Part shown: positions 1-64,000 of the stretch, piece by piece
Position numbering within the stretch: position 1 is the first letter of the stretch
Layout: each line of letters opens with the position of its first letter
NCBI RefSeq assembly: GCF_006345805.1
Contig: NC_043007.1
Location: 14,074,001 to 14,138,000 of the forward strand
Source: Octopus sinensis
Lineage: Eukaryota
Direction: 5' to 3'
DNA: 64,000 nt
The notes under the pieces: generated by a model
Told to the model about the DNA's origin: nothing
Databases searched by the model: none
What the model saw: the letters and a program-made list of their open reading frames with translations, nothing else
Position numbers and translations under genes: made by a program

Positions 1-1364
1 TGTATGTATGTATGTATGTATGTATGTATGTATGTATGTATATGTGCTTACGCATAAGAGTATATATTTTCTGGAGCTGGTATTACGTTTTAATATTTCA
101 TAAGCATCTTGAGGTTTTCACCGTGTTTCATCCTGTTTGGCACGCCAACCATTTTCGGTCATTGACTCATAACTGGTTGCCATATTGACTACCGATTTGT
201 ATCTGGCCAAGAAACTGCTATCAGTGGTTCGCAACCACCCACCGACTCGGTATCCGCAATATAAAGGCTATGGTCTGAAGACACTTACCCAAGCTACCGC
301 ACTGTGATATCGAACCCGAAAACATGTCCTTACGAAGTGGCTATTTGAACCTCACTGCTATGTCTGCTCCTCTGCTTAAGGCTTACTCCTCCGTCCTATT
401 CTGTTGTATAAACCTATGTTTTATTGCTACAGAAGTTCATCAACTGTTTTATGAAGACCTCAGTAGCCCGTGGCCGATTTGTCCATGCTAGTTGTAGGCT
501 TATCCATTCACATCTACCAACTGAAAGTTGGATTGAGTGCTCCATTGATCGGGCGAGAAACTGAACTTCGCAGTCAGCGTCGAAACGTAATTTTAACTTA
601 GAACATAAAAGAACCAGAGCAAATACAGCAATGATTCCATCCAATTCTGTAACAACATTTCAATTTCTATTTGCTACATTTATTAACCGTGAAAGACTGG
701 GAGGAAATGTTTGGTATCGATTGGATTTAAACTCCAAGCTCAGAAAACTGCAAAACAGATTAACTACTGCGCTATCGACTCTGTCAATTTGCCTAAATTT
801 TACCCATGATTAAAATTTATCTAACAAGGAAATAGAAATGTGGTGGGTTGCAAGAATCTTCCGTGTGATTTCTCGTCACTATTGGTTACAGACGGAATTA
901 TTCAGCCAGTCACTTTGATTTATCCAATGCTAAGAAAGCTCTGAGACGATTCGAAATTCGTTGCTTAATAATAATAAGTACCATAACAATTACTACTAGT
1001 TCAGTATCTACCAAAGAGTCGTTCTTTCTCTCCAGATATTTGTTAATTCCATAGCTCTCAGGCAACAAGCTCCTGACAAGTTATACATGTTCGTCATGCA
1101 CAGTGCAGCCTATTTTGACCATTTCTTTTTCAGAAGATGATAGGTTCCCCGAAAGACGATGAAAACGTTTCTTCGTGATCGCTCAACCAGCTATATAGTC
1201 AAATTAATCGAAAATTGCACTTTACTCTCTTCCAAATAAATGATACATTTGACAATGTAGACTCAGATATACAAAAAGATGAGATATACTGACTGGAATC
1301 ATTTAACCGTAGATCTGCTCAATCAGGACTGACATGCAGTTAGGTATCTTCAACAGCAACTACA

Positions 1365-1745
1365 GTGGAGGCGCAATGGCCCAGTGGTTAGGGCAGCAGA
1401 CTCGCGGTCGGAGGATCGCGGTTTCGATTCCAGACCGGGCTTTGTGTGCGTTTATTGAGCGATAACACCTAAAGCTCCACGAGGCTCCGGCAGGGGGTGG
1501 TGGCGACCCCCTGTTGTACTCTTTCGCTCCAACTTTCTCTCACTCTTTCTTCCTGTTTCTCGTCCCCGACTTCCTACGCAACCGCTGAGCTTGGATGCGC
1601 ATTCATCCATCCGTCGATGCTCTCGGTGTCGGGGGTTGACATGCTTTCTCTTCTGCGGGTCTTACGAAAAGCAAAGGACCACGTTTCGGACTTCTCCCAC
1701 TAATGGGACGAAGACCGCTTCGCTCAACAAACAAACAAACAAACA
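1365..1745 (+). mobile_element. tRNA-head SINE, head A with (AAAC)n tail (tail 2)
   Basis: Head GTGGAGGCGCAATGGCCCAGTGGTTAGGG...GGTTTCGATTCC with A/B-box-like motifs. 13-bp TSD AACAGCAACTACA at 1352-1364 and 1746-1758. Confidence 0.9.
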
Positions 1746-2961
1746 AACAGCAACTACAACTGCTCTTAACATACAAAGCTTTCTATGATGATCCAAATGA
1801 CAAATGGACTTCCCAATGCGTTTTCACTTTAGATTGAAAGAAATACTATTGCGTGGATTACCCAAAAATAAAGTACAGTCGGAAGGGAATTAATGATAAA
1901 TCTTCTCTGCTATGGGTTGAAGTCGTAAATTTGTTTCCCTTCATTTAGGGTACTGAATTTACTGAATTTATATCAAATTTGTAAACTTAGGAAAAAAATT
2001 TATAAGCTCACTCAAACTAAATTAACTCCATAGCCTTTGCCATGGTGTTATTTTAGTGAAGTACACTTTTTTGCAAGCATTGAAAGCAGGGCTCTGAACC
2101 AAGGGTAACTTATTCTCTTATCCCTGCTAGTCTTAGAGATCCTAAAAAGGGCCATGGGTGAATGACCTATACATAATCTTCCCTCTTATTCATGAATTCT
2201 TCTACGACTTCTTTCAAATTTCTCTAAAGTTTAATGTATTAAAATGATTTCTGGAAAACTACCAAATACTGTTGCAGGGTCTAGTCTCATTCTATATATG
2301 GCAATTGTTGCATTATCGTTTATATCGAAGCAATTGGTGGTCTCCATCATTGAATGCACGCTTGAGTGTTTTAATTTCATTTCTGCAAGCGAAGTAATAA
2401 ACGAAATATCGAATTGTTTAATTCTCTGGCAAAGCTATTAAAAAAATCGAGCTATTGCCAAGGACCGGATATGGACCTACAAAGCATCGATTGAGAAATC
2501 GATGATATCCAGTGTTCAATTCAGGAAATTCAATCGAAACTAGAAACATAGACAGAGATCATCCAATGATCAATTGTCATTAATCTGATTCATTAATCAT
2601 AAAAAATATTAATACTACTACAATTGCTACAATTACTACTACTACAACGACGACGACGATGACTGCTGCTACTACTGCTACTGCTGCTACTTCTTATTGT
2701 GTTGTTGCTCCCTTATCAGCTCTAGTTTTGCATACTTGTAGTGACATACATTCCAACCGTAACCGCCCCATTGTTTTGTTTATCAAGACTTTTGTTGTCC
2801 TATGCGCCTCTCATTTTAATGAAATTTTGCTACTGTTTCTAGCAGGTCGAGTAAACGTATTCAAGAGCTCTCGATGTCGCGTGCTGTAATTTCATTGGAC
2901 CCCGGTCGGCGTTATTGCCATTTATTACAGAATGTGCTGTACTCGTAATTACAGTAATGGA

Positions 2962-3023
<62 letters not shown>

Positions 3024-3219
3024 TACACACACACACACTCATATACACACAAACACACTCACATATACATGTCTGGTGACGGCGACCGAACCGAAACTTC
3101 GAAGTCACTGTCAACCGCCTTGTAAAAGGTATTGAGCGATCCTTTGAATGAATGCTAACTTGTTTATATATATATATATATATTATATATATATATATAG
3201 ATTATATATATATATAATA

Positions 3220-3250
<31 letters not shown>

Positions 3251-3577
3251 GTATATATATATATATAATATAATATATTATTATATATATATATATATAT
3301 ATAAATATATGTATATATTATAATATTATATCATATTATATATATATATATATATATATATACAATTGTCACTAAATTCGACTAAGGGCGTCACACACAC
3401 ACACACATATATCTCATGAAAACAAATATATATATGTGCATAGTTACATATACACAAGTATATGCACATCTACACAGATAGATAGATAGATAGATAGATA
3501 GATACATACATACATACATACATACATACATACATACATACATACATACATACATACATACATACATACATACATAC

Positions 3578-4022
3578 ATCACAACCATATGTGCGCGACA
3601 TGGTGATCTCATATCAAGATAAACAGCGCATGACCTTGCAGGTGGGGCCCAGTTAGAATTTTCTTCAGGTTGATTAACCTATCCCGCTCAAAAGGTCCCT
3701 GAATAAGGGTTGTTTAAGGATGTTGAATGAAACACCCATGTTTCCAGTGGTGAATTATTCAAACCCCAAAGAATTCCTCTCAACGCATGGCTATGATGCT
3801 CCCCCACTACTTCTGCTCGTGATCAGAGATGCACATAACGTCACCCACTAAGGGACATGCTCAAATGGTTAAGGTCAAACAACTGACAAGCAAATCTGTG
3901 GTATTGAGCAGAATATTTGCTGTAGCCCATCTTTTATACCAAAACAAAACAATGTACATAACTCTTCCAATCAGTTAAGATAAGAAGCCACGAGAGCCAC
4001 TGTCTGGTACTGCATCAGGACA

Positions 4023-4024
<2 letters not shown>
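3578..4024 (+). repeat. Interspersed repeat ending in (ATT)n, copy 1 (likely retroposon 3' part)
   Basis: Aligns by eye with 7385-7822 over about 440 bp; both copies run into (ATT)n(ATC)n tails. Confidence 0.8.
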
Positions 4025-4065
<41 letters not shown>

Positions 4066-4181
4066 ATTATTATTATTATTATTATTATCATCATCATCAT
4101 TATCATCATCGTCGTCGTCGTCGTCATCATCATCATCATCATCATCATCATTATCTTCATCATCATCATTATTATAATTTA

Positions 4182-4298
4182 TTTGTCGAAGTTCTTTCGT
4201 CACACATCTTGTGACCTCTTTGACGACACTCTAGCCCACGTGTCTCCTCTTGTTCTCTGAAGAGCTAACAAGATGTGCGACTAAAGAACTTTGACAAA
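4182..4298. repeat. Inverted repeat with about 31-bp arms
   Basis: TTTGTCGAAGTTCTTTCGTCACACATCTTGT (4182-4212) versus ACAAGATGTGCGACTAAAGAACTTTGACAAA (4268-4298), 3 mismatches. Confidence 0.8.
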
Positions 4299-4446
4299 AA
4301 AAACTAAAATGATAATAATAAAGCTGAAGTGATGACCAAATATACAGTGCGTGTGTTTAATATATATATATATATATATTATTGATAAAAATGGTAAGTC
4401 AACAAAAGAAAGAAAGAGACTTCGATATTATGCAAATAGAGGAATT

Positions 4447-4613
4447 TATCTGTAAATGTAATATGTGACAATTATTCGGTAGCCATGATAAAACTCCGAG
4501 TTTCCGATGGCCGGATAACTGAAGAGATGGCGGCGTGGATTTCCACCTCGGCATCCGAAAACTCGGAGTTTTATCATGGCTACCGAATAATTGTCACATA
4601 TTACATTTACAGA

Positions 4614-4615
<2 letters not shown>
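4447..4615. mobile_element. Fold-back/MITE-like element with 57-bp perfect arms
   Basis: 4447-4503 is the exact reverse complement of 4559-4615; abuts (TA)n. Confidence 0.8.
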
Positions 4616-4656
<41 letters not shown>

Positions 4657-5167
4657 TATATATATATATATATATATACCATACATAGATATGATTTTGT
4701 TTTCGTTCAATTCTAGTGTTGTTAGGTAGGCAGGAAAGAATGTCATCGACCTCTAAGAAGTGTTATATATATATCGTTAACCCATTTATCTGCTAAATTT
4801 CCCCACCTCAAGGACTCTCTGCCTACTGCGGCGCTCCTCGATTCTCGAAAGGACAAATAAACAAGATCGCAATATTTTCATATGCGCCATCAAAATGTTT
4901 TGTAAGTGGTTAGGCGACACAGCTTCTGCCGATCACGTAACTTGCACCACCATCCGCTTGTTTGCTACTTTTTTCAATACGCAAACGCGATTAATTTACC
5001 GTAGATAAGCCTGCCTCTGGCGTAAAGATTAACTTACGAAAAATTAACCAATGTTCTCTAAAACGAACGCTAAACTTTCGATACTTATCACAGAAAATAC
5101 CGAAAAAACGGATATTTTGTGATCCTTTACGCTTATTAAACAGATGTATAAAATATACATATTAAAC

Positions 5168-5551
5168 ATACTCTCTTGTTTCAGTCATTTGACTGTGGCC
5201 ATGCTGGAGCACCACCTTTTAGTCGAGCAAATCACCTCCAGCACTTATTCTTTCGAAGCCTAGTACTTATTCTATCGGTCTCTTTTGCCGAACTGCTAAC
5301 TTACGGGGACGTAAACATACCAGCATCGGTTGTCAAGCGATGTTGGGGAACAAACACAGACACATAAACATACACACACACATACATATATATATATATA
5401 CACATATACGACGGGCTTCTTTCAGTTTCCGTCTACCAAATCCACTCACAAGGCTTTGGTCGGCCCGTTGCCCAAGGTGCCATGCAGTGGGACTGAACCC
5501 GGAACCATGTGGTTGGTAAGCAAGCTACTTACCACACAGCCACTCCTACGC
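5168..5551 (-). mobile_element. tRNA-head SINE family B (head, internal TA/CA microsatellite, tail ending GAAACAAGTAAAAGAG)
   Basis: Minus-strand head GGAGTGGCTGTGTGGTAAG...GGTTCAGTCCC; same sequence at 11639, 26383, 30127, 44455, 56610 and 59783. Confidence 0.9.
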
Positions 5552-6304
5552 CTAGGAAACATGTATTTTTTCTTTCTTTTTTTAGTATGTAGGGTTTTTT
5601 ATTACATATATAAGACGTATGTATACAGGGTGACCCAAAAGTAGGTTTACAGTTGTCATGTAAGCACTTTAAATTTCTTTTAAAACATTTTATTACATCT
5701 AAATTTCTATCTTACAATCTGAAAATGGAGCTTGACAAAATTAACTAAATTAGCATAGAATAATGGTCTCATATTTTTTTTTTATAATTAAGATTCAAAC
5801 TGTTAATATATGAAGGAGAAAGAGATAGTTGAATAACTGTAAACTTACTTTTGGGGCCACCCTCTATGATACATGTATAACACAAAAGAAAGACAAAGAA
5901 GAAAAAAAGCAAAAATGGAAGGGGGAAAGAAAAGAAAGAAACAAAACATCACTGCAGCAGCATTGGTGGCACACTACAAGGTTGAACGGGACCTGCTGAA
6001 ACAAGCCAGCACGCTCGCGGCATTACTACGTGCGTTGGAGAAGCTAAGGCGTTGGGAAAGCCAGGCACACTCACGTGTGTTACGTAGGCCTTAAATTTCT
6101 AGTCTTAGGAAGTTATGTAAAGTACCATGTTGTTTTGTCAGGTTTTGTTTTGGTGTGGAACTTGAGCGAGCTGCTTATTAGTAAATGGCTCTCCGTCGCT
6201 TTCGACGATTAGTGTCTCGTCTGTTCGATCAACGTATCTGCCCAGTTCATTGAAGTCGTGTGTAATTGGCTCAACATTTCACTGACATGTGCACCTTAAA
6301 TACT

Positions 6305-6535
6305 TATTTCTTTACTGCCCACAGTGGGCTAAACACAGAGGAGACAAACAAAGACAGACAAACGGATTAAGTCGATTACATCGACCCCAGTGCGTAACTG
6401 GTACTTAATTTAACGACCCCGAAAGGATGAAAGGCAAAGTTGACCTCGGTGGAATTTGAACTCAGAACGTAACGGCAGACGAAATACGGCTACGCATTTC
6501 GCCCGGCGTGCTAACGTTTCTGCCAGCTCGCCTTA
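6305..6535 (-). mobile_element. SINE family C (tRNA-like head with Meta/CORE-like central domain)
   Basis: GGCGAGCTGGCAGAAACGTTAGC...GAGTTCAAATTCC...CTTTGCCTTTCATCCTTTCGGGGTCG on the minus strand; more than a dozen copies in the window. Confidence 0.88.
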
Positions 6536-6943
6536 AATATAATCTTCTAAGAGGAAAACCAGCGCGACCCAATATATGATAAGATTGGCTCTTTGAATTA
6601 CAGGCACATTCCATGCAGCAGGCTTCCACACAGTTTCCGTCTGCCCAATTTCACTCATAAATCATGAGTCGACCCAGGATTATGGGAAAGGAAGCTTACT
6701 CAAAAAAAGCCGTGTAGTGGGTACGAACCCAGAACCTCGTGACTGCAAAAGCGAACTACTTAAGCGCATTCAGCCACCGTACCAGCATCTATTGTTTACA
6801 GTTCTAACTATCAATAAAACATAATTATCAGATAAAAAGCGACATGATGTTGAAATTTGATACCGAATGAGAAATACATATTCCTCTGGAAAAGATTGAT
6901 AACTGATGATAACTAGTCATGAAATATGTTCTATATGACACAT

Positions 6944-6982
<39 letters not shown>

Positions 6983-7231
6983 AGTAGTAGTAGTAGTAGT
7001 GGTGGTGGTGGTGGTGGTGGTGGTGGTGGTGGTGGTGGTGGTAGTAGTAGTAGTAGTAGTGGGGGGGTAGTGGTGGTGCGGCGAAATGACAGAATTCCAC
7101 CCAGATCGACTTTGCCTTTCATCCCCCTTCGTGGTCGATGAAATAAGTTCCAGCTGAGAACTGGGATCGATGTCATCGACTAGCTCCCTCCCCCAAACCT
7201 GCTGATGAAACCATTATTATCATTATTATTA

Positions 7232-7268
<37 letters not shown>

Positions 7269-7284
7269 ATTATTTTATTGAGTG

Positions 7285-7822
7285 AGAGAGTAGTGCATGC
7301 AATCAAAGTGACACTGGGGTAAAATATACGAAGCCCAGTATACCCATCATGACTACCCCGCAGATAAGGTACACCAGGCACATGCATCACACCATATGTG
7401 GCGTGACACGTGATCTCATAACAAGATACACAGCAATGACTCTTGCAGGTGGGCGCCGTTAGAATTTTCTTTCTTATGGTCGAGTTACCTATCCCGAGTT
7501 AAGGATGTTTGATGGAACACCATGTTTTCCGTCCAGAGGTGAATTATTCAAACCTCAAGAATCCCTCTCACACATGCTTGATGCTTCCCCCAACTACTTC
7601 TTTCTTCCTGCTGGTGATCAGAGATTCACGTATCGTCAGCCACTAAGGAACATGGTCAACTGATTAAGTCAAACAAGGGACAAGCAAATCTGTGGTATTG
7701 AGCAAATATTTGCTGTTAAGCCCATCTTTTACACCAAGACAAAACAACGTACGGATAACACCTCCATTCAGTTAAGATAAGAACCATGAGAGCCACTGCC
7801 TGGTACTGCACCAGGGCATTTA
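7285..7822 (+). repeat. Interspersed repeat ending in (ATT)n, copy 2 (longer 5' part)
   Basis: Homologous to 3578-4024, with many small indels. Confidence 0.8.
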
Positions 7823-7876
7823 TTATTATTATTATTTATTATTATATTATTATTTATTATTATTATTATTATTATT

Positions 7877-7935
<59 letters not shown>

Positions 7936-8636
7936 TATTATTATTATTATTGGAGCAGCTCCGATAAGTTTGGCTCCTGTCTTTTACTGTACGTGGTCTT
8001 TATTACAGAAATAAAGCAATAGAGTCAGACATTTGTTAAAAGATATTAAAGGGTTGTTACATGTCTAATGACTCGAACCAACGAGGAGGGGAACCGCTAT
8101 GACATGCGGGGTAAACATTTTTATTATTAGGGGGCGAACTGCAACTTAATATGAACCTGCGGGGGCGTGTCAGAGCCGATGTATATTTAATTCTACCTAT
8201 TCGTATGTATGCATGCAACTCATATTACCGCTTAAATCGTTTTAACATAAGGATTTTCAGAGAGTTCTTCAGCAGGCAGTTTCAGACTCTTATGCTATCG
8301 AGGTGCTCTTCATTCGGGCTTCGTTTAACCGCTTGACCTGGTAGAAATAGCAAGCAAAATGTCCTTGAAATTACTCCCTGCTACAGTCATAAAATAAGAC
8401 GGGATGCTCATGGATATTCGCCTTTAATCTTAAGGTTATTCACTCTGGGCTGACCTAGGGCCAAACAACAACAGCTATGTCGAGTGGTTACGTAGAAGCT
8501 CCTACAATCGGCCCGACCAATACCTTATAACGGAAACTGCGTGGAAGCTTGTCGTCCGTATGTGTGTGTGTGTATGTGTGGGTGTGTATGTGAGTGTGTG
8601 TGTGTATGTGTGTGTATGTGTGTGTAATGTGTGTGT

Positions 8637-8676
<40 letters not shown>

Positions 8677-9853
8677 GTGTGTGTGTGTGTGTATGAGTAT
8701 TTATGTTTCACCTGTATGCTGACAGATCTTCAGAGAGTTTCAAGAGGTTGATTCGACCACTTGACAACCGAAGTTGGTTTATTTTAGTCCCGGTAACTTA
8801 GCGGTTCAGGAAAAGAGACCAGACTTTAAAAAATAAGTTCTGCGGTCGATGTGTTTGATCAAAAACCCTTCAAGTTGCAGTCCAATTACTTAAACTAATA
8901 AATGATAGAAAAAAATTTTAAAATACACGCTAAGATTACGTAAGCATGACTGCGATGACACTTCGCTGAAGAGATGTAACAAGACAGAAACAAGCACAGA
9001 GATGTTTTATCACAGAAAAGACTCACTCCCAACTTTACGACACACCACTCCACATAATTAGACTATTCATAAATTTGATATTCGGATTTGTATATCAAAA
9101 CGGATAGTAATCCTTGTGGTTTTTATTTTACATATTTATGTTTTTCGTTCAGTGTATTACGTTTACTAGCAGCGCTCCCACTTAATCATGTACATAGGTC
9201 CAAACATATGTTTGTATGGAAGTATGTATATAGATGTGTGTGGGTGTATGAAAGAATGAATGCCTATGAATGGATATAGGCATATATAGTATATGTATGT
9301 ATATATATATATAGTGTGTGGTGTGTGTGTGGTAGTTGTGTGTGATCGTGTATAGATAATATATACATACAAAGTAATACAATATATATATATATAGATA
9401 TATGATATATTTATATATATATATATATACACGTGGATGTATATACACACACACACACACACATATTATATTTATATCTATATATACATATATATATAGT
9501 ATAATATATAAATATACAATATGTAATATAAATATATATATACATGCTACATGTATATAGATTGTGGATATGTATATATATATATATATCTATATTATAT
9601 ATTATATATATATATTATTATATATATATATAATATATATATATAATATATGTATATATATGTATATATAATATATCAACCATATATATATATATACTTG
9701 GAAATGTTGATATATTATACATACATACATGCATACATATATATGTGTGTGAGTTGGTGTGGGTGTGGTTAAGGGTGTACTTGTGTTGAATGTGGTTATA
9801 TGTGTGTGTGTGTATGTGAAGATGCATATCAGCATGTATGCGTGTGTATGCAC

Positions 9854-9916
<63 letters not shown>

Positions 9917-10159
9917 ACCATGCATGTGTATACCTATATCTGTGTGATCGTGTCAATGCATATCTCTGGTTAAATATACTTTTCTGCGATTCTATGTATT
10001 TATTTATATTCCAGTTTTGTATTTCTGGTTTAGGTAGCTTTCCTCAGTTGTCAACAGATCGCATTTCAGTTTTGCTAATTGTTACAAACACACGATTCAC
10101 TAGACACCACCGCTGACTAACCATCTCTCTACCGGTGTGTGTATGAGTATGTGTGTGTG

Positions 10160-10197
<38 letters not shown>

Positions 10198-10607
10198 GTG
10201 TCTCTTTCACTTTCCCTCTCTATATCTCTGTTTCCACCTCTCTTTCTCTCTATCTGTGTCTTTCTTTCACTCTTTCTTCCTCCCTTTCTCTCGCGCTCTT
10301 GCTCTCTCTTTCTCGTTGTATACACGTATGCAAGTATATGTATATATATACACCTACACACACATATATATAAGTATGTATGTTTGTATATGCACACATA
10401 CACACATATAAGTATGTACGTATGTATATATAATATGTGTGTATAAATATATGTGCATTATCAATCTATATATATATATATGAATATGTATATATATATG
10501 TATGTATATGTATGTCTATATATATATGCACATATAAGTATGTATGTAATATATTATATGTGTATAAGTATATGTGTATTATCAATCTATATATATACAT
10601 GTATATG

Positions 10608-10642
<35 letters not shown>

Positions 10643-10981
10643 AATATATATCTATATATATATATATATATGTTATTATATGTGTTATATATATATATAT
10701 ACTATATACATCATACATACACATATATATATATGTGCATATGTACTATATGTGTGTGTGCATGCCTGTGCATGCAATTACATGTATATTTTTATGTGTA
10801 TATTTTATAATGTTTGTTACGTGTGGTGTATAAGTATTTATTTGCGTGGGAGCTTTTGCCTCCCTATCTAGCTAACTATCTATCTATCTGTCTATCTTGC
10901 CTCAGCATCAACAGCTTCTAATCATGTATTACATTCCACTTAAAAAGACGCCCCCTCAAAGACAAAAGCATACACAGAGAT

Positions 10982-11059
<78 letters not shown>

Positions 11060-11540
11060 GAGCGCGTATTTATACATATATGCATTACAGAGAACATAAC
11101 TATGGCGCTCTATCAGAGCATCTAAAATGGAGACGCTGTACTTTCACATTCCTTGTTTAATAACAAGAGAAGATATTTTAACAGGATATCTTGTCCATTC
11201 CATTCGATATTCTTTAACCGTTCTTGAATGTTTTCTTGTCAAATTTCAAACAGTTTCTTCCCCTTATATTGCCTGACGATACTTCATTCCATTTCTTTCA
11301 CATATGTTCTCACGCACGTTCAAAACTCGCGCGCGCGCACACACACAACACACACGTGTGATAGATCGTTAGCCACGACACACATTTTCTCTCTCCTTGT
11401 TTTTCTGTGTCCTTTTCTGTAGAAGAGCGTAGGCCCGAAACGTAAAAGAATTTTTCTATTCCTGAACGTTATACTAATACATCTGTTTGTTTTGTACACC
11501 ACATGTCTTCGTCTTTTGTTTTTTTTTTTTCGTAAACTCT

Positions 11541-11575
<35 letters not shown>

Positions 11576-11638
11576 CTGAAATGTACAGTATTATATATCC
11601 ATCACGGCTGGGCTGATCTTCCAATTGGTTCGACGCTA

Positions 11639-12055
11639 AGAGTGGCTGTGTGGTAAGTAGCTTGATTACCAACCACATGGTTCCGGGTTCAGTCCCACTA
11701 CGTTGCACCCTGGGCAAGTGTCTTCTACTATAGCCTAATGCTGACCAAAGTCTTGTGAGTGGATTTCGTAGACGGAAACTGAAAGAAGCCCGTCGTATAT
11801 ATGTATATGTATATATATGTGTGTGTGTGTTTCTGTGTCTGTGTTTGTCACCCCATCCCAAGATCGCTTGACAACCGATGCTGGTGTGTTTACGTCCCCA
11901 TAACTTAGCGTCTCGGCAAAGGAGAACCAATAGAATAAGTACTAGGCTTCCAAAGAATATGTCCTGGGGTCGATTTGCTCGACTAAAGGCGCTGCTCCAG
12001 CATGGCCACAGTCACATGACTGAAACAAGTAAAAGTGTAAAAGAGCAAAAGAGTA
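11639..12055 (+). mobile_element. SINE family B, full length
   Basis: Head GAGTGGCTGTGTGGTAAGTAGC, internal (TA/TG)n, tail GACTGAAACAAGTAAAAG. Confidence 0.9.
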
Positions 12056-12929
12056 TATATAATTTGTACATACATACATGTATGAAATATGCACATACAT
12101 GCTTATACGTACACATATGCATGCAACATACACAAAAAATATACAAATATATGTTTATATGTATGTCTGTTCATATATATATGCACACATATATATACAT
12201 ACTGAATTTTGAAATAATAGCATGTAATTCAATATGAGAAAAATTCCTCACGAAGATATATATATAAATCTAAAATAGTATTGTATTAAAACTATATTTA
12301 AATATATGAAACATAACAGTTTTAAAATTTGTTAATTAATGCATCTAACGATCGTTTCGCAAAAGTATTGTCATTATAATGGAATCCATTGTTGATACAC
12401 ATTGATAGACAATACTTCCGTTCGTTAAAGATGGAGAAGATATTATGTCTAAATACTTTATTAATGTCTAAATACTTTATCGCATTAAAATTTTTGACGT
12501 TTTACACAAAGAGCACTCATTATAAATTCAGTGTATAATATTCTAACAGAATATATTTAATTAAGGATACATATGTATATGGCCGACCAAAACCATCGCT
12601 TCACAACCGATGTCGATGTGCTTACGTTCCCGTAACTTAACGATTCGGCAAAAGCGGCCGATAGAATAAGTACTAGGCTTACAAAGAATAAGTTCTGGAT
12701 AAAAGAGAGCACCTTTACTGTTTTCTTCCTCCAACCTTCTCTAATTTCCTTTTCCTCCCCCTTCCTCCTTCACCGTGTTCTATCTGTCTCTCTGTCCCTC
12801 TCTCTCCACTCTTTCGCTTTTTCTCTCTCTCCCTCTCTCTCATTGCTCACACGTGACCATCGTCCATCTTTCTTTTCCTCGCATGACTGTCTTTCTTTTC
12901 ATGCACGGACGTTTAAACGAACGGACGTG

Positions 12930-12930
<1 letters not shown>

Positions 12931-13021
<91 letters not shown>
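12931..13021. repeat. (CT)n microsatellite
   Basis: About 45 perfect CT units; explains the SLSLSL and RERERE ORFs. Confidence 0.97.
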
Positions 13022-13025
<4 letters not shown>

Positions 13026-13421
13026 CTTTTCTCTTTTCAAAAACAAAGTATTTCTTCCAGCGTTCACTATTTTCCTCTCGTTCTGGTCTAAATACACTCC
13101 ATGTTTGTTTTCATTCGGTTTCCTTGTATGTCTCCACTGTCATTTCTCCTCCGACTTTGACCCTCCATAAATCCTAAATTTTATTTTAAAATTTATGGGA
13201 GCAACTGTCTTTTAAGACTCATTTTGCCTTTGAATGCTCGAAATGAAGAATAGATAGACAGCCAACAACTGACGAAGGGTCCTTTCTCTGAGTTAACTTG
13301 CCCTCTTTTTCATTTTTTCTCGTTTACGTATTTCATGCTTTTCCACCGTTGGTGACGTCCTGTCCCCTTATATGCATGTATGTATATACGTATATATACA
13401 TACTATATATACATATATATA

Positions 13422-13465
<44 letters not shown>

Positions 13466-14216
13466 TATATATATATATATATATTATATATATATATATT
13501 ATATATATAATATATATATATATATAATCTATAATATATTATAAATATATATATTATATTATTATTTATTATTCAATGACGTGACGCATCCATTTCTAAG
13601 TAAGTTTATATATATATATATATATCATATATATATATATATATTAATTGCTATTTGTTAGTGTGTGGCGGAGTGTTGTGTGTGTGTGTTTAGCGTTCTC
13701 AATTTGATATTTGATTAAACGCAATGCTCGAAAGTTAATTAGTTAATTAGTTTCATGTTACATCGTTTTTTTTTTACTAAGCCAACAAGACATAAGAAAA
13801 TTTTAAGCGAATGAACGTCAGATTTCGTAACGTATTATTAAGTCATATATTTTAACTAACCACAATCAAATGAAGAGCTATATCGCATCACATACACACA
13901 CACTTTCTCTTTTTCTCCCTCCCTCTCCTCTCTCTCATTCTTTCTCGCTCTCTCTCACACACACATGTCACTTGCAAGTGACTATAAAGTGGGAGCTTTT
14001 AACACGCTTTCGCTTGTTGTTTCAGGTGTCTGTGATATAGACACCAACAGGTATAGACACCCTCTCCAATACTCAACCCAGCAGAGCATCGATGATGTAA
14101 GAAGTGGAGGGAGAGAGTGGGAGGTGTACCACCAGTCAGCTGGTACTCATTTTCAGTGACGTGGAACAAGATGCTATGTCCAGTTACACAACGTGCTGTC
14201 CGGTCCAGGAACCGAT

Positions 14217-14487
14217 AAATAAATGAATAAATAAATAAATGCACCCCTTTAAAGCCTAGCCAGGCTCATGTGCCTGGTTTCCCGGTTTCTATGGCGTATG
14301 TGTTCCCTAGCCGGACAGGACGCCAGTCCATCGCAGCGTTACTCATTTTTGCCAGGTGAGTGGATTGGAGCAACGTGAAATGAAGTGTTTTGCTCAAGAA
14401 CACAACGCGTCGCCCGGTCCAGGAATCGAAACCACAATCTTACATTCATGATGCTGACACCCTAACCACTAAGCCACGCGCCTCCAC
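14217..14487 (-). mobile_element. tRNA-head SINE, head B, V-domain-like body, (ATTT)n tail; nested in an older SINE
   Basis: Minus strand TGGAGGCGCGTGGCTTAGTGGTTAGGG...GCGATGGACTGGCGTCCTGTCC. 12-bp TSD CCAGGAACCGAT at 14205-14216 and 14488-14499. Confidence 0.85.
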
Positions 14488-14944
14488 CCAGGAACCGATG
14501 CCAACATTTTACATTTGTAGGTTCAACACTCTACCCACACGCTTACATTAATATATGCATATATACATGTGGAGGGGTATATATTTGTGTGTGCATGCGT
14601 GTTTCGTAAGTATGCGTGTTTGTGTGTGTGTGTGTGTGTGGTGTGTGTGTGTGTGTGTGTATGTGTGTGTGTGTGTGGTGTGTGTGTGTAGTGATATCCG
14701 TTTGGCATCTAATATTGAGAATGCATGTTTGATATGCTTGCTTGTGAATCTTTTAAATCTTCGCGTTTCGTTATGCTGAGCTGTCCTTCGTCCTTGTAAG
14801 GTTGAAAATGGTACAGGGGTCATGATTTATGGTGATTACGCATATTGATATCGCGCGAATGACTTCATGGATAATCTTATTTAGCTAGGATGATATTTAA
14901 TCCATGCTTTTAGTTTTAGGAGGTCCTGTGGCACATATATATAT

Positions 14945-15261
14945 ATATATCACCGTGATCACCGTGACCAACCAAGCCATCAGATGTTGCTACACATCGC
15001 TGGTCACAATGCGCTTCGCATTGTTTTAGCCTTGAAATGATGCCACCCCGCTGGCTAAGCGAGCAGGTCAACAGAAGAAAGAGTGGGAGAAAGCTGTGGC
15101 GAAAAAGTACAGCAGAGATCGCCACCATCCCCTGCCGAAGCGTCGTGGAGCTTTAGGTGTTTTCGCTCAATAAATACTCACAATTCCTGGTCCGGGAATC
15201 GAAACCGCGATCCTACAACCGCGAGTCCGCTACCCTAACCACTGGGCCATTGCGCCTTCAC
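14945..15261 (-). mobile_element. SINE head A with tail 3 (ends GGTCACGGTGATCACGGTGA then (TA)n)
   Basis: Same approximately 190-nt head as 1365; unrelated 3' tail. Confidence 0.88.
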
Positions 15262-15436
15262 ATATATATGTGTGTGTGTGTGTGTGTGTGTTAATTATAT
15301 ATGTATGTATGTATATGTAATATATGTATTTGTATAATATATATATTTATGTATATATGTATGTGTATATATATGTATTATATGTATTTGTATATATAAT
15401 ATGTTAGTATATATGTATGTGTATATATATATATTA

Positions 15437-15468
<32 letters not shown>

Positions 15469-15783
15469 TATAATATAAATTGTTAACCTCTATGGTTTTA
15501 TTACACGCTGGCCACTTGCTAAATTATTAAAGGATTTTATCTTTAATTTGTATAAATATGTATACAAACATATATATGGTATCTATATATACATGCATAC
15601 ATATAATATATATATATTATATATATATATTATATATAATTAAAGTTTACGAAAATAAACAAAAACTAAATAAGGTGGAAGTACAGCCTCAGGAATAAAA
15701 AGAAAAGTCTTTTAACGTTTCGAGCCGCGCTCATACATATACAATATACAAAAACATCATTTACGTACACTACATACATACAT

Positions 15784-15815
<32 letters not shown>

Positions 15816-15887
15816 CATACATACCTACTACATACACAATCTACATACATACATATACATACATACATACATACACACATACATACA

Positions 15888-15921
<34 letters not shown>

Positions 15922-17111
15922 ACATACATACATACAAATACTATCGTGTGTAGATTCCTTCTCGAAGAACATATAGAACTACACATTTATAAAAAGCAAA
16001 CATTTGGTAACGTCCGAAGTACATTATTCCAGAAATAAAGTTGGTGTAGTCTTAGCTGGAACGTCCTTTGATCATAGATTTGTTTTTTACTGGCAAAAAC
16101 TGACGCAGGGATAAACAGCAACACCAAGAACAGCAACATCAACCAGAACAACAACAACTATCAGGGTAATTATCTTAAGTCTGGTTCAATATTTTAAAGA
16201 GTATTATTCAAGCTAACTGTAAGATTATTATTATCATTATTATTGACAAGCACGTCCTTGAGCAGATCACCGTGAAATATAAAACTAATGCTGATATGAT
16301 GTTAAGTTAAGTAAACACTTGGATACTTCCCAAAGTTTAAATATTGCTTAGAAAATGTCTGCCGTAGTACATTTTCTATAGCAAAAGCCCCTTAACTGCC
16401 ATTTTTTTTTGTTTCGAAATCAGGGCGTTACGACCTAGACCTCATCTTGTCATCAACAATATGGCTGAGAGGAAACACCTCAAGGGGTGGCGTTCTGTCA
16501 TCGCCTGTGTTGACCTTAACGCCATTATCAACACGCGATGCTATCTCTAAACTTGCTGTTTCTTTATTCTTGCGTATCTAATTCACATGCAAAGCGAGCA
16601 AATAACCCAAGTTTGCCTACGAGATAGCTATCTTCTCAGTTTCGTATTTGTTACACATGGAATTAATAGTAATACTTCATAGTTAATGCGTAATTATATT
16701 GCATACATGTGTGTGTGTGTGTGTGTGTGAATTTAAGAAATTTGAAATGTCTTCCTCTAGTGTATATTTCTGCAATTTTGACATTCATATTCCATGGAAG
16801 CAAGAAAAATGAAACGTATTAAATTACATGAGAGTCAATGCCAACAAAGATAGCACTTTGCTGCTGCACCCCCAGACGAATTAATGACGATTTCATTCGT
16901 TGCACTGCTGCTGCAGATATGTGCAGAGCGTGGAGTTGCTCTGACATTAAGTGATCGCAGTTAATTATATATACTTATAATACGTAGTTCGTGAAATTGC
17001 GCAGATACAGAGAGCACTTCTGCGATCAAATCTTTGGTGTGTAAGTCGGCTTTAAAAGGCTTAAAATAGAATACATGATCAACAAATGGACCACTGCAAT
17101 TTCGATTCTCA

Positions 17112-17498
17112 TCTCTATTTATATAAAGCTGAAGTTGTCTGTGTATGGCAGGTTTGGTAGCCTTCAACTAACACTATCTCCTCCGAGACCTTGCGGCGCA
17201 AGTGACCAAAATTGAGAGTATGACAGAAGAAGGCTTGTTCCTCCTTCCGTAGAAGAAAAAATTCAAATCGGACCATGTTAACACCAAAAATAATTTACAT
17301 CAAAAAGGTGCTTTTTTTTCTATGAAAATCCCTATTTTTTACGATTTTTTTTTTACTGCTGTGTCGCCATTTTTCGGTGTATATCAACCAGAAAAATGTT
17401 CACTTAAAGAGAATAACAAGCTACATAATGCAAAATCTTTACTTTTCCAATTCTATAGGGTCGAAACAAACCCGAGCAACGCCGGGCGATACTGTTAG
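17112..17498 (+). mobile_element. Non-autonomous Helitron, family 1
   Basis: A|TC 5' end; 3' hairpin CCCGAGCAACGCCGGG then TTAG|T. Second copy at 43729-44126 ends in canonical CTAG|T. Confidence 0.85.
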
Positions 17499-17720
17499 TT
17501 ATACACACAAATAAAATAATATGCGTGTATGAGAACATTTTCATACACCTGTATAAAAACACAAAAGCTTATATAAAAATACCATTATTATTATTTACAG
17601 CATGGCCACAGTCATATGACTGAAACAAGTGAAAGAGTGAAAGAGTAAAAGTAAATGAGTGGAAACGAATCGGTGAGTGTGTTAAATAAAGAGGCACTAA
17701 AAACATTACTCTCCCCAGAC

Positions 17721-17752
<32 letters not shown>

Positions 17753-17990
17753 CTTTCGGTGCGAATGTTTTTTTTATACGGCGCCGTTTTTACAATCCTG
17801 TAACTAATAATAATGGTATTTTTATATAAGCTTAAAACTTATGGCTATTACTGTACAATGACTAAGGAAAATAGTCTAATAAAGGAGCATATAAGCCCTC
17901 GACAGAAAAAAGAAGGCTTTCCTATCCATATGTGTATATATATGGCTTTCCTATCCATATGTGTTATAAATATATATATTCTTCCCTACC

Positions 17991-18034
<44 letters not shown>

Positions 18035-18626
18035 ATATATATATATATATAATATATATATATATAATATATATATATATGCATATGTTAAATACAGTAA
18101 GGTATATATGTACGTACGTAATACATACATACACAAACACATACATGCGTACATACAAACATAATACTTACATGTTAATATGGCTACCAATAACATTTAT
18201 ACTTACTTCCTTAAATAGTAAAATGAAGGCGAACAGAAGTAGCGCAGGGTGTCAAATACAGACAGCGACCGCAAGACATGATGACCAGCCACCCTACCTA
18301 CATCGTATGTACGCAGGATGCAAAATGAAACTGGCGTCGTTTTACAAGCTGCGGTCTGCCACACAAAAACAGAAAGAAGCAATAAAAATAGTATTTGTTT
18401 TTCTATTTTTGTTCCTGTTTATTTTCTCAAGGAAATATAAGAAAAACACGGCTACAACTTATATTCTTTCATTCGTGTTTTCGTAATAACAAAAAATACT
18501 TAGAACGTTTGAGATAGGTATCACTGTTTGAGCTAAATTAATGCTTCATTACCCGGTTTTGGATTTTGTTTTGTTTTCGTAACAAAGGCAAATAGAAAAC
18601 CGCTTAGACACGCATACTTTGTATGG

Positions 18627-18665
<39 letters not shown>

Positions 18666-18975
18666 GTGTGTGTACGTGTGTGTGCGTACGTGTGTGTGTA
18701 TCTGTGTGTATGTGCGTGCACACTTGATTGCTTCGGGAGATGACGGAGAAATTAAGAAAGAGTAAAAATATGAGCGAGAAGAGTAACTGCCCCATATATA
18801 TAGCGTACACATATACATAGATATAATATATATAGTTAATCCAAACAAGAAAACAGAAAAAAAGGGGAAAAAAAGAAGAAAAAAACACAGCAACGCAGGA
18901 CGTGACATTAAAGTATTAAGTATTATTGACGCTCAGGAAAGAAGGGAAGGAGGGTTTAACGTTTCGTCATTGTAC

Positions 18976-19022
<47 letters not shown>

Positions 19023-19088
19023 GACCACAACACACACACCACACACACATATGAATATAATATATATATATAACCATACATACATACA

Positions 19089-19119
<31 letters not shown>

Positions 19120-19522
19120 CTGTGTGTGTTTGTGTGTGTGTGTGTGTGTGTGAATGAAGGCTACTATTGGTTTCATGTTAAGAAAAGTAGGAAAATATCC
19201 TAGTGTCTTAACAATTTGTCAAGCCGATCACATGGAGAAAGGTATTCACCTCTATCTTGGAAAACACAACCTGTGTTTTCCAAAATGGAGGCGAACACCT
19301 TTCTCTATATGATAGGCTTGAAAAATTGCTAAGACACTAGTAGCCTTAATTCACAAATAAAGAAACTATATCCACCAGTGCGGTTTTGAGCCTTTTTTGA
19401 ATAGTTCGTCATTTACGTATATAGTTCGTTAATTACGTTGTCCACGTTGTGTTCCCCCTCTTTTATATATATATATAATATATATATATTATATATATAA
19501 TATATATATATATAATATATAT

Positions 19523-19566
<44 letters not shown>

Positions 19567-20515
19567 TATATATATGTATGTATATATATATATATATTAT
19601 ATACATATATGGCTCGTCGCCTTAAATGAATATATTAATTATTTATTGAATGAACTAATAAGATTGGCAGAATAAGAATAGAGCACCGGAAGAAATGTCT
19701 TGCAGAATTTCTTCTCGTTCTTTACGTCCTGAGTTCAAATCCAGCCGAGGTCAACTATAGCTATTCCGTGTTATAATTAAGAAGGAAGTTTTTTTTGCCA
19801 AAATTAGAAATCTTTATGATTTATTCCAGCAGACAATTTGCGTTGGTGAAAAGAGAATTTTTGTGGGGGAGGCTGAGAAATTTATGCTAGGGATGATAGG
19901 ATGCAGATTAAACCAAAATAGAGTTGCTATTAAATTTCTCACTTAGTTGGAGTTCCTTGTTTATATATTCCTTTATTCGTGACCGAAATTAGCCAAGGAA
20001 TTAGGCTTGGTCTTAGAAGTTTGAAACAGGTGTGGCAGGAGAAAAAATGGATAACACACACATTCCTAATTAGACACAATTAATACATAGGTTTATACAT
20101 ATCAAGAATATATAAGCCCCTCAGGCAGTACACGAACTTATATATAAATACATGCGTACACTAGCATGTGTCCAGCTGTATCTACAAGTTCATCAAATGA
20201 TGTATATAGACACAACACTCACACATATTCACATATATATATACGTATGTGTGTATGCGTACGTGTATGTATGTGTGTAAAGAGAGAGAGAGAGAGATAT
20301 ACATGTACACTTATACAGATACATTCCAACATATATATTTATATACATGTACGGCTAAATAAATACCATATAACTCTATAAATATACATTTATACGAGTG
20401 TGTATATCTAGGATAAGTTGACATATCCAGAAGTGTATCTATACCTATGCATGTATATGTGTAAGTGTGTGTGTGTGTGTCTTTACATACGCACGCACAC
20501 AGACGTAGATCTATC

Positions 20516-20564
<49 letters not shown>

Positions 20565-21099
20565 CAGCTTTGTCTATATTTGCATTTGTAATATATATCT
20601 AATTGTATTAGCAGCTGGACTTATAAATCTGTAGTTATGATTATACATATATACAAAGAGAGAGAGAGCGAGAGAGAGAAGGAGAGGGAGAGAGAGGTTG
20701 GAACTGTATTATAATTATAGTGTATGTTTGGGTGTGTAAATCTATGGGTGAATTTGTGTCTTTGTGTCTAGGAAACTATATGTATTAACCACTGTTCTTA
20801 TAAACCTTTGTACCATAAGCACAAGACCTGAAATTTCGAGGCAGGGTGCTAGTCGATTACATCAAGCCCAGTACACAACTGGTACTTTTTTTTTATCAAC
20901 CTTCGAAAGGATGAAAGGCAAAGTCAAGCCCGAAGGGATCTGAACCCAGAACCTAAAGACTGATGTAATGCCGCTAAGCATTTCGTCCAGCGTGCTAACG
21001 GTTCCACCAGCTCGTCGCCGTAACTGCTACACCTATTTAAATTCTCGTAAGTTTTTGCAGAAGTCCAATGCCGATAATATAAGATGTTATTATATATTT

Positions 21100-21510
21100 C
21101 TTTACTACCCACAAGGGGCTAAACATAAATGGGACAAACAAGGACAGACAAACAGATTAAGTCGATTACATCGACCCCAGTGCAAAACTGGTACTTTATT
21201 TATCGACCCCGAAAGGATGAAAGGCAAAGTCGACCTAGGCGGAATTTGAACTCAGAACGTAACAACAGACGAAATACCTATTTCTTTACTATCCACGAGG
21301 GGCTAAACACAGAGAGGACAAACAAGGACAGACACACAGATTAAATCGATTATATCGACCCCAGTGCGTAACTGGGGCTTATTTAATAGACCCCGAAAGG
21401 ATGAAAGGCAAAGTCGACCTCGGTGGAATTTGAACTCAGAACGTAGCGGCAGCCGAAATAATGCTAAGCATTTCGCTCGGCGTGCTAACGGTTCCACCAG
21501 CTTGTCGCCG
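21100..21510 (-). mobile_element. SINE family C dimer (head plus two tandem units)
   Basis: Unit junction AAAGAAATAG|GTATTTCG on the minus strand near 21270-21290. Confidence 0.85.
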
Positions 21511-22258
21511 TAACTCCTCTTATACTACACCTATTTCAATTCTCGTAAGTTTTTGCAGAAGTCCAATGCCGATAATATAGGACGTTATTATAGAGTACAT
21601 TTCCTAATTACCTCTGTACTATTATCTCTTCTCTTTAAATTACATGTCAAGAACCTTCTTAGTACCCCGTGGAATGCTTATTTAATGAGAGAAAAAAAAC
21701 GAAACAACGAATCTTTCGTTTTACAAATATCTGTGTATTACATTACTCTTTTTTATCGTAAGTCTTAAGCCACATTTCTTTCTCTCATATGGGTTTTTAG
21801 AGATTTCATCTCTGAGCTGTTTCAAATATAGAATCAGGCGAGGGATTCCGTGGGATTCCCCACCCTTCCTCTCAAGCGAAGTTTAAACGCCCACGTTTTG
21901 AAGTACTAAAACGATAGCATTGAATATATAAAAGATAACAAGCTAAAGTCGTAAATACAGAATACAGCATGTCGTGTCAGTCAGTGATATTGTGTGATAT
22001 GAGATCGGTTGTGGCCTAGAGATGCTTAAAATACACACTCTAAAAATAACGCCGCCGACAATGGTTCTCCCATGTACATGAATATGTTAGGAGGGTGGCG
22101 AGTTGTAGGAAATAGATTCTTGTGGAACATAGTTCCTTAATTTTTTTTTTGCTTTAGTCACAACGGAAAGTAATTGTTGTTCAATGAGCTCACGATGTAT
22201 ATTCAGCATGTATATTCAGAACCTTATCTGCTCAAAAATCTTGAGTGTGTGTGAGTGT

Positions 22259-22295
<37 letters not shown>

Positions 22296-22326
22296 TGCGC
22301 GCGTTTGTGTGTGTAGGTGTGCGTTT

Positions 22327-22328
<2 letters not shown>

Positions 22329-22384
<56 letters not shown>

Positions 22385-22433
22385 GGATGGATGGATGGAT
22401 GGACGGACGGACGGACGGACGGACGGACGGACG

Positions 22434-22473
<40 letters not shown>

Positions 22474-22525
22474 GGTGGATGGATGGATGGATGGATGGAT
22501 GGATGGATGGATGGATGGATGGATG

Positions 22526-22600
<75 letters not shown>
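22329..22600. repeat. Compound tetranucleotide microsatellite (ATAG/ATGG/ACGG/ACAG)
   Basis: Blocks read directly from the sequence. Confidence 0.95.
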
Positions 22601-23204
22601 TGTAACGAAAACTTCATTAATACCATATTTATCCTACGCCATAGAGAGTGCTGCATACATAACCACCCCATAGGATTACTCTGGAAGATAGGAATAATAA
22701 CCGGAGTCCAGCAACAGGAGGAATTTTCTGTATACAAGTTAAAAGGATAAATAGATAGACAGAGACAGAGAGACGGAGAGACAGGGAGAGAGAGTAATAA
22801 TGATATAACGAATACCATACAATATAAATTATTGGTGTATTAAAAGTATTTCCGCCTTAATTAGATTAATGGCAATTAAGATCAGCTCCACTTGAGAAAG
22901 GGGAGCTAATATCAAGATTGAATAATTCTCCAAAGCAGACATGACATTAAGGAAAAGGACAGGCTTATTTTCTAAAGATAAGGTACACATCCGATCTTAT
23001 CTTTGTAGCTAAGGGACTAACACAACACGTTTATGACATAGGACATAACAACAGAACATTCGCTGACTGAGTGAGTCAATAGAGTCAACTATAATGTGAA
23101 GATCAAACCTAAAGAATGCAAAACTTTGCTGCCTTTCTCTTATTTCTCTCTTGTAATTTTACCATGAAGAAAGACTCTTTCCGAAACGTCGGATATTCTA
23201 CTCA

Positions 23205-24261
23205 TACTAATTAAATCTGCCACGAAGGGAAACCATTGGGCCGGCGGATTTCCAAGTTATAGCCCACCCCCAACCCCCACCGCCACAAATCATCACAAAT
23301 CCTCCTCCATGTTTAGCAGTTGGAAGAAGGCAGTCTGGGTCAAATGCTTCTTTTGGCTGTCACACGTATACTCGGCCGGTGGCCGGAAATAAGGTAAAGG
23401 ATAACTCATCCGAGAAAATAACATTCTTCCACTACTCTAGGGATCAATTCTGTAGATTTTTACTCTACTCTAAACGCTTTGCAACGTTCGTTTTTGAAAG
23501 TAGTGGTTTTCTGATTGCAGCCCTCCCGTGAAATCCGGCTTTGGGAGCTGTACTTTGGTGATCTTTTCTAACAATTCGCGTAAGAGTCTGACGGTCCCTA
23601 TCTGAAAACTTTGGTTTTCTTGAGGAGTTATGTTTCGACCAGGTTCTTTTCCTCTTTCTTAAAGGCTGTCATTACTTTCGATACAGTACTTTGTTCCTTC
23701 TCGAGCCATGCCTGGCTCATAAGGGCCGGTTTCCTTGGCGTATAGGTTCCCCACCTGCACGGGACGTCGGTCCGTCGCAGGTGAGCTGCAAGATGCAGGA
23801 GGAAAGAGTGGAGAAAGTTGTGGTGAAAGAGTCAGCAGACGTTCGCCATTACCTTCTGCCGGAGCCGCATGGAGCTTAGGTGTTTCGCTCATAAACACAC
23901 ACATCGCCCGGTCTGATATTCGAACCCGCTGCTCTAACAACTAGGCCATGTGCCTCCACGATACAGTACTTCTTGATACACCAAACATTTCGGCTGTTTT
24001 CGTTACGCTAGCGCCTGCCATACGAGCACCAACAATTTGACCGGTTTGAAAGTCCGCTAGATCTGTCATTTTAATGAATTTTAATTACCTTTTTCTGGTG
24101 ATATCTGAAAAGAAACTGCAATTTTAGCAAACCATATTAAGCAAAACTAATAATAAATCAAAACACTTAAAAATAATCAAGATTTTGGATGGTTTTATAG
24201 ATATTTCAAAATTATGATGGTATGATGCTAGGTGCTTCCATTATTTTGTCCAACCCCAGTG
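23205..24261 (-). mobile_element. Tc1-like transposon remnant (one TIR plus degraded transposase)
   Basis: TA|CACTGGGGTTGGACAAAATAATGGAAGCACC terminus at 24261. From ATG at 24069: MTDLADFQTGQIVGARMAGASVTKTAEMFGVSRSTVSKV...GFHGRAAIRKPLLSK...NVIFSDE...LLPTAKHGGG, with frameshifts and stops. Confidence 0.9.
23692..23958 (-). mobile_element. SINE head A variant with V-like tail 4, inserted in the Tc1 ORF
   Basis: 13-bp TSD CGATACAGTACTT at 23679-23691 and 23959-23971; removing it restores GVSRSTVSKV. Confidence 0.9.
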
Positions 24262-24265
24262 TATG

Positions 24266-24307
<42 letters not shown>

Positions 24308-24331
24308 TGTATGTATGTGTGTATGTATATG

Positions 24332-24409
<78 letters not shown>

Positions 24410-25781
24410 TGTGGTGTGTGGTAGTGTGTGTGTGTGTATGTGTGGTCTTTTGCCTATATTAGAAATTATTTAAAGTGATAAATTGTTAGAATCTTTCGAA
24501 TGTGAGAAAAATCCATGCAGCATTTCTTCTGGCTTTCTCTATTTTCTTTGCTCCAATCCTATGGAAGAGAACTTTGCATTTCATTCTTTTGAAGTTAATA
24601 AAACAAAGAACCAGTCAAATTCTGATCTCGATGTAATCGACTGACCTATCCCACTTAGAAGTGTTGGCTTTGTAATTAAATTAGAAACATTATTATTTTG
24701 CCTTTCATCTCTCTGGGGTCGATATAATAGGTTATAAGTCCAGGACTATGGTTGATCGTATCGACTGACCTCTTCCCCTTAAAATTTGTTGGCCATATGT
24801 CTAAACTGGAAATCATTATCAAAAGACGGTGGATTGACAGAGCTGTTACAACGTTATGTCAAAATGTTTTTCGGTATTTTGTTACAGCACTTCAAGTTCT
24901 GAGTTCAAGTACCGTCTAAGCCAAATTTGTCTTTCATTGTTCCAGTGTTGATAAATCAAAGAACGAGTCAATTACAAGGGTTAAGTGTTCGCTTACCCTA
25001 AGTTTAAGACCTTTGTGTATGTACGAAATTATTCAGACGGAAGATTGTAAATTGTGGTAGTAGAAGACAGAGATCGTAACATTCCGGGCTGTAATCTCTT
25101 TGCAGAATTTTGTTTGCTTACATACATAGTTCAAATCCTGACAAGGTGAGTCAGATAAGTATCAACCAATTACTAGAGATATATATTTATTCGACTATAC
25201 ACTTCCTGTAAAAAAAAGAAAACCAGTTGGCTTGTGCCAATACCAGAAATGTTATTACTTTCGATAACGAAATTTTTGTCAAAGATTCTGCTTATAGTTA
25301 TAAACAACGATACATCAATCTTCTTTAGACATCAGAATTCCTGATGCCGAGTGAGATATGATGAAATTTCTAGAGAATTCTAAGCGGTCTCAGTTTCTTC
25401 AAAGAATTATGTTCTGCTAAGCATTCTATTCTAACCTTGTTCGGAAATAGGCTTTCCAACAAGTATCATTTTCTAAGTTTTCATATCTCTAACCAATATT
25501 TCGTATCGCGAACCAGTATTCCTTTTCACACAACTTTTTTGGGTTGGCGAAGCAAAATATCATTTTGGTACTGTATTCATTACGTTTTGTGGATTATCGT
25601 TAACATCTTCTATTAAACATTTCTATAATAAAAATAAACAGTTAAGCGCTTCCTTTTGAGAGTTTGGTGGCATAAATTACTTGTTGCAGAACAACATTGC
25701 GTAACAACACCTGCCTCTCAGTTAACCTTGCACCCATTAAGCCTATGAAAGAGTGATAAGTGGTTCAGCAGTTGAGATATG

Positions 25782-26225
25782 GGATCTTTACGGTTTGAAC
25801 GGCAGTTTTTTTCTAGCGGTGTCATATGAAATTGACACCCATAATTATGACCCTAGTATCGATCTATTGCATTTCAATCTCTTTTAGGGTTATGGTTAGT
25901 TAGGGTTAGTTAGGGTTAGGGTTAGGGGTGGAGGGAAGGGTATCTTTTTTTCTTCACAAATGTAAATAAACCCAATCTGTTTCTTAAACGAGGGACATAT
26001 TCATACAGCACAGAATGTTGTTTAACTCAATAGACGTCAGTGATTGGTTGAAATTGCAGAAATTGAAGAAAAAATACGACAAATATCTTACAAACTATAG
26101 AATTTTCTCAATAAAGCCAAGAGAAAAAGATGTTTTAAATCCACATTCTACCAGTATACGAAGTTTAAAATTTTTTAGTGACCTAGAAATTATGTTAAAA
26201 ACTGCCGTTCAAACCGAAAAGATCC
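25782..26225. mobile_element. MITE with 29-bp TIRs, 8-bp TSD and internal TTAGGG repeats (Merlin-like)
   Basis: TIR GGATCTTTACGGTTTGAACGGCAGTTTTT and its reverse complement (1 mismatch). TSD GAGATATG at 25774-25781 and 26226-26233. Confidence 0.85.
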
Positions 26226-26382
26226 GAGATATGTATCATACCTCAATCGGGATGAGGAGCACACTTTCATATGCTGTGGGTTCTTTTTGATTTAACATTT
26301 TAGGAGGTCTGAGGAAGGGACAGTACTCATGATTTCCACAGATCTGATTCTTACATTTGTGAGGTCAGTGTGATTGATACTC

Positions 26383-26780
26383 TTACTCTTTTACTCTTTT
26401 ACTTGTTTCAGTCATTCGACTGCGGCCATGCTGGAGCATCGCCTTTAGTCGAGCAAATCGACCCCGGGACTTATTCTTTGTAAGCCCAGTACTTATTCTA
26501 TCGTCTCTTTTGCCGAACCGCTAAGTGACGGGGACGTAAACACACCAGCATCGGTTGTCAAGCAATGCTAGGGGGACAAACACAGACATACAAACACACA
26601 TATATATATATATATACATATATACGACAGGCTTCTTTCAGTTTCCGTCTACCAAATCCACTCACAAGGCATTGGTCGGCCCGGGGCTATAGCAGAAGAC
26701 ACTTGCCCAAGATGCCACGCAGTGGGACTGAACCCGGAACCATGTGGTAGGTTAGCAAGCTACTTACCACACAGCCACTC
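26383..26780 (-). mobile_element. SINE family B, full length
   Basis: Same head and tail as 5168 and 11639. Confidence 0.9.
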
Positions 26781-26974
26781 GTTCCATTTTCAACAATTTT
26801 CAAATGATGTTAATACATTAAAAAGCTCTCTGGAAAAAATGTGTAGTGAGAGCAAAATGGATGGAAAAGTAAAGGTTAAAATAAGTTAATGCTAAAAAAT
26901 TAAAAAAGCAAACTAGAAATGTGAGGAGGGAAAAAACAATGTTAGTTAATAATTAATATCGTGGAATTTCGTTA

Positions 26975-27560
26975 AGGCGGCGAGCTGGCAGAAACGTTAG
27001 CGAAATGCTTAGCGGCATTTCGTCCGTCTTTACGTTCTGAGTTCAAATGCCACCGGGGTTGTCTTTGCTTTTCATCCCTTTTAATGTTGATAAAATAAGT
27101 ACCTATTTCTTTACTACCCACAAGGGGCTAAATACAGAGAGGACAAACAGGGACAGACAAACGGATTAAGTCGATTACATCGACCCCAGTGCGTAACTGG
27201 TACTTAATTTATCGACCACGAAAGGATGAAAGGCAAAGTCGACCTCGGCGGAATTTGAACTCAGAACGTAACGGCAGACGAAATACAGCTGCGCATTTCG
27301 CCCGGCGTGCTAACGTTTCTGCCAGCTCACCACCTTATTGATAAAATAAGTACCAGTTGAGCACTTGGGTCGGTGTAATCGACCGAAATTGCTGGCCTTG
27401 TGCCAACATTTGAAACCAAAATTATTTTCACTTTGTTGATAGAATTATTAGAGCGTTGGACACAATATCTAGCGGAATTTAATACGACCCTTAACGTTCT
27501 GAGTTCAAACTCCGCCAAGATCAGCTTTTCTTTGAATTCTTTTAGGGTCGATAAAGAACG
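26975..27560. mobile_element. Cluster of family C SINE copies and fragments in both orientations
   Basis: Plus copy at 26975-27095, minus copy at 27103-27330, degraded pieces to 27560. Confidence 0.8.
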
Positions 27561-28116
27561 TATAAATCAAGAAATAAGGTCGATTTAATCCACCAAAACT
27601 TCACTCAAATACTGTAGCATTGTGTCGTGTTAGGGATGGACATTATATTTTGCTTTGTGTTTTTGCTTTTAATTTTCTGTACAAGTAAGGGAGACAACCT
27701 TGGGTTTGTTTTACTTAACCTCATCAGTAATTGCTTAATTCTCATAAAAAAACGCTGAGAGCACTACAATATACTTTCCTTCTAAGTACGTCTAATCCTT
27801 GAAGGAAAGATCATAAAGATTCACTATGGAATTTCTCGTGAAAGGATCCTCCTCCTATAGAAGGGAAGGGGTCACTCAAGTGAAACAAAGGCCAGACAGT
27901 ATGGAGATATTATCTGTTGTATGAAAGTACACAATAAATCAAAATTGTTATGCTTTGGGTGTAACTTTTATTTACAGCTTAATACATTCTTGCCGGTAAC
28001 AAGTTTAGAATAGATAAGCTCATTCTTAGATGAAAATCGTTGAGGAAGTTATAGTGTTATATTCACACACAAACACACACACAAATATATAAATACGCAC
28101 ACACGCACTCACACAG

Positions 28117-28176
<60 letters not shown>

Positions 28177-28247
28177 AACATATACATGCGTACGCACAAA
28201 ATAATTTAAAGGTAAAAATGTGTATAGACACACACACATAGATAGAC

Positions 28248-28315
<68 letters not shown>

Positions 28316-28661
28316 GGATAGTTTATATAATATATATATCTGTATGTGAGGACACATGGCCTATTGGTTAGGGTGTTTCATTGTTCAATTTATCCTTCTT
28401 TATTTAAATGGGCACGATTTGTTTTCGAGAGATTTAGCTGTTATTTCTAGAAGAGAAAAGACCACGTAGCAGCTTCCTCGTAATTGTCATCGTCGTTATT
28501 AGTGTTTAGCATCAGGTCAACACGACACAGATCTTTGATCAAAGGTATTCCAATCGTGACTTTCTTATTTTTGTTTTACTTAAGACTTCATCGTACTTAC
28601 TGAGTCGAAGTTTTGCTGCTTCCATCCGCCTGTCGATACCCCCCCCCGTCCGTCCATCGGT

Positions 28662-29470
28662 GCTCTCGCCGTCCTGTCACCGCTGACACGTCGCTCTCCT
28701 CTTCCTGCAGCTCCCTGACGGATCGGCTACCAGACTTTGTGATGACATGCGCATGCATGAATGTGTGTTTGTGTATGTGTGTCTGTTTTATTGTTTCATT
28801 GTTTTATCCGTGTATGTTTTAGTCGTTTTAACCGTCGTCCCGGTGAAAGCCGCCAGGCTTACGGCGCCCACTGCTTTCTGCTTTATCACATTGGCAGAAG
28901 TGCGGTTCGTCGCTCATGTTCCTACGTGTCATTTCTCATTTAAGATGTAATTTGAGGCAATATAGTTGTTATTTCTAACTGTTTGAGCAACCGTACAGAG
29001 CTTTCTCTGAATCTCTCGTCATATCGTAAGGCCGTCGGCAAGATACAGCGGCGCTCTCGCCGTCCTGTCACCGTTGATACGTCGCTCTCCTCTTCCTGCA
29101 GCTCCCCGACGGATCGGCAACCAGCCTTTATGATGGCATGCGCATGTATGAATGTATGTTTGTGTGTGTGTGTCTGTCTGTTTTATTGTTTCATTGTTTT
29201 ATCCGTGTATGTTTTAGTCGTTTTAACCGTCGTCCCGGTGAAAGCCGCCAGGTTTACGGCGCCCACTGCTTTCTGCTTTATCACATTGGCAGAAGTGCAG
29301 TTCGTCGCTCATGTTCCAACGTGTCATTTCTCATTTAAGACGTTAAGATGTAATTTGAGGCAATATAGTTGTTATTTCTAACAGTTTGAGCAACCGTACA
29401 GAGCTTCCTCTGGATCTCTCGTCATCTCGTATGGCCGCCGTGTCTTACCGACGGTAAGACACGGCGGCGC
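28662..29470. repeat. Direct tandem duplication of a 391-bp CpG-rich unit ending in a perfect hairpin
   Basis: GCTCTCGCCGTCCTGTCACC starts at both 28662 and 29053; 16-bp stem at 29434-29468. Confidence 0.9.
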
Positions 29471-30085
29471 TTGCGATTAATTATATAGAGATAAACTTTT
29501 CGTCATATGACACCATAAACTGGTTTTGAAATCTTATGACATTTTCACAGAATCGTACTAATTCTAAAGACATAAATATCACACAGTCTTATAGAGACCT
29601 GGCAACTACGAAAGAAAATAATTATGACATACGCTTGGGTTTCGTGCGTGTAATATAGTGACTAAAAAAAATGCTTCTTCAACTAAGAATAACTATGCAA
29701 TGAATAAGCTGAAGTTTTTCTATTACATATGTGAAACCTTACCGTATGCGTTGTTAATATGCAGAACGCTCCCCCAGGGTACTTTCTCTCAACCGTAATG
29801 TCGATAATTATAAGAAATTTAATTTTGGTAACTTAGTATTATCGTTGTGATAACGTTCATTTAATCACCTATGTGTAAGCGGAGTTATCTTACATCACGG
29901 CTCAACACACACCTGTACACTCAAAGAGACAAAACCTAATCTTTGCTCTAAGCATTTCTACACCCACGGGCACAAATAAACACCTTATATTGTCGTTCAA
30001 TTCTACCTTTGCTCATACTTTTTCCCTGAATCAAGTCTTATATACCAGTTAGCTCCTACCTATCACTTGACGTGTATATATATAT

Positions 30086-30126
<41 letters not shown>

Positions 30127-30130
<4 letters not shown>

Positions 30131-30447
30131 CCCCGGGCCGACCAATGCCTTGTGAGTGGATTTGGTAGACGGAAACTGAAAGAAGCCTGTCGTATATATG
30201 TATATTTATAAGTGTGTGTGTGTATATGTTTGTGTGTCTGTGTTTGTCCCCTAGCATTGCTTGACAACCGATGCTGGTATGTTTACGTCCCCGTCACTTA
30301 GCGGTTCGGCAAAGAGACCGATAGAATAAGTACTGGGCTTACAAAAGTAATAAGTCCCGGGGTCGAGTTGCTCGATTAAAGGCGGTGCTCCAGCATGGCC
30401 ACAGTCAAATGACTGAAACAAGTAAAAGAGTAAAAGAGTAAAAGAGT
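30127..30447 (+). mobile_element. SINE family B lacking the tRNA head
   Basis: Starts at TATAGCCCCGGGCCGACC; ends in (GAGTAAAA)n. Confidence 0.88.
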
Positions 30448-30458
30448 ATATATATATA

Positions 30459-30572
30459 CGGTAGTGCCTCGGTTTTCGAACAACTCAGATCACGAATAAA
30501 TCGTGCTATATATATATATATAAAGTACGATTCATTCATGATTAGAGGCGTTCGTAAACCGAGGTACTACTG
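30459..30572. mobile_element. Small pogo/Tigger-like MITE with TA TSD
   Basis: TA|CGGTAGTGCCTCGGTTTTCGAAC ... GTTCGTAAACCGAGGTACTACTG|TA; a partial second copy of the right half lies at 30602-30652. Confidence 0.75.
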
Positions 30573-30884
30573 TATTAAATGAATATGAGAAAGACAGGAG
30601 ATAAAGTACGATTTATTCGTGATGAGAGTTGTTCGAAAACCGAGGTTCTATTGTGTATGTGTGCGTGTGTGTGTGTATCTTTGTGAATGTGTTTGTCCCA
30701 CACCATCGCTTGACAACTGCCATTTGCGTGTTTACGGCCTGTAACTCAACAGTTCGGCAAAAGAGCCTGATAGAATAAGTACCAAGCTATAAAAGATTCA
30801 TGAAAGCAATGCTGTAGCATGGCGGCAGCCAAATAGCTTAAAGAAGTCATTTGTGGCCATAATAAAAGAGAAACGATAGATAGA

Positions 30885-30942
30885 TAGATATGTTTCTTTA
30901 TTAGCTACACAGGGCTGCACACAGATAGAACAAATTACAAGG

Positions 30943-31034
<92 letters not shown>

Positions 31035-31059
31035 TAGAAAGATAGATAGATAGATAGAT

Positions 31060-31093
<34 letters not shown>

Positions 31094-31095
31094 AG

Positions 31096-31157
<62 letters not shown>

Positions 31158-31236
31158 GATAGATAGATAAGATAGATAGATAGATAGATAAGATAGGATA
31201 AGATAGATAAGACAGACAGACAGACAGACAGACAGA
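30885..31236. repeat. (GATA)n/(GACA)n microsatellite
   Basis: Direct reading; similar tracts at 28240-28320, 34935-35450 and 36170-36250. Confidence 0.95.
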
Positions 31237-31660
31237 TATTGCTAACGTCATAATAATTTTTAAGCTTTCGAGAAAACTAAAAGCAATTTTTCTATTTCAG
31301 GATGGTCATTTTCTCTTTTCCTTTTTTTCTCTTTTTCCCAATGAATACCCGCACTATTTATTTGATGTTCACTTTAACTTTATTACCAGACTCGTTTCGT
31401 CACTCATTCAGTGACCTCTTCAATGATTTTTTCCATTCCTCGTGTCTTTATTCCTCTTTGGTTGTGTCTTGTCGATTCCATTTTTGCCTTTCATGTTTGA
31501 AAAGGTGGATCTCGGATCAGATGATAAAAGCTATAATTAATAGCATGTAAAACAATGGGCTGAAAACCCATTTGCATAGAAAAAAAAGCCTGCTTTGCAA
31601 AATCAGAATTATAAATGTGTTTTTGTGTGCGTCTGTATGTGCGCGTGTGTGTGCATACGC

Positions 31661-31718
<58 letters not shown>

Positions 31719-31824
31719 TATATATATTATTAGGATAATAAAAATTATAGAAATTATTATTACCAGTGGCCTAGCACAAAAAAATGGTCAGATGACTATA
31801 TATTATTCACATAAAAATATCGTG

Positions 31825-31991
<167 letters not shown>

Positions 31992-32040
31992 TATATATAT
32001 ATATAATTATATATATATATATATAGATATATATATATAT

Positions 32041-32078
<38 letters not shown>

Positions 32079-32336
32079 TGCAGACACATACATGCAGACA
32101 GACAAAATCTTTTTTTTATTTTTTGTTTTTCTTTGAAAGATTTATTTCTAAAGACAAAATAATCGAACCGGTGATTGTCTTAAATAAAAAGACATCAAGA
32201 CAATACGACTCTCCCCAGACACAATAAAATAATGTCATGTGATGCGTTTAAATATTCATGCAGTGAGCAGTTTTTAACGCTTAGGCATTTTACTAATGAG
32301 TGCACACAAATAAAACGATATAATGAGGGAAATCTA

Positions 32337-32903
32337 TTGAGTTGTCCGGAAAGTTCGTGCCGATTTATAGTAGCTTACCTTTCGACTTATTTTAGAACAT
32401 GGTTGAGTCCATAATATAGGATTTGGCTACACCTCCATTTAGAGCACAGTTTAAGCTATTTTTCGTAAAAGAAGATTTATGTTCCTATAACCTGTGTTAA
32501 TTCTGTAACTCTTTAAAATGGAAGATAAGAAAGTTCAGTTTCGGCACTTGATGCTTTGGGAACCAGAAAAAAAATTGATGCAGCTCGGCTGGGATGTGTT
32601 ACCCCACCCTCCATATTCACCAGATATTGCTCCTTCGGATTTCCACTTATTCAGGTCTCTGCAGAATAGTCTTAATGGTAAAAATTTCAATTCCTTGGAT
32701 GACGTAAAAAGATACCTTGATGAATTCTTTGCCATGAAACCACCTCAATTCTGGCAAGAGGGTATTTTCAGATTAAAGGAAGGATGGAGACGCATTGTGC
32801 AACAAAATGGTTCATATTTGATTGATTTATTGACCTTTTTTGAAGTATTTATTGACATTTTTCTTTCCTTTAAAAATCGGCACGAACTTTCCGGACAACC
32901 CAA
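32337..32903 (+). mobile_element. Internally deleted mariner transposon
   Basis: 30-bp TIRs TTGAGTTGTCCGGAAAGTTCGTGCCGATTT (1 mismatch) with TA on both sides. The ORF at 32518 contains WDVLPHPPYSPDIAPSDFHLFRSL. Confidence 0.95.
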
Positions 32904-32927
32904 TATTTATCTTTGAGATGCGAGTGC

Positions 32928-32990
<63 letters not shown>

Positions 32991-33150
32991 GCGTCGTGTA
33001 CTTGTATACCAGTGCTGTTATTGTTTAGCCACAGGTCATCGCTGACCAAGCAGACTTGTAGTCAGAAGAGTTTCAACTATGCCAATCGCATCTTTGTGCG
33101 TACCAGGAACTGTATTACCCAACGTTCCATCTGATGTAGTGAATTTATAA

Positions 33151-33370
33151 TACTGTTCGTCCGTTGTTGTCAACGATGACCAAAGATATAACGTGGGAGA
33201 AGATGGATCGCGGTGCGTCCGGCTATAGCCGATCAAACCAATGCGTACTGGGATGGTTCTGCCGCAGGTCGGGCACTGTTGATGTGCTGGGAATAAAGGC
33301 AAGCAGTTGGCTCTAGACTTTCATTTTCTCTGTACTCCTGCGATCATATTCTGCACGTAGGAGGTGGCAT
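33151..33370 (-). mobile_element. RTE-clade LINE 3' end (C2H2-like motif and 3' UTR)
   Basis: QRK*KSRANCLPLFPAHQQCPTCGRTIPVRIGLIGYSRTHR followed by GTCATCGTTGACAACAACGGACGAAC. Confidence 0.85.
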
Positions 33371-33720
33371 CTATGTTGAAAATCACCAAGCAAGGCAAGG
33401 TCGCAGGTACAGAGGTCCTTTTTCGAGTTGATCTGCCGAGCTTTCACACATTACTGAGAAGAGTGCGAATCAGGTGGGCAGGGCACCTTGTTCGAATGCT
33501 TGACACACGACTACCCAAAAGACTGTTTTCCCGTAAATTGGTAAAAGACAAGCGCACACAGGGTAGGCAGGAAAAGCGCTTCAAAGCTACAATCAAAGCC
33601 TCATTGAAGTCCTTTCACCTGGGAAATGCAAGCACATGACAGCCCTGCCTGGCATCGCTGCACCAACCGAAATGCCACCTCCTATGACCATAATGAGATC
33701 GGAGGAAAACAAAGAAAATA
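33371..33720 (+). mobile_element. RTE-clade LINE ORF fragment (C-terminal to RT)
   Basis: RVRIRWAGHLVRMLDTRLPKRLF...GRQEKRFKATIKASLK, a typical RTE/BovB C-terminal block. Confidence 0.88.
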
Positions 33721-34101
33721 TACTGAGAATGACCTTATGGTGACACACTCGTTTCTAGCTGGACTTAGATATACCGGCATTTGCGTACATTTGCATCACG
33801 ATGTGTATGCTAATGCATGAGTAAATATGAGTGTGTGTATGTATGTATTGTATGTTTACTCACATTAGATATATATATAAAACAGGACATAAATATACGT
33901 TAATTTTTAGCGCCCTTGCTGATGAAGAACACGGATAACAAATTATATATTTTTGTTCATTAATCTTCGAAACCTAGGTACAAATGGTAACTATTGAAAA
34001 TATTTCTATTTTTCAGTCTCTTCGAAATCACTCTTAACCGTGGGTTGGACTTTGTTCCTTTTATCATGTAAGGTATCCTGTTAGGGTCACCTTTTGTGTA
34101 T

Positions 34102-34578
34102 TTGTTGTGACCCCCTTCGGTCATGAATGACCATGGGATTGCACCTAGAAAGTTAGCCTCCGAGGCACAAGTCTGGGCAAGGTTGTTTATGGAAGACCAA
34201 CAGTCGCCCATGAATACCAGCCTCTCCTCTCCACGCCACCGATGGAAAAGGTAAAGGCCGATACAGCTTGGCACCAGTGACGTCGCAGCTCTCCACAGAC
34301 ACGTGTACCGTTAACATAGTTCTCGGGGAGATTCAGCGTGACACAGAGTGTGATAAGGCTAGTCCTTTGAAATAGATACAACAGAAACAGGAAGAAAGAA
34401 TGAGAGAAAGTTGTGGTGAAAGAGTGCAGCTGGGTTCGCCACCACACGCTACCGGAGCCTCGTGGAGCTTTAGGTGTTTTCGCTCAATAAACACTCACAA
34501 TGTCCGGTCTGGGAATCGAAACCGCGATCCTACAACCGCGAATCCGCTGCCCTAACCACTGGGCCATTGCGCCTCCAC
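34102..34578 (-). mobile_element. SINE head A with part of tail 1 then tail 5
   Basis: 11-bp TSD CTTTTGTGTAT at 34091-34101 and 34579-34589. Confidence 0.88.
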
Positions 34579-34950
34579 CTTTTGTGTATAAATGTACACT
34601 AATTTTATATAATATGTTGCCTATTCACTACTTTATGCATGCTAGCCACTGGTATAAAATTTCTCTAATTTTCTTTCCTATATAATTTTATATATATATA
34701 AGAAACAAGTCTAAAATAATGATGACTAAGGTGATCCATCTGTTTGTTAGATATTTTCTTTACCTTGTTTTTCTAATTTATTAAATATACACTTTCAGGT
34801 ATTTATGTCTCGTCTACACAGGTGCATACATCTATATTTGAATTTATGTCAATATACAGGTGTTAATTTGCTTTGTATGTATTTAGGTGCTTCGCTCTCC
34901 CCCTTCCTCTATCTCTCCCTCTATCTCTTTTCACCATAGATAGACAGACC

Positions 34951-35044
<94 letters not shown>

Positions 35045-35116
35045 CGGACGGACGGACGGACGGATGGATGGGTGGGTGGTTGGATTGATGGATGGATGGA
35101 TGGATTTTTAGATAGA

Positions 35117-35154
<38 letters not shown>

Positions 35155-35177
35155 ACAGACAGACAGACAGACAGATC

Positions 35178-35227
<50 letters not shown>

Positions 35228-35265
35228 CAGAAGATAGATAGATAGAAGATAGATAGATAGATAGA

Positions 35266-35333
<68 letters not shown>

Positions 35334-35385
35334 CAGACAGACAGACAGACAGACGACAGACAGACAGACAGACAGACAGATAGAT

Positions 35386-35448
<63 letters not shown>

Positions 35449-35640
35449 TACTATGTCTGTATACTATTTCCCTGTCTTGATCTTTTTCTCCCCACAAGAC
35501 TGCTGACGTTCCATATATTTTTTGCTCTCCGACCGTTTCTCATTTCTTCCGCTACTCTTCTTTCCTCTTCTTACCTTTCTTTCTTCTTCTCTCCCACTCA
35601 CATTCCCTCCCTTTCCATCCTCTTTCACTCATTCGCTCTC

Positions 35641-35690
<50 letters not shown>

Positions 35691-36182
35691 CTAATCCCAG
35701 TTTGTTTATTTTTCAATATCAGTTAACATTTAACGAGGAGTTTACGGCACATAAATCGTATTCCGTTGTTTGAATTATTTGATTTATCTTTTACCTTGAT
35801 GCACAAAATCACCAGTTTTCAGACAGTATATTGATTTACTAATTACCTCACAGTATTAAGTTCCATTTTCTTAGTTCAAATCCAAATCCTGTGGAGTGCA
35901 ATAAACGTTAATCTATTTGTTATACCTCGGGATCCATGCAATAAAGAAATGGAACGAGTGGGCGCGGTTGTTTAGACGCTATTGGGCAGCGGCTGACTGG
36001 ACATTCAGCCCGTTTGGGTGACAGTACTTTTGGGCCCTAGAGGAAAGCACGCGCAGAAAACGCACATATAGCGAGAGATTACAATTTATTAATTGGACAC
36101 GATTGACATAAACCCTTCTCTCTCCTCAGACACATGAAGAGAAATAGGTTTACATACATAAAGAGAGAGGAGACAGACAGAC

Positions 36183-36217
<35 letters not shown>

Positions 36218-36359
36218 AAGACAGACAGACAGACAGACAGATAGACAGGCAGAGGGAAAATGAGGTGAATGAGAGAACCATTAAAACGTCTGATGTCAAA
36301 CAAGTCAGCATCGAATCAACGAACAAATGGGCAACACTGAAACGGTTATGCCAGAACAT

Positions 36360-36590
36360 AGGCGGCAAACTGGCAGAAACGTTAGCACGCCGGGCGAAAT
36401 GCGTAGCCGTATTTCGTCTGCCGTTACGTTCTGTGTTCAAATTCCGCCGAGGTCGACTTTGCCTTTCATCCTTTCGGGGTCGATAAATTAAGTACCAGTT
36501 ACGCTCTGGGGTCGATATAATCGACTTAATTCGTCTGTCTGTCCTTGTTTGACTCCTCTGCGTTTAGCCCCTTGTGGGTAGTAAAGAAAT
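36360..36590 (+). mobile_element. SINE family C monomer
   Basis: GGCGGCAAACTGGCAGAAACGTTAGC ... GGGTAGTAAAGAAAT. Confidence 0.88.
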
Positions 36591-38009
36591 CGGTTATGCC
36601 AGAACATTTCACACGCATGAAATATTTACCATAGTAAATCCTTCTTAACATTTTCACCGCTATTTTCCGGTATTTTTCTTTAAGAACTTTTATTTCGTAC
36701 TCTGCACCCTTCGAAGTTTTGTCTGTTATCTGCACTTTCAAGCCCTTCGAGTTTAAGAAAAATGTTTTTTCTTGCTCCCCATTCTTACGAAGTGTGCTCT
36801 GGTACCTTTGTTCCTCAATAAATTTTCTGTGCTACCATTACCTATCCGTAGGAAATTTTAATATCTCATTTTCATCCCCCTTGAGAAATGTTAACTGGTA
36901 CTTTTCCACCCACTTTAAAGATTTCGTACATGATACCTAGTGACAAAAAAATATTTAGTATCAAAAACAGCAGGTTAGATGTTGTTTACAGAGAGACAGA
37001 TACGCTGCTTTTCGATATTTTAGTTCCAGTGTCATGTTTCATATTCAACAGACATGAAAGTAATGTGCTTAGAGAAGATAAGCAGTTGTAATAGATTAAA
37101 TCACACAAACGTACCGCCAGTATTTATTTTACCTTCATATTCCCTTAGAATAACGAAAGTGAAAGTAGCTTTCGACCTGATTTGAATTCAGATCTTAGAG
37201 CATGGGAGACCTATATAAGCCTTTCTATTGTAGACACAAGGACTGAAATCTTGGAGAAAGGGGCTAGACGATTATTTCGGCCCCTGTGCTCAAATAGTGC
37301 ATATTTCATCGACATCGAAAGGATAAAAGCTTAAGTCGACCTTGGCGTCATTTGAACTCAGAACGCAAAGACTGACCAAATGGCGCAAAGCATTTTGTCC
37401 GGCGTGTTACAATTCTGCTACTTCACCGCCTTAGGGAGACCTATATAATACCTTTGATTCGGCAATCAGCTGCTTCGGTTTTTCCAGCAGTGTAAAATAA
37501 CGATTTGCATACAATAATACAGGACTCCTAAAGAATACTTATTTTAACAGCCCCAGAATAACAAAAAAAACAAGTTGATCTCGATGTGACTTTGAACTCA
37601 GAACGGAAAGAAATGCAACAACATACGCAGGATATTTCGTCTGTTGCTCTACCGATTATACCAATCCAATCCATTCTTATCTATGATAATATCATAATGT
37701 AATCGATATTACAAGCTGCAAGCTCTGATCATTGCAGTTTCTATAGAATTCGATATAAAAAATACAGAATGACTGTTGCCATGGATATCAGCCATCCTTT
37801 GAACTCTTACTCTTTCCACTTCTTCTTTCTCATCTCTTCATTCGTATTCTTTCTCCTTATCTACTCTTTCTCTCTCTCTCTCTCTCTATCTCACTCTCTC
37901 TCTCTCTTTCTCTCTCTCTCTCTGTGTAAATATATGTATATATATCTTACATATGTGTGTGTGTATATATATTTATATATATAAAATAATAATATAATAT
38001 ATAAATATA

Positions 38010-38041
<32 letters not shown>

Positions 38042-38065
38042 TATATTTATATCTGTATATATATT

Positions 38066-38144
<79 letters not shown>

Positions 38145-38209
38145 AGAGCAAAAGAAAAATTCTAATGCCAAATATGCCGAAAAAATACAAAATGTATATA
38201 TATAAAAAG

Positions 38210-38247
<38 letters not shown>

Positions 38248-38250
<3 letters not shown>

Positions 38251-38618
38251 TGTACATTTAAACACATAAGAGGCATCCATCATGGGATTCCTTTCACGCT
38301 AGAAGGAACAGCTAAAATCCAAACCACTATTAGTGATAAAACCTCGAAGCGAATGGAAAATAAAAACATTTACCATCTATCTCCTGGACTTCATCAACAG
38401 GTCTTCATCAACAGGTACCTGTTGATGAAAACTTCGCCTAGCAAATTATTTTATTTGCTAAAAAGTCTGAAATCATGGCCCAGGAGAGAGATGTTAAATA
38501 TTTTTTTTTTCATTCCCTTCGAGTTTTTATCCCTAATAGTAGTTTGGACTTTAGCTGTTCCTTCTAGCGTGAAAGGAATCCTATGACGGATACCTCTTAT
38601 GTGTTTAAATGTACACTG
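38248..38618. mobile_element. Fold-back MITE with about 140-bp arms and CAGTG termini (Tc1/mariner-like)
   Basis: TA|CAGTGTACATTTAAACACATAAGAGG... mirrored by ...CCTCTTATGTGTTTAAATGTACACTG. Confidence 0.85.
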
Positions 38619-39459
38619 CATTTATATGAATAATATATAGTCAATTGACTAATTTTTCTACGCGCTAGGCTACAGGTAGTAAAAATCTTTATTACCCTGA
38701 TATTATTAATATATATCCTTATATATTTATATATTATATATTTATATATTTTATATCGTATCTTATATCTAAAGAATAATATGTTATATGTATGTATATT
38801 ATTGTAATTATCAGTTTAGTCAATAAATAAATAAGTTCACAATTTAATGTCTAAAAGTTGATAAATCACCTATTGTTCTCCTCCATTTTCTTATTGCTAT
38901 TTTATATATATATATATATATATATGCAGAGAGAGAGAAAGAAAGGAAAAGAGAAAGATAGGTTGACAGACTTGCAGCAAGACAGAACAACAACGATTAT
39001 TACACGATGGATATTTTTCTCGCTTTCTATTTATTTATTTCGAATGAATACATGCGATATTGCTGATCGATAATTGACCGACATAGAACCATAGCTGGGT
39101 AAAGGACAAATCTTAAATCTAGGCGGGGGGGGTGGGGGGTGAGTCAGTGTCTAGCCTTAAACGATAAGCAATCATGTTGATTACCCGCAGCTAAGGTCCT
39201 GATGCAGCCATCTATAAGATCGTTTTGTCTTTTGGGATGGGATGGAAAGCGTAAAATGAAATATGAATTCGATGCATACTGAGAAGAAGAGATTTGGGGG
39301 GGGGGGGGATTCTGAACATTTGGAGCGGAGCCCTTCTTCGAGCTGCATATGCTGCGTTCGCTGTAGATGCTGTTGTTCGTGGTGGTGGTGGTGGCGGCGG
39401 TGGTCACGTTGGTAGCATATGTGGATCGGCAGTTCTGATTTTTCTTGTAAGTTGACGAT

Positions 39460-41070
<1,611 letters not shown>

Positions 41071-41689
41071 CATAGATCCTTAAGGACAGAACTTACCGCC
41101 ACCCATATTTCACAACTCTTATAAATAATTATTAAGGGTTTTTTGTTGGGTTTTTGTTGGGTTTTTTTGGGGGGGGGTGGCGAGAGGTGATTCTTTACTA
41201 ACACGAACAGTCCCTAATTCCATCGGATCCAAAATTTTTTTCTTTCCTTTTATTTTATTTTCTACATTTTTCGAATCTGTAATGAATAAATATCCCCATC
41301 TTCACAGAGCTCTCAGACACAGCCAGCATCATTCTGTCACATACTTCGCTCCAGTTGTCATGCTTTCTTCTGACCCAATTTGCTGCTACGGTTGGCTGTG
41401 TTAGCTTTCACCTCTCCGTTGCTACTCAATCAAAGATACAGTGGTGGTTTACGCTTCTCCTAATCTGGTTATCTTCTAAGACTGTTGAGGCCAGACTGAT
41501 CGCCAAGTTACATTTCCACTATGACCGCAATAGTGCTTTCTTTTATAAAAATGCTTTAGCAAAGGCTAAAAGTACTTTGCTTCTAATGGTCTTAACAGCA
41601 CACCGGTCACTAACTCGAAATTTCCTGCACTATCAAATCTGTATCCGGAGCTTCAGTACTAAATTGCAGCTATGGTTGTGATACTAAGG

Positions 41690-42185
41690 TGCTAGTTATA
41701 ACTGCTACTATAGTATTAAGAGCTAACAGTAACAAAAATATGTAACTGTATTTGTAACACTGAGGTCTCTTTGTAGTTGTAACAAAAATGTGCTACTGTT
41801 GTTGTATCATTAGCTATAGCTAAGGTGTAGTCGTAACTATAGATCTAATACTAAACTCTAGTTATAGCCGTAACACAAACGTGTAACTGTAACGTTAAAG
41901 TGCACCTATAGCTAACACTGGAACATAGCCGTAACACTGAGCTGTAGTTGTAACACAGATGTGTAACTGTAGTTGTAAATGTAACATTAGTCTTCAAGAT
42001 GTATCTGTAACACTTAGGTTCAACTGTAACACTGGGTTACAGTTTAGACTGCAGCTGTAACACTAAGCTATGGTTTGATTTGTAACACAAATGTGTGGTT
42101 GTAACTGTAGCTGTAACACTAATGTGCAGTTTTATCTGTAGCTATAAGCCGTAACACTTAAATGTAACTTTCGCTGTAACCCTCA
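41690..42185. repeat. Decayed minisatellite with a recurring GTAACAC core
   Basis: About ten exact GTAACAC and many GTAAC motifs separated by variable spacers. Confidence 0.7.
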
Positions 42186-42211
42186 TGTGAAGTTATATGG
42201 AATATCAATAT

Positions 42212-42539
42212 ATAGGAGCACTCCGTCGGTTACGACGATGAGGGTCCCAGCTGATACGATCAACGAACAGCTTGCTCGTGAAATTAACGTGCAAGTGACT
42301 GAGCAATCCACAGACACGTGTACCCTTAACATAGTTCTCAGTGAGATTCAGTGTGACACAGAGTGTGACAAGGCTGGCCATTTGAAATACAGGTAACACT
42401 CATTTTTGCCAGCTGAGTGAACTGGAGCATCGTGAAATAAAGTGTCTTGCTCAAGGACACAACGCGTCACCGGGAATCGAATTCACGACTTTACAATCGT
42501 GAGCCGAATGCCCTAACCACTAAGCCACGCGCCTTCACA
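42212..42539 (-). mobile_element. Chimeric SINE: head B joined to tail 1
   Basis: Head matches 14217-14487; from ACCTGTATTTCAAA onward it matches the tails at 49455 and 57290. Confidence 0.87.
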
Positions 42540-42567
42540 TGGGATATAACTTTATAAATATATATAC

Positions 42568-42632
<65 letters not shown>

Positions 42633-42855
42633 TATATATATATGGAATATTTGTTGTTGTATCAGTAATGTGTAATTCTAAGCTGTTACACTAAAATGTA
42701 AGGTTGTCGTTGTTAGCCCCAGGCTATCCTTGATCGAGTATATCTATGGTCAATGACAACCCAATCGTGACCGTCTCCTATTTTTATCTTCATGGAACCC
42801 AAGACCACATTATTCAACTTAACCTTTCCTAAGGCGGTAGGATGCGATTTAAGAA

Positions 42856-43453
42856 GGCGGCGAGCTGGCAGAATAGTTAGCACGCCGGCGAAATGCTTAG
42901 CGGTATTTCGTCTGCCGCTACGTTCTGAGTCCAAATTCCGCCGAGGTCGACCTTGCCTTTCATCCTTTCGGGGTCGATTAAATAAGTACCAATTACGCAC
43001 TGGGGTCAATATAATCGACTTAATACCTATGTCTGTCCTTGTTTGTCCCCTCTATGTTTAGCCCCTTGTGGGTAATAAAGAAATAGGTATTTCGTCTGCC
43101 GTTACGTTCTGAGTTCAAATTCCGCCGAGGTCGACTTTGCCTTTCATCCTTTCGGGGTCGATTAAATAAGTACCAGTTACGCACTGGGGTCGATATAATC
43201 GACTTAATCCGTTTGTCTGTCCTTGTTTGTCCCCTCTGTGTTTAGCCCCTTGTGGGTAGTAAAGAAATAGGTATTTCGTCTGCCGCTACGTTCTGAATTC
43301 AAATTCCGCCGAGGTCGATTTTGCCTTTCATCCTTTTGGGGTCGATAAATTAAGTACCAGTTACGCACTGGGGTCGATATAATCGACTTAATTGGTCTGT
43401 CTGTCCTTGTTTGTCTCCTCTGTGTTTAGCCCCTTGTGGGCAGTAAAGAAATA
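42856..43453 (+). mobile_element. SINE family C trimer (head plus three 184-bp units) inside one TSD
   Basis: GTATTTCG unit starts at 42903, 43087 and 43271. 20-bp TSD GGTAGGATGCGATT(T/C)AAGAA at 42836-42855 and 43454-43473. Confidence 0.92.
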
Positions 43454-43728
43454 GGTAGGATGCGATTCAAGAAAACTTGACTGCTATTTCTAGGAGATCA
43501 AAGGATCACGTAAAGGTTTCCTCGTTGGCTTGTGAGGCTTCCATCCCTAAAGTGTATCTACGTCTAAGACGTAGTTCTAAAATATGTTGTTATAACTGTA
43601 ACTAAAATTTCACTGACGCTGCTGTAACAATTAACATTTATTAGAATAAATAGCAAATGTATTTGCTGCAAATATCCATTTTCGGAAATTCGTCTTGACC
43701 GGACCGCCACCTTTAGATCTATCTTGTA

Positions 43729-44126
43729 CTAGCAGTATCGCCCGGCGTTGCTTGGGTTTGTTTCGACCCTTTAGAATTTGAATTTTTGAAAAGTAAAAAA
43801 TTTGCATTCTGTAGCTTGTTATTCTCTTTAAGTGAACATTTTTCTGGTTGAAATGCACCGAAAAATGGCGACACAGCAGTCAAAAAATCGTAAAAAATAG
43901 GGATTTTCATAGAAAAAAAAAAGCCCCTTTTTGATGTAAATAATTTTTGGTGTTAACATGGTCTGATTTGAATTTTTTTCTTCTACGGAAGGAAGAGCAA
44001 ACCTTCTTCTATCATACTCTCAATTTTGGTCAACTTGCGCCGCGGGGTCTCGGAGGAGATAGTGTTAGTTGAAGGCTACCAAACCTCCCATACACAGACA
44101 ACTTCAGCTTTATATATATAGAGAGA
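43729..44126 (-). mobile_element. Non-autonomous Helitron, family 1 (second copy)
   Basis: A|TCTCTCTATATATATAAAG...CCCAAGCAACGCCGGGCGATACTGCTAG|T on the minus strand. Confidence 0.88.
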
Positions 44127-44354
44127 TTATGTCCGAACAGGTGGTGATGATGGGGATGGCGGCCGTGGCTGTATTGGTGCTGGTGGTTACGATAATGGCG
44201 CTGGTAATGATGAGAGAACGTGACTACAGTGTTAGTAGTGACCAGGGTAATTTCGATGTTGGAAATTTTATGATAATGCTGAGAGTAACGTTTATGATAA
44301 TTGACGTAGTAATGCCTGGGAAAAGATGGTATAGCTCTATGTGTGTGTATTATA

Positions 44355-44454
44355 NNNNNNNNNNNNNNNNNNNNNNNNNNNNNNNNNNNNNNNNNNNNNN
44401 NNNNNNNNNNNNNNNNNNNNNNNNNNNNNNNNNNNNNNNNNNNNNNNNNNNNNN
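44355..44454. other. Assembly gap (100 N)
   Basis: Run of exactly 100 n, probably an arbitrary-size gap. Confidence 0.99.
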
Positions 44455-45204
44455 GCGGTTCGGCAAAAGAGATCGATAGAATAAGTACTGGCTTACAAAA
44501 GAATAAGTCCCGGGTGTCGAGTTGCTCGATTAAAGGCGGTGCTCCAGTATGGCCGCAGTCAAATGACTGAAACAAGTAAAAGAGTAAAAGAGTAAAAGAC
44601 TATATGGGAAGCTGAAAGTATGGTGCAATCACAACGAGATTGCAGTGAATATCGTTGCTTTATGAATTTCCACACGCAGGTGAAGTAAATGGAGAGGTTG
44701 TGTAGTGAAGTCATGCGGTATATTCGAGCGAGTTGGCTGGGGTTCCCTCAACTTTCAGCTAAGTCAAACTTGCAACAGTAATTCCTCTAAGCTCCACGGA
44801 TCAGCTTCAGACCATGCTGGTGGAGCTCGACATCAAAATTTGGGATTTGCGGAGGGTTAAAGTGGTAACAAAAACAGGACAGTAAGAACAAAACAGCAAA
44901 ATCAAAGGGTAAGGGCTCGTGAGCCATAACGAGGGAAATTGTGAACGCTGGAGAAACGAGCTTGACAAGAGACAGGCAAAAGCGCGTCTTGTCTCTTGTA
45001 AAGCAAGAGGGAAAAGAAGATAGCCGCTGGTCACGTGTGAGCAACGAGAGAGTCAAGGAGGAAGAGTAAATGAGGGAGAGGGAGGGGGAGAAGAGAACAG
45101 CGAAGGGGAGGAGAAGAAAAACAGAAAGAAGAAGGAATAATAGAGGGAGAAAAGAGATATTTGTAGAGTGCGTATCAGAATTATTAAGATTAAACTCACT
45201 TGGA

Positions 45205-46545
45205 AATGGATGCGTGGTGTTCAATCATATAATAAATTACTTCCCACTCTTAAGCAGCCAATATACAGTTGTCCATGCGACGGGTCTTCCAAGAGAAGAC
45301 CCGTCACAGAGAGGGTTTGACCATGAGATTTGTTAATGAACATGGCAAAACTGACACGAAGTGGGAATTGCAGTCTTCTGAACGTAAATGGGATTTCTGC
45401 TCCTGATGTTAAATGGCGGAGTGTCGTTGGTGAAGTGAAAAGCCAACGACGCGTCAGAAAGTCTCATTGCTACTTATGTACCGTCCCACCTGATAGTGCA
45501 TCACCTCATCCTGGCAGTATTCTTGTTGCAGTCCAAACATTGCAGCGTCAGAACCCTTGTTCACATACTTACAAACGTACTTTATGGACGTAACGGAGTT
45601 GCAAAACTCAACGTTGATGAGGGCATGGAAAGTCTTTGACAAGATCGTGCAGTAGGGAACAATCCATCTATTATGAACCGTGTGCTGTCCGATAGTTGCT
45701 GTGAAACTATCGTCTTCTGGTTTTCTCCGTCTGTATGATGGATACCCATCAGCACTTGACTGAGTTTCTTGTAGGAACTTCCTTGGAAACCTTTTCGAAC
45801 ATACGCTGTCTTTCAAGCATGGTGAGTTTATGTTGAATCCATGCCCACGTGGACCATGCACCATGTTTGCCTTGACTATTTCGTATAGTACGTTGTGTAA
45901 AACTGGATCGGGAAGCTCTGCAGAGATTATATTGTCGATGTCAGTGGATTTGATCTTCGTTGACAGTCAAAGTAGGATATAAGCATGTGGAAGGCCCCTT
46001 TTTTGCCATTCGATTGTGTACATGTCACACTGTATGGGTCCGAAGACTAGCCCGTTTTTATGAGCTCCATGAGAGCGACCAACTTCAGATGGAAAACTCA
46101 GGCGGGGTGGTCATGCCTGTCTTTAGGCTTTTGACCGAAGAAGAGTTCGGCCTGAATCTCCTTCCATTTGGGATTGCATGTGAAAGTAAAGAACAGGTCA
46201 GGCCTGCCGTAATGGCGGACAAAGGTCGTTGCATCCTGTGTTCTTGCATGCATGTATCGGGGACTTCCAGAGAACGTGGAGGGCAAGATGCAAACTCTTC
46301 CTATGCTTGTTGGAGCAGCAACATTGTTGCTGACATCTCGGAAATGGATGTAGCAGTCAGAGCGCAATTTTTTTTTTATGTGACCAAATGAAACGTTTTT
46401 CTCTCTGATTCCATTTTTGCACATATATCGACTGCAAATTGATGAAACAGCTGTTGAGATTGGTGGAGGTGATTACAGCAGTTGTTTCGGGTCATAAATC
46501 GGTATGAGTAGAAGTCCATGCAGGATACTGGCTTGTTGAGATGTT
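45205..46545 (-). mobile_element. Helitron Rep-helicase remnant, internally deleted
   Basis: Rep motifs SCMDFYSYRF, LPSTFSGSPRYMH, GRPDLFFTFTCNPKW, MVHGP, NRWIVPY and IKYVCKYVNKGSD, joined to the Pif1-type C-terminus FRRLQFPLRVSFAMFINKSHGQTL...HGQLYIGCLRVG. Confidence 0.93.
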
Positions 46546-46559
46546 CATTACGATTTTAG

Positions 46560-47890
46560 TGCGATACTCATTATTTTATAGATTCATTTAAATCTATTTT
46601 GCTTGCGAGAATTTTTTATACGATGCGAGAAATTTTCTGGTTTTTAGAGTTTTATATAATATTATTTATAGAAAATATTTATTATTTGGTTATCAATATT
46701 ATTCATAGAATTTATTAGATCTTTGTTATTATTAACATTATAACTGGGGAAGAAAAGTTAATTTTTGTTTATAATCAGCCTAAATAAAGCTTCATTATAG
46801 AATCTTGTATTTTGATTAAAGATTTCATGGTTAGCCGAAGTGTGGTGATAAATGGGATGAAATACTATAAACTAAAGAATTACTGACTACTTTTGGTGGG
46901 TGGAAAAACTATTAACAATTTCAAAGTTTGGTTTGTCTTGTGGAAATGTTATAAAGACCGGTAGTGAGATCTAGAGTAACATCTAGGAAATTTTCTGGTT
47001 TTTAACATTACTAGAATTAGGCAAAATTAGTAAAGCATAATCTCTATAAATTCTCCATCAATATTCTGAAATTCATCTTTAATACAGTATAATAAACCCT
47101 GCAATATCAGTAACCAGAGCAGAGTCATTAGATCCCATGGAAATATCAACCTTTTTGTCTATCCTTTCTCACCCAAAGTTTAACGTTAATTTATAATAAT
47201 AGTTCTCCTTGCTGTTAGAATAATATCATTTCATTTCTAGTTAGATTAGAGTTTTCATAGGAAAGATAGAACCTTATTGGGGAGATTGGAGAGATAGGCA
47301 AGTAGTAATTATCGATATCAAATAGTGAAAAATAAATATTGATTTTATCTTTAATATTAGTAAACCATTTAATAACTTCAGTAGTATTAGATCACAGGCT
47401 AAGTGATATTTTCGTCTTAATTCTATCAATAATAAGTTTACTTATCCTTCCACTATCCGATTTAGTTAGGCAAATTAATCTGATAGAGGGTTTACTTACA
47501 AAATTTGCTTTATGTTCCTTAAGATTTATTTTAGGAATTCTCGGCATGAAAGATTCAGTCCTATTTTCTAAATCAAGTGATTTTGCAATACAATGACCTT
47601 GTTATTGATACCAAATAATTCCGAATCCGTGCTAGTTTATAATCCGGTTTTTAGTTCATTATTAGATTGTTATAAGTGTTAAGATCAAGACAATATATTT
47701 CCTATTTTGTCAGCCGGAATTAAAATTCCAGGAGCTTTCTTCGGCTTTGCAGTAAATTCTTTAATTTACAGAAGTATTATTTTTAAATATATTCTTCTTG
47801 AATTTAATATTTTGTACAATACTTAATAAATCCTTTTCAAAATTTTCCAGATTTTTATAATGAGGGGTTTTTTTTTCTAGATTTAAATTC
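46560..47890 (-). mobile_element. Penelope-like element RT remnant
   Basis: Degraded frames: NLENFEKDLLSIVQNIKFK, IPADK, LKEHKANFVSKPSIRLI..TKSD.GRISK, VIKWFTNIK, DISMGSND, NFLDVTLDL. Confidence 0.82.
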
Positions 47891-48050
47891 TCTCTGATTG
47901 CTTCGTCCCGATTTTGTTCTTTCAGTGACACTCCCAACATCGATTTTTCCATAGCTCTCTTAAGCAGTTACCAGCCCCTGCTCTTCTCTCTTCGTCGTGG
48001 CCCAGGTTTTACTTCCTCGTACCTTTCTCATCCTCGTACTTCCAAACGCT
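47891..48050 (-). mobile_element. RTE-1-like LINE fragment
   Basis: KTWATTKREEQGLVTA*RAMEKSMLGVSLKEQNRDEAIR. Confidence 0.7.
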
Positions 48051-48293
48051 TGCATTTCATCAACCCATGTATTATTAAATGTAATAATATAGATTATTTA
48101 CATGTTTTAAAGTTACGAAACAATTTGTTGTTATATTAGAATTTTCTTTTCATCAAACTATTTCTCTGTCATTTATGACTTTATATATATATACATTTAT
48201 ATATATATATATACATTCAAAATGTGACCGCGTGTGTACCGTTGGCGATTTTTTTCCTCTGTCTTCCCTTCTCTGGATCTTTCCTTCTCCTAT

Positions 48294-48328
48294 GTTTCCG
48301 ACGAAGAGCTCCGCTCGAAACGTTAAAC
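48294..48328 (+). ncRNA. Minimal hammerhead-ribozyme-like motif (Penelope pLTR type, degenerate core)
   Basis: gttt-CCGACGA-A-GAGC tcc GCTC-GAAA-CG-TT-aaac: stems I and II pair; the core differs from CUGANGA at U4. Confidence 0.45.
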
Positions 48329-48476
48329 CCTCCTTCTTTCCTTCTTTCCTGAGCGTCCAATAATACTATATTTGTTCCACGTCCTCGCGTTGTTGTGTTT
48401 TCTCTTTGTGTTTTCATGTTTGGATTAACTATATATGTATATATATATATGAGCTGAAACTAGAATCAATCAATCA

Positions 48477-48518
<42 letters not shown>

Positions 48519-48532
48519 ATATAATATTATAT

Positions 48533-48577
<45 letters not shown>

Positions 48578-48586
48578 ATATATGTA

Positions 48587-48619
<33 letters not shown>

Positions 48620-48643
48620 TATGTATATATATATATATAATAT

Positions 48644-48699
<56 letters not shown>

Positions 48700-48743
48700 T
48701 ATATATAAGTTATATATATATTATATGTATAATATATAATTAT

Positions 48744-48798
<55 letters not shown>

Positions 48799-48800
<2 letters not shown>

Positions 48801-49060
48801 GGGTTGGCAACTAAGTTACCGCCATTTCTTAAAATTTAAATTTTTTTTAAAGTTTTATAAAAAGAATATAACTAATTATCAATAATGTATTCACCCTTGT
48901 TGTTTACATCTTCTTCCCAACGTTCTTCATCAACAGTTCTTATTGATGTTGAGGGTGAGGACGAATTTGACGGTGTGGTGCTGTCATTAACGGAAAAGCA
49001 AAGGATGGAAGTAGAGAGACACAACGGGGAGTATGGACTGTGGAAGGTTGACTTTGACAA
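48799..49060 (-). mobile_element. Mariner 3' end remnant
   Basis: TA|TTGGGTTGGCAACTAAG TIR; C-terminus ERWEEDVNNKGEYIIDN* and HSPYSP. Confidence 0.75.
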
Positions 49061-49269
49061 GGAAAAGCTTCCACAAAATATTGAATTTAAAGAACTGCGA
49101 AAGAGGTATAACTTAAATATATTGGAGAGCAGGAGAAAGGGATCAAGTGATGTTACTTGATGGGGCAGGTAACACCATTTTCACCTTTTCATCTTTCATT
49201 ATATCATACGTTTCGTTTTATTCTATTTTTTTGTAATTGTTGTATGTCCCTCTATGTTGGCCCTTTATG

Positions 49270-49432
49270 GGTAATAAAGAATAGATCCCATAATCTAATG
49301 AAACCGTGCTAGTCACAAGGCCAAACATCCCTGAAAGTTTCATCCGAATCCAGCTGTTCTTGAGATACCTTGTCCAGGGGTCAAACAAACAAACAAACAA
49401 GCACGACGAAGTGAAGACTTAATATATATAGT
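49270..49432 (-). mobile_element. 5' part of a Helitron-like non-autonomous element (family 3)
   Basis: ACTATATATATTAAGTC-(GTTT)n-...GGATTCGGATGAAACTT, the same architecture as 58357-58880; no 3' end visible. Confidence 0.55.
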
Positions 49433-49454
49433 CCATGTGTTTTATTGGCAAAAT

Positions 49455-49841
49455 GGATGGAAGCACTCCGTCGGTTACGACGATGAGGGTTCCGGTTGAT
49501 CCGAATCAACGGAACAGCCTGCTCGTGAAATTAACGTGCAAGTGGCCGAGCACTCCACAGACACGTGCACCCTTACGTAGTTTTCTCGGGGATTTCAGCG
49601 TGACACAGAGAGTGACAAGGCCGGCCCTTTGAAATACAGGTACAACAGAAACATGAAGTAAGAGTGAGAGAAAGTGTGGTGAAAGAGTACACACAGGGAT
49701 CACCACCATCCCCTGCCGGAGCCTCGTGGAGCTTTAGGTGTTTTCGCTCAATAACACTCACAACGCCCGGTCTGGGAATCGAAACCGCGATCCTATGACC
49801 GCGAGTCCGCTGCCCTAACCACTGGGCCATTGCGCCTCCAC
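49455..49841 (-). mobile_element. SINE head A with tail 1
   Basis: 11-bp TSD ATTGGCAAAAT at 49444-49454 and 49844-49854. Confidence 0.9.
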
Positions 49842-50155
49842 AAATTGGCAAAATATGACCAACCCCAAGTATAACAATATCTGTTTCAACACACGATTTC
49901 ACACCAAGAATCTTGCAAAACATACGTAAACGTGAATAATTTTTATTTTCCAATTATTCGGTTACAACTTTGGAGTTTTTCCATCTCGTCGCATTAATTT
50001 ATAAGATATTTTGAAAGTAAATTTAAGTTTAGGAGAATGAAATTGTTCGTAAACTATACATTTTCGTTAATTTCCGTCTAAAAATAATTTATTCTGGAGA
50101 TGTACTTGCATAGCAAGTAACTTGATCAGAGATCGTGTGCTGGAACAAAAACATT

Positions 50156-50269
50156 TGCAGCGTGGAAGGTGTTTATAAGCCATTTTGACAAGTTAAATTT
50201 AAATGTTGAAGTGAATCTAACGGTTTTTGTGTGTTTCTTAAATGGCTTATAAACACCTTCCACGCTACA
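50156..50269. repeat. Inverted repeat with 30-bp arms (fold-back remnant)
   Basis: TGCAGCGTGGAAGGTGTTTATAAGCCATTT versus AAATGGCTTATAAACACCTTCCACGCTACA, 1 mismatch. Confidence 0.82.
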
Positions 50270-50708
50270 ATAATTTATTCGTACAAGGGAAATAACTCTA
50301 CAAATAGTTCTGTTTATTTGGGATTTATTTCCCCTGAGTAGACTGTGTAGCCGAATGGCTATGAAATTCGCATTGCAACCAAGATGTCCCTGGTTCGATC
50401 CCGTTGTCTAGCAATCAGGGAAACTTTGGTTGTTTTTTTTTATATATACTATTTGTTTTGATTTATATCCTGTGAGGAAGACTGGGTAGACGGGAACTGT
50501 ACAGAATCATAGGTAGATTGTATCAGTATTTCAAAAAACATAACCTTCTTACACGCCTTATCCAGCTCTCCATTGCATTGTTTCCTTTATTGAACTCATA
50601 AAGTAAAAAGTAAAGTTGACATATAATACACACAATATTCAAAAATATGTACATACATAGGGTAAGGTCCTGAAAAGGAAGTGATATGCAAAGAAAGGTG
50701 AAAAAAGA

Positions 50709-50823
50709 AAGGCGGTGAGCTGGCAGAAACGTTAGCACGCCGGGCGAAATGCTTAGCGGTATATCGTCTGCCGCTACGTTCTGAGTTCAAATTCCGCCGC
50801 AGTCGACTTTGCCTTTCATCCTT
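50709..50823 (+). mobile_element. SINE family C, 3'-truncated at the start of the satellite
   Basis: Ends at CTTTCATCCTT and is followed directly by the 22/23-bp array. Confidence 0.88.
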
Positions 50824-53800
50824 AGATCGAAGAGGAGTTCCAAAAGAGATCAAAGAGAGTGCCGAAAGACATCAAAGAAGGTGCCGGAAGAGATAAAAAA
50901 GGGTGCCGAAATAGATCAAAGAGGGTGCCAAAATAGATCAAAGAGGGTGCCAAAATAGATCAAAGAGGGTGCCAAAAGAGATCAAAGAGGAGTTCCAAAG
51001 GAGATCAAAGAGGGTGCCAAAATAGATCAAAGAGGGAGCCGAAAGAGATCAAAGATGAGTTCCGAAAGAGATCAAAGAGGGTGCCGAAAGGGATCAAAGA
51101 GGGTGCCAAAATAGATCAAAGAGGGTGCCGAAAGAGATCAAAGAGGAGTTCCGAAAGAGTTCAAAGAGGGTGCCGAAAGAGATCAAAGAGGAGTTCCGGA
51201 AGAGATCAAAGAGGGTGCCGAAAGAGATCAAAGAGGGTGCCGAAAGAGATCAAAGAGGGTGCCGAAAGAAATCAAAGAGGGTGCCGAAATAGATCAAAGA
51301 GGGAGCCGAAAGAGATCAAAGAGGGTGCCGAAAGAAATCAAAGAGGCTACCAAAATAGATCAAAGAGGGAGCCGAAAGAGATCAAATAAAAGTTCCGAAA
51401 GAGATCAAAGAGGGTGCCGAAAGAAATCAAAGAGGGTGCCGAAAGAGATCAAACAGGGAGCCGAAAGAGATCAAAGAGGAGTTCCGAAAGAGATCAAAGA
51501 GGTGCCGAAAGAAATCAAAGAGGGTGCCGAAAGAGATCAAAGAGGAGTTCCGAAGAGATCAAAGAGGGTGCCGAAAGAGATCAAACAGGAGCCGAAAGAG
51601 ATCAAAGAGGAGTTCCGAAAGAGATAAAAGAGGGTGCCGAAAGAGATCAAAGAGGTGTTCCGAAAGAGATCAAAGAGGGTGCCGAAAGAAATCAAAGAGG
51701 GTGCCGAAAGAGATCAAACAGGGAGCCGAAAGAGATCAAAGAGGAGTTCCGAAAGAGATCAAAGAGGGTGCCGAAAGAAATCAAAGAGGGTGCCGAAAGA
51801 GATCAAAGAGGAGTTCCGAAAGAGATCAAAGAGGGTGCGAAAATAGATCAAAGAGGGAGCCGAAAGAGATCAAAGAGGAGTTCCGAAAGAGATCAAAGAG
51901 GGTGCCGAAAGAGATCAAAGAGGTGTTCCGAAAGAGATCAAAGAGGGTGCCGAAAGAAATCAAAGAGGGTGCCAAAGAGATCAAAGAGGAGTTCCGAAAG
52001 AGATCAAAGAGGAGTTCCGAAAGAGATCAAAGAGGGTGCCGAAAGAGATCAAAGAGGAGTTCCAAAAGAGATCAAAGAGGGTGCCGAAAGAAATCAAAGA
52101 GGCTGCCGAAAGAGATCAAAGAGGGTGCCGAAAGAGTGCCGAAAAAGATTAAAGAGGAGTGCCGACAAAGATCAAAGATGAGTGCCGACTAAGATCAAAG
52201 TTGAGCGCCGACAAAGATCAAAGATGAGTGTCGACAAAGATCAAAGATGAGTGCCGACAAAGATCAAAGAGGGTGCCGAAAAAGATCAAAGAGGAGTCCC
52301 GACAAAGATCAAAGAGGGTGCCGAAACAGTGCCGAAAAAGATCAAAGACGGTGCCGAAAAAGATCAAAGAGGAGTGCCGACAAAGATCAAAGATGAGTGC
52401 CGACAAAGATCAAAGTGAAGCGCCGACAATGATCAAAGATGAGTGCCGACAAAGATCAAAGAGGAGTGCCGACAAAGATCAAAGAGGGTGCCGAAAAAGA
52501 TCAAAGAGTAGTGCCGAAAAATATCAAAGAGGAGTGCCGAAAGAGATCAAAGAGGAGTTCCGAAAGAGATCAAAGAGGGTGCCAAAATAGATCAACGAGA
52601 GTGCCGAAAGAGATCAAAGAGGGTACCGAAAAAGATCAAAGAGGGTGCCGAAAAAGATCAAAGAGGATTGCCGACAAAGATCAAAGAGGAGTGCCGAAAA
52701 AGATCAAAGAGGAGTGCCGAAAGAGATCAAAGATGAGTGCCGAAAAAGATCAAAGAGGGTGCCGAAAAAGATCAAAGAGGAGTGCCGAGAAAGATCAAAG
52801 AGGAGTGCCGAGAAAGATCAAAGAGGAGTGCCGACAAAGATCAAAGAGGTTGCCGAAAAAGATCAAAGAGGAGTGCCGAAAGAGATCAAAGATGAGTGCC
52901 GAAAAAGATCAAAGAGGGTGCCGAAAAAGATCAAAGAGGAGTGCCGAAATAGATGAAAGAGGACTGCCGAAAAAGATCAAAGAGGAATGCCGACAAAGAT
53001 CAAAGAGGAGTGCCGAAAAAGATCAAAGAGGAGTGCCGACAAAGATCAAAGAGGTTGCCGAAAAGATCAAAGAGGAGTGCCGAAAGAGATCAAAGATGAG
53101 TGCCGAAAAAGATCAAAGAGGGTGCCGAAAAAGATCAAAGAAGGTGCCGAAATAGATGAAAGAGGACTGCCGAAAAAGATCAAAGAGGAGTGCCGACAAA
53201 GATCAAAGAGGAGTACCGAAAAAGATCAAGGATGGTGCCTAAAGATCAAAGAGGTGTGCCGACAAAGATCAAAGAGGAGTGCCGACAAAGATCAAATAGG
53301 AGTGCCGACAAAGATCAAAGAGGGTGCCGAAAAAGATCAAAGAGGAGTGCCGACAAAGATCAAAGAGGAGTGCCGAAAAAGATCAAAGAGGAGTGCCGAC
53401 AAAGATCAAAGAGGTTGCCGAAAAAGATCAAAGAGGAGTGCCGAAAGAGATCAAAGATGAGTGCCGAAAAAGATCAAAGAGGGTGCCGAAAAAGATCAAA
53501 GAAGGTGCCGAAATAGATGAAAGAGGACTGCCGAAAAAGATCAAAGAGGAATGCCGACAAAGATCAAAGAGGAGTACCGAAAAAGATCAAGGATGGTGCC
53601 GAAAGATCAAAGAGGTGTGCCGACAAAGATCAAAGAGGAGTGCCGACAAAGATCAAATAGAATGCCGACAAAGATCAAGGAGGAGTGCCGACAAAGATCA
53701 AAGAGGGAGCCGAAAAAGATCAAAGAGGAGTGCCGACAAAGATCAAAGAGGAGTGCCGAAAAAGATCAAAGAGGAGTGCCGACAAAGATCAAAGAGGTTG

Positions 53801-54400
53801 CCGAAAAAGATCAAAGAGGAGTGCCGAAAAAGATCAAAGAGGAGTGTCGACAAAGATCAAAGAGGGTGCCGAAAAAGATCAAATAGGAGTGCCGACAAAG
53901 ATCAAAGATAAGTGCCGAAAAAGATCAAAGAGGGTGCCGAAAAAGATCAAAGAGGAGTGCCGACAAAGATCAAAGAGGAGTGCCGAAAAAGATCAAAGAG
54001 GAGTGCCGACAAAGATCAAAGAGGTTGCCGAAAAAGATCAAAGAGGAGTGCCGAAAGAGATCAAAGATGAGTGCCGAAAAAGATCAAAGAGGGTGCCGAA
54101 AAAGATCAAAGAAGGTGCCGAAATAGATGAAAGAGGACTGCCGAAAAAGATCAAAGAGGAGTGCCGACAAAGATCAAAGAGGAGTACCGAAAAAGATCAA
54201 GGATGGTGCCGAAAGATCAAAGAGGTGTGCCGACAAAGATCAAAGAGGAGTGCCGACAAAGATCAAATAGGAGTGCCGACAAAGATCAAGGAGGAGTGCC
54301 GACAAAGATCAAAGAGGGAGCCGAAAAAGATCAAAGAGGAGTGCCGAAAAAGATCAAAGAGGAGTGCCGACAAAGATCAAAGAGGAGTGCCGAAAAAGAT
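50824..54400. repeat. Tandem array of 22/23-bp monomers (about 150-160 copies)
   Basis: Monomer GA(A/C)A(G/A)AGATCAAAGAGG(A)GT(G/T)CC, with higher-order repeats in the right half. Confidence 0.97.
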
Positions 54401-56520
54401 TTGAGAAATGAAGGGGAGAAGGGGAGGTAGGTATATTGAACATTCCAGAGAGGGGGATTTGAGAAATGAAGGGGAGGAAGGGGAGGTACGAATGTTGAAC
54501 ATTCCAGACAGGGGGATTTGAGAAATGAAGGGGAGGAAGGGGAGGTACGAATGTTGAACATTCCAGAGAGGGGGATTCGAGAAGTGAAGGGGAGGAAGGG
54601 GAGGTAGGAATATTGAACATTCCAGGGAGGGGGATTTGGGAAGTGAAGGGGAGGAAAAGGAGGTACGAATGTTGAACATTCCAGAGAGGGGATTTGAGAA
54701 GTGAAGGGGAGGAAGGGGAGGTAAAGACTTAATATATATAGTGGAATGTTCAACATTCTTACCTTCCCTTCCTTTCCATCATTTCTCATTCATACCTTCC
54801 CCTCCTTCCCTTCATTTCTCAAATCCTCCTCTCAAATGATTTGAGAAGTGAAGGGGAGGAAGGGGAGGTAGGAATGTTGAACAATCCATAGAGGGAGATT
54901 TGAGAAATGAAGGGAAGGAAGGGAAGGTAGGAATGTTGAACATTCCAGAGAGGAGGATTTGAGAAATGAAGGGAAGGAAGGGAAGGTATGAATGTTGAAC
55001 ATTCCAGAGAGGAGGATTTGAGAAATGAAGGGAAGGAAGGGAAGGTAGGAATGTTGAACATTCCATAGAGGGGGATTTGAGAAATGAAGGGAAGGAAGGG
55101 AAGGTAGGAATGTTGAACATTCCAGAGAGGAGGATTTGAGAAATGAAGGGAAGGAAGGGAAGGTATGAATGTTGAACATTCCAGAGAGGAGGATTTGAGA
55201 AATGAAGGGAAGGAAGGGAAGGTAGGAATGTTGAACATTCCATAGAGGGGGATTTGAGAATGAAGGGAAGGAGGGAAGGTAGGAATGTTGAACATTCAAG
55301 AGAGGAGGATTTGAGAAATGAAGGGAAGGAAGGAAGGTATGATGTTGAACATTCCAGAGAGGGGGATTTGAGAAGTGAAGGGGAGGAAGAGGAGGTAGGA
55401 ATATTGAACATTCCAGAGAGTGGGATTTGAGAAGTGAAGGGGAGGAGGGGAGGTAGGAATGTTGAACATTCTAGAGAGGGGGATTTGAGAAATGAAGGGA
55501 AGGAAGGGAAGGTAGGAATGTTGAACAATCCATAGAGGGGGATTTGAGAAATGAAGGGAAGGAAGGGAAGGTAGGAATGTTGAACAATCCATAGAGGGGG
55601 ATTTGAGAAATGAAGGGAAGGAAGGGAAGGTATGAATGTTGAACATTCCAGAGAGGGGGATTTGAGAAGTGAAGGGGAGGAAGAGGAGGTAGGAATATTG
55701 AACATTCCAGAGAGTGGGATTTGAGAAGTGAAGGGGAGGAAGGGGAGGTAGGAATGTTGAACATTCTAGAGAGGGGGATTTGAGAAATGAAGGGAAGGAA
55801 GGGAAGGTAGGAATGTTGAACATTCCAGAGAGGGGGATTTGAGAAGTGAAGGGGAGGAAGGGGAGGTAGGAATGTTGAACATTCCAGAGAGTGGGATTTG
55901 AGAAGTGAAGGGGAGGAAGGGGAGGTAGGAATGTTGAACATTCTAGAGAGGGGGAATTTGAGAAATGAAGGGAAGGAAGGGAAGGTAGGAATGTTGAACA
56001 TTCCAGAGAGGGGGATTTGAGAAGTGAAGGGGAGGAAGGGGAGGTAGGAATGTTGAACATTCCAGAGAGGGGGTTAGAGAAGTGAAGGGGAGGAAGGGGA
56101 GGTAGGAATGTTGAATATTCCAGAGAGGGGGATTTGAGAAATGAAGGGGAGGGTGGGGAGGTAGAAATGTTGAACATTCCAGAGAGGGGGGTTAGAGAAG
56201 TGAAGGGGAGGAAGGGAAGGTAGGAATGTTGAACATTCCAGAGAGGGGCATTTGAGAAATGAAGGGGTGGAAGGGGAGGAAATAATGTTGGACGTTCCAG
56301 AGAGGGGGATTTGAGAAATGAAGGGGAGGAAGGGGAGGTAGGAATATTGAACATTCCAGAGAGGGGGATTTGAGAAGTGAAGGGGAGGGTGGGGATGTAG
56401 GAATGTTGAACATTCTAGAGAGGGGGATTTGAGAAATGAAGTGGAGGAATGGGATGTAGGAATGTTGAACATTCCAGAGAGGGGGATTTTAGAAATGAAA
56501 GGGAGGAAGGGGAGGAATGT
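54398..56520. repeat. Tandem array of a 59-bp G/A-rich monomer (about 35 copies)
   Basis: GATTTGAGAA(A/G)TGAAGGG(G/A)AGGAAGGG(G/A)AGGTAGGAATGTTGAACATTCCAGAGAGGGG; the register shifts 1 nt per 60-nt line. Confidence 0.97.
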
Positions 56521-56912
56521 CATGAATGTGTTGAATGTCTGGAATGTCTGTAATTACTGGAATGTCAGGAATGTATACATATATATATCAGTATATATAC
56601 ATATATAGACCAGTATCGGGTGTCAAGCGATGTTGAGTGAGGGACAAACATAGATACACAAACACATACATATATACGACGAGCGTCCCTCAGTTTTCCA
56701 TTTACCAAATATACTCAGAAGGCTTCGTCGGCCCTCGGCTATAGTAAAAACACTTGCCCAAGGTGCCGCGCAGTGGGACTGAACTCGGAACTATGTGGTT
56801 CGTAAGCAAGCTACTTACCAAGCAGCCACTCCTATATGTATGCGTATATTTGTGTTGGCCTAGATTAGTAAGGGCAGGGTGATTCCCGCGTGTGTAATAG
56901 TTAGGAGTATGA

Positions 56913-57290
56913 GTGGAGGCGCAATGACCCAGTGGTTAGGGCAGCGGACTCGCGGTCATAGGATCGCGGTTTCGATTTCCAAACCTGGCGTTGTGTGTGT
57001 TTATTGAGCGAAAACACCTAATGCTCCACGAGGCTCCGGCAGGGGATGGTGGTGATCCCTGCTGTACTCTTTCACCACAACTTTCTCTCACTCTTACTTC
57101 CTGTTTCTGTTGTACCTGTCACTTTGTCACTTTCTGTGTCACGCTGAATATCCCCGAGAACTACGTTAAGGGTGCACGTGTCTGTGGAGTGCTCAGCCAC
57201 TTACACGTTAATTTCACGAGCAGGCTGTTCTGTTGATTCAGATCAACCGGAACCCTTGTCGTCGTAACCGACGGAGTGCTTCCACCACCA
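56913..57290 (+). mobile_element. SINE head A with tail 1
   Basis: 11-bp TSD TAGGAGTATGA at 56902-56912 and 57291-57301. Confidence 0.9.
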
Positions 57291-57544
57291 TAGGAGTATG
57301 AGTGTGTATGTGTGTGCGTGTGTACGTGTGTGCAAGAGAGTGCATGCAAACATAAATATAATCCCAAAGCATATTATGGCGGGAAAGAGTATTTGCGTAC
57401 CTTTTTTTTTTGTCACCGCCTTGAGGAATTTTTAGACGAATGAATCGACCCCTGTGCTTCTTTCGTTTTTAAGCCTAGTAATTATACTTTTGTCTCTTTT
57501 GCCGAACTGCTAAGTTAAGGGAATGTAAACATATAACAAAAATA

Positions 57545-58030
57545 TATCCTGAAATCTGGCAGACATGCTTCTCTGCAGCTCATCCAGGTGCGAACAATAC
57601 ACCTGAATGTCCTCTTCTGGAATACGCTTTTCCTTCTCAAATTCACAGAGGCTCAGAAAGTAAAAGAACCAACGTCGGCTTATGTTACATCTGAATTGCT
57701 GTAACTTGGGCAGAAACATAGAGAGGGCTGGTTCTACTTTGATACGGTTTAACCTCAATTCGTTGCAGTTATAAATTAACATCGTTAAACTTTGTGAATG
57801 TATCTGCCATATAAGTAATGTCACGCTTGCTGTTTCTTGTTTCATCGCAAAGAACAGAATAAAAGTCTTACAATAATTCAACAACTGTTTTAGAAAGGGA
57901 ATGGAGACTTTCAGGCGGTTTCCCTTTGACAGCCATCGAACTTCTGTGTGCGACAACAAACGTTGGGGCTGTTGAAACAGTGAGGAAGCATGAGCATGCG
58001 CCGTGATTGTATTTACTGCTGTGATAACTG
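57545..58030 (-). mobile_element. hAT (Buster/Charlie-like) transposase fragment
   Basis: VITAVNTITAHA...RLLSHTEVRWLSKG...EDIQVYCSHLDEL..M.ARFQDI. Confidence 0.88.
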
Positions 58031-58356
58031 TTTCTTTATTACCCACAAGGGGCTAAACATAGAAGGGACAAACAAGGACAGACAAACGGATTATCGATTA
58101 CATCGACCCCAGTGCGTAACTGGTACTTAATTTATCGACCTCGAAAGGATGAAAGGTAAAGTCGACCTCGGCGGAATTTGAACTCGGAACGTAACGTACA
58201 TCGATTTAAGCACTGTCGCAGCTAGAGTGTGTGCCTACGGCAGACCCAAAAGTGGTGCCCCTTTAAAAGTGCCGCCCTACCGCCCTTCACCCCAGCTACG
58301 CTAGTGGTTTTAAGCCTACCGCTTAGGTTATTTGTAACGAGTGGAAACACTGGGTA

Positions 58357-58880
58357 TCTCTCTATATATAAACGGCAGTTTGTCTGTCTGTGTGTCTGTG
58401 TGTCTGTCAGGTTGTACCCTCACCCTGACCACGGCTTTCAACCGATTCTGATGAAACTTGACACACACATAGCCCAATGTCTTAATTCAAAACTAACGCA
58501 GCGAAAATTTTGAAAAGTTCCCCCAGTTCTGAAAAAAATCGATAAATTCGACATGGGGTCGAGAATCTAAGCTTTTTATATGCAACACATTTTCTGTTGT
58601 AGTTTTCGCAACTTGCAATCAATTTTCACCAAACTCATTGTGAAGCTTAATGTTACCCTAAGAAACTTAATTCTGATGTTAGTTTTCCATGCAATACCTT
58701 ACCATCAGAAAAAATCGATGAAATCATGCCATTTTGGGAAATCGCGTTCAAATTCAAGATGACATATTTTCGACAATATCTTTCACAAATTGGCAGGAAT
58801 TTCTTTTTTTATTCACAGCGAGCATCATGTCTGCTCCAGGGGCTCTTGCATACCCGGGCAATGCCGGGCTATGCTGCTAG
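58357..58880 (+). mobile_element. Non-autonomous Helitron, family 2
   Basis: A|TCTCTCTATATATAAACGG...AACCGATTCTGATGAAACTT...CCCGGGCAATGCCGGGCTATGCTGCTAG|T. Confidence 0.88.
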
Positions 58881-59177
58881 TTATTAATAAACTTATGAAG
58901 CAGCGATGACAGCCTATCATCGAAGGTGGTCCTTCTACTGCTCAAAAACGAAATACTGACTGTATCTATTTCTGTCTTACAAATAATAGCTCTTTAACCA
59001 AGAGTTAATCTTTGACGAAGCATACATAAGCAAGAAATGTACCGTACTTTTTATTGCTTGGTAAAGAGGTTTAATCTAACTGTAAGTTAAGTTTGGTTAT
59101 TCAAATTATGTTCCACAATATATCTTCAATGTTATAACATTCCACATTTTGAAACATTTGTAGTACTCATTTTTTTT

Positions 59178-59612
59178 TACTACCCACAAGGAGCTAAACA
59201 CAGAGAGGGGACAAACAAGGACAGACAAAGGTATTAAGTCGATTACATCGACCCCCAGTCTGTACTTAATTTATCGACCCCGAAAGGATGAAAGGCAAAG
59301 TCGACCTCGGCGGAATTTGAACTCAGAACGTAACGACAGACGAAATACGGCTACGCATTTCGCCCGGCGTGCTAACGTTTCTTATTTCTTTACTGCCCAC
59401 AAGGGGCTAAACATAGAGGGGACAAAGAAGGACAGACAAAGGTATTAAGTCGATTACATCGATCCCCAGTGTGTAACTGGTACTTAATTTATCGACCCCG
59501 AAAGGATGAAAGGCAAAGTCGACCTCGGCGGAATTTGAACTCAGAACGTAACGGCAGGCGAAATATCGCTAAGCATTTCGACCGTTGCGCTAACGTTTCT
59601 GCCAGCTCGCTG
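59178..59612 (-). mobile_element. SINE family C dimer with a different restart point
   Basis: The junction on the minus strand is AAAGAAATA-AGAAACGTTAGC, not ...GTATTTCG. Confidence 0.85.
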
Positions 59613-59782
59613 GTACTCCTTTTTAGAGAATAAATGTTGTGCTTCCCATTCTTCATTTTAATTTTCCAGGTTAAAGTCCTGAAAAAAAAAACGAAGGGAA
59701 ATTCCAATTTACATATAATTTAAAGGTTATCCCGATTTGATGTCTAAGAAATTAAGGTAAGCCTAAATATAATCTCACTAAC

Positions 59783-59998
59783 TCTCTTTTACTCGCTCTT
59801 ACTTGTTTCAGTCATTTGACTGCGGCCATGCTGGAACACCGCCTTAATCGAGCAATTCGACCCCCGGGACTTATTCTTTTGTAAGCCCAGTACTATTCTA
59901 TCGGTCTCTTTTGCCGAACCGCTAAGTGACGGGGACGTAAACACACCAGCATCGGTTGTCAAGCAATGCTAGGGGGACAAACACAGACGCACAAACAT

Positions 59999-60076
<78 letters not shown>

Positions 60077-60277
60077 ATATTATATATATAATATATATAT
60101 ATATTATATATACATATATACGACAGGCTTCTTTCAGTTTCCGTCTACCAAATCCACCCACAAGGCATTGGTCGGCCCGGGGCTATAGCAGAAGACACTT
60201 GCCCAAGATGCCACTCAGTAGGACTGAACCCGGAACCATGTGTTGGTTAGCAAGCTACTTACCACACAGCCACTCTT
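59783..60277 (-). mobile_element. SINE family B with an expanded internal (CA)n(TA)n
   Basis: Same head and tail as the other family B copies. Confidence 0.9.
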
Positions 60278-60689
60278 GCGCCTAAGTGTATAATGCTCAC
60301 TGATTTATACATAGTCATGCTTTGTAATCCTACCATTAATGCTATTTGTATTCCTAAGATGTTACAAGTATTTTTATCTACTGATAACACTATCAACGAT
60401 TCTATTCTAATGTTATATCTTCAAAGTGTTTTAGAAAATTTTTTGTATATTGTTATCTATTACAGTTTGTGTTCGTGCCTTAGCAACCTTATATTTGTTA
60501 CTGTTATGTTTTGTAGCTGTTGTTGTTGTTTATAAATGGATGAATTAAACAGCGATAGAGTTACAACTGCAAGGATGAATTAACATTAAATATCAGTCTA
60601 TCAACGAACCTTTTTCGTTTATATTTTGGCGGCTCAAAAATATGTGAACATTCTGAAGTATAATCTGAACGTGACGCATCTTTTTCTCC

Positions 60690-60832
60690 ACCAGCTTGTA
60701 AGTATAAATTCACAGTGCGACCGATCTTTTCGAGCAAGAATTGGTCTTATCAGTCACTTGCGGACTCACCAATAAATTTGCGCGAAGACCATCATCCTCG
60801 ACCTTGAGGGATTGCCATAGAAGTAAGTATAA
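60690..60832 (+). mobile_element. RTE-clade LINE 3' end
   Basis: QCDRSFRARIGLISHLRTHQ* then ACCATCATCCTCGACCTTGAGGGATTGCC. Confidence 0.82.
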
Positions 60833-60987
60833 AGTAAATCTATTTTAACCTCTTAAAGTATAAATCTGACAGAAATGTTGCTTTTGATTTTTGACCGGTA
60901 ATTTTTCTTTACTTTGTGTTACTTTTCGGTTAATTAATCTGATCAGTTTTTGAAAGTGACGCCTACTTTCTTTAAGAGTGACATTCT

Positions 60988-61962
60988 CTAGGAACTGGGT
61001 TGATGGCCCTGCCTGTGGCCAATACTGGCAGTCAGGAACTGGGTTGATGCCCTGCCTGTGGCCAATACTGGCAGTCAGGAACTGGGTTGATGCCCTGCCT
61101 GTGGCCAATACTGGCAGTCAGGAACTGGGTTGATGCCCTGCCTGTGGCCAATACTGGCAGTCTAGGAACTGGGTTGATGCCCTGCCTGTGGCCAATACTG
61201 GCAGTCAGGAACTGGGTTGATGCCCTGCCTGTGGCCAATACTGGCAGTCTAGGAACTGGGTTGATGCCCTGCCTGTGGCCAATACTGGCAGTCTAGGAAC
61301 TGGGTTGATGCCCTGCCTGTGGCCAATACTGGCAGTCTAGGAACTGGGTTGATGCCCTGCTGTGGCCAATACTGGCAGTCAGGAACTGGGTTGATGCCCT
61401 GCCTGTGGCAATACTGGCAGTCTAGGAACTGGGTTGATGCCCTGCCTGTGGCCAATACTGGCAGTCAGGAACTGGGTTGATGCCTGCCTGTGGCCAATAC
61501 TGGCAGTCTAGGAACTGGGTTGATGCCCTGCCTGTGGCCAATACTGGCAGTCTAGGAACTGGGTTGATGCCCTGCCTGTGGCCAATACTGGCAGTCTAGG
61601 AACTGGGTTGATGCCCTGCCTGTGGCCAATACTGGCAGTCTAGGAACTGGGTTGATGCCCTGCCTGTGGCAATACTGGCAGTCTAGGAACTGGGTTGATG
61701 CCCTGCCTGTGGCCAATACTGGCAGTCAGGAACTGGGTTGATGCCCTGCCTGTGGCCAATACTGGCAGTCAGGAACTGGCAGTCTAGGAACTGGGTTGAT
61801 GCCCTGCCTGCTGTGGCCAATACTGGCAGTCAGGAACTGGGTTGATGCCCTGCTTGTGGCCAATACTGGCAGTCTAGGAACTGGGTTGATGCTCTGCCTG
61901 TGGCCAATACTGGCAGTCAGGAACTGGGTTGATGCCCTGCCTGTGGCCAATACTGGCAGTCA
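60988..61962. repeat. Tandem array of a 43/44-bp monomer (about 22 copies)
   Basis: GGAACTGGGTTGATGCCCTGCCTGTGGCCAATACTGGCAGTC(T)A. Confidence 0.97.
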
Positions 61963-62560
61963 GCTTAATCTGGATGATTGCATTCAGAGTGGAAGCCGAC
62001 GTCTGTGGGGGATTGAGATGTCACTGTGATAGGCCTTCATGGTTTGTCTTGTCGCCTAAATGCCGGTCATTTCGTTCGTCACATCAAGCTAAACCTGACC
62101 ATTAAAGGGGCCATAGCTCAGGCTAATATTTCCTCAGTTCTGGAGCCGGCGGAATTATCCAGAAGTGATGGGAAGAGACCAGGTGGTCTTACGCTTTGTC
62201 CCATGCGTAAGAGATAGGTGCCTCCTCTGGGGGCATCACAGTTGGTGACTCCTTTGTTCCCTTCAACATCCTGGATGCTGCTGTAAAAGGGAGGATCACT
62301 GCTTCGGTAGCCGAACGGAACAAAATCCTAAAGTATCGGGACTTGGTGGAACCATTTCTTCCAGCCTTTGGCGTTTGAGATGTTTGGAGCTGGACCGCTG
62401 ACAACGAAGTTCTTGTCATCGTTAGTGGCTCTCGCCTTACCGAGACGTCGGGTGATGCTCGTGAAGACACTTGGCATTTCCAACGCTGTAACCTCGCCCA
62501 TCACCCACGTGATGCCGTGATCGTGTTGGCTTGCTTCACCAAGTCCCGTTAACCCTTATT
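61963..62560 (+). mobile_element. CRE-like non-LTR retrotransposon 3' fragment (RLE endonuclease region)
   Basis: GLHGLSC...RH..LN...LEPAELSRSDGKRPGGLTL...AERNKILKY...FQPLAFEMFG...FQR, with frameshifts. Confidence 0.8.
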
Positions 62561-62626
62561 GTGCGCGACCAATTGATGCATTAAGTGCTAAATTGATGTT
62601 TTCTTTCTTTCTTCGCTCATGATTAT

Positions 62627-62897
62627 GGCGATCTTTCGTCTCTAGTAGACCTTTCCGTCGATTTACACAACATACTGTCTGTCTCCCACACCCCATCAAA
62701 CACACACATACACACACACATGTACATCAATGCGTCCCATGCACGGTAACTTCAAAAGAACTTCCCTCGTCATACAATCGCTTTCTCTTAGTCTCTTTCG
62801 CTCTCATTACTTCAAAAGTTCCCGCAAGCCCATATGTAAAAAAAAAAATTTTTTTACGGAAATCGACGGAAAGGTCTACTAGAGACGAAAGATTGCC
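62627..62897. mobile_element. MITE with 38-bp TIRs and 8-bp TSD (Merlin-like)
   Basis: TIR GGCGATCTTTCGTCTCTAGTAGACCTTTCCGTCGATTT (1 mismatch). TSD ATGATTAT at 62619-62626 and 62898-62905. Confidence 0.87.
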
Positions 62898-63186
62898 ATG
62901 ATTATATTTTCTTTTGTTTGGGATTTATATTTTAATGTGGAATATTTATGTAATTAAGTATGCTGTGACAAAACTATTTCACAAATAAAATTTACAGGTT
63001 TACAACTCATGCAAAAGAGAAAAAAATCAGTTCTAAGGATATCCTCACTGTTACGCTCCTAAATTCAAAATAACTGCAGAATTCTACTCGCCACCTCCGA
63101 CTTTAGTTTCCTCATAACTTTCTTTAAAATGCATGCTGTTTTTAACGAAATGGCGACCTTTGGTCTTAGGTATATCTAACTGCAGA

Positions 63187-64000
63187 GACGGCGAGCTGGC
63201 AGAAACGTTAGCACGCCGGGCGAAATGCGTAGCGGTATTTCGTCTACCGCTACGTTCTGAGTTCAAATTCCGCCGAGGTCGACTTTGCCTTTCATCCTTT
63301 CGGGGTCGATAAATTAAGTACCAGTTACGAACTGGGGTCGATGTAATCGACTTAATACCTATGTCTGTCCTTGTTTGTTCCCTCTGTGTTTAGCCCCTTG
63401 TGGGTAATAAAGAAATAGGTATTTCGTCTACCGCTACGTTCTGAGTTCAAATTCCGCCGAGGTCAACTTTGCCTTTCATCCGCCGCACTGGAGTCGATGT
63501 AATCGACTTAATACGTTTCTCTGTCCTTGTTTGTCCCCTCTGCGTTTAGCCCCTTGTGGGCAATAAAGAAATAGGTATTTCGTCTGCCGTTACGTTCTGA
63601 GTTCAAATTCCGCCGAGGTCAACTTTGCCTTTCATCCTTTCGGAGTCGATTAAATAAGTACCGGTTACGCACTGGGGTCAATGTAATCGACTTAATCCGT
63701 TTGTCTGTCCTTGTTTGTCCTCTCTGTGTTTAGTCCCTTGTGGGTAGTAAAGAAATAGGTATATCTTCTGCCGTTACGTTCTGAGTTCAAGTTCCGCCGA
63801 AGTCGACTTTGCCTTTCATCCTATCGGGGTCGATAAATAAAGTACCAGTTTCGCACTGGGGTCGGTGTAATCGACTTAATTCGTTTGTCTGTCCTTGTTT
63901 GTCCCCTCTGTGTTTAGCCCCTTGTGGGCAATAAAGAAATAGGTATTTCGTCTGCCGCTACGTTCTGAGTTCAAATTCCGCCGAGGTCAACTTTGCCTTT
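63187..64000 (+). mobile_element. SINE family C multimer (at least 5 units, runs off the window)
   Basis: Unit starts at 63235, 63419, 63575, 63759 and 63943. Confidence 0.92.

What the first reader, a model, noticed from the sequence alone, without database searches (positions are those of the whole stretch)
50824..54400. Natural TOPflash-like array: about 150 tandem TCF/LEF sites, most paired with a Helper-like GCCG
Seen: almost every 22/23-bp monomer contains AGATCAAAG (CTTTGATCT). Most also contain GCCG, which sits 5-6 nt from one site and 3-4 nt from the next. Known: CTTTGAT is the TCF/LEF HMG-box consensus used in Wnt reporters, and C-clamp TCFs (typical of invertebrates) also bind GCCG/RCCG Helper sites. 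Inference: a 3.6-kb Wnt-responsive enhancer or TCF/beta-catenin sink built from satellite DNA. The period of about two helical turns places the sites on one face of the helix. Motif presence alone does not prove function.
Basis: partly seen in the sequence, partly recalled or inferred. Interest (0 to 1): 0.8.

Follow-up and report, generated by a model that had tools for sequence, protein, structure and literature searches.

The report
Octopus satellite DNA carrying TCF-like motifs
A 3.6-kb run of about 155 copies of a 22/23-base unit, each holding a near-perfect binding motif for the Wnt-pathway factor TCF, is really there, but the sequence evidence says it is an ordinary octopus satellite repeat whose motif may be incidental, and only binding and reporter tests could show otherwise.

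Summary
Window 50824-54400 is a head-to-tail array of 22/23-bp units: 158 copies by TRF, 153 near-complete in my alignment. ATCAAAG occurs 135 times, AGATCAAAG 123 times and GCCG 125 times, and 101 units carry both. On the minus strand each unit reads TCTTTGATCTT, 10 of 11 bases of the optimal HMG site CCTTTGATCTT. A reversed GCCGAAA/GCCGACA lies 4-5 bp upstream, in the favourable 'AK' configuration. The Helper-like element fits only the minimal RCCG and the nematode GCCRAnW consensus. The fly and vertebrate extended Helper motifs (GCCGCCR, RCCGCC) occur 0 times.

The array behaves like satellite DNA. It has two sub-domains and recent 361/610/971-bp block duplications. It sits between a truncated SINE and another satellite, and no gene was recognised nearby. 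A related 9.2-kb array lies at a non-collinear locus on an Octopus vulgaris chromosome. There, blocks of a derived 10-bp unit (GATCAAACCG) that has lost the CAAAG core have amplified.

The ATCAAAG core is the least variable segment in both arrays. GCCG is no less variable than the spacers, and neighbouring satellites show equally invariant blocks. As a TCF sink, 135 sites are negligible against about 5x10^5 background 7-mers per genome. Function as a Wnt enhancer or sink is neither shown nor excluded.

The parts
50709..50823 (+). 3'-truncated copy of a dispersed SINE-like element with a B-box-like GAGTTCAAATTCC. It forms the 5' boundary of the array.
   Evidence: BLAST of the flank against the window finds at least 19 copies at 75-94% identity, all ending at the array junction. 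The same element forms the 184-bp tandem units at 42902-43457 and 63331-64000.
50824..52129 (+). Array sub-domain A. It mixes a 22-mer AGATCAAAGAGGGTGCCGAAAG with a 23-mer AGATCAAAGAGGAGTTCCGAAAG; the 23-mer lacks GCCG. GCCA variants cluster at the 5' edge.
   Evidence: Unit-by-unit alignment; variant counts; TRF.
52130..54400 (+). Array sub-domain B. It contains 23-mers AGATCAAAGAGGAGTGCCGACAA and ...GAAAA, and the 22-mer AGATCAAAGAGGGTGCCGAAAA. TRF also reads it at periods 68 and 91.
53266..54400 (+). Recently duplicated multi-unit blocks within sub-domain B, at offsets of 16, 27 and 43 units (361, 610 and 971 bp).
   Evidence: Lag-identity peaks at 361, 610 and 971 bp. There is a run of 10 identical consecutive units (53312 vs 53922), and 10-unit windows at or above 97.8% identity.
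50824..54400 (-). The motif as read on the minus strand, repeated per unit: reversed Helper-like heptamer (TTTCGGC/TGTCGGC), a 4-5 bp spacer, then the HMG-like 11-mer TCTTTGATCTT.
   Evidence: spacing 5 bp 52 times, 4 bp 50 times; NCTTTGWWSWW 83; CTTTGWWS 127. Consensus definitions come from PMC4154663 and PMC3916239.
54398..56515 (+). Adjoining 59-bp satellite, joined to the 23-mer array through a shared GAT. It is interrupted by an inverted piece at 54724-54837. This is a different repeat family that forms the 3' boundary.
   Evidence: TRF; sequence. There is no similarity to the 23-mer beyond shuffled controls.

Best explanation
This is a lineage-specific (Octopus) non-coding satellite/minisatellite with a 22/23-bp unit.

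Shown: it is a tandem array with sub-domains and recently duplicated multi-unit blocks. It lies in SINE-rich DNA where no gene was recognised, next to another satellite. A related array exists at another locus in Octopus vulgaris.

Inferred: one founder unit happened to contain AGATCAAAGA and GCCGA. The array then grew and is homogenised by unequal exchange and replication slippage, so all about 135 TCF-like sites are copies by descent, not independently selected sites. Because the HMG-like site is near-optimal and the Helper-like CCG sits at a permissive distance, a C-clamp TCF would probably bind the naked DNA in vitro. The array is most likely not a selected Wnt-response element. Any TCF occupancy in vivo would be incidental and would depend on chromatin state.
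For: Tandem structure with periods 22/23/45/68/91 and 85% unit identity.

Two sub-domains and subtype-defining variants at only six positions (11, 13, 14, 16, 21, 23).

Block duplications at 361, 610 and 971 bp, with up to 10 identical consecutive units.

Boundaries are a truncated SINE and a 59-bp satellite joined by a 3-nt microhomology.

ORFs across the array are artefacts of a T-poor strand. The frame is broken by the 22/23 mixture, there are no Pfam hits, and the only homologue is another array-derived 'hypothetical protein'.

The related O. vulgaris array (L001 = OX597818.1:51117656-51138408) has the unit GATCAAAGACGGTGCCGACAGA, about 394 copies, and non-collinear flanks. Inside it, blocks of a derived 10-mer GATCAAACCG (about 84 copies of TCAAACCGG) have amplified although CAAAG became CAAAC.

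GCCG is no less variable than the spacers (Mann-Whitney p = 0.27 and 0.76).

In the window, low-frequency variants per position are similar inside and outside the core when matched by base. A positions show 0-3 non-consensus copies in the core and 2-4 outside. G and C positions show 7-9 in the core and 0-24 outside.

Neighbouring 59-mer and 43-mer satellites have equally invariant 7-bp blocks, and they carry TEAD-like GGAATG/CATTCC and CCAAT motifs. This illustrates the look-elsewhere problem.

No coding gene was recognised in the 64 kb, only Helitron and other transposon remnants.

Scattered, transposon-associated satellite arrays are well documented in molluscs (PMC7492417, PMC8268682). The O. 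vulgaris genome is 66% repeats with 11.6% SINEs (PMC13282606).
Against: ATCAAAG is the least variable 7-bp window of the unit in the window array, and rank 2 (after GATCAAA) in the O. vulgaris array. Variability there is 0.14-0.17, against a mean of 0.62-0.64 for all 7-bp windows. Mann-Whitney core versus rest gives p = 0.011 and 0.0008.

The positions that differ between subfamilies (11-13, 21, 23) fall mostly where a bipartite HMG+Helper model is degenerate. This gives a nominal hypergeometric p of about 0.02 by my own hand calculation on six positions; it is post hoc and no tool call backs it.

The joint occurrence of a near-optimal HMG site and a CCG element in a permitted configuration is expected in only about 10^-4 of random units.

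CpG is not depleted in the arrays (observed/expected 0.97 and 1.16, against 0.83-0.85 in the flanks).

None of these points distinguishes a young array from a constrained one.
Confidence: 0.7

Rival explanations
1. Natural multimerised Wnt-response element. Octopus TCF (HMG box plus C-clamp) binds each unit through TCTTTGATCTT and the upstream reversed GCCGA(A/C)A, recruits beta-catenin when Wnt is on, and drives a nearby gene as a very strong enhancer.
For: The HMG-like site matches 10 of 11 bases of the optimum. The Helper-like element is in AK4/AK5, near the best-bound AK6, and is also KK0 with respect to the neighbouring site. The heptamers fit the nematode Helper consensus GCCRAnW 130 times. 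Concatemerised HMG or HMG+Helper sites are sufficient for Wnt reporters. The core is the least variable part of the unit in two arrays.
Against: There is no GCCGCCR, RCCGCC or GCSGS. In the one fly Helper motif tested by mutagenesis, all 7 positions were needed for maximal activation. GCCG varies as freely as the spacers. Units that lost CAAAG have amplified in the O. vulgaris array. No gene or promoter was recognised within the window. The same family forms a 9-kb array at an unrelated locus. [quoted passage not shown]
Confidence: 0.08
2. Transcription-factor sink or heterochromatin platform. The array titrates TCF (with Groucho or beta-catenin), or uses bound factor to nucleate silent chromatin, as proposed for Pax3/Pax9 sites in mouse major satellite.
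For: High local density of strong sites: 135 in 3.6 kb here and 294 in 9.2 kb in L001. Hoverter et al. suggest that Helper sites may act as a local sink (PMC4267635). A precedent for factor sites in satellites is reviewed in PMC9324158.
Against: Outside the array the window has 12 CTTTGAT/ATCAAAG per 60.4 kb, which extrapolates to about 5.6x10^5 per 2.8-Gb genome. The array therefore adds about 0.02-0.03% more 7-mer sites. The abundance of the family genome-wide is unknown; only two loci were found, and that figure is limited by the tools.
Confidence: 0.07
3. The conserved box is GATCAAA(G), bound by some other protein such as a Sox-type or other HMG-box factor or a dedicated satellite-binding protein. 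This would be analogous to conserved boxes such as the CENP-B box in other satellites, and the TCF match would be a coincidence of HMG-box specificity.
For: In L001 the least variable window is GATCAAA, not ATCAAAG. The derived 10-mer keeps GATCAAAC and CCG but not CAAAG. From my own knowledge, ATCAAAG also fits the general Sox consensus WWCAAWG.
Against: There is no direct evidence for any binding protein. Invariant blocks of similar strength occur in the neighbouring 59-mer and 43-mer arrays, so a low-variability block is not in itself evidence of binding.
Confidence: 0.1
4. The repeat encodes a lysine/arginine/glutamate-rich repeat protein, as the O. vulgaris annotation suggests for P0001.
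For: Open reading frames of up to 255 aa occur on the + strand. One array-derived 'hypothetical predicted protein' is annotated in O. vulgaris.
Against: The unit length is 22/23 bp in irregular order, so the frame changes every few units. All three + frames are open because T is only 10.7% of that strand. There are no Pfam hits. No homologue exists among 5.8 and 1.8 billion proteins except the other array.
Confidence: 0.02

Closest known systems
Satellite/minisatellite DNA families of molluscs, including short arrays scattered among or carried by transposons (oyster satellitome and Helentron-associated repeats; PMC8268682, PMC7492417)
   Same: Head-to-tail units, subfamilies and higher-order blocks. 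More than one locus. Embedded among SINEs and next to another satellite, with a Helitron remnant 4.3 kb away.
   Different: The unit is very short (22/23 bp). No transposon carrier could be demonstrated: the unit shows no similarity to the flanking SINEs and there is no Helitron ORF near the O. vulgaris array. Genome-wide abundance is unknown.
Bipartite HMG-Helper TCF sites of Wnt cis-regulatory modules (Drosophila Pangolin, C. elegans POP-1, human TCF-1E/4E; PMC4154663, PMC3916239, PMC4267635)
   Same: CTTTGATCTT core. A CCG-containing element lies within 10 bp in the AK orientation at 4-5 bp. The heptamer fits GCCRAnW.
   Different: Natural modules have a few degenerate sites, not about 135 near-identical ones. 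The extended Helper GCCGCCR/RCCGCC is absent. No target gene, occupancy or Wnt response is known.
TOPflash/POPTOP-type synthetic reporters (3-16 multimerised HMG sites before a minimal promoter)
   Same: The same AGATCAAAG core, regularly multimerised.
   Different: About ten to forty times more copies. No adjacent minimal promoter was identified. The base after the core is A rather than G (AGATCAAAGA here versus AGATCAAAGG in the reporter, the latter from my own knowledge).
Transcription-factor-bound tandem repeats: GGAA microsatellite enhancers bound by EWS-FLI1 (PMC6075149), and factor sites in mouse major satellite used for heterochromatin formation (reviewed in PMC9324158)
   Same: A tandem repeat whose unit is itself a factor binding motif. 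This is how the array could work if it is bound.
   Different: In those cases binding and function were shown experimentally. Here there is only a motif match.

Membership tests
Satellite / minisatellite DNA | Head-to-tail tandem units with high mutual identity | tested here: met
   TRF: 158 copies, 85% matches. 153 aligned units.
Satellite / minisatellite DNA | Subfamilies, higher-order periodicity and block duplication (homogenisation by unequal exchange) | tested here: met
   Periods 45/68/91. Lags at 361, 610 and 971 bp. Runs of up to 10 identical consecutive units.
Satellite / minisatellite DNA | The family is present at more than one locus or in related genomes | tested here: met
   A 9.2-kb related array on O. 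vulgaris chromosome OX597818.1 with non-collinear flanks. A full census was not possible with these tools.
Satellite / minisatellite DNA | Non-coding | tested here: met
   The frame is broken by the 22/23 mixture. No Pfam hits. No homologues except the array-derived P0001.
Wnt cis-regulatory module with bipartite TCF sites | HMG site matching SCTTTGWWSWW / CTTTGWWS | tested here: inconclusive
   CTTTGWWS occurs 127 times and NCTTTGWWSWW 83 times, but strict SCTTTGWWSWW occurs 0 times because position 1 is T. The match is 10 of 11 to CCTTTGATCTT.
Wnt cis-regulatory module with bipartite TCF sites | Helper site (fly GCCGCCR; vertebrate RCCGCC/GCSGS; worm GCCRAnW; minimal RCCG) within about 10 bp | tested here: inconclusive
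   GCCGCCR 0, RCCGCC 0, GCSGS 1; RCCG 129; GCCRAnW 130. The octopus C-clamp preference is unknown.
Wnt cis-regulatory module with bipartite TCF sites | Permissive orientation and spacing (AK about 2-9, best AK6; FF0) | tested here: met
   Reversed Helper-like heptamer 5 bp (52 cases) or 4 bp (50 cases) upstream of the 11-bp site (rules).
Wnt cis-regulatory module with bipartite TCF sites | Sites conserved above neighbouring positions | tested here: inconclusive
   The core is less variable (p = 0.011 and 0.0008) but GCCG is not (p = 0.27 and 0.76). Similar invariant blocks occur in neighbouring satellites. The two arrays share ancestry.
Wnt cis-regulatory module with bipartite TCF sites | TCF/beta-catenin occupancy and Wnt-dependent activation of a linked gene | not testable with these tools
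   No chromatin, expression or binding data are available. No gene was recognised in the window.
Wnt cis-regulatory module with bipartite TCF sites | The host TCF possesses a C-clamp | not tested
   The literature says most invertebrate TCFs do (PMC3916239; PMC3896468 abstract). The octopus protein was not examined.
Transposon-carried tandem repeats (Helitron/Helentron- or SINE-derived satellites) | The unit is derived from, or the array lies inside, a defined mobile element | tested here: not met
   No unit-to-SINE or unit-to-flank similarity beyond shuffled controls. The Helitron_like_N remnant is 4.3 kb away. No comparable ORF lies near the L001 array.

The most novel reading that the evidence does not exclude
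An Octopus-specific satellite family made of hundreds of near-optimal bipartite TCF (HMG + C-clamp) sites is bound by TCF in vivo and acts as a natural 'TOPflash'. It would be a Wnt-responsive super-enhancer or a dosage-buffering platform for TCF/beta-catenin, with the GATCAAAG box kept by selection. This would contradict the view that dense clusters of perfect HMG sites do not occur in natural Wnt-response elements.
Probability: 0.1. Interest if true: 0.75.

Novelty: new member of a known kind. Interest (0 to 1): 0.35.

Why it matters
If the array is only a satellite, its value is descriptive. It would be a previously uncharacterised 22/23-bp repeat family of Octopus genomes, and a caution that tandem repeats routinely multiply whatever factor motif their founder unit contained. 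The neighbouring arrays multiply TEAD-like and CCAAT motifs in the same way.

If TCF really occupies it, it would be the first natural counterpart of the multimerised reporters used across the Wnt field. It would be a ready-made probe for the DNA preferences of a lophotrochozoan C-clamp TCF. It would also be an example of repeat expansion creating regulatory or buffering capacity in a cephalopod genome. The question is cheap to settle, by EMSA and reporter assays with a few units and by inspecting chromatin data with multi-mapping reads kept.

Tried and rejected
1. Protein-space searches to find more arrays. These used the array ORF, P0001 and all-against-all HMMER. They returned only P0001. 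P0002 is an unrelated QQRGVSQQLGDSCS repeat.

2. The ORF of the adjoining 59-mer satellite, tried as bait for an orthologous locus: no hits.

3. Exact-product look-ups of window ORFs to locate the window in an assembly: not on record.

4. An 18-mer scan of the metagenome and prokaryotic genome collections gave 120+ single chance matches each and no tandem array. This was uninformative and, in hindsight, predictable.

5. Origin of the unit from the flanking SINE, the L001 flanks or the 59-mer: no alignment beat shuffled units at p <= 0.05.

6. Coding repeat: rejected (frame breaks, no Pfam hits).

7. Known RNA families or tRNA genes in the window: none.

8. Gapped self-BLAST to delimit duplicated blocks merely aligned the whole array to itself. 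It was replaced by unit-level run analysis.

9. CpG decay as the explanation for Helper variability: weak. G to A at the CpG is the commonest change at that position, but CpG observed/expected is 0.97-1.16 in the arrays and 0.83-0.85 in the flanks.

10. Literature search for a natural TCF-site satellite: none found.
Full report
WHAT IS THERE

Window 50824-54400 is a single uninterrupted tandem array. TRF reports period 23, 158.2 copies, 85% matches, 4% indels and score 4202, and also reads it at periods 45, 68 and 91. A wrap-around alignment to the consensus AGATCAAAGAGGAGTGCCGAAAA yields 161 rows, 153 of them near-complete units. Successive ATCAAAG cores are 23 bp apart 63 times and 22 bp apart 47 times. 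The + strand is 75% purine and only 10.7% T.

Counts inside the array: AGATCAAAG 123, ATCAAAG 135, GCCG 125. Exact ATCAAAG and GCCG occur together in 101 of 153 units. GCCG lies 5 nt (43 cases) or 6 nt (50 cases) after one 9-mer and 4 nt (91 cases) before the next. All 69 matches to an 18-mer of the unit (up to 3 mismatches) fall inside the array, against 0.03 expected.

ANATOMY

The array has two sub-domains.
- Domain A (50824-52129) mixes a 22-mer ...GAGGGTGCCGAAAG with a 23-mer ...GAGGAGTTCCGAAAG. The 23-mer has TCCG, not GCCG.
- Domain B (52130-54400) uses ...GAGGAGTGCCGACAA, ...GAGGAGTGCCGAAAA and the 22-mer ...GAGGGTGCCGAAAA.

The 3' third was built by recent duplication of multi-unit blocks. 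Identity peaks at lags of 361, 610 and 971 bp. There are runs of up to 10 identical consecutive units (53312 vs 53922) and 10-unit windows at 97.8% identity or more.

The 5' boundary is a 3'-truncated copy of a SINE-like element that has at least 19 copies in the window. The 3' boundary is a direct junction, through a shared GAT, with an unrelated 59-bp satellite.

The long + strand ORFs are a by-product of a T-poor repeat. The irregular 22/23 mixture changes the frame every few units, and there are no Pfam hits. No Rfam family or tRNA was found in the window. The ORFs tested revealed no host gene, only a Helitron_like_N remnant at 46101-46472(-). This was not a full eukaryotic gene prediction.

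RELATIVES

Protein-space searches with the array's ORFs found one hit among 5.8 and 1.8 billion proteins. It is a 'hypothetical predicted protein' of Octopus vulgaris that is itself encoded by a repeat. Its locus is L001 = OX597818.1:51117656-51138408, assembly GCA_951406725.2. It holds a 9.2-kb array of the 22-mer GATCAAAGACGGTGCCGACAGA with about 394 copies. This unit differs from the window's 22-mer at two positions.

The flanks of L001 share only dispersed repeats with the window (75-89% identity, not collinear). This is therefore a second locus of the same family, and the window is evidently from an Octopus-type genome.

Inside the L001 array lie many blocks of a derived 10-bp unit, GATCAAACCG (about 84 copies of TCAAACCGG). 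This unit keeps GATCAAA and CCG but has CAAAC in place of CAAAG.

HOW GOOD IS THE TCF MATCH?

The published definitions are as follows.
- HMG site: SCTTTGWWSWW, optimum CCTTTGATCTT.
- Fly Helper: GCCGCCR, with the first four bases most critical and all seven needed for full activity in the one motif tested.
- Vertebrate Helper: RCCG, RCCGCC or GCSGS.
- C. elegans Helper: GCCRAnW.
- Best configurations: AK6 and FF0. AK5 was used originally, humans tolerate AK2-9, and POP-1 uses AK7.
(Sources: PMC4154663, PMC4267635, PMC3916239.)

On the minus strand the unit reads TTT(T/G)TCGGC-AC(T)CC-TCTTTGATCTT. The HMG-like 11-mer matches the optimum at 10 of 11 positions; position 1 is T, so strict SCTTTGWWSWW scores 0, NCTTTGWWSWW 83 and CTTTGWWS 127. 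The reversed heptamers are GCCGAAA (87) and GCCGACA (34). They lie 5 bp (52 cases) or 4 bp (50 cases) upstream, that is AK5/AK4, and directly abut the neighbouring site (KK0). They match the fly consensus at 5 or 6 of 7 positions. GCCGCCR, RCCGCC and GCSGS occur 0, 0 and 1 times, while GCCRAnW occurs 130 times and RCCG 129 times.

For the Helper it depends on which species' consensus applies. Whether octopus TCF has a C-clamp was not tested; the literature says most invertebrate TCFs do.

The 'one face of the helix' remark holds only for neighbours. Successive sites rotate by about 34 degrees (22-mer) or 69 degrees (23-mer).

IS THE MOTIF UNDER CONSTRAINT?

- For constraint: ATCAAAG is the least variable 7-bp window in the window array (tied with AGATCAA) and second to GATCAAA in L001. 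Its summed non-consensus fraction is 0.14-0.17, against a mean of 0.62-0.64. Mann-Whitney core versus rest gives p = 0.011 and 0.0008.
- Against constraint, point 1: GCCG is not less variable than the spacers (p = 0.27 and 0.76).
- Against constraint, point 2: in the window the contrast is produced by six positions (11, 13, 14, 16, 21, 23) where a variant was carried to high copy number by block amplification. At the remaining positions, counts matched by base are alike inside and outside the core. A positions show 0-3 versus 2-4, and G/C positions 7-9 versus 0-16.
- Against constraint, point 3: a cyclic-shift view gives rank 1-2 of 22-23 windows, so p is roughly 0.04-0.09 per array, and the two arrays share ancestry.
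- Against constraint, point 4: the neighbouring 59-mer and 43-mer satellites contain equally or more invariant 7-bp blocks.
- Against constraint, point 5: the amplified 10-mer derivative shows that units without the CAAAG core spread freely.

By my own hand calculation, the subfamily-diagnostic positions fall preferentially where a bipartite model is degenerate (nominal p about 0.02). This rests on six events chosen after looking at the data.

I read all this as a weak signal that the GATCAAA(G) box is the stable anchor of the family. That is compatible with protein binding but not evidence for TCF in particular.

CHANCE AND LOOK-ELSEWHERE

A random 22/23-bp unit carries CTTTGAT on either strand with probability 0.003-0.005. 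With a GCCG in AK2-9 or FF0-11 as well, the probability is about 1-2 x 10^-4.

This 64-kb window alone holds several distinct minisatellite families. The O. vulgaris genome is 2.8 Gb and 66% repeats (PMC13282606). One such coincidence for one particular factor, and many across all factors, is therefore unsurprising genome-wide. The adjoining arrays illustrate this. The 59-mer multiplies GGAATG/CATTCC, which is TEAD-like by my own knowledge, and the 43-mer multiplies CCAAT.

MECHANISM

Most likely (about 0.7) this is neutral satellite DNA. A founder unit that happened to contain the bipartite motif was expanded and is homogenised by unequal exchange or slippage. The block duplications, sub-domains, microhomology junction and second locus are shown; the neutrality is inferred. 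Naked units would probably bind a C-clamp TCF in vitro.

As a sink, the array is quantitatively negligible unless the family is far more abundant than seen. The background density is 12 core 7-mers per 60.4 kb, about 5.6x10^5 per genome.

As an enhancer, it lacks a recognisable target. [quoted passage not shown] It belongs to a family that also forms a 9-kb array elsewhere.

The rival explanations are a Wnt enhancer (0.08), a sink or heterochromatin platform (0.07), another protein binding the GATCAAA box (0.10) and a coding repeat (0.02).

COMPARISON AND NOVELTY

The array is a new member of a known kind: satellite or minisatellite DNA of a mollusc genome (compare PMC8268682 and PMC7492417). 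If it works at all as a regulatory element, it would work like factor-bound tandem repeats such as the GGAA microsatellite enhancers (PMC6075149) or like a TOPflash reporter. Membership of the class 'Wnt cis-regulatory module' is not established. The orientation and spacing test is met, the HMG and Helper consensus tests are inconclusive, and occupancy and response are untestable here.

My literature search found no natural satellite made of TCF sites.

LIMITS

Only one related locus could be retrieved. No cephalopod assembly, chromatin data or expression data were available. The decisive experiments and the census are listed under next steps.

Noticed in passing
window 54398-54723, 54724-54837 (inverted piece), 54838-56515: A 59-bp satellite of about 34 units abuts the 23-mer array through a shared GAT. 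Each unit holds GGAATGTTGAACATTCC, two inverted TEAD/MCAT-like hexamers (21 GGAATG, 23 CATTCC). Like the 23-mer array, it is 75% purine on the + strand. A short inverted segment interrupts it.
   Followed up: partly
window 60987-61963: A 43-bp array of about 22 very homogeneous units (1.5% non-consensus). Each unit contains GGCCAAT, a CCAAT box-like motif, 20 times in all.
   Followed up: partly
window 21095-21460, 42902-43457, 59172-59600, 63331-64000: The SINE-like element that flanks the array also occurs as 2-3 copy tandem arrays with a period of 184 bp (218 bp at 59172), so SINE units are arranged head to tail.
   Followed up: no
window 46101-46472 (-), with neighbouring ORFs at 45454-45966 (-): A Helitron_like_N domain (Pfam E = 3.9e-22) marks a Helitron remnant 4.3 kb from the array. 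Mollusc Helentrons are known carriers of tandem repeats, but no link to this array could be shown.
   Followed up: partly
L001 2318-2803, 3141-3305, 3623-3806, 4350-5003, 5906-6102, 7230-7483, 8637-8890, 10082-10341, 10874-11048: Blocks of a 10-bp repeat (GATCAAACCG; 20-bp form CAAACCGGTTCAAACCGGAT containing the palindrome AACCGGTT) are nested in the O. vulgaris 22-mer array. Two identical-length blocks lie 1407 bp apart, which indicates a higher-order repeat.
   Followed up: partly
window 56600-56830 and L001 11385-11800: The same SINE type (..ggttgtcaagcgatggtg..gacaaacacagac.. with an internal microsatellite) follows the satellite island in the same orientation at both loci. Whether this is coincidence in SINE-dense DNA or a real association was not resolved.
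   Followed up: no
window 44355-44454: A run of exactly 100 N, which is an assembly gap.
   Followed up: no
window 25884-25927; 39479-40764: A short interstitial TTAGGG telomere-type repeat, and a 1.3-kb tract of successive trinucleotide repeats (GTC, GTA, GTG, TGG, TAG).
   Followed up: no
L001 10001-10753 and 1-7468: The O. vulgaris annotation calls a 250-aa 'hypothetical predicted protein' (P0001) entirely from the repeat array, and an 840-aa gene model overlaps it. Both are likely annotation artefacts of a stop-poor repeat.
   Followed up: partly
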